Source: an uncultured virus (IMG/VR IMGVR_UViG_3300037400_004847) | Taxonomy: Duplodnaviria; Heunggongvirae; Uroviricota; Caudoviricetes | Reading direction: 5' to 3' (one strand) | IMG/VR virus record: IMGVR_UViG_3300037400_004847 | Length of the DNA: 64,000 bases | Shown here: positions 1 through 64,000 of the stretch, piece by piece | How positions within the stretch are numbered: the stretch's first letter is position 1 | Layout: every line of letters begins with the position of its first letter | Program-made: the position numbers and the translations under genes | The notes under the pieces: model-generated | Database searches by the model: none | Seen by the model: the letters and a program-made list of their open reading frames with translations, nothing else | What the model was told of the DNA's origin: nothing

Positions 1-99
1 AGAAGATATTGTTAATTTCAAGAACACTTGTAATAAAATGGAAAAAACAATAGAATGTTTAAAAGATAATCCATTCTTCACAAAAAACCTACATTAGAA

Positions 100-492
100 T
101 TACTTTTTACGGCTTTCCTTAATTTTAGATAATTTTTCTTTCATTGAACGTTGAATAAGTTTTTTAATAATAATATCCCCATGACATCGTTCATCTGTAT
201 GGCAAAAACAACCGATGAATAACTCATCGTATGTCTTGTAAGCCTCATACATCCTATCCCACTCTTCTCTGAACCTCTGACCTATCTCTGATTCATCTTT
301 AAGCATATTATCAAAATATGGGTCATAAAGGTCTATTGCCTCATCACGTGTTTTTACCTTTATCTGTGCTTTAGTTTCCCTATTTCTTATATGAGTATAT
401 GGATTACCAAATATGTTTGGTCTTGATACGTCAAAACAATTTGGTCCATAATGTTCCTCCTTTAATTTACAATACCTGATTATTTTGCTCAT
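100..492 (-). CDS. DUF4326-like protein
   Basis: Motifs VSRPNIFGNPY and IGCFCH..CHGDII match this phage-common family. Confidence 0.7.
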   Translation of the reverse strand: MSKIIRYCKLKEEHYGPNCFDVSRPNIFGNPYTHIRNRETKAQIKVKTRDEAIDLYDPYFDNMLKDESEIGQRFREEWDRMYEAYKTYDELFIGCFCHTDERCHGDIIIKKLIQRSMKEKLSKIKESRKK

Positions 493-577
493 TTTTCATG
501 AAAATAAAAACCCAACGGTCACACATATTATAGTATAACCGTTGGACAAAACCTTTTGTAATTTACTTTTATTTGTT

Positions 578-1612
578 TTACTTAAAAAGAATACGTGCCA
601 CACGTTGAGAATCATCGCCAGTTACACCAAGACCATTAGCAGACTCAACATTTACGCCACGCCCTTTAAGATATTCTGCAACCACATTTGCACGATTCTT
701 TGACAATTCAAGATTAAACGCTTCAGTACCTTCAGGACTTGCAGTAGCATCAATAGTTACAGTAGTACCGCTTGCGATACCATCAAGAACACTCCTAGCA
801 GCATCAGTAAGAACATAACTTCCTTGTGCAAACGAAACCACATAAGGATTAATGACATCGTTCTTCGCTACTGTAGCCACCGCATTAGTCGCAGGGGCAG
901 TAACTGTCTTCACAACCTCACGTACAACCTCAGTAGGCTTCTTTGCAAGTTCTGCATTAAGACGGTCAATCTCGCCAAGCATTGCACCTACATCATATGT
1001 CTTGAAATGACGTGTACCGTTGGATGTCTTAAAATGATACAAGTATGAAACAGCCACACCAAGTTGAGCACCACGTTTATCAAACTTAATCTTTCCATAT
1101 TTGTTAAGATTCCAATAAACAGCGGGTGTCAAAATCAATGAATGTGATTTTGTCTTACCGAAATTGAACTGCAAATCAAGTCCAGTCTTTGCTGTCATCG
1201 CATTAGCACTTGTATTCCACACATGCATCCAACCAAGGCCGGCATTTGTCTTGAATTCAAGTGTACGTGGTGTGCCGTTGTAGTCTCCGAACAGATTGCT
1301 GAGATTAACGATACCGTTCACTCCCACATTAGTAGCCTTTACAGCAGTATTAATGTCAGTCCAATGGTTGTCGTTAAGGATTGCAACACCCTCAGCCTCA
1401 ATAGCGAGAATTGGGCAGAACTCCTTACCAAACTTCAAACCTGCAACAGGGTTGACAGGGAATACTGAATTGAAATCAAGCGGTGTCGTAGCACCAACAG
1501 TCACTCCGATGTAAGTGTTATCAAACAACTTACTTGTCTGCACAGCAGTCTGTGCGTTCATACTAATGATGGTCATAAATGCCATCAGCAAACTAAAAAT
1601 AAACTTCTTCAT
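578..1612 (-). CDS. OmpA-family outer membrane protein, Bacteroidetes type
   Basis: Signal peptide MKKFIFSLLMAFM..NAQ, a beta-barrel-like middle, and C-terminal ASPEG..FNLELSKNRANVV..YL OmpA-like domain. Confidence 0.85.
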   Translation of the reverse strand: MKKFIFSLLMAFMTIISMNAQTAVQTSKLFDNTYIGVTVGATTPLDFNSVFPVNPVAGLKFGKEFCPILAIEAEGVAILNDNHWTDINTAVKATNVGVNGIVNLSNLFGDYNGTPRTLEFKTNAGLGWMHVWNTSANAMTAKTGLDLQFNFGKTKSHSLILTPAVYWNLNKYGKIKFDKRGAQLGVAVSYLYHFKTSNGTRHFKTYDVGAMLGEIDRLNAELAKKPTEVVREVVKTVTAPATNAVATVAKNDVINPYVVSFAQGSYVLTDAARSVLDGIASGTTVTIDATASPEGTEAFNLELSKNRANVVAEYLKGRGVNVESANGLGVTGDDSQRVARILFK

Positions 1613-1658
1613 AATTTCCTTTACAATTTAAATTTTTCAAGTTTTTATTTAAAGGTTT

Positions 1659-1692
1659 TGCAAATATACTACTTTTATTTTAAAAACACAAA
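1659..1692 (-). promoter_or_regulatory. Bacteroidetes primary-sigma promoter (ompA)
   Basis: Minus strand TTTG (-33) ... TATATTTGCA (-7 TAnnTTTG). Confidence 0.75.
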
Positions 1693-1696
1693 TATT

Positions 1697-2290
1697 TTAC
1701 CAATTTTTTTCTATATACCATTCAGCCGCCTTTCTTGCCTCTTCTTTTGTGTTCCATTTTTGATTATTATTTATATCGACAATATCAAGATTCCCAATTT
1801 TGGCATACCAATGTTCACCACCGTCCCACTGTATATATCTTACTTCAGTAATAGATGGGCGTTCCTCGTCAGGAAAAGTCAATTCATCTTTATACGCTTC
1901 ACCAACAATATGGTAAAATCTTGTATCGATTGTTACAACCGGCATCCCCTTGGTCAAATATATTGTCCGACCTTTAATAAAATCATTAATTCTGTTATTA
2001 TAAGCAATATTTTCAATCTGAACCATATCTGAAATTAGGAAATTCTCAGTTATGGGATGTACTCTCTGTATTGCTTCTTCAAACTCATTTGTCGCATGAC
2101 TAACGCCAAGTTTGCCATTTTCGAATATCCTATGAGCCACTTTCCTCGACCCTTCTCTAATAACAGATGCCGGATATTTCCGCCAATGTTCTTTTATCTG
2201 TTCAACACTATCGGGAGAAAAATACCACACAGAATGGTCATTTTCAGATGGGTTAATTCTCTCAACTTTTACAAATTTATACTTACTCAT
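1697..2290 (-). CDS. Hypothetical protein
   Basis: 197 aa ORF with its own upstream promoter. Confidence 0.7.
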   Translation of the reverse strand: MSKYKFVKVERINPSENDHSVWYFSPDSVEQIKEHWRKYPASVIREGSRKVAHRIFENGKLGVSHATNEFEEAIQRVHPITENFLISDMVQIENIAYNNRINDFIKGRTIYLTKGMPVVTIDTRFYHIVGEAYKDELTFPDEERPSITEVRYIQWDGGEHWYAKIGNLDIVDINNNQKWNTKEEARKAAEWYIEKNW

Positions 2291-2313
2291 AACTTTTTTA
2301 TTTTCAAATTTAA

Positions 2314-2347
2314 TGCAAAGGTAAGTATAATTTTCCGAATATCCAAA
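2314..2347 (-). promoter_or_regulatory. Bacteroidetes primary-sigma promoter
   Basis: TTTG ... TACCTTTGCA with the same spacing as other copies. Confidence 0.75.
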
Positions 2348-2366
2348 TATTTCAAGTTAAAAATGT

Positions 2367-3176
2367 TTAATAATAGTTTTTCCAAAGAGTCTCTATTTTC
2401 GTTTTAGGCTTCCTGTCTCCGCTAATAGTATTTACCATAAATTGAATCTTTAAGAAACCATTATCAGTTAATTTATTATATAATTCATTGTCATAACCAC
2501 TAATTAAAAGTTTAGCCTTACTCCTAATACAAGTATCAATGAACTGTTCTTGCTGTTCATCAGTCATATCGACAACATACCTTTCAGCGGAAGACCTTGT
2601 AGACAATACATAAGGTGGGTCTGCGTATATAAAAACATTAGGCGAACTATACTCATTCATAAGTTTAATCCCATCCCTATGAAGAACCATAACTTTACTT
2701 AATCTCTGATGTATTTCCGGTAATCTATCAACTGTACTAAGATAATCACTTACAGATTTAGCCATATTACGTCTTACAGCCCTATTCATAGAGAAGCCAC
2801 CAATCCCATTATGACTACTGCGATTTACGTAAAAGAAATAAAAGGCTCTCTGTAAATCATCGAGGTCATTCTTTTTCAATTCCTCCCTAAATTCTTGTCG
2901 GAAATACTCGTTATAATATGAACAATCACATAATTTCTTAAACTGTTCAAATAACTTTTCATCAGACAACACCTTAAATAATGAATATACATTATTATAT
3001 AAATCATTATATATTTCTATAGGTGCTATTTTATCTTCAGGTGTATGGAAACCTATTGCAAATGAACCACCAAAAGGTTCTATATATGTATCATATGTTC
3101 CTTTATCCGGAAAATGCTTAATAATATGATTAAACATTCCGTTTTTGCCTCCGAAAAATTTAATTACACTATTCAT
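2367..3176 (-). CDS. DNA adenine methyltransferase (Dam/D12 class)
   Basis: FFGGK, YIEPFGGS, ND, DPPY motifs. Confidence 0.9.
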   Translation of the reverse strand: MNSVIKFFGGKNGMFNHIIKHFPDKGTYDTYIEPFGGSFAIGFHTPEDKIAPIEIYNDLYNNVYSLFKVLSDEKLFEQFKKLCDCSYYNEYFRQEFREELKKNDLDDLQRAFYFFYVNRSSHNGIGGFSMNRAVRRNMAKSVSDYLSTVDRLPEIHQRLSKVMVLHRDGIKLMNEYSSPNVFIYADPPYVLSTRSSAERYVVDMTDEQQEQFIDTCIRSKAKLLISGYDNELYNKLTDNGFLKIQFMVNTISGDRKPKTKIETLWKNYY

Positions 3177-3195
3177 TTAAATATGTTTAGCTAAA

Positions 3196-3789
3196 TTATT
3201 GTGATAACCTTTTATTTCCTATTAATTCACGAAGAAATTCATTTTGTTTCCCACCAATTACATCATTCAACCATTCTTCATGATGTTCATTGTAAGTATA
3301 ATCATTAGGGTCATGGTCAAATTCGCCGGTACAATACATGGTATACATCGGCCTCACTGGATATTTACGATTTCTCCAAATACCAAAATCCGGATAATTC
3401 TTTCTATCAAATACACGTTCATCAACAAGTATACTAATAGATGTTACAATTTCGCCTAAATCTTCTTCTCTAAACACAGCATATTTAACATTGTTTTCAT
3501 CAAGTTCATCAATAATTTTATATAATTCTGGTAGAGTACCGCCATCAAGCATGATAATTGTCTTATCGGCACGACTCCATATTATATACGATTCTTCATC
3601 ACCATATTTAATGGCATATTCAACAATGGAATGTGCAGACTGAACACCTTTCTGAATAGGTGATAGTTGTCTCAACACAAGACAATACATACGATATTTT
3701 CTATCAATTTCGGCGGTATTAATACCAACCTCTAAATTAATAACTTTAGCCATTTCCGGCTTCGTTTCTGTAACTGTTGTTTCAAACAT
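3196..3789 (-). CDS. Peptidyl-tRNA hydrolase II (Pth2)-like protein
   Basis: Pattern MYCLV..LSPIQKGVQSAHS, KTIIML, FREEDL resembles phage Pth2-like proteins; start moved to ATG 3789 downstream of the promoter. Confidence 0.6.
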   Translation of the reverse strand: MFETTVTETKPEMAKVINLEVGINTAEIDRKYRMYCLVLRQLSPIQKGVQSAHSIVEYAIKYGDEESYIIWSRADKTIIMLDGGTLPELYKIIDELDENNVKYAVFREEDLGEIVTSISILVDERVFDRKNYPDFGIWRNRKYPVRPMYTMYCTGEFDHDPNDYTYNEHHEEWLNDVIGGKQNEFLRELIGNKRLSQ

Positions 3790-3809
3790 ATATAAATTCA
3801 CTTTTATGG

Positions 3810-3843
3810 TGCAAAGATACTGCAAATAATGCAAAAAACCAAA
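3810..3843 (-). promoter_or_regulatory. Bacteroidetes primary-sigma promoter
   Basis: TTTG ... TATCTTTGCA. Confidence 0.75.
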
Positions 3844-3889
3844 CAATTAATAAATTTTAACAACTATTTATAATAAAATCTATTTGCAA

Positions 3890-4267
3890 ATGGACCAGAA
3901 GCAATTAAAAAATGAAATAAAAAATATTATTCGTGAAAGCCTCTACGAAAAAGAACTTAGAAATCGAGTAAGAAGTATTGTAAGTGAAGAAATCCATAAG
4001 ATTTTCGAGAAAAAGGCGATTAACGAAGCCGAAAATGGTAATTCAGTCATCAAGCGTAAAGCAGTTATGAATATGCTTAAAGATGACAAATATGACCATG
4101 CTTATCTTGCATATCAATTATGGCATCCGAAAGACGATAATGAAAAAGATACATATCGTTCACTATTCAGTAAGAAAGCCACAGGTAAACCAGATAATGA
4201 TGGTGCTGTAAGGAGTTTTACAGATGAAGAAATAACAAAACTTTATGAGTTAATACGTAAAAACTAA
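3890..4267 (+). CDS. Hypothetical protein (possible internal head protein)
   Basis: ATG at 3890; IKNIIRESL and VRSIVSEEI helices; TATTTAT motif upstream. Confidence 0.6.
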   Translation: MDQKQLKNEIKNIIRESLYEKELRNRVRSIVSEEIHKIFEKKAINEAENGNSVIKRKAVMNMLKDDKYDHAYLAYQLWHPKDDNEKDTYRSLFSKKATGKPDNDGAVRSFTDEEITKLYELIRKN

Positions 4268-4581
4268 TGAAAAAAGAAATACATATTACTGATAAAAAAC
4301 TACGTAGTATCATTAAAGAAGCAATTAATTCTGTATTACTACCATCACAGGAACAAAGGTCTAATCTCTTAACATTTGCGAGAGAATTATCACAAATGCG
4401 TAACAAATGTTATGATTTGGCTTGTAATTTTAAAGGAATCAGTCAAGATACGAGACAAGAACTTATTTCCATAGCCAAAGATTTCGCTTCATTAAGGCAT
4501 AAGTTATTCAATAGTGATACCGGATTAACCGCTTGGGATGACGATGAATATAAATACGAACCAATGTTTGACGAAGATTAA
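4267..4581 (+). CDS. Hypothetical protein (possible internal head protein)
   Basis: TAATG-coupled to the previous gene; N-terminal ITDKKLRSIIKEAI motif. Confidence 0.6.
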   Translation: MKKEIHITDKKLRSIIKEAINSVLLPSQEQRSNLLTFARELSQMRNKCYDLACNFKGISQDTRQELISIAKDFASLRHKLFNSDTGLTAWDDDEYKYEPMFDED

Positions 4582-4598
4582 AAAACATAATTATAATG

Positions 4599-4620
4599 GG
4601 TGATTTTAATTAAAATCACC
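4599..4620. terminator. Hairpin between convergent genes
   Basis: ggtgattttaa/ttaaaatcacc inverted repeat. Confidence 0.5.
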
Positions 4621-4625
4621 AATTT

Positions 4626-5192
4626 TTATCTTCTGCCTATTTTTTTCCAATCTTCTTCCGCATACCATATCCCCTCATAATCATATGATACATATGTCAC
4701 ACCAGACTTAATTCCGCCTCTATCACAGAATTGGTGTAAAATATCTTCAATACTTACAATATTTGTAACAAGAAAATCATCTAACTCTCTCAAATGTTCA
4801 ATTACCTCCTCCGGATATTTTGGACCATCGGTATCTTCTTCAGTACCGCTTATCACTTGGTCTGAACAACCTATAATATGTGCCATTTGGTCATACCAAT
4901 AATCCGCATTGAACAAATCATATGTGTCAATTCCATAATACTTGTCATTATCTTCTATTGCATAAGACTTGGAAAGAATGGATGCACGGTCAATAGATTC
5001 AAGTTTCGATTCTATGTCACGAATAACTGATATGTTTGATTTGTACTCATTTAATCCATCTAACTTTTGACGGATATAATTTGTATATTTCACAAGTTCA
5101 GATTTCTCATGTTTTATCTCTAATGGTTTAAATCTAAGACAACGTATCAACCTAATATGCTCATCTGTAAATGTTATTGTTATTTTTGCCAT
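4626..5192 (-). CDS. Hypothetical protein
   Basis: 188 aa ORF in a tight operon. Confidence 0.7.
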   Translation of the reverse strand: MAKITITFTDEHIRLIRCLRFKPLEIKHEKSELVKYTNYIRQKLDGLNEYKSNISVIRDIESKLESIDRASILSKSYAIEDNDKYYGIDTYDLFNADYWYDQMAHIIGCSDQVISGTEEDTDGPKYPEEVIEHLRELDDFLVTNIVSIEDILHQFCDRGGIKSGVTYVSYDYEGIWYAEEDWKKIGRR

Positions 5193-5197
5193 AATAT

Positions 5198-6079
5198 TTA
5201 AATTTTACTAATTAATGTATGTTTTTTAGCCATTTTTTTCAATGATGAATTAAGAATTTGTCTAACTCTTTCTTTTGAAATATCCATATCAACACCTATT
5301 GTATCAAGACCGGTCTCACAACAATCAATACCATAGAATAGTTTCACTACTTTTTTCTCTTTCTCATTAAGATAATTAAGCAATGTCTTAACTATTTCTC
5401 TAACATCCGATTTATCAGTATTTTCTTCTATATTGTTAGATGATGTAATATTTTCAAACGCTAGTGTGTCTTCACTTAACGCATGTTCGTTAGGTTCAAA
5501 ATATGTATCATCAATCGAAGCCATGGATAAGACTCCTAAATCCTCATTATGAGTAACAACGACCTTATACTCATTTTTAAGAATCTCTTTTAATTCATCA
5601 AAAGTAGGATAACGGTGGTTTTTAATAAAGAACTTGTTTCTGACTTTCGGAACATAAGTATACAACTTTATTGCATTTGCCGGAACAACTGGTTTTTCTT
5701 TAAATACTATATAATCATTTATATATTTTCTTATCCACCAAACAGCATAAGTAATAAATCTCTGCTTCTTATTAAGGTCATAATTATCAATGGCATGTAA
5801 AAGCCCAATATTCGCTTCATTCACAATATCCATAAGGTTATCACCTTTTTGCCAACGTCTTGCAACAGATACCACAAAACGCTGATTGCACTCTACAAGT
5901 TTCTTACGGGCATTTTGTGATATTACTGGATTATTTGATTTCACTCTTTCAAGCAATTTACGTTCCTCATTACTTGAAAGAACAGGATAATCTTTTATAT
6001 CGTCAAAATAGGCAGTTGTTAAATCAGTTCTATTCCAATAACCACAATTTTGTGATTTGCAATCTACAAGAAAACTCAT
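5198..6079 (-). CDS. RNA polymerase sigma70-family factor (regions 1.2-4)
   Basis: NQRFVVSVA, NIGLLHAIDNYD, RFITYAVWWIR, ISKERVRQI. Confidence 0.92.
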   Translation of the reverse strand: MSFLVDCKSQNCGYWNRTDLTTAYFDDIKDYPVLSSNEERKLLERVKSNNPVISQNARKKLVECNQRFVVSVARRWQKGDNLMDIVNEANIGLLHAIDNYDLNKKQRFITYAVWWIRKYINDYIVFKEKPVVPANAIKLYTYVPKVRNKFFIKNHRYPTFDELKEILKNEYKVVVTHNEDLGVLSMASIDDTYFEPNEHALSEDTLAFENITSSNNIEENTDKSDVREIVKTLLNYLNEKEKKVVKLFYGIDCCETGLDTIGVDMDISKERVRQILNSSLKKMAKKHTLISKI

Positions 6080-6618
6080 TATTTCTTCTTTTTAAGTATT
6101 ACAGTACATTTATTCCCCTCATCACGCGGCAACGCTTCTGGCACTGACACATCTGAAAGCATTTCTATAAATTCATAAAGGCATTTTTTAGACTCGTCAC
6201 GGCGAGATAACTCCCTTCCTTTCATAGTTAATACAACCTTAACTTTATCACCGTCAAAAATAAATTTTTTGGCTTTATTAGCCTTAACAAACAAATCATT
6301 TGCGGCAATATTTGTGCTTAATTGTACCTCTTTCAAAACCGTAGATGGTTTTTTGTTATTCTTCATCTGTTTTTTCAATTCATATAGATATTTCGAATAA
6401 TCCTCTATTTTAAGAATTGGAGGGTCTGTTTTTGCATTTATTTCTATCAAATCTTTACCTTCCCTACAAGCCTTTTTACGGGCTTCATCAATAGAAATAA
6501 CGATTGATTTATTCTCACCATCTTCAGACTTAAATACAAGTCTTACTTTCTCACAACCTACAATTTCATCATTGATACGTGGTTCGTCAACGATATTACT
6601 ATTTTTACCTTTAATCAT
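6079..6618 (-). CDS. infC: Translation initiation factor IF-3
   Basis: PRINDEI, VRLV, DLIEI..PPILKIEDYSKYLYE, KEVQLSTNI, GDKVKV..KGRE. Confidence 0.92.
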   Translation of the reverse strand: MIKGKNSNIVDEPRINDEIVGCEKVRLVFKSEDGENKSIVISIDEARKKACREGKDLIEINAKTDPPILKIEDYSKYLYELKKQMKNNKKPSTVLKEVQLSTNIAANDLFVKANKAKKFIFDGDKVKVVLTMKGRELSRRDESKKCLYEFIEMLSDVSVPEALPRDEGNKCTVILKKKK

Positions 6619-6627
6619 GTAATATAT

Positions 6628-7203
6628 TTAAAATTCCAAATATAAATCCTTTATAAGTTCTTTTCTAACCGGCCATAATTGTCTATATTTATCTGGCTCA
6701 GTTGTCTCAAATGCCTTTATTTTATTAAAATACAACCTTATTTCTTTACGTTTCTCCAATTGAAGATAATCATACACATCGACATTCATATTCGGTGTAT
6801 TCCTCTCCATTATATCCAATACTTTTTCACGATTACCATTACCGTCAAATTTTGAACATCCAAGAATGGTGGTTAACACTTTCTTACCTCTAAATTCAGC
6901 ATTTGCCGTAGCCAAAGCATGTTCAAGGGCATCATAATCTACAAATTCTCGTTTACTATTGGGATATTTCGCTATATACAATAATGATATTATAGGTTTC
7001 CCCTGTATCGTCATTCTTTTTCCAAGTTTACGCATATCCCCATAATTCGTAGAATTATTAATTTCTTCAATATATGGATATTTCAATCTCAATTTTGACT
7101 GGAAACCATTCGAAAGCATACAATAAATACTTGTACCAACTAATACTACGTCATATTTATCGGTTTCCCAAATAGCATCCTTATTTTTAATAAAATTAAG
7201 CAT
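6628..7203 (-). CDS. Macro-domain-like protein
   Basis: Pattern SIYCMLSNGF..LRLKYP, DYDALEHAL, ILGCSKFDG resembles divergent phage macro domains. Confidence 0.45.
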   Translation of the reverse strand: MLNFIKNKDAIWETDKYDVVLVGTSIYCMLSNGFQSKLRLKYPYIEEINNSTNYGDMRKLGKRMTIQGKPIISLLYIAKYPNSKREFVDYDALEHALATANAEFRGKKVLTTILGCSKFDGNGNREKVLDIMERNTPNMNVDVYDYLQLEKRKEIRLYFNKIKAFETTEPDKYRQLWPVRKELIKDLYLEF

Positions 7204-7642
7204 TATTATTCATCTTGATTAACGTTTCGTAAAAAATAAGATGTGACGGATGTGTACATTTCTTCAATTCTTCATATGTTAGCCATCTATATGCATCAAT
7301 CTCAGGATTACGCCCATTATCTGCCATATTTGAATGACAATTAGATGGATTAATATTAGGATAATGTAATCCATAAGCGATTACTGTCTTCTTAGGATTC
7401 TGCAAAGATGTACCAAGGGGAATCAACATCTGACTTTTACAGTCTTCCATAGAAAGTCCAGATTCTTCTTTAAACTCTCTAATTGCGGCTGTAATATAAT
7501 TTTCATTCTTTTCTACGCCACCTTTAAGATAAGCCCAATAATTTCGTCCATGCCATCCTATCCCACCGGGATGCCCCACGAAAAATTCCAATTCACCCTT
7601 AAAATTGGTTCTGAACGGTATAATACCAGCCGAATACTTCAT
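7196..7642 (-). CDS. NUDIX hydrolase
   Basis: KYSAGII, HPGG, Nudix box KGGVEKNENYITAAIREFKEESGL, PEID. Confidence 0.9.
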   Translation of the reverse strand: MKYSAGIIPFRTNFKGELEFFVGHPGGIGWHGRNYWAYLKGGVEKNENYITAAIREFKEESGLSMEDCKSQMLIPLGTSLQNPKKTVIAYGLHYPNINPSNCHSNMADNGRNPEIDAYRWLTYEELKKCTHPSHLIFYETLIKMNNNA

Positions 7643-7645
7643 AAA

Positions 7646-8740
7646 TCAACCGAAATTCTTAGTTTTTCTTAGTTTGTCAATAAGTTTTCTCTCATCTGAA
7701 GAAATCGCTATTGGCATCTTATACTTTACAACAATTTTCAAATCACCATACAGCCCATTACTCTTTGCAAGACCTTTTCCTCCTAAGTTAATTACACTGC
7801 CATCTTCAATGCCTTGTCTAAGAGTATACTTATATGTTTTTCCATCAATATGCTTAATAGTCTTTTCACAACCGGTTATACAATCCAACACCGGTGTTTC
7901 ATCAATATATGCCAAATCATAAGGATTATTAGGAATAATCTTAAATTTATTATGTTCTGTAACTTTAAAGTAAAGTATAAGGTCGCCTTCCTGACCTTCA
8001 AGACGTTCACAATAATTACCCTTTCTTGGAATGGTAACAACGGCACCATCAGTTACACCGGCCGGTATATCAATAATCAAAATTTCTTCTTGTAATTCAA
8101 GACCGGTACCGCCACACCTACTACATGGATTACTAATCATCTTACCACTACCATGACAATATGGACAAGGTGCTGACTGTTGCGAGAAACCATATGTAAA
8201 AGTCTGTCTCTGCATAATATATCCACTTCCATGACAATGCGGACACATTCCAACAGAACCACCATTCTTTGAACCTTTTCCATGACATTCGGAACAAGGC
8301 TTAAGTCTGTTATATTTTATTGTTTTCTTTCCCCTTTTATATGTTTCCTCTAATGTCAAAGTAACTCTTACTTTTGCATCAGTACCACGACTTATCGTGG
8401 AATGTCTAAAACTGGATTCAAATCCATCATCAAACATAGAATCGAAACCTCCATGTTTCATAAAATGCTTGATAAATTCATTGATATCGGGACCAGGACC
8501 GTTATTTGAAGAAAAAGAACCATCAACAGTTCCAAACATATCATATTGTTGCCTTTTTTCTTTATCAGACAACACATCATACGCCTCCACCGCTTCTTTG
8601 AATCTTTCTTCCGCTTCTTTATTACCGGGATTTCTATCAGGATGATTTTTAAGGGCTATCTTACGATAAGCCTTGCGTATTTCTTCATCAGTAGCGTTTT
8701 TATTAACACCAAGTATTTCGTAATAATCTCTTTTTGCCAT
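7646..8740 (-). CDS. dnaJ: Molecular chaperone DnaJ
   Basis: J domain with HPD, four CxxCxGxG repeats; start at MAKRDYY. Confidence 0.95.
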
Positions 8741-8763
8741 TTTATTTTCTACTCTTTTCAAAT

Positions 8764-8797
8764 TGCAAAATTACTACTTTCTATCGAGAAAAACAAA
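8764..8797 (-). promoter_or_regulatory. Bacteroidetes primary-sigma promoter (dnaJ-NUDIX-macro-infC-sigma operon)
   Basis: TTTG ... TAATTTTGCA. Confidence 0.7.
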
Positions 8798-8857
8798 GCC
8801 ATGATTAACTTTTTTTCATTATCATGACCTTGTTTAACATTATTTAAGAAATATGAA

Positions 8858-10825
8858 CTACTTTGCATCTTGGATATCGTCATTCGACGATGTGGGCTGT
8901 GCAGTCTGTGTATTTCCTTGCTGTGCTGAAGCATTCTTGAACATATCAGCGAAGTTAGCACCATTAAAAGTACCATTTCCTCCCATAAACTGATTCATGA
9001 AATCAGCACCTCCGTTCTGACCACCGTATGCCTTTGCAGAAATACCATACCACTTCTCTTGCACCTCTTTCTCAACACTATCAAAATTGGTATAGTCATC
9101 AGACTCCTTCATTCTCTTCAAATCATCAATTTTCGCATTGAAGAATGAACGTTCATCATCTGTAATCTTATCCTTAAGGCTCTCCATTGTTTGTTCGGTA
9201 GAGTAAATCAAACTTTCACACTTGTTAGCTTTTTCAAGTTTCTCCTTTGTCTTGGCATCCTCGGCAGCGTGTTCTTTTGCTTCGCGCTTAATACGGTCAA
9301 TTTCATCTTGTGTAAGTGAGGACTTGTTTTCAATTGTAATGTGCTGTTCCTTACCAGTTGCCTTGTCAACAGCAGTAACAGTTACAAGTCCGTCAGCAGA
9401 AATGTCAAACGAAACTTCAATTTGCGGTGTTCCGCGTCTTGCTGGTGCAATACCATCAAGGTTAAACAAACCAATTGACTTATTATCTTTCGCCATTGGA
9501 CGTTCACCCTGCAATACATTAATTGTAACAGCCGGTTGGTTATCAGCAGCAGTAGTAAATATCTGAGACCTACGACATGGAATAGTCGTATTAGACTCTA
9601 CAATAGTAGTCATCACCCCACCCATTGTCTCAATACCAAGGGTCAACGGTGTCACATCAAGAAGAAGCAAATCACTTGCGCCTTCGCCGCCAACGATAAT
9701 ATTAGCTTGCACAACCGCACCCATACTTACGGCTTCATCCGGATTTACACTCTTATTAAGAGGCACACCAAACGTATTAGTAAGTGCATCCTGGAATTCT
9801 GTTGAACGTGACTGACCGCCAACAAGAAGGATGCAATCAAGTTCATTATATGCAACTTTAGCCTTTTTCATTGCCTCAACACCGCACTCAACGGCTCTAT
9901 CTACAAGATGTTTAGTAATTTGTGCAAACTTGGCTTTAGTAAGTGTCAATACGCAGTGCAATGGAGAACCATCTTTAACAGTAATATAAGGAAGGTTAAT
10001 CTCAGTGGAAGGCGATGTTGTCAACTCAATCTTAGCCTTTTCAGCAGCCTCTACAATACGCTGTAATGACTGTGCAGAATCAGAACTATGTCTCAAATCA
10101 GTACCATTCTCTTTATCGAATGAATCAACTATCCATTCAGCAATAGCATTATCAAAATCACTACCACCAAGAAATACGTCTCCATGAGAAGCAAGTACCT
10201 CTACCATACCATCTGATAGTTCACAGACACTAAAATCACATGTGCCGCCACCCAAATCGGCTACTAACACCTTCTTATCACCACTCTTTACATCAATATT
10301 ACTTGCAAGAATAGCGGCAGTAGGCTCATTGATGATACGAAGAACATTCAAGCCACACATTTCACCAGCCAACTTAGTGGCTTCACGGGCATTATTATCA
10401 AACCATGCCGGCACTGTGATAACAGCATCCTTTACATCTTCTCCAAGATAATCTTCAGCTGTTTTCTTCATCTTATTAAGAATATAGGATGAAATTTCCT
10501 CTGGTGAATAATCACGTCCATCAACTCTAACACGTGGTTTACCGGCGACATCCACAACCTCATATGATACGTGTTTTACAATATCACCACATTGGTCATA
10601 ATTTACACCCATAAAACGCTTAATAAGCGAAATAGTAGTCTTAGGATTAACTACACGCTGACGATTAGCAGCAGCACCTACTTTAATATCACCATCTTTC
10701 AGACTAACCACTGAAGGCGTTGTACGACCACCCTCAGAATTAGCGACGATTACAGGTTTTCCACTTTCAATGACAGATACGGCTGAAGTCGATGTGCCTA
10801 AATCAATTCCAATAACTTTTCCCAT
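8858..10825 (-). CDS. dnaK: Molecular chaperone DnaK (Hsp70)
   Basis: [48 protein letters not shown]. Confidence 0.97.
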
Positions 10826-10846
10826 ATTTCTTTTATATTTTAAAAA

Positions 10847-11431
10847 TTAATTAAAAATATTCTTAATATTATTCAATTTCTTTGCAAGTTCCTCATTTTC
10901 CTTACGAAGATTCATATTCTTATTTTCAAATTCCTGAACCTTATTATTGTATTTGTCAAGCAACTTGTCATACAACTCTTTATAATTAAGATTATTCTGA
11001 TTATTCTTCACGGCCATTTTGTCTGTTTCCCCTTTCTTCTCAACTTTCCTAAATGAAAGAACCATTTCTTTCTTTTCTTTATCAATAGTTTTTTTCACAC
11101 TATCAAGGTCACAATCCTCCGGAACCGTCATTGCAAATCTTCCATAATAATTACATGATGAAATGCCATTTGTCTTTTTCCAATCCTCGTACACATTTAT
11201 TGAGAGGAAATGCTTTTCATTGTCTGTTTCGACATTGACAGTATCACGAACATCGTCATACTTTACAGTTATCTCATACTTACCATCATTCTCTTTAAGT
11301 TCATAATGAGGTTTCAACCAACTGTAATCAGTAAAATAAGTCGTGATTTTCTCATCAAAATTTTCAAAAACATCGCTCATAAATGAAGCAAAATTGCTTC
11401 CAGACATTTTACTTAAACCAAAGTTTTCCAT
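10847..11431 (-). CDS. Possible small heat-shock (Hsp20-like) protein with coiled-coil tail
   Basis: Alpha-crystallin-like pattern (ELKENDGKYEITV; RFAMTVPEDCDLDSVK); first gene of the dnaK unit. Confidence 0.45.
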   Translation of the reverse strand: MENFGLSKMSGSNFASFMSDVFENFDEKITTYFTDYSWLKPHYELKENDGKYEITVKYDDVRDTVNVETDNEKHFLSINVYEDWKKTNGISSCNYYGRFAMTVPEDCDLDSVKKTIDKEKKEMVLSFRKVEKKGETDKMAVKNNQNNLNYKELYDKLLDKYNNKVQEFENKNMNLRKENEELAKKLNNIKNIFN

Positions 11432-11492
11432 AATTCTATTTTATTATATGCGTTTATTTTTCTTTTTTTATTATTTTTCACCATACATTATC

Positions 11493-18653: not shown

Positions 18654-18803
18654 AGAATCATATAGCCGGGTTTTTCCGAATCCAGTACTATTTTCCAAAT
18701 ACCTTAAAACTACTGAAGGACGCGGCACTTACCATTCTAAGCAGCCAACTACAAAGCCCTCCTTGGATGGGCATCGAACCCATTACATATACTATATAAC
18801 TCT
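18654..18803 (-). ncRNA. Circularly permuted tRNA-like RNA on a long terminal stem
   Basis: AGAGUUAUAUAG/CUAUAUGAUUCU stem; T arm AUGGG-UUCGAUG-CCCAU precedes D-like arm GCUU-AGAAUGGU-AAGU. Confidence 0.6.
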
Positions 18804-18804
18804 G

Positions 18805-18896
18805 CGGAGGAAGTAGGATTCGAACCCACGCTCCGGCTCATCACCGAACTAACGCATTTCAAGTGCGCCCCCTTACAACCACTTGGGTATTCCTCC
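18805..18896 (-). tRNA. tRNA-Ser (TGA)
   Basis: GCGCA-CUUGAAA-UGCGU, long variable arm, G73. Confidence 0.92.
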
Positions 18897-19018
18897 ATAA
18901 TAAAAGTTGAAATTCTTGCAAGATTAAATATCTACTTTCGGAGTCCTCTTCCGAACTCTGGATGAAATTCTACTCCCGACCTTTTCAGTATCCTATTATA
19001 AATATTTAAAATTTCAAC

Positions 19019-19483
19019 TTATACAAAATCCATCAAAATATATTCATCATTTTCCAACTTATCTTTAAATTCAAATAATATCTTGCCATCACATTTTCGA
19101 TAACCACCAAAAAACATAATATCTGGATATATCATTTGCAATGTCCAACAATGCCATTTGAATCTGTCTTCTATCTTGTTTATATCTTTTCTATTTCTGT
19201 CTTTTTTAGACTCATCAAGGGTCAACCTAACATAACAATCTCCCTTTTTATTCAATATACTAAATGGCTCATAAAAACTAAAAGCATCATATATAACATT
19301 ATCATATTTAAAACAACTTTTACCGTTAGGTTTTCTAAATAACGATATGTCAAATACTCTGACACCACTATTATATTGTTCTTCAATTGTTTTTGTTTGA
19401 CACCTGAAAAGAAATCTAAATATCCTATGCCATTTATTTAATGGCTTAAGATAACTCATACTATTATGAGAACCTTTTAACAT
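19019..19483 (-). CDS. PI-PLC-like phosphodiesterase (short)
   Basis: GSHNSMSY, CQTKTIEEQYNSGVRVFDI. Confidence 0.7.
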   Translation of the reverse strand: MLKGSHNSMSYLKPLNKWHRIFRFLFRCQTKTIEEQYNSGVRVFDISLFRKPNGKSCFKYDNVIYDAFSFYEPFSILNKKGDCYVRLTLDESKKDRNRKDINKIEDRFKWHCWTLQMIYPDIMFFGGYRKCDGKILFEFKDKLENDEYILMDFV

Positions 19484-19520
19484 CTTTTCGTTTTATCTTT
19501 GTTTGTGTTTTATTTAAAAA

Positions 19521-19989
19521 GAACATATATTCCACTATCCCGTACAACTCTAATTATTTGTTGCAACTAAATTATATGTGTTGTTCAGTTTACCTTTATG
19601 ACGTATTCCTAAATGACCTTCTCACAATGGGCTTGTACTTCGTATCCATTGCTACCTACATTCGACCTGTATATACACATACAATTAAATAATTGGTTGC
19701 CTACGGTAACTTCTCCCGCTAGTACATACGGGTGTTTCCTTCTGTTCTTTATCTTAAAAAGAAAAATGAACGGACGTACTTTAGAGGGAATCTGGCTTTC
19801 TCGACCGACAAGACTTCTTCTATCCACTAGGGACTTGACATCGAGTGCTTCACACACCATTAGACTACCGGACATTTATGTCTTTCCTTAGTGTGTACCT
19901 TTCCGCTTAAATGCAATTACTCACATCCTCAGTCGCTGTTAATTCAGTTCACGTTAGTCCACGCTTGTACGCCTACGGCTCTATCGTTC
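19521..19989 (-). ncRNA. Large (~470 nt) structured ncRNA, ROOL-like candidate
   Basis: GC-elevated with no credible ORF; ends pair (GAAC/GUUC, CGUACAA/UUGUACG); lies within the tRNA operon. Confidence 0.55.
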
Positions 19990-20000
19990 ATGTAAAATTG

Positions 20001-20072
20001 AGCGGTATAAAGGAATCGAACCTTCGTCACCGGCATGGCAAGCCGGTGTAATAGCCACTATACGAATACCAC
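20001..20072 (-). tRNA. tRNA-Gly (GCC)
   Basis: CCGGC-UUGCCAU-GCCGG. Confidence 0.92.
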
Positions 20073-20079
20073 AAATTAG

Positions 20080-20152
20080 AGCACCATAACAGATTCAAAC
20101 TGTCCCCTTCAGATTGGAAGTCTGATATGCTAATCGCTAACACCAATGGTGC
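20080..20152 (-). tRNA. tRNA-Gly (TCC)
   Basis: UCAGA-CUUCCAA-UCUGA. Confidence 0.88.
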
Positions 20153-20157
20153 AATTA

Positions 20158-20233
20158 TGGGGGGCAGTGTTGGGGTCGAACCAACGTAAACATGTGCCAC
20201 AAACATGCGCCTAACCACTCGGCCAACTGTCCC
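20158..20233 (-). tRNA. tRNA-His (GTG)
   Basis: CAUGU-UUGUGGC-ACAUG, G-1:C73, encoded CCA. Confidence 0.92.
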
Positions 20234-20245
20234 ATATTAACTTTG

Positions 20246-20317
20246 TGACTCCGATGGGACTTGAACCCATGACTCCCTGATTAAAAGTCAGGTGCTCTAC
20301 CACTGAGCTACGGAGTC
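20246..20317 (-). tRNA. tRNA-Lys (TTT)
   Basis: CCUGA-CUUUUAA-UCAGG. Confidence 0.95.
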
Positions 20318-20348
20318 AAAACATAACTGACTGATTCAACAAAATAAG

Positions 20349-20421
20349 CGGGACGTACCGGAGTTGAACCGGCTCCATACTGCGTGACAGGCAGATATCT
20401 TAACCGTTTGACCTACGTCCC
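20349..20421 (-). tRNA. tRNA-Asp (GTC)
   Basis: Loop CUGUCAC, G73. Confidence 0.9.
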
Positions 20422-20431
20422 ATTGTTTATG

Positions 20432-20505
20432 TCGACCTGCTTGGATTTGAACCAAGGACTTCCACATTATCAGTGTGGTACTCTAACCAACTGAGTTACA
20501 GGTCG
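20432..20505 (-). tRNA. tRNA-Ile (GAT)
   Basis: CCACA-CUGAUAA-UGUGG; 5' end overlaps the stop of the upstream HNH gene. Confidence 0.93.
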
Positions 20506-21173
20506 ATTTTACTTAAAAAATCTTCTTTTTCTTCTTTTTCCATATTATTAATAAAACTAATAATTCTATTTTTATTAGTATTAGAACGATATTCTTTATA
20601 TTTATATCTTTTACTATTTTTATTGGATGAACCGAAAGTTTCTGTTAATGAATGACAATTTGGACATAATAATTGTAAATTTTCCTCCCTATTATCAGTA
20701 CAATCGCCATTTACATGATGAACTTGTAATGGTATTTTATGCGTATAATGGTTTTCTTCACTCCATCCACACTTTTCACATCGAGAATCATTTTTTAAAA
20801 ATAAATAATTTCTAATAAATTCATATCCACCACAGTTTTTGAATAAGAATGGATTTTTCTTCCATTCATCTATTTTTTGCTTTTTCTGGAATTCCTGTTG
20901 ACATTTAAAAGAACAGTATTTATTTTTTGAATACCTATAACTGTTTATTTCAACACCACAATTTAAACAAATATGTTTTTTACCGTTTCCTCTATTAAAT
21001 TGTTCATTTGGATTAATTTTTCTTCTTGGACTAATCTTAATTCCAAATTTTTTAATAGCTTTTTTAACTGAGGCTCCAGTTACACCATACTTTCTGCCAA
21101 TTTCAGCATAAGAAACCCCATCTGAAATAAATACTTCAATATTTCTTATTTCATTGTCCCAATTAACTTTCAT
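20496..21173 (-). CDS. HNH homing endonuclease with HTH and Zn finger
   Basis: CEKCG, LQVHHVNGD..DNREENLQLLCPNCH. Confidence 0.9.
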   Translation of the reverse strand: MKVNWDNEIRNIEVFISDGVSYAEIGRKYGVTGASVKKAIKKFGIKISPRRKINPNEQFNRGNGKKHICLNCGVEINSYRYSKNKYCSFKCQQEFQKKQKIDEWKKNPFLFKNCGGYEFIRNYLFLKNDSRCEKCGWSEENHYTHKIPLQVHHVNGDCTDNREENLQLLCPNCHSLTETFGSSNKNSKRYKYKEYRSNTNKNRIISFINNMEKEEKEDFLSKIDL

Positions 21174-21191
21174 AATTATTTAATTTTTTAG

Positions 21192-21265
21192 TAGGAAGAG
21201 TGGGAGTTGAACCCACCATCACTTGCTTGTAAAGCAAGGGTCCATATCCGATAGACGGTCTTCCT
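21192..21265 (-). tRNA. tRNA-Val (TAC)
   Basis: CUUGC-UUUACAA-GCAAG; atypical D arm. Confidence 0.85.
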
Positions 21266-21274
21266 AAAATTCAG

Positions 21275-21359
21275 TAGCTTCACCGGGACTCGAACCCGGA
21301 CGGCCATACTGGCCAGAAGATTTTAAGTCTGCCGGGTCTACCAATTCCCCCATGAAGCC
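21275..21359 (-). tRNA. tRNA-Leu (TAA)
   Basis: Loop CUUAAAA, long variable arm. Confidence 0.92.
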
Positions 21360-21379
21360 ATAAAAATAAAACAAATTAG

Positions 21380-21451
21380 AGCCGGTGATGGGGGTCGAAC
21401 CCACAGCCTACTGATTACAAATCAGTTGCACGACCATTGTGCTTCACCGGC
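21380..21451 (-). tRNA. tRNA-Thr (TGT)
   Basis: ACUGA-UUUGUAA-UCAGU. Confidence 0.92.
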
Positions 21452-21464
21452 AAAAATATTATTG

Positions 21465-21537
21465 AGCCTCCTCCCTGATTCGAACAGGGGTACCCGGTTT
21501 TGCAGACCGGTGGCTCAAACCACTCACCCAAGGAGGC
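21465..21537 (-). tRNA. tRNA-Cys (GCA)
   Basis: CCGGU-CUGCAAA-ACCGG, U73. Confidence 0.9.
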
Positions 21538-21542
21538 ATTTG

Positions 21543-21615
21543 TAGTCGGTACGGGACTCGAACCCGTGACTCCGCCTTGAAAGGGCGACGACTTAACCAA
21601 CTTGTCGAACCGACC
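21543..21615 (-). tRNA. tRNA-Glu (TTC)
   Basis: Loop CUUUCAA. Confidence 0.93.
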
Positions 21616-21623
21616 ATAACTTG

Positions 21624-21696
21624 TCGGGTGAACAGGACTCGAACCTGCGACCACAGCATCCCAAATGCCGCATTCTACCAACTGAACTACCACCCG
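21624..21696 (-). tRNA. tRNA-Pro (TGG)
   Basis: CGGCA-UUUGGGA-UGCUG. Confidence 0.93.
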
Positions 21697-21711
21697 TTAC
21701 TATTTATCTTG

Positions 21712-21782
21712 CAGGTTCTGAGAGATTCGAACTCCCGTCAATGGTTTTGGAGACCATGATTCTACCACTGAACTAAGAACCT
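21712..21782 (-). tRNA. tRNA-Trp (CCA)
   Basis: AUGGU-CUCCAAA-ACCAU. Confidence 0.93.
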
Positions 21783-21786
21783 ATAT

Positions 21787-21945
21787 TACAGATAGTTTGC
21801 CGAACACCTCAAACCTTCTCAAAACAAGAAGTATTTAGATGAGACTTTCTTCATGTCGGCACTTCAGTAAGGCTCATACCCTCGCCTTTTACATCATATG
21901 CATCTGACAACTTTAGTGATGTTCTATACAGTGGCCATCTCTGTA
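21787..21945 (-). ncRNA. Rod-like ~160 nt spacer RNA
   Basis: Nested pairings UACAGA/UCUGUA, GCC/GGC, GAACAUC/GGUGUUC, AGAUG/CAUCU, AAGGC/GCCUU. Confidence 0.45.
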
Positions 21946-21973
21946 TGTTAACATAACTATCCGTTAAAGTTAG

Positions 21974-22047
21974 TGGAGACGGTGGGACTCGAACCCACGA
22001 CCCTTTGCTTGCAAAGCAAATGTTCTAGCCATCTGAACTACGCCCCC
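21974..22047 (-). tRNA. tRNA-Ala (TGC)
   Basis: UUUGC-UUUGCAA-GCAAA, G3:U70. Confidence 0.93.
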
Positions 22048-22057
22048 AATAAAAATT

Positions 22058-22166
22058 GTCAGTAATACACCTATGCAGTTTCCTGTAAACACCTCATAGT
22101 CCTTCGTCACACACCTTGTTTTACAGCACAATAGTGACCATGTTACCACCTATACCTCTTACTGAC
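22058..22166 (-). ncRNA. Stem-closed small RNA with five AGGU(G/A) repeats
   Basis: GUCAGUAA/UUACUGAC terminal stem. Confidence 0.45.
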
Positions 22167-22193
22167 GAACAGATTAGCAATTTCTGTTCTTTG

Positions 22194-22266
22194 TAACCCA
22201 TAGCAGACTCGAACTGCTGTGACATGCATGAGAGGCATGTATCCTCGGCCACTAGATGAATGGGCT
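22194..22266 (-). tRNA. tRNA-Glu (CTC)
   Basis: CAUGC-CUCUCAU-GCAUG. Confidence 0.9.
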
Positions 22267-22275
22267 ATTTATTTG

Positions 22276-22358
22276 TTGAGCGGGCAGGATTCGAACCTGC
22301 GAAGCCGTAAGGCAGCAGATTTACAGTCTGCCCCGTTTGACCACTTCGGTACCGCTCA
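22276..22358 (-). tRNA. tRNA-Tyr (GTA)
   Basis: GCAGA-CUGUAAA-UCUGC, long variable arm. Confidence 0.94.
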
Positions 22359-22370
22359 ATAAAAACGTCC

Positions 22371-22481
22371 ACAGTACTTTCTTCTATGAACTTATAACAT
22401 ATCCCTCATACGGACAAGGTGACAGGATAGAGGTTATATTTTAGTAACGTTCCTTGTCATAACATTGTTACAAAGTGTTTG
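22371..22481 (-). ncRNA. Two-hairpin RNA with complementary loops
   Basis: GUAAC/GUUAC hairpin loop has GACAAGG; UAUAAC..UAUCC/GGAUA..GUUAUA hairpin loop has CCUUGUC. Confidence 0.45.
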
Positions 22482-22554
22482 TGGGGGAGGGTGGTTACGC
22501 TCCACCTCCTCTGGATTTTCAGTCCAGCGCTTCTACTAAGTTAGCTTCTCCCCC
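22482..22554 (-). tRNA. tRNA-Phe (GAA), atypical T loop
   Basis: CUGGA-CUGAAAA-UCCAG; T loop AGCGUAA. Confidence 0.85.
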
Positions 22555-22560
22555 AAAAAA

Positions 22561-22671
22561 GTCCTACACCGTTTGACGTACACACCAACAAACTATCAAA
22601 CGCACCTTCCAATTGTCAATCCGTTGGTTAGCGAGCTATCATGACAATCCCGAACCTTCCACACCTCGGAC
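22561..22671 (-). ncRNA. Multi-hairpin small RNA rich in GGU(G) motifs
   Basis: GUCC/GGAC closure; AUUGUCA/UGACAAU and CGUUUGAU/GUCAAACG stems. Confidence 0.4.
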
Positions 22672-22680
22672 TTAAAGTTA

Positions 22681-22957
22681 AAAAGTAGTGTGTTATTACA
22701 CCAAAAACAAATTTACCTTTTACAAAGATGCGATGTCGCTTTCCTTTTCAGTCCTTTTTGTTATACTCTGTAAAGGTTGAACCTCATACTCTCTGGAGCA
22801 GTCACATGTGTACTGTTTACAGATTTATGTATCACGTTTCTTATTCCATTTATCCCACTAAGTAGCGTTTCCCTCTTTCACCAAGGGGCGTAATAATAGT
22901 TCGGGTGGTCAGTTACTCTTTAAAAGATGGCTACTTCCAAGCCAACTTACTACTTTT
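22681..22957 (-). ncRNA. 23S rRNA GTPase-associated-centre (H43/H44, L11 site) mimic with internal insert
   Basis: AAAAGUAG-UAAGUUGGCUUGGAAGUAGCCAUCUUUUAAAGAGU-[~213 nt]-GUGUAAUAACACA-CUACUUUU. Confidence 0.7.
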
Positions 22958-22980
22958 CATAAAGCACCATTAAAACCACA

Positions 22981-23592
22981 TCATAAATATGCAGTAATTT
23001 TAGTATAATTCGTATTTACAATACCGTTTTTTTTCATAAACCTTTTTAACGTTGTTAATGAAAAATTCATATTTTTAGCAATTTTCGTTGAACTTTCACC
23101 ATTATTAATTAAAGTTTTAATTTTTTCTATATCTTTTTCTGTCGGTTTTGAAAAAACCTTAATACCTGCTTCTATTTTAGAATTAATAAAACTTTCAACA
23201 TTTTTTTCTATTTCTATTTGTTTACACATTTCCATTTCTTCTCTAATTTTAGCATGTATTTCTTTATGACAGTTAGAACATACCATTATGCATTTATCGG
23301 CTTCTTCTTTTAAACGTTTTAAACTACGTATGTCACCATTGCCAATGCCAAAACTTTTTGTTTCAGGGCTTAAATGATGAAATTCAAGTGCGTCAATGCA
23401 TTTATCATATCCACAAATTTCACACTTACCTCCTTTATATTTAACAAGGTCTATTTTATTTCTTCTGCGTTTATCTATAACAGCATCTTTACGACACTCT
23501 TTACATCTCCATCTACCTTCAGATTTACAATAATAAAACTCTGTTAAACCATGTTTCGCACAAACATCTTTCCTTATTAATTCTTGTTCCAT
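22981..23592 (-). CDS. HNH homing endonuclease with C-terminal HTH
   Basis: KGGKCEICGYDKCIDALEFHH..KCIMVCSNCHKEIH. Confidence 0.88.
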   Translation of the reverse strand: MEQELIRKDVCAKHGLTEFYYCKSEGRWRCKECRKDAVIDKRRRNKIDLVKYKGGKCEICGYDKCIDALEFHHLSPETKSFGIGNGDIRSLKRLKEEADKCIMVCSNCHKEIHAKIREEMEMCKQIEIEKNVESFINSKIEAGIKVFSKPTEKDIEKIKTLINNGESSTKIAKNMNFSLTTLKRFMKKNGIVNTNYTKITAYL

Positions 23593-23696
23593 ATTATAAT
23601 TTATATATGTTTTATTTATATATAAATATATAATAAGACCAAAAAATTAACAATATTCATTAAACTTTTGGTCAAAAAATTTATGAATATTTTTTG

Positions 23697-23854
23697 CGGG
23701 AGCGGGGAATTACGATATCCCGACCTACTGATTAGCCACATAAATTGGAGTCGAACCAATGATTTTACTGTTAACCCTGCACAGCATTATGTGGGATGAT
23801 TTTTTCAGTTTACTCTGTATACAGTCAGTTGCTCTGCCTCTGAGCTACACTCCC
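23697..23854 (-). tRNA. tRNA-Asn (GTT) interrupted in the anticodon by an 86 nt insert (23735-23820)
   Basis: GGGAGUG/CGCUCCC-G73; ACUGA-CUGU|insert|UAA-UCAGU; atypical T arm. Confidence 0.7.
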
Positions 23855-23880
23855 ATGTAATTATTTTCTATCAAATTAAA

Positions 23881-24057
23881 TTCAACGCGGAATTCTGTTA
23901 GATATTTCTATCCTATATTTACTGAACTAATTCATCTTCAAACTGTTTACAGGCTCGTCCCGTAGAGTGGGCTTGTAATTACTGACTACCTGACTCCAAT
24001 TCGCCACCTGAAAGCAAAGACTGAATGTGGTTTTTCACCAATCCTCTCCGTTTTGAA
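23881..24057 (-). ncRNA. ~177 nt stem-closed RNA at the head of the tRNA operon
   Basis: UUCAA..CGGA/UCCG..UUGAA closure; UUACAAGC/GCCUGUAA hairpin; no minus-strand ORF. Confidence 0.4.
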
Positions 24058-24082
24058 GTTTTTTTGCTTTATTATGTTGTCC

Positions 24083-24100
24083 CAATATGTCAAAGAACTC
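24083..24100 (-). promoter_or_regulatory. rrn-type BoxA antitermination element
   Basis: GAGTTCTTTGACATATTG about 80 nt after the promoter. Confidence 0.65.
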
Positions 24101-24179
24101 GTTTGGAAACTTACATTCGGTTTTTACACCTCATTGTTCCATTTTCTGTCTCTCAGAAACCATTGTTTCTGTTTGACGA

Positions 24180-24213
24180 TGCAAAGGTACTAATAAAAAT
24201 TGAATCTACCAAG
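24180..24213 (-). promoter_or_regulatory. Bacteroidetes primary-sigma promoter of the tRNA/ncRNA operon
   Basis: CTTGG ... TAGTACCTTTGCA. Confidence 0.75.
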
Positions 24214-24652
24214 GAATTTCTCAACTTTTTTCTGACTTTAACTCTTTTTTACAATTAAAAGTCCATTTTTTCCTTTGTATACCTTATTATATAATAAAGA
24301 AAGCTGCGATTTTTACTTTTTAGGGTTTTATCACAGCTTTGGGGAAAATATATTGAGTTTTATCGGAATGTTCCTATGCGGCTCGTTTTATTATTTTCTT
24401 TTTTCGCTGTCCTTTGCAACCCTTTTTATTATCATTATAATCTTCTAACCCATGTTCAAACGCTGGTACAAAATTACAATACAACGCACTAACAATCGGA
24501 GAACAACTTTTAATTGCGGTTCCCTGAAGCCATTGTCTAATTTCTAATGTGTGTTTGTAACTTTTCAACATCTTTATTTGGGCGAATTTTAATATAAATA
24601 TAATAATACTTTTGAAAAAGTATCAATTTTTTAAGAAAAATTTTTAACTTTT

Positions 24653-26098
24653 TTACAAATTCATTTTATAATTAAGAAAATTCTGTAAATCTTTTGACGT
24701 AAATGTATAATAGCCTCCGTTCTTATATCTCCCAAGAACCTTTACATAATTAACAAACTCATCGTTATAAAGACACTTTATGCAATCAAGCATAGTATAT
24801 CTATCCTCGTCTAATAGTATATAAAAACCGCTATATACTCCATAAGTATGAAACAATGCATTAAATTTAATATCCTCTTTTGTCCTTATGAGGTTATTGA
24901 TGGCATATCTATTTCCTTTTCCATAGTCATTAATTGCCTGTGACCTTCCATATAGCCACCATTCACCTTTCATCTTACCGTTTTCTTCCATGTGGAGTTG
25001 TTTCGCACGTTTCAGAAGATATTTCTTTGTTACGTCTGACAGTTCTTCAAACTTAAACGGTTTATTACCATTTTTCCTATCGTATGGAAAAACCATCCAT
25101 TTTTCTTCACCGGTTGATGCCTTAATTGCCGGAATTATATCTTTAACTCCGAACCTTGGGTCATTTTCTTGTATATCTTCATCGATGACGAACAATTTAT
25201 CATTGAGTGTTGCAAAACCGTTTTTTACTTTCACTAAATTCTCATAGTCATGTTTTTCTATTTCCTTTATAAGTCTGATTGATTCAACATCATCATCAAA
25301 ATAGAATGAATCACCTACGGTAAATAAGTGAAGAGGTCTTGTTGCGATATAATCAATACAATTATTTTCAGAATCGTACTTATATAATGTTATTTCATGT
25401 TCATCATCGATGTCTTTTATTTTCTCGATAACGGTAACGATTGTGAATGTAGTTGCATCCGGAAACACTTTCTCATGACCTAATGTAATTACTTCACTAA
25501 GTTTATCATTTTCGATAAGATATTTTCTGAATGGTTTTCCGGCGATGCTTGTTGTCCATGAACTTGGTGTAATATAGATTAATTTTCCTGCATCATTAAG
25601 CATGTTTATACCAATTTCAAAGAATACAAGATACAAATCTGCCATACCACCTTGTGCAAATGAGAATTTCTTTATTGTATCATATTTGTCACCGAAATCA
25701 TGAACATTGCAATACGGTGGATTACCAACGACATAATCCATTTTACCGTTGTATTCATCTATTTCAAGTGCATCACCATGTTTAATATCCCACTCCACAT
25801 TTTCCAAATCATATTTAAGTCCGACACGGTTAAGATTAACGATTGTTAAACCCCAACAAACCTCATCTATCTCAATTCCATGTATATATGTTTCAAGTTC
25901 ATGTTTAAGGTTATTTTTAGAGCCGTAGGTTTCAAAAAATACTTTACAGTATCTATCTACTATCTCTACAAGAAAAGCACCTTTTCCACAACTATTATCT
26001 ATAATATGCTTTTGCAGTATTCCGTTGCCAGAATACTGCAATTTATCAAGCATAAGGTTAACCATCCAAGACGGCGTAAATACCTGTTCGTTATGCAT
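24653..26098 (-). CDS. Eco57I/TaqI-like N6-adenine DNA methyltransferase
   Basis: QVFTP, IDNSCGKGAF, HGIEID, VVGNPPY, DLYLVF; start moved to MHNEQ, overlapping the upstream stop. Confidence 0.88.
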   Translation of the reverse strand: MHNEQVFTPSWMVNLMLDKLQYSGNGILQKHIIDNSCGKGAFLVEIVDRYCKVFFETYGSKNNLKHELETYIHGIEIDEVCWGLTIVNLNRVGLKYDLENVEWDIKHGDALEIDEYNGKMDYVVGNPPYCNVHDFGDKYDTIKKFSFAQGGMADLYLVFFEIGINMLNDAGKLIYITPSSWTTSIAGKPFRKYLIENDKLSEVITLGHEKVFPDATTFTIVTVIEKIKDIDDEHEITLYKYDSENNCIDYIATRPLHLFTVGDSFYFDDDVESIRLIKEIEKHDYENLVKVKNGFATLNDKLFVIDEDIQENDPRFGVKDIIPAIKASTGEEKWMVFPYDRKNGNKPFKFEELSDVTKKYLLKRAKQLHMEENGKMKGEWWLYGRSQAINDYGKGNRYAINNLIRTKEDIKFNALFHTYGVYSGFYILLDEDRYTMLDCIKCLYNDEFVNYVKVLGRYKNGGYYTFTSKDLQNFLNYKMNL

Positions 26099-26315
26099 TT
26101 CTCTTCTGTTTAGAATTACGATTACCACGACGACTACCGTTATTACCGGTAGATTCACCACGCTGTCTGCCAAGACGTTCTTGTTCCCTTTCACGGGCGG
26201 CTTTCTCACGCTCAATCTCTGAGGTTGTCTTGAATGTCAAACCCTTCATATTTGCCCACTTTCTGAACTCAGTAGTCTTCTGAATCATCAGTCGCTTAAA
26301 TGTCTTCTTACTCAT
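26091..26315 (-). CDS. Small basic hypothetical protein
   Basis: 74 aa, Arg/Gly/Asn-rich tail; directly downstream of Ro60. Confidence 0.65.
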   Translation of the reverse strand: MSKKTFKRLMIQKTTEFRKWANMKGLTFKTTSEIEREKAAREREQERLGRQRGESTGNNGSRRGNRNSKQKRNA

Positions 26316-26440
26316 AAATTTGGTCTTTAATTTATATTAATGAATTGAAAAAATATTTTTAAAAAGAACCGATGAACATTCCAGATAAAACCACAATATT
26401 CATCGGAAACACACACAAAGAATAACACAAGTTAGACCAT

Positions 26441-28108
26441 TTAAATTTCAATAGCCTCAATCTCCTTAATCATTGCATCAAAACCTTTACAGTTAGATGT
26501 GATGAGGTCAAAAATCTTATCACTCCATCCTGCAATATTCAAAATCCTCTGTGACTTATGGAACACTGAGTTACCCTTAACTTGTCTGATATTGCAAACT
26601 ACAAAATTGCACATTGGGTTAATCTTTTTGAATTCCTTGAAAAGTTCTTGGAATCCTGCGCTATGTTCACTGCCACTATTATGTCCATACCAAGAAGTCT
26701 GTGCGCCATCACCAATCTGACAGTCAGAGAAAACAATTACGTTATCAACCTTCTTCTTTTCCTTAATACACTGACGGAGAAATTCATAAATACCAGCTTC
26801 AGTAGCACCTCCACACTTTGCACCCTCCTGATATGACCACTTATTAAAATCAAGCATTCTCTTTGAACGGTCAACCCTCACAGGAATAAGCCTATCACCA
26901 AAAAGACCGACATACACATCTTTCTGCTTCCATGCAAACATACTGCCGAACAAATGTCCAATCATTGAACTATTTGTATTAGAGAAAGCAGATACACGTG
27001 AAGAGCCACCGGCATCACCCCTCATCGAACCAGAGTCATCAATAAGAATTGCAGTATTACCTTCCAAGTCAGGAATATTCTCACATGAATATTCAAGTGC
27101 CTTCTCAATTGCATCAAGCACCTTTGTCTTGATACTATTAAACTCATCACGGCTTACCGTTACAGAGTCAATGTCACTCTCAAAAGCAATCGATGTGGAT
27201 GGAGTCTTACCGTTATAAGACATCTTTTCAATTTCCTCATATGCAGTAGCAAACCGGAAAGGAAGAAGTCTTGAATTGAGAACTTTCTGCTTGGTTGTCA
27301 ACTGTTCGATTGCATCATCAACACGGTTAGGTGCATATAGAATTATATTTCGCAAATTACGAAGCAGATTGAAGATAGGCATACCCTTCACATTGTCAAG
27401 AACCGCAGAAATTGCTTCCTGCTTTGCCTCACGCTTCTCTTCAGTAGTCTTTGCTGTCTGTCCTGCCTTAGACATTTCCTTTTCAAGAACCTTGCTTTCA
27501 TAAAGACCTGCAAGTGACTCACCGTTCATAAGACGCTTGTAAGCCTCCTCGTTCTTCTGTGTTGGAGTTGGGTGCAACAGATTTACAAGGTCAATGAGTT
27601 TCACCTGACGGCTGTTCATCTTGTACTTATCAATCTGATATGCATCAAGACGTTCAAGAGCCTCCTTAAAACCTTTCTTAATTGCATTAGGAATCTTACG
27701 AAGAGACTTATTTGTCAATTCCATTTCGTTAAGATTTCCGTAACAGGAAAGAATCTCAGACATGTCATCAGGACGTACAACAATCTTATTATAGAACCTC
27801 TTTGCCCACTCTGTACCGGCAGCACTACGAACAATGTATGCTGCAATCAGATGTGTTACTGAACGCATATTACCGTCATTACGCGCATAAATAGCCAACT
27901 TAGCAGCAAACAATGGGTCAACCTTATCAAGTTTGTCAATGATACGGTTCACAATCTCACGTTCCTTCTCATAATATGAGTCATGTAGGAATGTGGTCAT
28001 CACTGTGGAAACAAGTTCCTCTTTGTCATTCAACTTGAATGCGGCAGCACCCATTTCGTTAATCTCTGTTGGCTTCACACCTTCCGATTTCTTGTTAAAC
28101 TTACTCAT
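26441..28108 (-). CDS. rsr: Ro60/Rsr ortholog (TROVE plus vWA RNA-binding protein)
   Basis: NEMGAAAF, AIYARNDGNMRS, RPDDMSE, YQIDKY, LVNLLHP, MPIFNLLRNLRNI, SRLLPFRF, MIDAS DDSGSM, SDCQ, IAGWSD. Confidence 0.92.
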   Translation of the reverse strand: MSKFNKKSEGVKPTEINEMGAAAFKLNDKEELVSTVMTTFLHDSYYEKEREIVNRIIDKLDKVDPLFAAKLAIYARNDGNMRSVTHLIAAYIVRSAAGTEWAKRFYNKIVVRPDDMSEILSCYGNLNEMELTNKSLRKIPNAIKKGFKEALERLDAYQIDKYKMNSRQVKLIDLVNLLHPTPTQKNEEAYKRLMNGESLAGLYESKVLEKEMSKAGQTAKTTEEKREAKQEAISAVLDNVKGMPIFNLLRNLRNIILYAPNRVDDAIEQLTTKQKVLNSRLLPFRFATAYEEIEKMSYNGKTPSTSIAFESDIDSVTVSRDEFNSIKTKVLDAIEKALEYSCENIPDLEGNTAILIDDSGSMRGDAGGSSRVSAFSNTNSSMIGHLFGSMFAWKQKDVYVGLFGDRLIPVRVDRSKRMLDFNKWSYQEGAKCGGATEAGIYEFLRQCIKEKKKVDNVIVFSDCQIGDGAQTSWYGHNSGSEHSAGFQELFKEFKKINPMCNFVVCNIRQVKGNSVFHKSQRILNIAGWSDKIFDLITSNCKGFDAMIKEIEAIEI

Positions 28109-28165
28109 TTTCTCACTATTTAATTTGTTATTATTAAAAGAATTTTTTTATTCTATGTTTAAAAA

Positions 28166-28283
28166 AGAAAGACTAATTAGGGTGGCGTTGCACTTTCCTT
28201 ACTTGCCTCACAGACAACCCTTTTCACAAATGTACCTTGTGTGTCAAACTCCTGCACTTACCCTTAGACGAGGTTATCTTTCT
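28166..28283 (-). ncRNA. Structured RNA between promoter and Ro60 gene
   Basis: AGAAAGAUAA/UUAGUCUUUCU terminal stem, AGGGU/ACCCU, CACA/UGUG; GC-elevated. Confidence 0.5.
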
Positions 28284-28292
28284 ATTTTCGTT

Positions 28293-28326
28293 TGCAAAGG
28301 TACTATAAAAAATTGAAAGTACCAAA
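28293..28326 (-). promoter_or_regulatory. Bacteroidetes primary-sigma promoter (Ro60 unit)
   Basis: TTTGGTACTTTCAA ... TAGTACCTTTGCA. Confidence 0.8.
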
Positions 28327-28349
28327 TATTTTTTGTTAAAAATTGTAAA

Positions 28350-28844
28350 TTATTTCAAATCAAATTTATATCTTCTATATTTTCGTCCTGTTATATATTC
28401 AACCATTTCCACATAAGATTTATAGTGTTTCGGGAATCTTTCCTTTGCTTTTCCACACCTTACCTCAATATCAATCCATTGTCTTCCATGTTCCTCCGCA
28501 TCCAATATTGCGCACAATTTTGGTTTAATTTCGGGTCTACTACTCTCTACGAAATCACGGATTGAATTCTTTATATAGTTTATATTTTTATAGAAAACGT
28601 CAATACAGTCATTGAAACCTATTTTTTCAATATTTTCCTTAATTGGTTTGAATTTCCTATAATATTCGGGTAATAATTCACCAAAGTTATCTAACATTTC
28701 GTTATAATGTAATTGATAATAACGGTAATCATTACTTTCTTGTTCATTATAGAATAAATCATATCTCATAAGAGCCAGTGCCTCAATATCTTTATCAGGA
28801 AGACCCTTTAACTTTTCCCAAAGAACAAAATCAAACCTTATCAT
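28350..28844 (-). CDS. Hypothetical protein
   Basis: 164 aa, in an overlapping gene run. Confidence 0.65.
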   Translation of the reverse strand: MIRFDFVLWEKLKGLPDKDIEALALMRYDLFYNEQESNDYRYYQLHYNEMLDNFGELLPEYYRKFKPIKENIEKIGFNDCIDVFYKNINYIKNSIRDFVESSRPEIKPKLCAILDAEEHGRQWIDIEVRCGKAKERFPKHYKSYVEMVEYITGRKYRRYKFDLK

Positions 28845-29190
28845 ATAAATTCTTATTAATTGTATTTGTCAATTTTTCTGTTATTATTGGTTCTATGCTT
28901 GAATCAAAATAACCAATGTGGTTAATGACATCAAAAAATGAAAGAAAATCATGTGTATAAGCAATTTTAGAAACATCTACCAAATTACCATTTTTCAAAT
29001 GAATAGTAGCATATTTATTTTCTTTCAATATATCTAATAGTCTTTGTAGCCATACAATCTGTGTTTCTTCAAATGGGTCATTAACATTACATTTCTCAAA
29101 ACCTTTAAATAAATTTGTTCTATAATAATCATTAATTGCTCTTTGAGCAGATTCCACCATTTCCTCAAAGTTACGATATCTTGTTACCAT
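28831..29190 (-). CDS. Hypothetical protein
   Basis: 119 aa. Confidence 0.6.
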   Translation of the reverse strand: MVTRYRNFEEMVESAQRAINDYYRTNLFKGFEKCNVNDPFEETQIVWLQRLLDILKENKYATIHLKNGNLVDVSKIAYTHDFLSFFDVINHIGYFDSSIEPIITEKLTNTINKNLYDKV

Positions 29191-29554
29191 CCAAATTCCA
29201 AATTTTTACATTCATCATTCCATTTTTATCTCTTTCTACATCAGGGTCTCCAAACATATACAATTCAGCTTCTTCTTCATCCATTTCAAGCCATTCTTTA
29301 TACTTACCATACAAAGTATTCTTTTCGGTTGTGTCTTGTTTATATGTTAAATCACCATCAAGATAATTAAATAAAATATTTGGCGAACCTTTTGGGTCTT
29401 CAGGATTCCATTCCTTAGAGAATATGACCATTTGAATAGATTCATCACTATACCACTTTAAAAATGTACGTGCCTTATCCTCATACGTTGTTATATACAT
29501 TGGGATAAATTCCTCGATTTCATCATAAGGTCTTGCTACAATATATAATTTCAT
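29171..29554 (-). CDS. Hypothetical protein
   Basis: 127 aa. Confidence 0.65.
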   Translation of the reverse strand: MKLYIVARPYDEIEEFIPMYITTYEDKARTFLKWYSDESIQMVIFSKEWNPEDPKGSPNILFNYLDGDLTYKQDTTEKNTLYGKYKEWLEMDEEEAELYMFGDPDVERDKNGMMNVKIWNLDGNKIS

Positions 29555-29576
29555 TTGTCTTACAAATCTTTTTATA

Positions 29577-29972
29577 TTATTTATTATTAATAGAATTTAA
29601 AGCGATTTCTTTCTCTTCATCAGAATAAAAAGCCGATTTATTATTATCAGGAGCCATATTTATTATTCCTTTATCCCAACGTTTAATTTTTTCTTCCCAT
29701 GCTTCTAATTCGGTATAATCATCGTTAATATTATCAGAATGCAACAGCCACCAAAGATTTTCCATTGCAATTTTCCGGAGAATATCATGGTTTTTCTTAA
29801 AAACCTGGCTGAATACATTATTTTTGTAATCATTCCCTTCGCCTCTTTCTACTGGGTCAATGCATATCCATCCCCATGCGTTAGAAATAGTGCCAAACAG
29901 TTTTTTACCGTCATATACTTGGATTTTCCGTTTACCGTATGTCTTGTAAAGTTTCTTGATTGTATAACACAT
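29577..29972 (-). CDS. Hypothetical protein
   Basis: 131 aa. Confidence 0.65.
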   Translation of the reverse strand: MCYTIKKLYKTYGKRKIQVYDGKKLFGTISNAWGWICIDPVERGEGNDYKNNVFSQVFKKNHDILRKIAMENLWWLLHSDNINDDYTELEAWEEKIKRWDKGIINMAPDNNKSAFYSDEEKEIALNSINNK

Positions 29973-29982
29973 ATCTTAATAT

Positions 29983-30288
29983 TTAATTTTTTCCAAATCT
30001 GACAGATACTATGTCTTTTCTTTTTATAGTAATGTATTCATTTTCAATATTATAATGCCAATTAAAATGACCGTCATCAACATAACGTTTTCTTTCAATC
30101 ACCAAATCAACAGTATTACCATTGAATTTATAAGAAAGAATTCTTTCTCCAATATAGTCATTTAATAACCTCTTTGAATAGCGTAAATTATTTTCATAAT
30201 CAGACCACTTTGTTTTTTGACGGCAAAGGTAAATTTGCTTAGTATCACCAAGCCTACTTTTCCAATTATTCCAAAATTTCTTTGTCAT
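29983..30288 (-). CDS. Hypothetical protein
   Basis: 101 aa. Confidence 0.65.
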   Translation of the reverse strand: MTKKFWNNWKSRLGDTKQIYLCRQKTKWSDYENNLRYSKRLLNDYIGERILSYKFNGNTVDLVIERKRYVDDGHFNWHYNIENEYITIKRKDIVSVRFGKN

Positions 30289-30294
30289 ATAATA

Positions 30295-31122
30295 CTAGTT
30301 TTTTATATATAAACTTTCAAAAACCATTGCTTTGTTATCACTTTGTTTAATTCTCTTAAATGAACTGTTTCCGCTCTTAATATATACATGTTTTGAGTAT
30401 AATTCCTTTGGCACATCAAATGTATTATCATCATTACCACTTTTACCATCATAACTCAATACCCAATCAGCCCTTAACGTTTTTAGCCATTTGAAAAATG
30501 CTTTATTGTCAAATTCGTCTGAATACATTCCGTTTGTATTTGCATATGGCGGGTCAAGATAGACAAAATCCCATTCAATCGGTATGATATATGAATAATC
30601 ACATGTGACAAACGTAACGTCGTTCTTTTTCAGAAGTTCTGACCAATTTTCAATTATCCTACTTAACTTATTTGGTTCAATACCAGGCCGGTTAAGATGG
30701 AACGGACTATTGAACTCTCCGTATGAATTATATCTTATCAGACCGTTGAAACATGTTCTGTTAAGGAACAAGAAATGCGCAGGATGCCTATTAACGTTAA
30801 ACACCGTTCTTATTCTGTTATAAAAAGCTTTCTGTCTTGCGATATCCTTATCCTTATTAAGTTCCTTCCACAACCGTTCATATTCACAAGAAAGAACATA
30901 TGGGTCGTTCTTTATGTATTTCCAAAGGTTGATTAAATCTGAATTACTGTCAGAACAAATAAAGTCATTAACCTTTATATCTGAGGTCATTAATGCATAA
31001 AGCATACTTGCTCCACCGCAAAATGGTTCAAAATATGTATCAATTTCCTTCGGGAAATACTTAATAATCTCACTTGATTGGCTTCTCTTACTGCCACTCC
31101 ACTTTATTACCGGTTGAAACAT
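30295..31122 (-). CDS. DNA adenine methyltransferase (Dam class)
   Basis: IKWSGSK, YFEPFCGG, FLNRTCFNGLIRYNS.GEFN.PF, YLDPPY. Confidence 0.92.
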   Translation of the reverse strand: MFQPVIKWSGSKRSQSSEIIKYFPKEIDTYFEPFCGGASMLYALMTSDIKVNDFICSDSNSDLINLWKYIKNDPYVLSCEYERLWKELNKDKDIARQKAFYNRIRTVFNVNRHPAHFLFLNRTCFNGLIRYNSYGEFNSPFHLNRPGIEPNKLSRIIENWSELLKKNDVTFVTCDYSYIIPIEWDFVYLDPPYANTNGMYSDEFDNKAFFKWLKTLRADWVLSYDGKSGNDDNTFDVPKELYSKHVYIKSGNSSFKRIKQSDNKAMVFESLYIKN

Positions 31123-31367
31123 AATCCTAATTTATTTTTATAAAATGAAAACATCCCAAACGTGTCTTTATAATACTCATCAGCTAATTTTAATTTACTC
31201 CACGTGTAATGTTTTAAAGTAACACCTGTTTTTATAAAACCAGATAATATAAAACTATCAGTAGCATCTTGGCCTATTACATCAATTAATTCATTAAGAT
31301 AACCGTTTTTTACACGGCAAACATATCCTAAGTTTCTCTTTAAATTTTCAATAACGGTATGTTTCAT
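31107..31367 (-). CDS. Hypothetical protein
   Basis: 86 aa. Confidence 0.6.
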   Translation of the reverse strand: MKHTVIENLKRNLGYVCRVKNGYLNELIDVIGQDATDSFILSGFIKTGVTLKHYTWSKLKLADEYYKDTFGMFSFYKNKLGLCFNR

Positions 31368-31464
31368 TTATTTAAAACTAATTTGTTCATTATGTCATGT
31401 GTCCAATCTTCAAACACATTCCATTCTTTTAAGCCTAATATATACTTATTTTCATTCAACATAT

Positions 31465-31498
31465 TGCAAATGTACTAATTTATATTAAATATAACAAA
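31465..31498 (-). promoter_or_regulatory. Bacteroidetes primary-sigma promoter
   Basis: TTTG ... TAGTACATTTGCA. Confidence 0.7.
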
Positions 31499-31566
31499 TA
31501 AAAACCACTAAATATTGTTAAAGTTTGGTTTTTATATCATATTTATAGTTAAAATTAATAAATAAA

Positions 31567-31980
31567 ATGGAAATAACACAATTAAGTGATATCATATTCA
31601 AATTGTATCTGTATGCTGACGCTACAAAAATGATACATTATTCTACAGAAAGTAACCATGCACATGAAATGTGTGATAAAATCAGGAATACAATTGTTGA
31701 TTTCGCTGATGAATTGGCTGAACAGTCATTTGGTTACTATGGGAAACCATCATACACACAACTTACCAAGTTAAACAAACTTGAGATAAATGAAACTGAT
31801 GACCTTGGTGAACTTTGCGCAAGAGCCTCCGAAATTGTTGATATTGTGAGAACTGAGTTTAGTAAAATCGATAAATTATCAGGAGTTGTGTCAGCAATTG
31901 ATGATTACAAAGGTGCAATGCAGAAGAATATGTTTCTTTGTTCATTTGATAAAGTGTCAAACTATAAACAAAATAACTAA
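31567..31980 (+). CDS. Ferritin/Dps-like four-helix protein
   Basis: KMIHY..HAHEMCD..DELAEQ pattern. Confidence 0.6.
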   Translation: MEITQLSDIIFKLYLYADATKMIHYSTESNHAHEMCDKIRNTIVDFADELAEQSFGYYGKPSYTQLTKLNKLEINETDDLGELCARASEIVDIVRTEFSKIDKLSGVVSAIDDYKGAMQKNMFLCSFDKVSNYKQNN

Positions 31981-32003
31981 ATAAGATATAAAAGGTAAAT
32001 AAA

Positions 32004-32135
32004 ATGGGATGTAACTGCGGAAAAAAGAAATTATCTACTCAACCTAAAAAAATAATTAAAACGCCATCACATACGGTTGTTACAAACGGACAGAATACGG
32101 CAACACGAAGATTCATAAGAAGAGCCTCAAAATAA
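32004..32135 (+). CDS. Small basic protein MGCNCGKKK... (43 aa)
   Basis: Manual translation; ends in a terminator hairpin. Confidence 0.55.
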   Translation: MGCNCGKKKLSTQPKKIIKTPSHTVVTNGQNTATRRFIRRASK

Positions 32136-32147
32136 AATGAGGCTCTT
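32120..32147. terminator. Bidirectional hairpin
   Basis: aagagcctca/tgaggctctt between convergent units. Confidence 0.6.
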
Positions 32148-32322
32148 AATTTTATTGTTATTTTTATGTCTTTGATGCCATTTTATAGCTTCATCTTTAA
32201 TTTTATCAATTTCTTGTTTCATATGATTAAGCATCGCATCACTGAATGATGGTCTATTATTTAATGAATTTTCATATAAATCATTTATAATTTCTTCTGC
32301 GTCCATTTTTAATTCTATTTTA

Positions 32323-33018
32323 TTATACAGTATTTCTTACTACTACTGAATCTACAAAACCATTTTCGATTGCTTCTTTTACTGTCATAAAATTATCTCT
32401 ATCAGCCATTTTTTCGATTTTCTCATATGTCAATCCGCTATTTTCGGATAATGTCTCATACAATTCTTTCTTAAGTTTATTAATCTCATTCGATTGTATT
32501 TCAATATCTGAAGCTTGTACCATTTGACCAAGACTTGAAAGTGGTTGATGTATCATAAACCTTGAATGGGGCAACGCATATCTTTTGCCCTTTACACCAC
32601 TACTTGAAATCACAGCACCCATTGACGCTGCAAGTCCAACAATCGTAGTAGATACATCAGGTCTAATGAAATTCATACAATCGACTATACCATAGCCACT
32701 ATATACGCTCCCACCAGGAGTATTAATAAAAAGTTGAATGTCTGTATTTCCTTGTTGCTCAAGCCAAAGCATCTGTGCCGTAATAATATTTGCAACATCG
32801 TCATTAATCTGTGTACCAAGAAATATAATCCTATCCATTAAAAGCCTACTGAACACATCAATAGACGTAACATTTAATTGACGTTCTTCTACTACACTTG
32901 GATTAATATAACTCGACTTAAAGTTATACTTCTGATACTCATCGAATGTATTACCACTAGTCCCTTGACTTATTGCAAACTGTCTTAAATCTCTTATATC
33001 ATTATTCATTATTTTCAA
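32323..33018 (-). CDS. clpP: ATP-dependent Clp protease proteolytic subunit
   Basis: DVFSRLLMDRIIFLG, INTPGGSV, GLAASMGA, RFMIHQP, DRDNFM. Confidence 0.95.
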   Translation of the reverse strand: MKIMNNDIRDLRQFAISQGTSGNTFDEYQKYNFKSSYINPSVVEERQLNVTSIDVFSRLLMDRIIFLGTQINDDVANIITAQMLWLEQQGNTDIQLFINTPGGSVYSGYGIVDCMNFIRPDVSTTIVGLAASMGAVISSSGVKGKRYALPHSRFMIHQPLSSLGQMVQASDIEIQSNEINKLKKELYETLSENSGLTYEKIEKMADRDNFMTVKEAIENGFVDSVVVRNTV

Positions 33019-33748
33019 TAGTCTTATTAATTCTATTTTTCATTATATTAAAATAATTCTCATCAAGTTCAATACCAATAAAACTTCTATCAGTATTCAC
33101 GCAAGCAATTCCAGTACTTCCACTACCAGCACAAAAATCAAGTACAGTACCATTTTTAGGACAATATGACTTGACAAGAAATTCCATCAATTCAACTGGT
33201 TTCTGTGTGGGATGAACTTGGTCTTGTCTTCTCCATTTCTGTGGAAAATCCAATACTGTTATCGGGTGTCTTGTTCCTTTATTATCAGTCTGTACACCCG
33301 CAATACCGAAACCAAGGTTATTTACCTTATTCGGAGTATATTTGCGTTTATATGGCTTACCGGTGGTCATCTGAGGCTCATAATATGATGCACTATCACC
33401 AAACACAAGAATATTTTCATGTTTTTTCAATGGCATATACTTCGCTGTAAGTGGAGAACCACACTTTGATTTTTTCCAAATCAATTCATATCTGAACTTT
33501 TTCTCATTACTCAAAGCCAATTTACAGGCGAACAAACCGCCACCAAACAATACTACATTACCCTTCGGTCTAACAAGTTTATTAATACAATCCCACATTT
33601 CATTAAATGGAATTACCGAATCGAATTTATTATTATGTATTCCATACGGTATATCACAGATAATTGCATCGACCTTAACATCCATATCAATAAGTCGATG
33701 CATTATCTCTATACAATCACCATTATATAATGAGACGTTACTGTGCAT
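33002..33748 (-). CDS. N4/N6 DNA methyltransferase (beta class)
   Basis: GDC, CDIPY, HPTQKP, LDFCAGSGSTG. Confidence 0.9.
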   Translation of the reverse strand: MHSNVSLYNGDCIEIMHRLIDMDVKVDAIICDIPYGIHNNKFDSVIPFNEMWDCINKLVRPKGNVVLFGGGLFACKLALSNEKKFRYELIWKKSKCGSPLTAKYMPLKKHENILVFGDSASYYEPQMTTGKPYKRKYTPNKVNNLGFGIAGVQTDNKGTRHPITVLDFPQKWRRQDQVHPTQKPVELMEFLVKSYCPKNGTVLDFCAGSGSTGIACVNTDRSFIGIELDENYFNIMKNRINKTIENNE

Positions 33749-34230
33749 TAGTTATTCTTCTGCTTTTTAGAGGCTTTCTCAGCGGCCTTACGAGCCTTTT
33801 CTTCTTCCTTTGCTTGCTGTTTCTCATCTTCTATCTGTTGAATAGCAAGAACACCCATTTCTGAGGCATTAATAAGGTCATCGCCGTACTTCTGACGGCC
33901 ACCAACAGTAACTACAATCTGAGGAACACCAATACCAATCTTATCTTTCTCACTGTCATAAGTAATCATATTCAATGCATCACGAATAAGCAGTTTTTTG
34001 TTCTTCTCATCAAGACGGTCAAAAGCTTCCTCATATACAATAATAGTAACCATATCATCAGGGAGATGCCCAACATACTTCGCAACATCATTAGGCTTGG
34101 CTACCTTGATAACTTCCCTTGACTTTGCAATTCCAATAAGTTTCAACTGCATATAGTTATTCAAACCGGTTTCATCAAACAAATCAATGAACAACTGTTG
34201 ATTCTCTTCTGTTAATTCAAAATGTTTCAT
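33748..34230 (-). CDS. Hypothetical protein
   Basis: 160 aa, TAATG-coupled to the methylase. Confidence 0.7.
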   Translation of the reverse strand: MKHFELTEENQQLFIDLFDETGLNNYMQLKLIGIAKSREVIKVAKPNDVAKYVGHLPDDMVTIIVYEEAFDRLDEKNKKLLIRDALNMITYDSEKDKIGIGVPQIVVTVGGRQKYGDDLINASEMGVLAIQQIEDEKQQAKEEEKARKAAEKASKKQKNN

Positions 34231-34283
34231 TTTCTAATTTAATTTTTTTTTTAATTAATATAAATTTAAGTCTAAATCTCGAT

Positions 34284-34316
34284 TGCAAATATACTTCAAA
34301 TTCTCTTTATCACAAA
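34284..34316 (-). promoter_or_regulatory. Bacteroidetes primary-sigma promoter
   Basis: TTTG ... GTATATTTGCA. Confidence 0.7.
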
Positions 34317-34361
34317 ACACTTTCAGTATATATTTATTATATTAATAAATTTTAACTGTTT

Positions 34362-35267
34362 ATGACTCAACTTGAAAAAATGCTTAAAAGACGTGAAGAA
34401 GAAAGGATAAAAAAGGAGGAAAAAGAACGCATAAAAGCCGAAAAAAAGGCTGAAAAAGAACGTCTTAAAAAAATAGAACATAAAAAGAAACTTAGAAAAA
34501 AACAGAATAAACGTGCATACAAGAAAAGGCGTGAAATCCAACTTGAAGAAAGGCGTAAAAACAATGATAAGTTTGCCTATTACATGATTGTTATAATGAA
34601 AAACAGAAAACGTGTTAAAAGAATCGGTACGACATGGTGGAAAACTGATGCATATAATATATACAATAATGCAATCGAAGAAAATGAATCTTCCGTTATA
34701 TGTCCGGTAGAAATACACGAAACAACAAACGGAGTATCTATTGATGGAAGTTCAACAATAGATATTAAATATGAGATAATGATTGTTGAAAAAATAGGAA
34801 AAGACGAAGACAAAATAAAAAAATTTAAAAACGAAGATGGTAAATTCATTGATAATGTAATTATTGACTCAGATTATAAGATTATTGCAAAACATAACTG
34901 GTTAGTGGAAGAAAAATTCAATGTATATGGCTTTCATCCAAAAAAACAAAGAAAAGATGCACATTATATATTAGAAGAAATGTTATTGAAAGATTCATGC
35001 CGCAACAACACTAAAAGGGTTTTTTTATATAATAACAAAGTAGTAATTCAATACGACACTGATTTCGACTTTATAACTTGTAAAACTGATAAAGAAGCCG
35101 AAAGGTTATATGATATTTTAGAAAAAAACGTTAAAAAACAGAAAAAAAATAAGTTTATCCTTTTTACAGACAAACTTAATAAAAATATGGCAACATGGTT
35201 TTTAAATGAAATGGAAAAGAAAACAGGTTGGTCAAGAGAGGCTTGTAAACGTATTCATGCCTTGTGA
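34362..35267 (+). CDS. Hypothetical protein with Lys/Glu/Arg-rich N-terminus
   Basis: 301 aa. Confidence 0.7.
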   Translation: MTQLEKMLKRREEERIKKEEKERIKAEKKAEKERLKKIEHKKKLRKKQNKRAYKKRREIQLEERRKNNDKFAYYMIVIMKNRKRVKRIGTTWWKTDAYNIYNNAIEENESSVICPVEIHETTNGVSIDGSSTIDIKYEIMIVEKIGKDEDKIKKFKNEDGKFIDNVIIDSDYKIIAKHNWLVEEKFNVYGFHPKKQRKDAHYILEEMLLKDSCRNNTKRVFLYNNKVVIQYDTDFDFITCKTDKEAERLYDILEKNVKKQKKNKFILFTDKLNKNMATWFLNEMEKKTGWSREACKRIHAL

Positions 35268-35268
35268 A

Positions 35269-35532
35269 CTATTCTGTTTCCTTTTTTTCATCTGAAATTA
35301 TCACGAAATCGATACCTAATATTTTGGCTCTGATTTCATCACTCGGTACAAAACCATCAGAATTTCCGTTTTGAGTAACATAAAGGTCATGGTCAAGCAC
35401 TTGCAATTCATCCAAAGGTAATTGGATTCCTATCGTAAATTTCCTTTTAAGGTCTGTTTTATATTTCTCCTGCAACATAAGCAGTGAGTTATCTATTCCA
35501 TTAGCTATCTCAAACAAATCTTCAATAATCAT
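35269..35532 (-). CDS. Hypothetical protein
   Basis: 87 aa, ATGA overlap. Confidence 0.65.
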   Translation of the reverse strand: MIIEDLFEIANGIDNSLLMLQEKYKTDLKRKFTIGIQLPLDELQVLDHDLYVTQNGNSDGFVPSDEIRAKILGIDFVIISDEKKETE

Positions 35533-35783
35533 TCTATTCCAAAAACTGTCTTTAATTTATTTTTAAAACTTTTCATAGATTCTGAAATTCTCATGCTAAC
35601 AGGTTTTTTTATCTTTACCGGCTGTGCGCCAAATTTAACACTATCTAACATTTCCTTACCGGTTCTACCATTCACCAACTCTTTGGCAAAAGTATTTTTA
35701 TAGTTTTCAACTTGTGCCTCAATAGTGATTTTATCATTATAGTTATTCACTAATTCTTTCTGTAATTCAAAATCTGTCATCAT
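35529..35783 (-). CDS. Hypothetical protein
   Basis: 84 aa, ATGA overlap. Confidence 0.65.
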   Translation of the reverse strand: MMTDFELQKELVNNYNDKITIEAQVENYKNTFAKELVNGRTGKEMLDSVKFGAQPVKIKKPVSMRISESMKSFKNKLKTVFGIE

Positions 35784-36166
35784 TCAACTACTTCATCTTC
35801 ATAAACAACATTTCCTGTTCTCTCCATCATTTCCTCTAACTGATGAATTAACCATACGACGGCACTTGTAAAGCCCATATCAAGTACCATTATAAACCAA
35901 AACGGTGCTACAGAACCTAATATAATGTTAAACGGCGTAAAAGCTACGGACGGCAATAATAAACTATTCACAAGGCTTAATGCTAGTCCTACCCACGTAG
36001 AGAAACACATCATACAGGTAAACAACTCACCGAACTGCTCTCCAATATTATGGGAAATCTCACGCCATTTTTCAAAAATGTGAAATGGACCATTCGCATA
36101 AACAATTAAATTTGATAAACCAAAAGAAAGCAATATATAACTTAAAAACGTAATAAATAACATCAT
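35780..36166 (-). CDS. DUF1360-like membrane protein
   Basis: TM helices; GPF.IF, ELFTCMMCFSTWVG. Confidence 0.55.
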   Translation of the reverse strand: MMLFITFLSYILLSFGLSNLIVYANGPFHIFEKWREISHNIGEQFGELFTCMMCFSTWVGLALSLVNSLLLPSVAFTPFNIILGSVAPFWFIMVLDMGFTSAVVWLIHQLEEMMERTGNVVYEDEVVE

Positions 36167-36167
36167 C

Positions 36168-36692
36168 TTATTTTTTTAATACTTCACTTATTTTAGTATC
36201 TATTTCAGAAACATTTTCTTCTTTTACTTCAGTATTTTCTACATTATAATTTGATTTGTCCTTATTTTCAAGTACATTATTGTTTATTATATCATCATTC
36301 TCTTTTATATTCTTTTCCTTTTTCATTTTTTCTTTCTTTTTCTTGACTTTAAATTCAAGTGTATTAAGAACATCTAACGATTCCTGTGCAAATATTTCTT
36401 GCAATTCTGCCATTTTGTTCCTAAATAATTCAACTTTCAACTCAAGTTCACGGTTATATTCAATAGTCTCGTCTATCGCCAAGAACAATTTATCAAGACT
36501 TATAGTAATAGGAGCAACGTAGTAATATATTGAATCATCATTTTCGTCACGATAAAAAGCAATATCATTATTATCAGGTTTAATAATTGACCATTCATCA
36601 TTATATTTTACTTTTATTACAAAATTACCATTTGCAACATTAAAATTAACATTATACTCCGATAATTCAATTAATTTTTCTTGTAAATCCAT
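36168..36692 (-). CDS. Hypothetical protein
   Basis: 174 aa. Confidence 0.7.
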   Translation of the reverse strand: MDLQEKLIELSEYNVNFNVANGNFVIKVKYNDEWSIIKPDNNDIAFYRDENDDSIYYYVAPITISLDKLFLAIDETIEYNRELELKVELFRNKMAELQEIFAQESLDVLNTLEFKVKKKKEKMKKEKNIKENDDIINNNVLENKDKSNYNVENTEVKEENVSEIDTKISEVLKK

Positions 36693-36704
36693 ACTTTTAA
36701 ATTA

Positions 36705-36887
36705 TTATATTCCACAAAAAATTATAGTTAAAATATAAGAAATAGATGCCCATGTAAAAAGCGTCCTTCTAATATCGCTTTCATATTTCTCGTTCTTAGC
36801 GAAACATAGCCCGAATCTAAAACATTCTCTTAATAAATTCAATATACTCATTATAAGTATAAAGACAAATATTTTTGTTAAAAACAT
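36705..36887 (-). CDS. Small two-TM membrane protein
   Basis: 60 aa, two hydrophobic segments. Confidence 0.55.
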   Translation of the reverse strand: MFLTKIFVFILIMSILNLLRECFRFGLCFAKNEKYESDIRRTLFTWASISYILTIIFCGI

Positions 36888-36953
36888 ATCAATCGATTAA
36901 TATATAGTATCATTATATAAAAAAAAGTGACTAAACTCAAGGTTTAGCCACAC

Positions 36954-38327
36954 TTAAATAAGTAAATTCCTCAATAAAAATGTTATTTCTTCATCATTTT
37001 GCCAATAATTAACATATATAACTTTAATTCCATTTTCATTACATAGTTTCTTTTTTATTCTATCACGTTCAATATTTTCTTGAAATTCTTCATTTATTTT
37101 TTCTTTGTCTTTCATCCCGAAACTAACAGGTTCAAAATGCTGTTTTCCCTGACATTCAATTGCTATATTATAATCTGGCAAATAAAAATCCAATTTAAGA
37201 TGCTTTTTATTAACAAGCCAATTAAAAGTATATTCACGTTTATAGCTTATTGCTAACTTTGTTAAAACATCTTCTGTTATTATTTCAAGATGTGATTTAC
37301 AGCATTTAGGACATCCGCACCCTTTTAAATGTGTATCTATTCTTTGCCAAAACTCACCATGTTCCTTCCCATTCTTATCTTTTTTATGGCATATAAAACA
37401 TATTTTATTTTTTGTTCCAGTATATTCTGTTTTAGAATAATCAATTTCATCAATACCAAACTTATTTTGAGATAATGAAATAACTGTGTCAGTATTAATG
37501 CGTGTTCTTTTTTGTGCAGTTTTTTCATATGCACATTTTCTACATCCTTGACCATATAAATGTAACAATGGTTCTTGCCAAAATTCTCTTCCGCATTTTT
37601 TACAGATTATACAAACCTTTGTTTTTGTATCTACATAATGTGTATTGCTATAATCATAATCGTCACCATGTATATTTTTTGCCTTTTCAATAAAATCATT
37701 GGTATTAAAAATAGTTTTTCGAGATAATAAACCACAGATAGGACAGCCTTTACCTTGATTAATATGTTTATTTGGTGTCATTTCAAATTCACCATGTACC
37801 GGACATATTATCTTCATTTTCTTATTAAAATTTCTATAACTTTCTTTAACATATTTAAAATTAAAATTATGTACATTATTAGCCCGTTCTTCCATATTTT
37901 CGAATGATATTGGTATACGTCCAGACTTGGAACATTTAGGACATCCATTAAATATCAAGTGATTACTTGCTCTTTGCGTCTGTATACCATGTATGGGGCA
38001 AATAAAATTAATCTTACCATTAATTGATGTGAAACTATCTTTCAAATAAACATATCGTCCATTAAATTTCTTATTTGCTTTTTTAACGAACTCATTAAAA
38101 CTATCTTGAATGTCTTTTTCTTTCCGACAAATAGGACAACAGCACTTACCTTCTTTTATTCTATCCAGGCGACATTCAAATTCACCGTGTTTCTCACAGT
38201 AAAGTGTTACTTTTGTCTTGGTTGAATTAATTTCACCAATAGAAACTAATTTCACATTTTTTAAATTGTCAAATACTATTTTTTTAATATCATTTTCAGT
38301 TATCTTTGGTTTCATAATAAAACTCAT
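36954..38327 (-). CDS. Putative homing endonuclease: repeated Zn-ribbon units plus Vsr/PD-(D/E)xK domain
   Basis: Five C..HG..F..H..GCP.C-type repeats; LKLDFYLPDYNIAIECQGKQHF, RDRIKK. Confidence 0.8.
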   Translation of the reverse strand: MSFIMKPKITENDIKKIVFDNLKNVKLVSIGEINSTKTKVTLYCEKHGEFECRLDRIKEGKCCCPICRKEKDIQDSFNEFVKKANKKFNGRYVYLKDSFTSINGKINFICPIHGIQTQRASNHLIFNGCPKCSKSGRIPISFENMEERANNVHNFNFKYVKESYRNFNKKMKIICPVHGEFEMTPNKHINQGKGCPICGLLSRKTIFNTNDFIEKAKNIHGDDYDYSNTHYVDTKTKVCIICKKCGREFWQEPLLHLYGQGCRKCAYEKTAQKRTRINTDTVISLSQNKFGIDEIDYSKTEYTGTKNKICFICHKKDKNGKEHGEFWQRIDTHLKGCGCPKCCKSHLEIITEDVLTKLAISYKREYTFNWLVNKKHLKLDFYLPDYNIAIECQGKQHFEPVSFGMKDKEKINEEFQENIERDRIKKKLCNENGIKVIYVNYWQNDEEITFLLRNLLI

Positions 38328-38374
38328 ATATTAATAAATATATCATAAAACCAAAAATAACTCCACAATTAAAA

Positions 38375-39019
38375 TCACTTTTTCTTTTTTAAATCAATAC
38401 CAACTGAAACACCGATTAAAAATTCACCCTTTTTTGTAAATGGGTTATATCCGATACTTACTGTCGGTCCAAACATCAATCTATCTTTAAATGTACGTTT
38501 TCTATGCCATGCATCAACCCCGGTTATTTCCACATTTGAAGAATGATTAATTGTGGTCTCATTCTCGTTTCCATCTGTACGATTTATTATCGTAAATTTA
38601 TCATTTATTTGCGCATCAACCTTACACCAATCAAGGTCTTTTGCTTTTATGTCTATATTAGTTTTAACGGTATCGTTATCGTGTGAATAATGATATATTG
38701 AATCGTCACTTACGACAAACTCAGTAACCTTTATGGTATCTGTCTTATATTTATATTTATACCTAATTTCAATTGCGCTTTCCGGTTCTTTATCACTTTT
38801 TTTCATAAGTGAGTCGTAAAGAGCCTTGCTTTTTTTCTCTAATTCAGAGATTTTTTGACTCTCATATATTTTTATATATGTATCTTCACGCTGAATATCC
38901 CGTTCTCTTTTAAGGTTTTTATTACCTATAAATACGACAAAACAAAGAAGCATCAGAAAACCGATAAGCACCCATTGAATTATGTCTATGAACCTTTGTT
39001 GTTTGTCCGTAAGTTTCAT
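38375..39019 (-). CDS. Membrane-anchored protein, possible spanin/lysis accessory
   Basis: N-terminal TM, coiled coil, C-terminal beta strands; follows the holin-like gene. Confidence 0.45.
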   Translation of the reverse strand: MKLTDKQQRFIDIIQWVLIGFLMLLCFVVFIGNKNLKRERDIQREDTYIKIYESQKISELEKKSKALYDSLMKKSDKEPESAIEIRYKYKYKTDTIKVTEFVVSDDSIYHYSHDNDTVKTNIDIKAKDLDWCKVDAQINDKFTIINRTDGNENETTINHSSNVEITGVDAWHRKRTFKDRLMFGPTVSIGYNPFTKKGEFLIGVSVGIDLKKKK

Positions 39020-39033
39020 TTTTATGTCCTCCT

Positions 39034-39732
39034 TTAATATTCACGTTTAGAATCAAGAAGTATTGACAACCTTTGCGCTGTTGATGTAAGGCAATTTTCT
39101 ATTTCCTTATCAGTAGGAGCAGTTTTTCCATTACAAAATGAAAAACCAAAATAACCAAGTTCGTTAGTTACTCCATTAAGTCCTATTATTGCAAAATAAG
39201 TAACATCATTTGATGCAAGTCTTGCAGCAAGTTTCTGGTCGACTCTACCTAATTCATCTATATTTCCATGCCACATATGGTTTTTCTCCAAATACATTGG
39301 GAAAGTAAACCTTGAAAGGTTAATCGATGTGTAATCTTCATCGACATGTGTAATGTTATTTCTTACTTCCTCATAAGTCATTTCACCATATATAAATGGC
39401 AAACCTGCGACATTATTAGTACCGTTATGCATTTCAAGAATAAACGCTCTGTCTGCATTTAATGCAGTCAATGCATCCTTAAGAAGGAAATCTATATTCG
39501 GCTTTATTGAACGTCTAACTTCTACAGCAGCATCATGTTCTACTTGCCTTAATTCGGTCTCTCTTGTGAAAGCGCCTGATACTATCTCAGGAAGATTCTG
39601 CACATTATACATTATATATAAAAAGCCTGCAAGAACAAGAGTGGCTTGGAATATTTTCCATAAACCATACTTATCCATCATTTTAATCATACGTTCCAAA
39701 AAACCAATATGTTCCATTTGTTCAATCTCCAT
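39034..39732 (-). CDS. Putative holin (single TM plus GAF-like domain, T4 T-like architecture)
   Basis: Amphipathic N-helix, TM, ADRAFILEMHNG..LGYFGFSF. Confidence 0.45.
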   Translation of the reverse strand: MEIEQMEHIGFLERMIKMMDKYGLWKIFQATLVLAGFLYIMYNVQNLPEIVSGAFTRETELRQVEHDAAVEVRRSIKPNIDFLLKDALTALNADRAFILEMHNGTNNVAGLPFIYGEMTYEEVRNNITHVDEDYTSINLSRFTFPMYLEKNHMWHGNIDELGRVDQKLAARLASNDVTYFAIIGLNGVTNELGYFGFSFCNGKTAPTDKEIENCLTSTAQRLSILLDSKREY

Positions 39733-39760
39733 CTCCGTCAGTTCCTACATTAAAAGCCGC

Positions 39761-40627
39761 TTATTCTTTAATACCATTCTTCTCCATGTCCTTAACACGG
39801 TCAATCATTTCTGACAGACTATTTGTCTCATTTTTTCTCGAAACACTGGTTGTACCACCCATATATGAAGAACTACTATAATCAAACAATTGTTTCATAC
39901 GTCCAAGTTGTTCATTAATTTGTTCTTTATTTGTCTTATTAACAACTGTCAATTTACCATGTTTAAAAGTACTATTATATGAACATTCCACAAGGTACTC
40001 AGTACCACTTGCATCTTTCATAATAAATTTTCCATCAGTTGTTTTAAACTCTTCAGGAACTTTCTTTAACATCTGTGCTTCACTCAAAAACACCGTATTC
40101 TTGAAATGTAAACGTTTCATTGTTTTATTCTCTTTAAATAATGTATCATTTTCAAAATTCTCTTTTGGTAATTCACGTGCTTTAAGACCGGCATGCCTAA
40201 TATCAGTTTGCAGGGCATTCACTTTTTCTGACTTCTTTTTTTGTGTATCATAGAAATCAGCATTACCATCAAAATCTAAGGACTTATTTTCTTCCTTAAT
40301 CTTACTGTTTTTCTCATTCTCAACAGATGGAAAACCATGAACCTGTGCCTTTACTCTTTCCTTATAAGCATCACCTGGTTCAGATGCAAAGTTAACGTCA
40401 AGAGTAGTTTTATTGAAGTCCTGCACATCTTCTTTGTTGGTATTCTTCTTTTTATCAGTAATACCACCGTCGAACTCCTTAGACTGTTTCATGATATCGT
40501 CCACTGCCTTCTCGTTGTTTTTTTTATCCTCACTTTCCACTTTATCACCAATACGAGGATTAAACTCATTGTGGCTTTCCATGAGAATATTATTTAATTC
40601 GCTGAACGTATATCTTTTTGATAACAT
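39761..40627 (-). CDS. Hypothetical protein (possible head-associated)
   Basis: 288 aa; LME/FKE/LSE/INE motifs; start uncertain. Confidence 0.65.
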   Translation of the reverse strand: MLSKRYTFSELNNILMESHNEFNPRIGDKVESEDKKNNEKAVDDIMKQSKEFDGGITDKKKNTNKEDVQDFNKTTLDVNFASEPGDAYKERVKAQVHGFPSVENEKNSKIKEENKSLDFDGNADFYDTQKKKSEKVNALQTDIRHAGLKARELPKENFENDTLFKENKTMKRLHFKNTVFLSEAQMLKKVPEEFKTTDGKFIMKDASGTEYLVECSYNSTFKHGKLTVVNKTNKEQINEQLGRMKQLFDYSSSSYMGGTTSVSRKNETNSLSEMIDRVKDMEKNGIKE

Positions 40628-40647
40628 TGTTTAAATTATTTAATTTT

Positions 40648-40842
40648 TTATAATATGCTTCCTGTTGAAAGTTTTAAACCCTCAATAAACTGTTTATAGA
40701 TTAATTTAAATTCTCTATTGTCATCACGTTCATCATCAGGTTTTTCTTGTTCAAGTTCCAACTCGCCGGCAATGTCTTTCAATCTCTCGATAACAGACGC
40801 ACGGCCATAGTCATAACTATTATATCTATAAATATTGTCCAT
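40648..40842 (-). CDS. Hypothetical protein
   Basis: 64 aa. Confidence 0.55.
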   Translation of the reverse strand: MDNIYRYNSYDYGRASVIERLKDIAGELELEQEKPDDERDDNREFKLIYKQFIEGLKLSTGSIL

Positions 40843-40853
40843 TCATAAAAAAA

Positions 40854-42056
40854 CTATATTCTATTTATCGAAACTGAACCTCCCACTCCATTCTTTCTTG
40901 CAAGTGTTTCTTTATCGCCACCGAAAGGTACGTCATATTCGTAATTCCCGACATTAGTTGTTGCAGTTGCCTCTTCAACTTCTATAGGCATTTGTCTCCG
41001 TTGAATCGGAAAAAGAGGTTGTAAAAACTGGCCTGAAGCATCCGATGAAGTAGCACCTTCACCTTCTTCATTTATCTCCATATTATGTTTTTTTTCTGGA
41101 AGGTTACGTTCAAATAAACGTATCCATAATTTTCTAAGTTTCCTATTGAAATTTTTCTTTGGAATCTTAAACTTCACCATCATTGTGGCCGTTTTAGGTT
41201 GCCCATTCTCATCCGTATCTGAAATTTTTTCATCACGCTCAATCATTCCGATACTCAGCATAAGTCTGATTAACCTTGAACGTGTAAGTCCATTCCTCAT
41301 TAAAAGAAAACCAGGTTTAGCATTCACTGGGTCGGCAAGCAAGTCTGAAAGAAACTTTCTTATATTATTATTGAATTTATATTCTGTCATTTCAAGTTCC
41401 TCATTCAATTGTCGAACCATATTTTCACTTATTACGATTATTTTAGATTCATTAAATGAAGAAACTATTTCAAAACTATTATATTCGTCATCTTTAAGTT
41501 TTAATCTTCCTCTTTGTAACGCAGCAACAACTTTGTCTGTTCCGATTTTTCTCAAATTGGCATATTTTTTAATTGCCTGCATAGCGTGAGTAATATACAT
41601 ATTAGTTTCATTCGGATATAATTTCCTAACCTGTTGTCCGAAATCCATCATTTTCTTTTCAGAATTTTGATATGTCTTACTAACTTGGTCATCGCTTTTT
41701 CTAAATATTTTCTGATTACGAGGCATATGTTGTCCTTTAGCTATTGGTTCTTTATCAGGATTATAACCGGTTATCTGTAACTTGCCATTAGCACCTCTCA
41801 CCATATCAATCTGACTGACATTACTTCCACTATACACCTGTGTTCTTCCGAATACTTTTCGTTTTTCGGTTAATTGCTGAATTACTTTGGACATTTCATC
41901 AGTATGACCACCGGTAAACAGATATACACATTCAAGAGCCTCCGTTAATGAAAAACTCTTCATGTTACGGTTAATCCAATCCCTTAATGCGAACACACTG
42001 CTTTTGTTACTTGCAGCATATTTTTTCAAATATCCCATTATAACATCATTCATCAA
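40854..42056 (-). CDS. Hypothetical protein (possible head-associated)
   Basis: 400 aa. Confidence 0.7.
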   Translation of the reverse strand: MMNDVIMGYLKKYAASNKSSVFALRDWINRNMKSFSLTEALECVYLFTGGHTDEMSKVIQQLTEKRKVFGRTQVYSGSNVSQIDMVRGANGKLQITGYNPDKEPIAKGQHMPRNQKIFRKSDDQVSKTYQNSEKKMMDFGQQVRKLYPNETNMYITHAMQAIKKYANLRKIGTDKVVAALQRGRLKLKDDEYNSFEIVSSFNESKIIVISENMVRQLNEELEMTEYKFNNNIRKFLSDLLADPVNAKPGFLLMRNGLTRSRLIRLMLSIGMIERDEKISDTDENGQPKTATMMVKFKIPKKNFNRKLRKLWIRLFERNLPEKKHNMEINEEGEGATSSDASGQFLQPLFPIQRRQMPIEVEEATATTNVGNYEYDVPFGGDKETLARKNGVGGSVSINRI

Positions 42057-42064
42057 TGTTCCTC

Positions 42065-42283
42065 CTATCTGTTTTTAATCGGATTTTTCCAGAAGCCATT
42101 CTTTCTCCACATTTCATGGAAGAAATCATCAATAACGTCAACTGCTATATTCCTTATTTGTTTTTTGAAATCCCTATCTTTGAGGTACGCAGACAATTTA
42201 TCATCTATCATACTTCTAACCTCTTGCTTAGATAATTCCTCATGAAGCATCGTTCTTATTTCATTGTCACTGATTGTCATCAT
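42065..42283 (-). CDS. Hypothetical protein
   Basis: Start moved to MMTISDNE, downstream of a TATTTAT motif. Confidence 0.6.
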   Translation of the reverse strand: MMTISDNEIRTMLHEELSKQEVRSMIDDKLSAYLKDRDFKKQIRNIAVDVIDDFFHEMWRKNGFWKNPIKNR

Positions 42284-42370
42284 AAAACACATATTTACCA
42301 TAAATATGGTATACAACAATAAAAAAGCCGCAATTACGCGGCCTTGTTTCAACATTGTTTTATTTTACTT

Positions 42371-42865
42371 TTATTGTTCATTTTTTAGACCCATCGGTTT
42401 AATATCTTCTGCACTTGCAAGGTCATTTTTCCAATTCTTAAACACCCCATTTATAATTGAAAGTTTCTTAATCGTTTCATCAGTCAACTGCAATGGTTCT
42501 GTCCATATATAACATCCATTACCGGAAGAATCCTTATATCTGAATTGAAATTTAGCATCATTCATATCACCAATAGTGCCACTTAACACAACATCACCAT
42601 CTTTCGGGTAATATAACATCGGTTTGTCAGATTGTGAAAAATCAGCACCAAACTGTGTCTTTGCTGTCTGTGTGATATTCGCCATCAATTCATCTTGCAT
42701 TGTATAAGGAACAGCATCATCCACACTCTCATCTTTGGAATCAACATTATCTGCATACTTTCCGTCATGTTCATTAAATTCTTTGAGTAACTTACCAACA
42801 TTACGGAAACTATCAATACTTTCCCTTATCTCTATGTAATCTTTATCCTTGCTCATATCTTTCAA
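42371..42865 (-). CDS. Hypothetical protein
   Basis: About 160 aa. Confidence 0.7.
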   Translation of the reverse strand: MKDMSKDKDYIEIRESIDSFRNVGKLLKEFNEHDGKYADNVDSKDESVDDAVPYTMQDELMANITQTAKTQFGADFSQSDKPMLYYPKDGDVVLSGTIGDMNDAKFQFRYKDSSGNGCYIWTEPLQLTDETIKKLSIINGVFKNWKNDLASAEDIKPMGLKNEQ

Positions 42866-42879
42866 TTAATATTTACTGA

Positions 42880-43362
42880 TTATTCATCATAAATAAGACC
42901 CATCCAATGATATCCGTAAGCCTCTTTCGTTGTCATACGTTTTCTCTTTGGTTCTTCTTGCTTTGCTTCTACGATAGGTTCGGTTTCCACCACCATTTCG
43001 ACAGCAATATCTTCCTCTTTGATTTCCTTTTCTAAAATTGTCTCTACTTTCTCCGGCTGTCCCTCAACTATTTCTATCTCTTCTCGTTCAGTTTCAATAA
43101 TTTCTTGAACTGGTGTTTCTTCTTTCAACGGTTCTTCTTCGACTTCCTCAGATTTAATCTCTTCGGTCGGTGTTTCTTCTATAATATTTTCCTGTTTTAC
43201 AGTTTCCAATTCATTAACATCTTCCTCGGTAAATGTCGTATTCTGTGCATCAGCAACAAATATATCTTTAAGACTTGTATCAACAGATGCTTTTACTTCC
43301 GTTTCTTCAGTCTGATTTGACTGCTTCTTATTTTTTTTAATTTCAGATTTCTTATTTGCCAT
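42880..43362 (-). CDS. Acidic low-complexity hypothetical protein
   Basis: Glu-rich middle; tail YGYHWMGLIYDE. Confidence 0.65.
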   Translation of the reverse strand: MANKKSEIKKNKKQSNQTEETEVKASVDTSLKDIFVADAQNTTFTEEDVNELETVKQENIIEETPTEEIKSEEVEEEPLKEETPVQEIIETEREEIEIVEGQPEKVETILEKEIKEEDIAVEMVVETEPIVEAKQEEPKRKRMTTKEAYGYHWMGLIYDE

Positions 43363-43387
43363 AATAGTCTACCTTATTATTATATAA

Positions 43388-44092
43388 TTAGCGTAATTCC
43401 TTAAAAGTGTAAAATTCATCTGATGCAAGGGCATTTACTTTGAGTTTAACCAACGCTTTATCCTTAATCTGTCTTACCCTCTCTTTCGTAAGTTCCATTT
43501 CCTGACCTATTTCATCAAGCGTCATTTCCTTACCATCATATAAACCGAAATATAATGAAAGTATTTTAATTTCACGTTTTTTAAGTGTTTTCATTAATTC
43601 GGTAATAGTAGCCTCCCTACTCTGAATATTATTCAGTTCTTCCTCAAATTCATTATTGACTAATTGAGAAGAAAATTCGTATTCTGTTGAATTACAATTA
43701 TCGAAAGTATATGTTTCAGCATTCACTTCCTCCGCATTTCCCAAATATCTATCAATACACTCCTGTATCGAATTTCTAATCCACCATACGGCATAGGAAA
43801 TGAATTTTACACCTTTTGTCTCATCAAATTTTTCTGCGGCCTTAATCAGTCCTATATTGCCTTCTGAAATCAAATCAGAAAATGGTACACCACTTTTTCT
43901 ATATTGTTTAGCGTAATTCACTACAAATTTCAAATTAGCATTAACTAATTTATCTAAAGCAGCCTTATCACCTTTCTTGATTTTTACTGCAAGTTCCTTT
44001 TCTTCCCTTGAAGATAATGGTCTATATTTTTTAATATCCTCGAAATAAGAATCAATTTCATCTAATTTTTCGAACTTTTGAGTCCTGTTCAT
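43388..44092 (-). CDS. Second RNA polymerase sigma70-family factor
   Basis: ANLKFVV, DLISEGNIGLIKAAEKFD, KFISYAVWWIR, MTLDEIG..LTKERVRQI. Confidence 0.93.
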   Translation of the reverse strand: MNRTQKFEKLDEIDSYFEDIKKYRPLSSREEKELAVKIKKGDKAALDKLVNANLKFVVNYAKQYRKSGVPFSDLISEGNIGLIKAAEKFDETKGVKFISYAVWWIRNSIQECIDRYLGNAEEVNAETYTFDNCNSTEYEFSSQLVNNEFEEELNNIQSREATITELMKTLKKREIKILSLYFGLYDGKEMTLDEIGQEMELTKERVRQIKDKALVKLKVNALASDEFYTFKELR

Positions 44093-44113
44093 TTAATCAC
44101 TACCCATATTCAT

Positions 44114-46540
44114 TTATTTTAATTCAATTTTTGATACGTTTTCTTTTAAATCTTTTACAACAGTAATAACTGTGTCATGCCAATCGGAAATTAATTCATT
44201 ATGTGTTATATGAAGAATAAAATCATAATTATCAACTGTTCGTTTATATAGTTGTCTCACATTTTCATAATTTGAAACTGCTACGCCATCTAATATTTCA
44301 TCAAACGTGGTAAAATTAGGTTTACTTAAAGAAGCAAGTGAAGCAAGTGCATGACGGATAGCCAAAGATGCCATTACACTTTCGAATCCAGACGCACTTG
44401 TACCTAAGTCCAATGAAATACCATCCCTTATTAAATCCATACACACCTTACCATCATCTGAAATGGATAATTTTACTTCAAAATCACACAATCCATCAAG
44501 AATACGTGCAATCTCATTGTTAATAATAGGTAATGCTCTCTTAAGTACAATTTTCACGATTCCGTTCTTTCCAACTAATTGTTGATAAATAGTCCAGTTT
44601 CTAATAATTTTTTCTTCTTCGACCAATTTTGCTATCAATACATTACGTTTTTCTATCTCTTTCTCGTAATTTTTGGTCTCATTTTTATAAGATTCTATCT
44701 CTTTAATAAGTTGTTCCTTAATTATTGTCTCTGTCTTAATAGACTCATCCAAATTTCTTATCTTAAGGTCAATCTCATTGTTATATTTGATATTATCCTT
44801 ATTGGTCTCAATTTCATTCTTCTGTCTCTGCAAATCTGCGATTCTCAACTTGATATTATCGATATTCGACTTAATTGCCGTCATTCTAAGTTCAAGTTCT
44901 GACTTCTTCCTAAGATTCTCCCTTTGAACTTCCATATCAGCGACGGATTTATTCAGATTGTCAATCTCTGTCTGTATACTGTCAATTTGTTCCTTGTTTT
45001 TCTTTCCTTCTTCAATTAATTCATTCTCAGATTTCTTGTTTTTATCAATAAATCCTTTCTGTTCATCAAGTTCAATCGGATGTCCACAAGTAGGGCAAAC
45101 TTTATCTTCAATTAGTTTTTCAATACGCTTTGTATCATTCCTTAACTGTCCGATTTTAACTTTTATTTCAATATTCTTATCTGAATACTCTTTTTGTCCT
45201 GTTTTCTTTACCTCTATGGTTTCCTTGGTCTTCTTATATTCATCATCATCAAACTTCGCATCTTTCACCAACTTATAACCCTCTTTATACTTTGCCATCT
45301 GCGCACGATAATTAGCAAGGTCTGTATTATTTGATGCAAGTTTATTTTCAATAGTCGTTACATCAAGTTTAATGAGTTCCTCCTTGATTTCCTTTCTATT
45401 TGTAAGAATTTTTACCTTGTCATTATTAAGAATATTTATTCTCTCATTAGATTCATTCAACTTGGTTTGAGACTTAACTATTTCATCATTATTCCCTTTT
45501 ATACAAGCATCATAATCATTTATCTCACTCTCTATAGTAGCCTTATTATATGTATTTGAAAATAATACCGGTGAAATTTTCTTTTTCCATAAATCCTTCG
45601 CAATTTCTTCTTTCTTCTCAATGGTAAGCAAACCAAGCCATCTTGAAAACAGTTTTCCCTTATCGGTTTGACCCATATCTAATAAATCTGCAAGTGTTTT
45701 TGATGTGGCTGAAATAACAAGATTATAATCATCGACACTGCCTACGGACTCTCTGATTATATTATTTGTCTCTGCACCGGTTTCACCCTCACAATTTTCA
45801 ATTAATTCATAATTGCCATTAATTAATTTAAAATATTCAAGTTTCTGTTTCGCTTTGCTTTTCTTTGTCCTTTTTGATAATGCCGGACGTGTAACAGTTC
45901 TTCTGATAACATAATCAACACCATTAATTTCTATACCAGCTTCCACCATTACCTCTGTTTCCTCCGGATGATATACATTGAATACACTCTCAAGATTAGG
46001 AGATTTCTGCGCTTTGCCAAACAACGCAAATCTTAGCAAATCAATGGCAAATGTAGTTTTACCACTCTGGTTTTCAGGTTCACCGTTCAAAAGTACAAGT
46101 CCATGCAGTTTTGTAAAATCAAAATAATTATCCTTACCATACGAAAGATAATTGCTCCATTTTACATATTTGAATTTATATAGTTTATACTTCGAATATT
46201 GGTCAAAATCAACAAAAGCATTAACCTGTGCGTCTATCTTCTTTATTTCTTCAAAATCAACATCCTGTATGTCCTTAATATCCATATATTCCTTGAATAA
46301 ATCAAGTTGGAAATTAGGGTCTTGTATATTCTCAATGATATCAGATGTAAGTGAAATTCTATCACCATTGCTATCAACAGTAATAGGTATGAAATTTATC
46401 TCGATATTCTTCAAAGGAACATCATATTTCTCTGATATTTCTTTTTTAAGAGACTCTTTCTTCTGTTCATTGTAATCAATTTGAAGCATTTTCAAATCAA
46501 ATACAAGTTTATCAGTTGGATTTACATTCACCATATTCAA
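44114..46540 (-). CDS. SbcC/Rad50/gp46-like ATPase with N-terminal extension
   Basis: NYLSYG, Walker A NQSGKTT, coiled coil with CPTC hook, ASGFE, FDEILDG, ITH. Confidence 0.9.
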   Translation of the reverse strand: MNMVNVNPTDKLVFDLKMLQIDYNEQKKESLKKEISEKYDVPLKNIEINFIPITVDSNGDRISLTSDIIENIQDPNFQLDLFKEYMDIKDIQDVDFEEIKKIDAQVNAFVDFDQYSKYKLYKFKYVKWSNYLSYGKDNYFDFTKLHGLVLLNGEPENQSGKTTFAIDLLRFALFGKAQKSPNLESVFNVYHPEETEVMVEAGIEINGVDYVIRRTVTRPALSKRTKKSKAKQKLEYFKLINGNYELIENCEGETGAETNNIIRESVGSVDDYNLVISATSKTLADLLDMGQTDKGKLFSRWLGLLTIEKKEEIAKDLWKKKISPVLFSNTYNKATIESEINDYDACIKGNNDEIVKSQTKLNESNERINILNNDKVKILTNRKEIKEELIKLDVTTIENKLASNNTDLANYRAQMAKYKEGYKLVKDAKFDDDEYKKTKETIEVKKTGQKEYSDKNIEIKVKIGQLRNDTKRIEKLIEDKVCPTCGHPIELDEQKGFIDKNKKSENELIEEGKKNKEQIDSIQTEIDNLNKSVADMEVQRENLRKKSELELRMTAIKSNIDNIKLRIADLQRQKNEIETNKDNIKYNNEIDLKIRNLDESIKTETIIKEQLIKEIESYKNETKNYEKEIEKRNVLIAKLVEEEKIIRNWTIYQQLVGKNGIVKIVLKRALPIINNEIARILDGLCDFEVKLSISDDGKVCMDLIRDGISLDLGTSASGFESVMASLAIRHALASLASLSKPNFTTFDEILDGVAVSNYENVRQLYKRTVDNYDFILHITHNELISDWHDTVITVVKDLKENVSKIELK

Positions 46541-46546
46541 TATATA

Positions 46547-46918
46547 TTATTTTGTTTTTAATGTTCGTCTTGTTCTTTTAGGTTTTTCTTCAATTATTGA
46601 TTCAACTTTTACGATATCAGTTACAACGGCTTTCACTTCATCAATAGGTTTTTTAATTTCCGCCTCTTCTATTTTCTGTTCAGTAGTAATTTTAACCGGT
46701 TTTACATCATCAATTGGTTCTTCCTTCTTGGTTCTCCTTGTAGATGGTTTTTTCTCTTCTTTTTTTGCGAGTTTTTCATTCAAATCACCATATTTATCAA
46801 GATTATATCTTTCTGTAATGGCATTTGACATGTATTCTCTTACATCAAGTCCATTTACTTCACAGAAATCTTCTATATTATAATAAACACGGTCTATAAT
46901 TTCAATTTCTACTGTCAT
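46547..46918 (-). CDS. Hypothetical protein
   Basis: 123 aa. Confidence 0.65.
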   Translation of the reverse strand: MTVEIEIIDRVYYNIEDFCEVNGLDVREYMSNAITERYNLDKYGDLNEKLAKKEEKKPSTRRTKKEEPIDDVKPVKITTEQKIEEAEIKKPIDEVKAVVTDIVKVESIIEEKPKRTRRTLKTK

Positions 46919-46921
46919 ATT

Positions 46922-47062
46922 CTATTCCCTTTCTTCATTACCACAGTTTCGGCATACATAATATGTGGTAAACATCTTTGGTATAACTGCAACATCTGTT
47001 GAACCGCATTTATCGCAGATTATAGTATCATTATCTAAAATTTTGAATGTTTCTATATCCAT
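46922..47062 (-). CDS. Small Zn-ribbon protein (46 aa)
   Basis: Manual translation: CDKCGS..YVCRNCG; immediately after a promoter. Confidence 0.6.
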   Translation of the reverse strand: MDIETFKILDNDTIICDKCGSTDVAVIPKMFTTYYVCRNCGNEERE

Positions 47063-47079
47063 CTTGTTTAATTTCTAAT

Positions 47080-47112
47080 TGCAAATATACTACAAAATTA
47101 CAAAAACACAAA
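47080..47112 (-). promoter_or_regulatory. Bacteroidetes primary-sigma promoter
   Basis: TTTG ... GTAGTATATTTGCA. Confidence 0.75.
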
Positions 47113-47117
47113 ATGAA

Positions 47118-48134
47118 TTAACATAAAGTTGCTAATTCATAATCATTTAATTTCTTAGCACGTGTTAAGAGAGAAATTATACCCTTTGTTCCATATTTTT
47201 CATAAATTAATGAGGCATCATAACCATCAGGACATTCAATAAGTCTTACTCTACCATTTAAATCAGAATTTTCCAAAATTTTGTATATTTTCTTGGCATT
47301 TATTAAAGCATCATCGTCAAGAAATATATAAACAAAACTACGTGAACGTTTCACAAGCATTTTATAAAGTAAATAATCTTCTGATAATGTTTTCCCCAAC
47401 AATGGTACTGAATTTGGTACTACGATATGGTCAAATGGTCCTTCTACCAGCGTAATAGGTTCATACCAATTAATTTTCCCTTCATTAAATATAAATTTTG
47501 TCTTTTCTGCTTTCGGGTTCTTGTACCTTATATTATTATTTCCAGTATAGTCACGTCCTACCCAATAATTAAGGCTATCGAAAGAATCATATGATGGTAT
47601 TACAATTCTATTTCTAAGTGAAAAATGTACTTTTTCATTATTTCCAATATACCCGATATTAAACCTATTAATAACTTTAATATCAATGCCTCTTTTTGAA
47701 AGATATTTTACCGCTTCTAATGCATTTTTATCATTTTCTCTTATTGGTTTAAATCCATCCGGTAGATAAAACTCGTTATCTTCCGAAAATTCATCAGGTA
47801 TATCACCATTTCCATCAAAAAGTTCATACTTTCTTGCTTCTCGATAGTCATTTACGATTTGTTTAAACTCATCTAGTACGGTCTTAGAGGCATATTTCTT
47901 GAAAAGTGATACAATTGTACCCCTTGTATCATTTGTGTCTTTACAACGCCAACAATGATAGCCACCACAACCCTTTACCGTAAGGTCTATCTTCACTTCA
48001 AGATTATATTTATTATCAGCTTTCACACCCTTTTCCTCTGCACATTCAGGACAGTTAAATGAATACCATTCTCCAGAGTGTTTTCCATAACTTCCGAGGA
48101 AAGTAGATATTAAAGTAAGTACGCTTTCTTCCAT
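47118..48134 (-). CDS. DNA primase (phage type)
   Basis: CPEC..HCWRC zinc domain, YLSKRGI, RIVIP, RYKNP, TOPRIM LVEGPFD, LDDDA. Confidence 0.9.
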   Translation of the reverse strand: MEESVLTLISTFLGSYGKHSGEWYSFNCPECAEEKGVKADNKYNLEVKIDLTVKGCGGYHCWRCKDTNDTRGTIVSLFKKYASKTVLDEFKQIVNDYREARKYELFDGNGDIPDEFSEDNEFYLPDGFKPIRENDKNALEAVKYLSKRGIDIKVINRFNIGYIGNNEKVHFSLRNRIVIPSYDSFDSLNYWVGRDYTGNNNIRYKNPKAEKTKFIFNEGKINWYEPITLVEGPFDHIVVPNSVPLLGKTLSEDYLLYKMLVKRSRSFVYIFLDDDALINAKKIYKILENSDLNGRVRLIECPDGYDASLIYEKYGTKGIISLLTRAKKLNDYELATLC

Positions 48135-48150
48135 TTACATTATTTTTTAA

Positions 48151-48183
48151 TGCAAATATACTGAAAACGTACAAAACAACAAA
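48151..48183 (-). promoter_or_regulatory. Bacteroidetes primary-sigma promoter (primase)
   Basis: TTTG ... CAGTATATTTGCA. Confidence 0.75.
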
Positions 48184-48208
48184 ATGAATTAAGTAATTTT
48201 AGCGCAAC

Positions 48209-48970
48209 TTAATCAAAATCTATTACCTTGTTAAATTGTTTACCACAAAAATCTACCACATATTCAATTCTGTCTTTCTTGCTGTCGCAGCAAACAATTC
48301 TAGGTTCTGTATCCCCATACTTACATTTATTCACATATCCAAGAACACACATAAGACTATCGCTTGCGTCGAAATTCTCATCCTTTAACTCATGCTTCTT
48401 ATTATAATCCCATTGAATATCTGGAAATTTCTCTGATACGTAATTCCACAATATGAACTTCTTTGCGCAATCAAACGGATATGCACCAAACAATACTAAT
48501 TCATCTTTACTTATTGCTTGTTGGACTTTCTTATAAGGGTATGTATCTCCATGCTTGTTATATTTCCTTACCGCCATAAGAGATGGACAACCGTATTTTC
48601 TCGCATCATACGATGAAATATATTCTGGTATAACACCAAGAACATCCTTGACAGATTGCGAAATCATTCCATTAAACCTCATAAGTGTTGCAGCAGTCTC
48701 AGAATTGTTACTTCCAATCAAAGGTTCTTCAATAATAACATCTGTAATGTAATAATTTGTATATTTATCCTTTAATTTATCTTTAAACAAATCACTTTTA
48801 ATAAATAATGCTTTTGTACCTTTAATCTTTGTCGGCACTTTTAATCTCAAATGGCTTATTTCCAATATATTTATAGTACCGTCCTCATCAAGACTTGCAA
48901 CGGTAGAACCAATACAACGTGTGGAAACGTCTAAACCAAGTATAATTCTTTTTTTTAGGTCCTGGGCCAT
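48209..48970 (-). CDS. RuvC-like Holliday junction resolvase
   Basis: ILGLDVST, VIIEEP, LMRFNG, FDASDS; ATG probably at 48970. Confidence 0.75.
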   Translation of the reverse strand: MAQDLKKRIILGLDVSTRCIGSTVASLDEDGTINILEISHLRLKVPTKIKGTKALFIKSDLFKDKLKDKYTNYYITDVIIEEPLIGSNNSETAATLMRFNGMISQSVKDVLGVIPEYISSYDARKYGCPSLMAVRKYNKHGDTYPYKKVQQAISKDELVLFGAYPFDCAKKFILWNYVSEKFPDIQWDYNKKHELKDENFDASDSLMCVLGYVNKCKYGDTEPRIVCCDSKKDRIEYVVDFCGKQFNKVIDFD

Positions 48971-49094
48971 GTTAACTAAAATTAATATAATTTATAAAAT
49001 CAAAATATAAAAAATATTTTGATTTATCAATAAAAAAACCTTAGTATACATAGTACTAGGACCTATAAATGCTTAAAAATTAACCTAATTTAAC

Positions 49095-49127
49095 TTTGTT
49101 AATTTAAAAATTAGCAGTATATTTGCA
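49095..49127 (+). promoter_or_regulatory. Bacteroidetes primary-sigma promoter (sbcD-like)
   Basis: TTTG ... CAGTATATTTGCA on the plus strand. Confidence 0.75.
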
Positions 49128-49143
49128 TAAAATAACAAATTAC

Positions 49144-49974
49144 ATGATAAGAAAAATTATACAAATTGCCGATTTACACATACCAAACTCGACTACATCA
49201 GATAGACCTTTTTCTGATATGTTGAAGCAACTTGCGGGTGAAATCATGATTGAAACTAAGGATTTCAAAAAAGATGAAATAAGGATTGTCATTGTAGGTG
49301 ATATTTTTGAAAAAAAGATAAAAGCCGATAATGAATCAAAGGATTTATTTCATGAATTTCTAAATTATCTCAATGCAATTGGTAAAACAATTATTATTGC
49401 CGGAAACCATGATATGCTTGAAAATAATCAAGATAGAATGGATTCAATATCACCTACTTTTTCAATTAAAGGTGTATACCCAAACATCATATATGCTGAT
49501 AAAATATTGAATTATAAAAGTGGATATATAAAGGATGACAATATCATTTGGGCACTATATTCAATGTTTAATAAATTTACAAAACCCAACATTGATGGAT
49601 TAAAAGAACAATATCCTGACTGTAAATTAATCGGATTATATCACGGAGATATTGCCGGTGCTGTAACAGACATTGGAAGAATGTCAGAAAAGGGTATTAA
49701 TACTGATGATTTTAAAGAATGTGATTGCGTAATGGCCGGACATATACACAAATATCAAACGATTAAGAAAAACGGTGTTCCAATTGTATATGCTGGGTCA
49801 GTATTTCAATGCAATAGTGGAGAAAACACAACCGGTCATGGTTTTGTTATATGGGATGTAGATACAATGAAATATTCACTGCATGAAGTAAAAAATTTAT
49901 ATAAAACATATAAATTTGAAATCACTTCATACGATGATATACAAAATGATGAAGAAAAATTAATTAACTTTTAA
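49144..49974 (+). CDS. SbcD/Mre11/gp47-like metallophosphoesterase nuclease
   Basis: ADLH, GDIF, AGNHD, YHG, GHIH, YAGS; start moved to ATG 49144. Confidence 0.9.
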   Translation: MIRKIIQIADLHIPNSTTSDRPFSDMLKQLAGEIMIETKDFKKDEIRIVIVGDIFEKKIKADNESKDLFHEFLNYLNAIGKTIIIAGNHDMLENNQDRMDSISPTFSIKGVYPNIIYADKILNYKSGYIKDDNIIWALYSMFNKFTKPNIDGLKEQYPDCKLIGLYHGDIAGAVTDIGRMSEKGINTDDFKECDCVMAGHIHKYQTIKKNGVPIVYAGSVFQCNSGENTTGHGFVIWDVDTMKYSLHEVKNLYKTYKFEITSYDDIQNDEEKLINF

Positions 49975-50007
49975 AAAGGAGTTGACTATTTTTGGTCAAC
50001 TCCTTTT
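49974..50007. terminator. Bidirectional rho-independent terminator
   Basis: aaaaggagttgac/gtcaactcctttt between convergent genes. Confidence 0.7.
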
Positions 50008-51071
50008 TGTACAATGGTTTTTACTATTACATTAAATGGGTCATTAATGTTATTTATTTTTATCAGACATTTTCTGTCCATTACATATGGATTGCATTTA
50101 GCCGTTAATGTCAATACATTATAACTTATTTTGTAAAATACAAAATCAGAAGTTATTTTAACAGACACAAGCGATTTAGATGGTTTTACGTCCATATCAT
50201 ATTCAAATGAACCACCGGTACTTTCAAATACTATTTCGTCACTGAGTTTAGACTTTCTACCCCTTTTTTTCGTTTGAACTGGCACATTTAAACCATATAT
50301 TGTCAATGATGGGGTATCATCAGAAGACATCTCGGATTGTAATCTCTCAGTAAACGTCGGAATCATGGATTTCGATGTTTTTCTATGTGTATCATCAGAT
50401 ATTAATCTATTTCTTGTCAATGTCGGTACATCATTCTTCACCGTTACATCATCATATCTTACTATTATAGTTGATATTTTTGAAACATCATTGTCATGTG
50501 CAAGAACTATTTCGTAATATTGTCCATTTTCAAGAAACACACGTCCATAACTAGTTATTTTAAGTTTTTCGTTATTTATTTTCTCTACTTTTATACCATT
50601 ATCATTTTTTATAACCTTATCATCTGAATTATATTCTTTAAATGATTTTATAAAATATTTTTTGTTTCCACCACTTACTGTAACATCTATTTCTTTTACA
50701 TCAGTTGCGGTGTTAACAGATTGAAATGCTATAGATGAGATTGATGTCTGCACAAGGCATTCTATACCATTTTGATTAATATAAACTATCTTTTCACCAT
50801 CATCACCTTGTATACAATTATGATGTATTGTGATATACCCATTACGGTCATTAATATTGAAATTCTGCTTTACAGTAACAGTAAACGTATTATCAGTAAG
50901 AATTACATCAAACCAGTCATTCTCACTAATATCGTATCTAAACCCGCCTCCGCTTGGTTTTCCATCAATGGTAACTGTAAACTCCTTTTGATTCACAGTT
51001 TCACCTTCTTCCCAATTGGCCGGAAATTCAAGGTTATTCACATCTACTGCTATTGTTCTAATCACACCCAT
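49986..51071 (-). CDS. BACON/Ig-like domain virion protein
   Basis: DWFDV..TFTVTVKQN..DRNGYITI..INQ.G repeats typical of BACON domains. Confidence 0.6.
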   Translation of the reverse strand: MGVIRTIAVDVNNLEFPANWEEGETVNQKEFTVTIDGKPSGGGFRYDISENDWFDVILTDNTFTVTVKQNFNINDRNGYITIHHNCIQGDDGEKIVYINQNGIECLVQTSISSIAFQSVNTATDVKEIDVTVSGGNKKYFIKSFKEYNSDDKVIKNDNGIKVEKINNEKLKITSYGRVFLENGQYYEIVLAHDNDVSKISTIIVRYDDVTVKNDVPTLTRNRLISDDTHRKTSKSMIPTFTERLQSEMSSDDTPSLTIYGLNVPVQTKKRGRKSKLSDEIVFESTGGSFEYDMDVKPSKSLVSVKITSDFVFYKISYNVLTLTAKCNPYVMDRKCLIKINNINDPFNVIVKTIVQKGVDQK

Positions 51072-51108
51072 ATAATTACAACTATATATTAATTTTGAAT
51101 ATTATTCA

Positions 51109-54100
51109 TCAATCAAAACCTTCCAACACAAGAATAACAGTTGATGGAATGACTTGCATCACGTATTTTACAATAACATCGGTAAAGTATTTTTTGAATG
51201 CATCACCATCCAATTTGTTCTTCATCACAAAATATTTACGATTGATATAATACTTGCTTGCATCATCATCAATTAATACTTTCACTTTATCAGAATCTTC
51301 CCCCTCATTCAAAGTATACGTTATATTTTCAGCCTCTGTTTTCCAATCAGGTTCCAACAAATATTCATCAATACAGTATTTAAATGGCTTTTCCATATAA
51401 TCTTTAAATTCAATACCTTCATCATATGTTCCATAACCTACATGCGGATTATTTCCAACATTTGATGAAATGATGCTATTCAAATATTTTGCTTTCTTTG
51501 TATGTTCATCATCCAAAGCTTCCATATCCACATTTTCCCAAGATTCTGGTAACTGTGGATTATACTTACCATTTTCCTTGAGATAGAAGAAATGCGACAA
51601 GTTATCAGGTAAGGTATTTACATAATCTGTATAATTAGCAAGACTTACGACATAATATATATCTCCGTCATTCAATGAATTGGGGTTAAGGTCTAACAAA
51701 TAACTGAAATCGCTTACAACATGTAAATAAGATAATGTCTCTGTGAAATCCCCGTTATCTTTTTTAGCCCATCCACCACGACTTTCAAATATAAAATCGC
51801 CATCATACACTCTTGATTGATTATAATAAGGGACAATAAGATGTTTTTTTCCAATAAAAATATCTTTTAAAGGAATACCGGAATATATATCGTCATAATT
51901 CTTCGGATAATCCTTATAGTAGTTAATATTTTCTATTTTTTCATACAATTCATCAGTAAATTCTTTTGGTTCTGTTGTATAATATGATTCTATCAATTCA
52001 TAATCATTCTCGCCAAAGCCAAACATTGCCATCACCATATCAATTGAATGTTTCGTGCCTTTTGTGTTGAAAATCCTACTTGATGAAAGTAAGAGTTTTC
52101 TCATAAAAAGAATGTCTGATTTGCTTGTGTCTATATTGTCTGAATTTGTCGAATTAAACCAAGTTGCATGACTTGAACCATCTTTTTTACCAAATGTATC
52201 TGTAAATGACTTATCAATAGTTACATCAGACAAATCCATTGTAGGAAAATACTTCTTGAACTTTTTCTTTATGATTTCTTCCAATCCATCGTATAGATTT
52301 TTTCCAATAATCTGTGCTGTATCATTATCAATATACGCTAATTCATATTCATCTTGTTCTTCCTCACTAAGATTGTCAAAAGTTGCCTTATTGATAACAT
52401 ATCCAGTATCTTTTCCAATATAACCTTGTTCTGTATCAGGAAAAGTAGGGATTGTAGATGTAATATCCCAACCCATTATTTCTAATCGGTCTGAAATTTC
52501 TGCATCAGGTTGGTTTCCATATCCGTCATAAGTATTTTTTGTCACGAAACCGATGCCATCTACAAGTCTTTTAATATCATCAAATGCACGTCCATAGACA
52601 CGTAGCAGTTTCATTATCTGATTGCCACCATCTATATTATCTTGTTCCTCACCTTCATTATATTCTCTCGTATATGTCCAGTCAAAATTCTTAATTGATT
52701 CATGAGTCATGTTTCGATAAAGATTATCGCACCACAATTCATCAAAAACAGTCGCCATATCAATTAATTTTGACAAATAACCAATATATGAATCAGACGT
52801 AATATCTATAAGTGCATATCCTAAATCTTCATCAAAAACTGAAGGCCATACATAGTCACGATAGACATACTTATATGATAAGTTACCCTCAATTGGTGTC
52901 AGGAACGAATTTTTATACAAAGGTTTTGTATCAAGCGTAAGAAGCTGTTTCTCAAAGCCGTCAAGACTATTGAAAAAATGAACAAAATTATCTTTCTTGC
53001 ACTTTAACACAATTTCAGTGTCTTTTGTGATGAATATTACATTACCTGACAATAAATAAGCCTCTAACTTATATTCTTTATTTTCCTCATCTGTTATATA
53101 CACGGTATATAACGGCATGTTCTTATATACACCGTCTTCTGTTATGCCGCTTAAACGGCTCGCTAAGACATTAATATAACAGTTATTGTCAATGCATTCA
53201 TCACAGTCTTTTACATATATATTCCATCCATTAGCCATATCGAGTGTAGGTAACCATGTTGATGGAATACAATCCATGAGATTCCATCCATCATTCAAAA
53301 ACCCATCAAGTTGTTCATCAGTAACACATTGTATATATGTATAGGATGGGTTACTGACTCTTTCAATATAAAAACAAATATGATTGAGCGAAAAACCGGC
53401 GACATTAATTTTCCATTTAGTATATAACTTATCATCGCTTTGTATGAATTGTATTTCGTTGGCATAGTATCTGACTCGATTGACATTTTTGATTTCCTTA
53501 TGATAAGTATTATCGCTCTCATTATAACAAGTAACTTTCCAATTAAAGTGCTCTCTATTCCTATCAACTTCAACAAAATAAAATCCGTTTTCCAACCTAA
53601 TATTATATGCAGGATGAATTGTAAAATTTGAAGTAATGCTAACGTCACTTTTCCTGACAAATGATAAAGTAAAATTACTATTTGACAATTGAGAAGAGGA
53701 AACATTACCTATAAGTATACTATTATCAGTAACAATTTTCTTGGTCGATTGAAGATAATATAACTGTTTATTTGCAATACTTGAGGTTAATTCATTATTA
53801 ATGTATTCAGAGTTGTTTCCACTGCTTATTATTATTTTATCTTGATTAGAAAACGTCAAAGAAGTTGAAATACGTTTTGAATTATTAACATTTATATTAC
53901 TAAATGTTATGGTATCAGTTATTATAGTAGGTTCTCCGCCTTCTTCTATTGATTCAATTACTTTATGGCCTATAATATTGAAACTCACATTTGTTGTGGT
54001 TGTTTCGTCTGAATATTCTCTAAGATTGTTAGAAACATCTAAATCATAGTCAGTCCCATCAACAGTCAATAACAAATGTCTAACACCATTATTTGAAAAA

Positions 54101-55206
54101 TAGACTGGGGTAACGCTTTGACGTATTTCCGGCGTAAATTCATTTCCATTACATTCATAAGTGTACCCTTCCAATAAAATAACATTATCTAACGTCTGTT
54201 TCCCGTCATTCAAGGCTACATTTATGTCAGTGCCGTTATATACTAAACCATCTGTACTATTGTATTTAAACCCATAGCCTGTTGAATGGATGATAACGTT
54301 GCTTGTATGCTCTGCTTTTCTCAACAATGAATTATCACCATCACTGCATTCATACCGGTTGTCATCAACATAGATTGACCCTTCATTTTTGTCGTATCTT
54401 TGTATTGATACAGTGCCTGACATTGGTTTATTATTATAGCCAATGTCAGGAATAGACAAAGTATTTTCCTCAACAAGTTCGATGTTGTTTATTTTTAATG
54501 AAGAAGGTGAAATTATTTTTCCGATTGTTTCATTTTTTGCCAATGCGAAATCAGTAACTTTTTCCTTTACCGTTCTTGTGCCAGATTGAGTTTTTTCTAT
54601 AAAATTACGGTTAACAAGGTCATAACTCTTTATATTTTTACCGTTAATTGTATAATTCTGGTTTGATTCTAACAGAAAACGTAACACATTGTTCCTTTCT
54701 TTTTCTTCATTTGTTAATGTATGTATAAAGTCAACTTCAAATGGATTGTTAATATAATGATACCCTTCAAGCACGTCAAATCCTCCTTCTGTGTTTGGAA
54801 CATATACGTTATTATCTGAAAGCGTAACAGTTGGCGGAAAATTTCTTATGATATTTGTAATAGAAGAATTAACAAGTTCCACGGCAGAACCATAATATGC
54901 AAAATCACGTATATCATTACTTGAAATATTAACTTTTACATTGTTTACGTCATCACTTGCTGATTTTACGTCATCATAATCCCAATGTGCAACCCATTTT
55001 CCATAATTATGTTTTTTTTTGTAAGATGGATATGAGTTGTCAGTAAAAAGAAAATTAGTATCAGAATAATAAGGCTTTTTACCTTTTTCAATTTGATGCT
55101 GTCCGCCAGTCGTTACCCAGTCCCTAACAAGTATTCTTCCTTTATTAGTGACCTGGTGTGTCTTACTTAAAACATAATTACTATGTATTTTACTATATCT
55201 TCCCAT
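51109..55206 (-). CDS. Large putative baseplate/tail protein
   Basis: 1365 aa; FAYYGS, YGRAFDDIK, TKGTKHSI patterns; structural context. Confidence 0.55.
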   Translation of the reverse strand: MGRYSKIHSNYVLSKTHQVTNKGRILVRDWVTTGGQHQIEKGKKPYYSDTNFLFTDNSYPSYKKKHNYGKWVAHWDYDDVKSASDDVNNVKVNISSNDIRDFAYYGSAVELVNSSITNIIRNFPPTVTLSDNNVYVPNTEGGFDVLEGYHYINNPFEVDFIHTLTNEEKERNNVLRFLLESNQNYTINGKNIKSYDLVNRNFIEKTQSGTRTVKEKVTDFALAKNETIGKIISPSSLKINNIELVEENTLSIPDIGYNNKPMSGTVSIQRYDKNEGSIYVDDNRYECSDGDNSLLRKAEHTSNVIIHSTGYGFKYNSTDGLVYNGTDINVALNDGKQTLDNVILLEGYTYECNGNEFTPEIRQSVTPVYFSNNGVRHLLLTVDGTDYDLDVSNNLREYSDETTTTNVSFNIIGHKVIESIEEGGEPTIITDTITFSNINVNNSKRISTSLTFSNQDKIIISSGNNSEYINNELTSSIANKQLYYLQSTKKIVTDNSILIGNVSSSQLSNSNFTLSFVRKSDVSITSNFTIHPAYNIRLENGFYFVEVDRNREHFNWKVTCYNESDNTYHKEIKNVNRVRYYANEIQFIQSDDKLYTKWKINVAGFSLNHICFYIERVSNPSYTYIQCVTDEQLDGFLNDGWNLMDCIPSTWLPTLDMANGWNIYVKDCDECIDNNCYINVLASRLSGITEDGVYKNMPLYTVYITDEENKEYKLEAYLLSGNVIFITKDTEIVLKCKKDNFVHFFNSLDGFEKQLLTLDTKPLYKNSFLTPIEGNLSYKYVYRDYVWPSVFDEDLGYALIDITSDSYIGYLSKLIDMATVFDELWCDNLYRNMTHESIKNFDWTYTREYNEGEEQDNIDGGNQIMKLLRVYGRAFDDIKRLVDGIGFVTKNTYDGYGNQPDAEISDRLEIMGWDITSTIPTFPDTEQGYIGKDTGYVINKATFDNLSEEEQDEYELAYIDNDTAQIIGKNLYDGLEEIIKKKFKKYFPTMDLSDVTIDKSFTDTFGKKDGSSHATWFNSTNSDNIDTSKSDILFMRKLLLSSSRIFNTKGTKHSIDMVMAMFGFGENDYELIESYYTTEPKEFTDELYEKIENINYYKDYPKNYDDIYSGIPLKDIFIGKKHLIVPYYNQSRVYDGDFIFESRGGWAKKDNGDFTETLSYLHVVSDFSYLLDLNPNSLNDGDIYYVVSLANYTDYVNTLPDNLSHFFYLKENGKYNPQLPESWENVDMEALDDEHTKKAKYLNSIISSNVGNNPHVGYGTYDEGIEFKDYMEKPFKYCIDEYLLEPDWKTEAENITYTLNEGEDSDKVKVLIDDDASKYYINRKYFVMKNKLDGDAFKKYFTDVIVKYVMQVIPSTVILVLEGFD

Positions 55207-64000: not shown

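What the first reader, a model, noticed from the sequence alone, without database searches (positions are those of the whole stretch)
23697..23854. tRNA-Asn anticodon interrupted by a nested mini-tRNA
Seen: removing 23735-23820 restores ACUGA-CUGUUAA-UCAGU. The 86 nt insert contains CCACAUAA/UUAUGUGG, a D-like arm GCUGU-GCAGGGUUA-ACAGU and a T arm AUUGG-UUCGACU-CCAAU with no anticodon arm (23736-23794), ending one base before the 3' junction. It is too short for a group I intron. The other 19 amino acids have intact tRNAs in this window, and this is the only stand-alone Asn gene. Inference: host tRNA-processing nucleases may excise the nested element and a ligase (phage RNA ligase at 17825) may rejoin the halves. 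That would be an unusual tRNA intron mechanism, or a way to hide the anticodon from a nuclease.
Basis: partly seen in the sequence, partly recalled or inferred. Interest (0 to 1): 0.85.

Follow-up and report, generated by a model that had tools for sequence, protein, structure and literature searches.

The report
Mobile tRNA-shaped intron in phage tRNA
This gut phage's asparagine tRNA gene is split in its anticodon by an 86-base insert made of a tiny knotted RNA and a miniature tRNA; the same build interrupts tRNAs for 13 amino acids in related phages with fixed ends, which points to an unexplained kind of intron whose cut sites can now be tested directly.

Summary
Observation confirmed. Intact alleles in kin fix the junction as tRNA-Asn, 35/36. 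The insert is homologous to the 'enigmatic' Lak-phage tRNA introns of Devoto 2019 (labelled Tyr there), so the phenomenon is published but undefined; the scan also met this family before on a Lak-type genome (e1-5959538). I collected 66 distinct members in 15 anticodons at four anticodon-loop positions. All share one build: N-U-A, a small pseudoknot-type leader, a 13-bp acceptor/T stack, a final C. With a 5'-only pattern, 28 of 29 best rejoinings ended at that C. Rejoined exons score like intact tRNAs and usually fill a gap in the tRNA set; copies move between tRNA types. The short leader also stands free in 5' UTRs of other phages with the same covarying pair. Group I, group II and BHB hallmarks fail. 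Best reading: a mobile intron cut out at intron-defined ends and sealed by a tRNA-repair ligase; self-splicing is the main rival. No spliced RNA was seen; RNA coverage was nearly nil.

The parts
23821..23854 (-). 5' exon of tRNA-Asn (acceptor 5' strand, D arm, anticodon stem, loop up to U35)
   Evidence: exons match the intact Asn of L559 at 64 of 72 positions, the differences mostly as compensating pairs
23735..23820 (-). 86-nt intron at 35/36
   Evidence: DNA run X2 has 2 contigs joining 23734 to 23821; Lak A intact versus Lak B interrupted orthologue; blastn to Lak introns
23818..23820 (-). N-U-A triplet at the 5' end
   Evidence: A at position 3 in 66 of 66, U at position 2 in 65 of 66 members (part of these were found with patterns that fixed the two bases)
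23795..23817 (-). Leader: 3-bp hairpin (23817-23806) with 6-nt loop and A-rich tail; loop G (23813) covaries with tail C (23798); short form of an H-type pseudoknot
   Evidence: G-C 14, A-U 9, no discordant case among 23 short-form introns; the long form pairs loop with tail with double changes
23736..23794 (-). tRNA-like domain: 8-bp acceptor-like stem, variable D-like hairpin (23786-23766), 5-bp T arm (23760-23744); 13-bp stack
23735..23735 (-). Terminal unpaired C, last base of the intron
   Evidence: 36 of 36 with a detector not requiring it; 28 of 29 with a 5'-only pattern
23697..23734 (-). 3' exon (U36-A37-A38, anticodon stem, short variable loop, odd T arm, acceptor 3' strand, G73; CCA not encoded)
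22981..23592 (-). Free-standing HNH endonuclease gene just downstream; possible helper of homing, not required
   Evidence: PHROG 2255, E 4.5e-30; a kin contig in run X20 replaces 23001-23853 by 87 other letters; HNH just downstream of 5 of 32 intron genes versus 15 of 376 intact genes
17825..18493 (-). ATP-dependent RNA ligase (PF09414), candidate sealing enzyme
   Evidence: shared with kin L490 and L494; family not specific to intron-bearing phages

Best explanation
The insert is a mobile, precisely bounded tRNA intron of a class distinct from group I, group II and archaeal/eukaryotic tRNA introns. Shown: one architecture with fixed ends, insertion without duplication at four positions of the anticodon loop, gain and loss at orthologous genes, movement between tRNA types, healthy exons. 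Inferred: the pre-tRNA is cut twice at sites set by the intron itself. One cut falls three bases before the pseudoknot-type leader, made by an endonuclease that the leader guides; the same leader serves as a free signal in phage mRNA leaders. The other falls after the first unpaired base (C) below the 13-bp acceptor/T stack, as a tRNA 3'-end nuclease cuts a tRNA with an 8-bp acceptor stem. The two halves, held by the tRNA fold, are sealed by a tRNA-repair ligase such as the phage's PF09414 enzyme. Neighbouring HNH genes may help some copies spread. My odds: spliced at all about 0.75; spliced by proteins as described about 0.45.
For: Junction fixed by with/without pairs: Lak A versus B Asn, run X2 contigs, window Lys versus L490 Lys (identical exons by eye). 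Exon health: rejoined median ARAGORN 120.5 (n=37) versus 116.6 for 428 intact genes; 26 of 37 have no intact gene of the same anticodon in the fetched regions, 18 of 28 observed versus 9.0 expected in large clusters. Ends are set by the intron, since the exon base before the cut is U 22, A 12, G 5, C 1 of 40 and the site varies 33/34 x1, 34/35 x16, 35/36 x32, 36/37 x17. 13-bp stack in 31 of 33 parsed, with at least three pair types at 11 of 13 positions. T-loop-like loop kept in 26 of 29 members found without asking for it (counted by eye). Free leader-plus-tRNA-like-plus-C units stand outside tRNA genes in 3 loci (L207, L526, L559), as expected of a cassette that is processed at both ends. 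PF09414 ligase in 5 of 5 near-complete virus records, one of them below the family cut-off and one bearing only the leaderless insert type. Jumbo phages carry such ligases for tRNA repair (PMC7824862, passages).
Against: No spliced RNA seen: three RNA runs gave depth 0, 1.7 and 0 over the element and hold contigs only. No candidate endonuclease found: PF01974 in 0 of 17 records; no shared protein other than HNH-type genes near the introns (20-kb regions only). The ligase family is in 11 of 25 control records, 7 of 16 near-complete, and was not found in 12 of 21 intron-bearing records, most of them fragments. One member (L557) has a tetraloop instead of a T loop and two have degenerate loops, which sits badly with elbow-reading host enzymes. 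The exact short leader was found in 0 of 401 host-phylum genomes, so a host enzyme with its own such sites is not indicated. 11 of 37 intron genes have an intact call of the same anticodon, and the Lak Phe exons score only 95.8. Healthy exons could also reflect recent insertion.
Confidence: 0.45

Rival explanations
1. A very small self-splicing or self-cleaving RNA: the pseudoknot with the U-A pair of bases and the terminal C is the catalytic core, the tRNA-like helix is a scaffold; the RNA cuts one or both junctions itself and ligates, or leaves ends for a repair ligase.
For: Boundaries are intron-defined and exon-independent; a few unpaired bases are nearly invariant (U2, A3, U9 often opposite U, final C); the T loop can be lost (L557); the leader stands alone before genes in phages and not in 401 host-phylum genomes; no shared splicing enzyme found; gut phages are known to use small ribozymes beside tRNAs (theta ribozymes, PMC10879173, passages).
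Against: The conserved core is only about 25-30 nt plus one helix, smaller than natural ribozymes I recall; no Rfam ribozyme match; U-A before the hairpin is kept in only 24 of 87 free copies; the T loop is kept in most members.
Confidence: 0.22
2. Unspliced selfish insert: a small tRNA-like RNA cassette lands in anticodon loops and kills the gene; the phage tolerates this because host tRNAs suffice, and the fold is kept for the cassette's own sake (decoy, Ro/Y-RNA-like partner or mobility).
For: No spliced read seen; free-standing copies exist; Lak A has an intact Asn beside the interrupted one; the phage has a TROVE gene and Y-RNA-like elements.
Against: Exons are as good as intact tRNAs and change by compensating pairs between L490, L494, L559 and the window while their introns have diverged to 67%; the interrupted gene usually replaces the only copy; up to four such genes in one cluster (L490, L496); insertion leaves no duplication or loss.
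Confidence: 0.2
3. One reading: RNase P and RNase Z excise the nested mini-tRNA and the phage ligase rejoins the halves.
For: 3' junction fits a cut after the first unpaired base; P and Z leave 3'-OH and 5'-P ends (recalled); a leaderless subtype whose insert starts at the first base of the inner stem exists (L016/L044, L048, L061).
Against: In this element and all 40 leader-bearing members parsed, the 5' junction is 24-36 nt upstream of the RNase P site; P plus Z would leave the leader in the anticodon loop.
Confidence: 0.05
4. DNA-level excision: the element is removed from the gene by recombination before expression, or serves mainly to break the target of the neighbouring HNH endonuclease.
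For: Intronless alleles exist as DNA in kin; HNH genes are about four-fold enriched just downstream (p=0.014).
Against: No terminal repeats or shared junction sequence; pairing accepts G-U and covaries as RNA; 27 of 32 intron genes lack a downstream HNH; Lak A has the HNH beside an intact Asn gene.
Confidence: 0.08

Closest known systems
'Enigmatic' tRNA introns of Lak megaphages (Devoto et al. 2019, PMC6784885; passages and Table S6 read, Fig. 4 legend only)
   Same: Direct homologue of their 'Tyr(GTA)' intron (blastn 73% over 126 nt, E 1e-10; 71% global). They noted that the Thr intron may encode a tRNA and that some genomes lack it.
   Different: In the passages and table I read they treated the introns one by one, found no Rfam match, gave no mechanism and called this one Tyr with eukaryotic 37/38 boundaries. 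The intact orthologue shows Asn 35/36. Their Asn, Phe, Thr and Gly introns are one family with a shared leader, 13-bp stack and final C.
Group I introns in bacterial tRNA anticodon loops
   Same: Anticodon-loop location, mobility, intron-defined splice sites, nearby homing endonucleases.
   Different: 61-167 nt; none of 40 ends in G; the exon base before the 5' site is U in only 22 of 40; no Rfam group I match.
Archaeal and eukaryotic tRNA introns (EndA/TSEN, bulge-helix-bulge, RtcB or Trl1)
   Same: Short, protein-spliced tRNA introns by cut, cut, ligate; archaeal ones occur at several positions (recalled).
   Different: No BHB central helix in 0 of 40; never at 37/38; PF01974 in 0 of 17 phage records; RtcB in 1 of 20 virus records.
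Theta (HDV-like) ribozymes of gut phages (PMC10879173, passages)
   Same: Small pseudoknotted RNA beside tRNA genes of Bacteroidota phages that defines a cut at its own 5' side.
   Different: Theta ribozymes lie 3' of the tRNA and trim trailers; this element lies inside the anticodon, has a single small pseudoknot and a tRNA-like domain, and no catalysis is shown.
Phage tRNA repair (T4 Rnl/Pnk type) and free-standing homing endonucleases in tRNA clusters (T4 SegB, PMC2330249, abstract start only)
   Same: Phage ligase able to seal anticodon-loop breaks; HNH gene beside the tRNA gene.
   Different: Here the break would be programmed by the phage's own intron; the HNH link is partial.

Membership tests
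Lak-type 'enigmatic' phage tRNA introns | Sequence homology and shared build with the Table S6 introns | tested here: met
Lak-type 'enigmatic' phage tRNA introns | Present/absent at orthologous tRNA genes with clean ends | tested here: met
Intron (any class) | Spliced RNA exists in vivo | tested here: inconclusive
   three RNA runs, contigs only, almost no cover of the element; the joined form was seen only in a DNA run
Group I intron | Terminal omega-G | tested here: not met
   0 of 40 end in G
Group I intron | U before the 5' splice site in a P1 helix | tested here: not met
   22 of 40
Group I intron | P3-P9 catalytic core / Rfam model | tested here: not met
   no match at E<=1; length 61-167 nt
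Group II intron | GUGYG start, AY end, domains I-VI | tested here: not met
   0 of 40 starts, 11 of 40 AY ends; too short
Archaeal/eukaryotic tRNA intron | Bulge-helix-bulge at the junctions or fixed 37/38 site | tested here: not met
   0 of 40 perfect central helices; no 37/38 case among 66
Archaeal/eukaryotic tRNA intron | EndA-type endonuclease available | tested here: not met
   PF01974 in 0 of 17 phage records; controls ring only in the 4 archaea
RNase P + RNase Z excisable nested tRNA | 5' junction at the first base of the inner acceptor stem | tested here: not met
   leader 24-36 nt in 40 of 40
RNase P + RNase Z excisable nested tRNA | 3' junction after the first unpaired base below the stem | tested here: met
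   that RNase Z cuts there is recalled
Known self-cleaving ribozyme classes (HDV/theta, twister, pistol, hammerhead, hatchet) | Match to a class model | tested here: not met
   Rfam scans of the window and of 15 free-leader loci gave no such match; no descriptor search was run
Ribozyme (new class) | Protein-free cleavage or splicing | not testable with these tools
   needs in vitro transcripts
H-type pseudoknot | Loop-tail pairing with compensating changes | tested here: met
   long form: 16 double changes, 0 of 500 shuffles, slid controls lower; pairs 11-26 and 10-27, whose 3' bases were outside the search pattern, pair in 29 of 29 and 27 of 29 introns versus 6 of 12 and 5 of 12 chance hits. 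The window's short form shows one covarying pair only.

The most novel reading that the evidence does not exclude
These elements are a further class of intron: 61-170-nt mobile tRNA introns of Bacteroidota jumbo phages, built by fusing a free phage RNA-cutting signal (a 25-30-nt pseudoknot that also sits in mRNA leaders of crAss-like and other phages) to a tRNA-derived helix. In the boldest form the pseudoknot is itself catalytic, making this the smallest natural self-splicing or self-cleaving RNA, able to insert at any bond of an anticodon loop.
Probability: 0.3. Interest if true: 0.93.

Novelty: new variant of a known kind. Interest (0 to 1): 0.74.

Why it matters
Bacteria are thought to splice tRNA only with group I and group II ribozymes (recalled). 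Devoto 2019 left the phage tRNA introns unexplained, and seven searches of the held library (CC-licensed PMC and bioRxiv only) showed no follow-up that defines them or the leader motif. The exact boundary rule, a 61-nt minimal member and natural with/without pairs turn the question into a one-gel experiment. If spliced, this is either a new small ribozyme or a new enzyme-based splicing route in bacterial cells; either could be a compact tool for RNA circularisation or conditional tRNA activation. It also corrects tRNA annotation in jumbo phages (Asn read as Tyr; 'missing' tRNAs that are interrupted), and exposes an uncatalogued phage 5'-UTR motif.

Tried and rejected
Pseudogene by decay: rejected; the odd T arm is shared by intact kin genes and exon changes compensate. 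Tyr or Ser outcome: tie in the window, rejected by intact orthologues, the short variable loop and G73. Assembly chimera: many double-T-loop hits in IMG/VR were chance or chimeric joins and were dropped, but this element is homologous to curated Lak genomes. RNA evidence: runs X19, X20, X21 barely cover the element; small shares are no evidence either way. RtcB as ligase: 1 of 20 virus records. Ligase as a marker gene: not specific. A shared splicing protein near the introns: none beyond HNH-type genes among 834 ORFs from about 20-kb regions; whole genomes were not clustered. A first exact pattern found nothing in viral contigs. The MAFFT alignment of whole introns was too poor in the variable middle to build a covariance model, so none was built. 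A script looking for free leaders in the window printed nothing, not even the known one, so it is uninformative; the long-form pattern has 0 matches in the window. Genes downstream of free leaders had no PHROG or phage tblastn match. Rfam: no family for the intron or the leader. A base triple between loop 1 and stem 2 in the long form was not supported.

Full report
Setting. The window is part of a large phage genome: 25 tRNA calls plus tmRNA, DnaK/DnaJ, ClpP, a sigma factor, methylases, a TROVE gene, an RNA ligase and several HNH genes. No whole genome is held. Runs that hold the stretch are mostly ruminant gut samples by their record. A Bacteroidota host is my inference from kinship with the Prevotella Lak phages.

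Observation. On the minus strand the gene reads 5' exon 23854-23821, insert 23820-23735, 3' exon 23734-23697. The insert folds as a 3-bp hairpin, an A-rich linker and an 8-bp stem enclosing a D-like hairpin and a 5-bp T arm, then one C. Its energy is ordinary (z -0.96), but the T-loop-plus-stem geometry occurred in 0 of 20000 shuffles. Among 1800 trial deletions, Ser, Asn and Tyr outcomes tie, so relatives are needed.

Identity of the gene. The insert matches Lak A1, A2, C1 and B1-B9 and is the intron that Devoto et al. list as 'Tyr (GTA)' (Table S6). Lak A carries the intact orthologue of the Lak B interrupted gene, and it is tRNA-Asn with the junction at 35/36. In DNA run X2, from another study than the best holder, two contigs skip exactly 23735-23820 (letters between not known). 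Close kin of the window phage (L490, L494) have either an intron-bearing orthologue with the same odd T arm or an intact Asn with the same D arm, T arm and 3' flank; L559 has an intact Asn that matches the window's exons at 64 of 72 positions, the differences falling mostly in compensating pairs. The second Asn call at 15109-15182 has A73, an extra flanking stem and A33 in L490; I take the interrupted gene as the only canonical Asn in the window.

A family. The four Lak intron types in Table S6 share one build, which the passages I read do not remark on. Most hits of the two-T-loop patterns were chance or chimeric and were dropped by a detector that demanded a tRNA after rejoining; duplicate false registers (SeC and Cys calls, four rows) were also dropped. 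The build is N-U-A, leader, a stack of 13 bp (8+5 or 9+4; 31 of 33), final C. Some scans fixed the C, so the fair tests are these: 36 of 36 with a detector blind to the last base, and, with a pattern for the leader alone and the 3' end chosen only by the best tRNA score, 28 of 29; the exception, L540, ends at C on inspection. Of the 43 distinct contexts in that test, 12 were unstructured chance hits and 2 were free units. Stem positions show many pair types. The middle varies from 7 to about 100 nt; some members keep nearly a whole tRNA, one has only a tetraloop-capped helix (L557).

The leader. In the long form the hairpin loop pairs with the six bases before the inner stem: 16 double changes, 0 of 500 shuffles, slid controls far lower (9 sequences). 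Two pairs whose 3' bases lay outside the search pattern are kept in 29 of 29 and 27 of 29 introns against 6 and 5 of 12 chance hits. This is an H-type pseudoknot stacked on the inner stem. The window has the short form, in which one loop base covaries with one tail base (G-C 14, A-U 9, none discordant). The short form also stands free: of 94 non-intron contexts, 65 are G-C, 22 A-U and 7 discordant (Fisher 2e-14, inflated by kinship); 73 of the 87 concordant ones have an ORF start within 56 nt, 0 of 7 discordant ones within 80 nt; they fall in about 20 groups by the downstream gene's first residues. One group is Crassvirales, before the gene that precedes the major head protein; cr131_1 has a variant hairpin there. 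It occurs once in each of 5 records checked, only inside introns in the 18 intron-bearing records checked, in 0 of 401 host-phylum genomes, and has no Rfam match. Three loci carry the whole unit, leader to final C, outside a tRNA gene, one of them 8 nt before an intact Asn gene (L207, L526, L559).

Is it spliced? Indirect evidence says probably. Rejoined exons score a median 120.5 against 116.6 for 428 intact genes; 26 of 37 have no intact gene of the same anticodon in the fetched regions, and in large clusters 18 of 28 against 9.0 expected (regions may miss distant tRNAs, though four records were completed). Against: 11 of 37 do have such a call, the Lak Phe exons score 95.8, and good exons could mean recent insertion. 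Direct evidence is absent: the three RNA runs laid hardly touch the element.

Mobility. Introns 91% alike sit in Tyr and Phe genes (L023, L071); only 25 of 66 have a nearest neighbour in the same anticodon; the window's nearest is a Phe intron at 74%. The window's intact Lys gene has exons identical by eye to the interrupted Lys of L490. A kin contig in run X20 replaces the interrupted gene plus the HNH gene by 87 other letters with near-identical flanks. HNH-type genes lie just downstream of 5 of 32 intron genes and 15 of 376 intact genes (p 0.014; L003 and L004 left out as near copies of L002), so homing help is possible but not required. How a copy reaches a new bond is not known; ligation of a freed intron into a nicked tRNA followed by copying to DNA is a guess.

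Mechanism. Group I, group II and BHB rules fail, and no EndA is encoded. The machinery must read the intron, since exon bases and positions vary. The 3' junction lies after the first unpaired base under the stack, the place where RNase Z cuts, also on tRNAs with 8-bp acceptor stems (recalled). The 5' cut falls before N-U-A; U at +2 and A/U at +1 recall the RNase E preference and a downstream structure guiding the cut (recalled, not tested). Such cuts would give 3'-OH and 5'-P ends that a PF09414 ligase could seal; that family is present in 9 of 21 intron-bearing and 11 of 25 control records, RtcB in 1 of 20 virus records. A catalytic role of the pseudoknot is the main rival: exon independence, invariant unpaired bases, a T-loop-less member and the phage-only free leader fit it; the very small core does not.

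What is known. Devoto 2019 (passages, Table S6, figure legend; preprint passages) reports the introns, their presence/absence and a possible tRNA inside the Thr intron, without mechanism. Crisci 2021 mentions them once in methods. Iyer 2021 (passages) covers phage RNA repair. Kienbeck 2024 (passages) covers theta ribozymes and has no mention of introns. Searches showed no paper defining the class or the leader; subscription journals and large supplementary motif lists, where the leader could be catalogued, were not seen. The scan's note e1-5959538 describes the same family in a Lak-type genome as hairpin plus mini-tRNA; I had reached this reading before seeing it, and the few lines shown do not mention the pseudoknot, the free leader or the breadth found here.

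Verdict. Real, conserved, mobile and probably spliced; a member of a published but undefined group that fails the tests of every known intron class. Interest 0.74.

Noticed in passing
window 14900-15720 (-), L490:4564-4681: Several elements begin with the same short head motif and extra flanking stem, some enclosing tRNA-like bodies (ARAGORN Pro 14939, Asn 15109, Rfam fragment 15222). In L490 the same head starts a weak YrlA match (34.5 bits, E 0.0006, below gathering) next to the TROVE gene: probably a phage Ro/Y-RNA set.
   Followed up: partly
window 26441-28108 (-): TROVE (Ro60-like) gene, shared with L490 and L502.
   Followed up: partly
window 18528-18649 (-): tRNA-shaped RNA whose anticodon arm is replaced by a branched domain, directly upstream of the RNA ligase; conserved in L490. 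Not of the intron family.
   Followed up: partly
window 22905-22950 (-): Short match to large-subunit rRNA (model positions 1182-1231, E 0.017) inside a non-coding stretch that kin contigs in RNA runs cover; looks like a mimic of the L11-binding region (label recalled).
   Followed up: no
window 23860-24300 (-): Conserved non-coding RNA just upstream of the Asn gene, weak DUF2693 match here and in L490, L494.
   Followed up: no
window 22481-22554 and 23697-23734: Phe and Asn tRNAs of this lineage have non-canonical T loops that begin with A; conserved in kin (L490, L494, L495, L559).
   Followed up: partly
window 20080-20152 (-): tRNA found by Rfam (49.4 bits) but not by ARAGORN; anticodon loop reads as Gly(UCC).
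   Followed up: no
L016/L044, L048, L061: Leaderless 44-46-nt inserts (acceptor-like stem plus T arm) that start at the first stem base in Asn, Lys and Thr genes; geometry fits RNase P plus a 3' nuclease.
   Followed up: partly
L128-L248, L577:4130-4160: Free 24-30-nt hairpin/pseudoknot leader motif in 5' UTRs of Crassvirales and other phages; no Rfam family; worth its own study.
   Followed up: partly
L207:about 2037-2141 (-), L526:400-, L559: Whole leader-plus-tRNA-like units outside tRNA genes; L239, kin of L207, has only the leader at that place.
   Followed up: partly
L011:1445-1521, L055: Complete CCA-ended tRNAs inside the anticodon loop of another tRNA; may be assembly chimeras.
   Followed up: no
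L486:11148-11262, 11565-11697, 15967-16085; L489:16043-16167: Other tRNA bodies with long inserts in the anticodon arm that do not fit this family.
   Followed up: no
L001:2850-3065, L002:8001-8170: Devoto's 'tRNA-Tyr(GTA)' intron genes are tRNA-Asn(GUU) with the intron at 35/36; near-identical intron ends sit in two different Asn bodies in Lak A and Lak B.
   Followed up: yes
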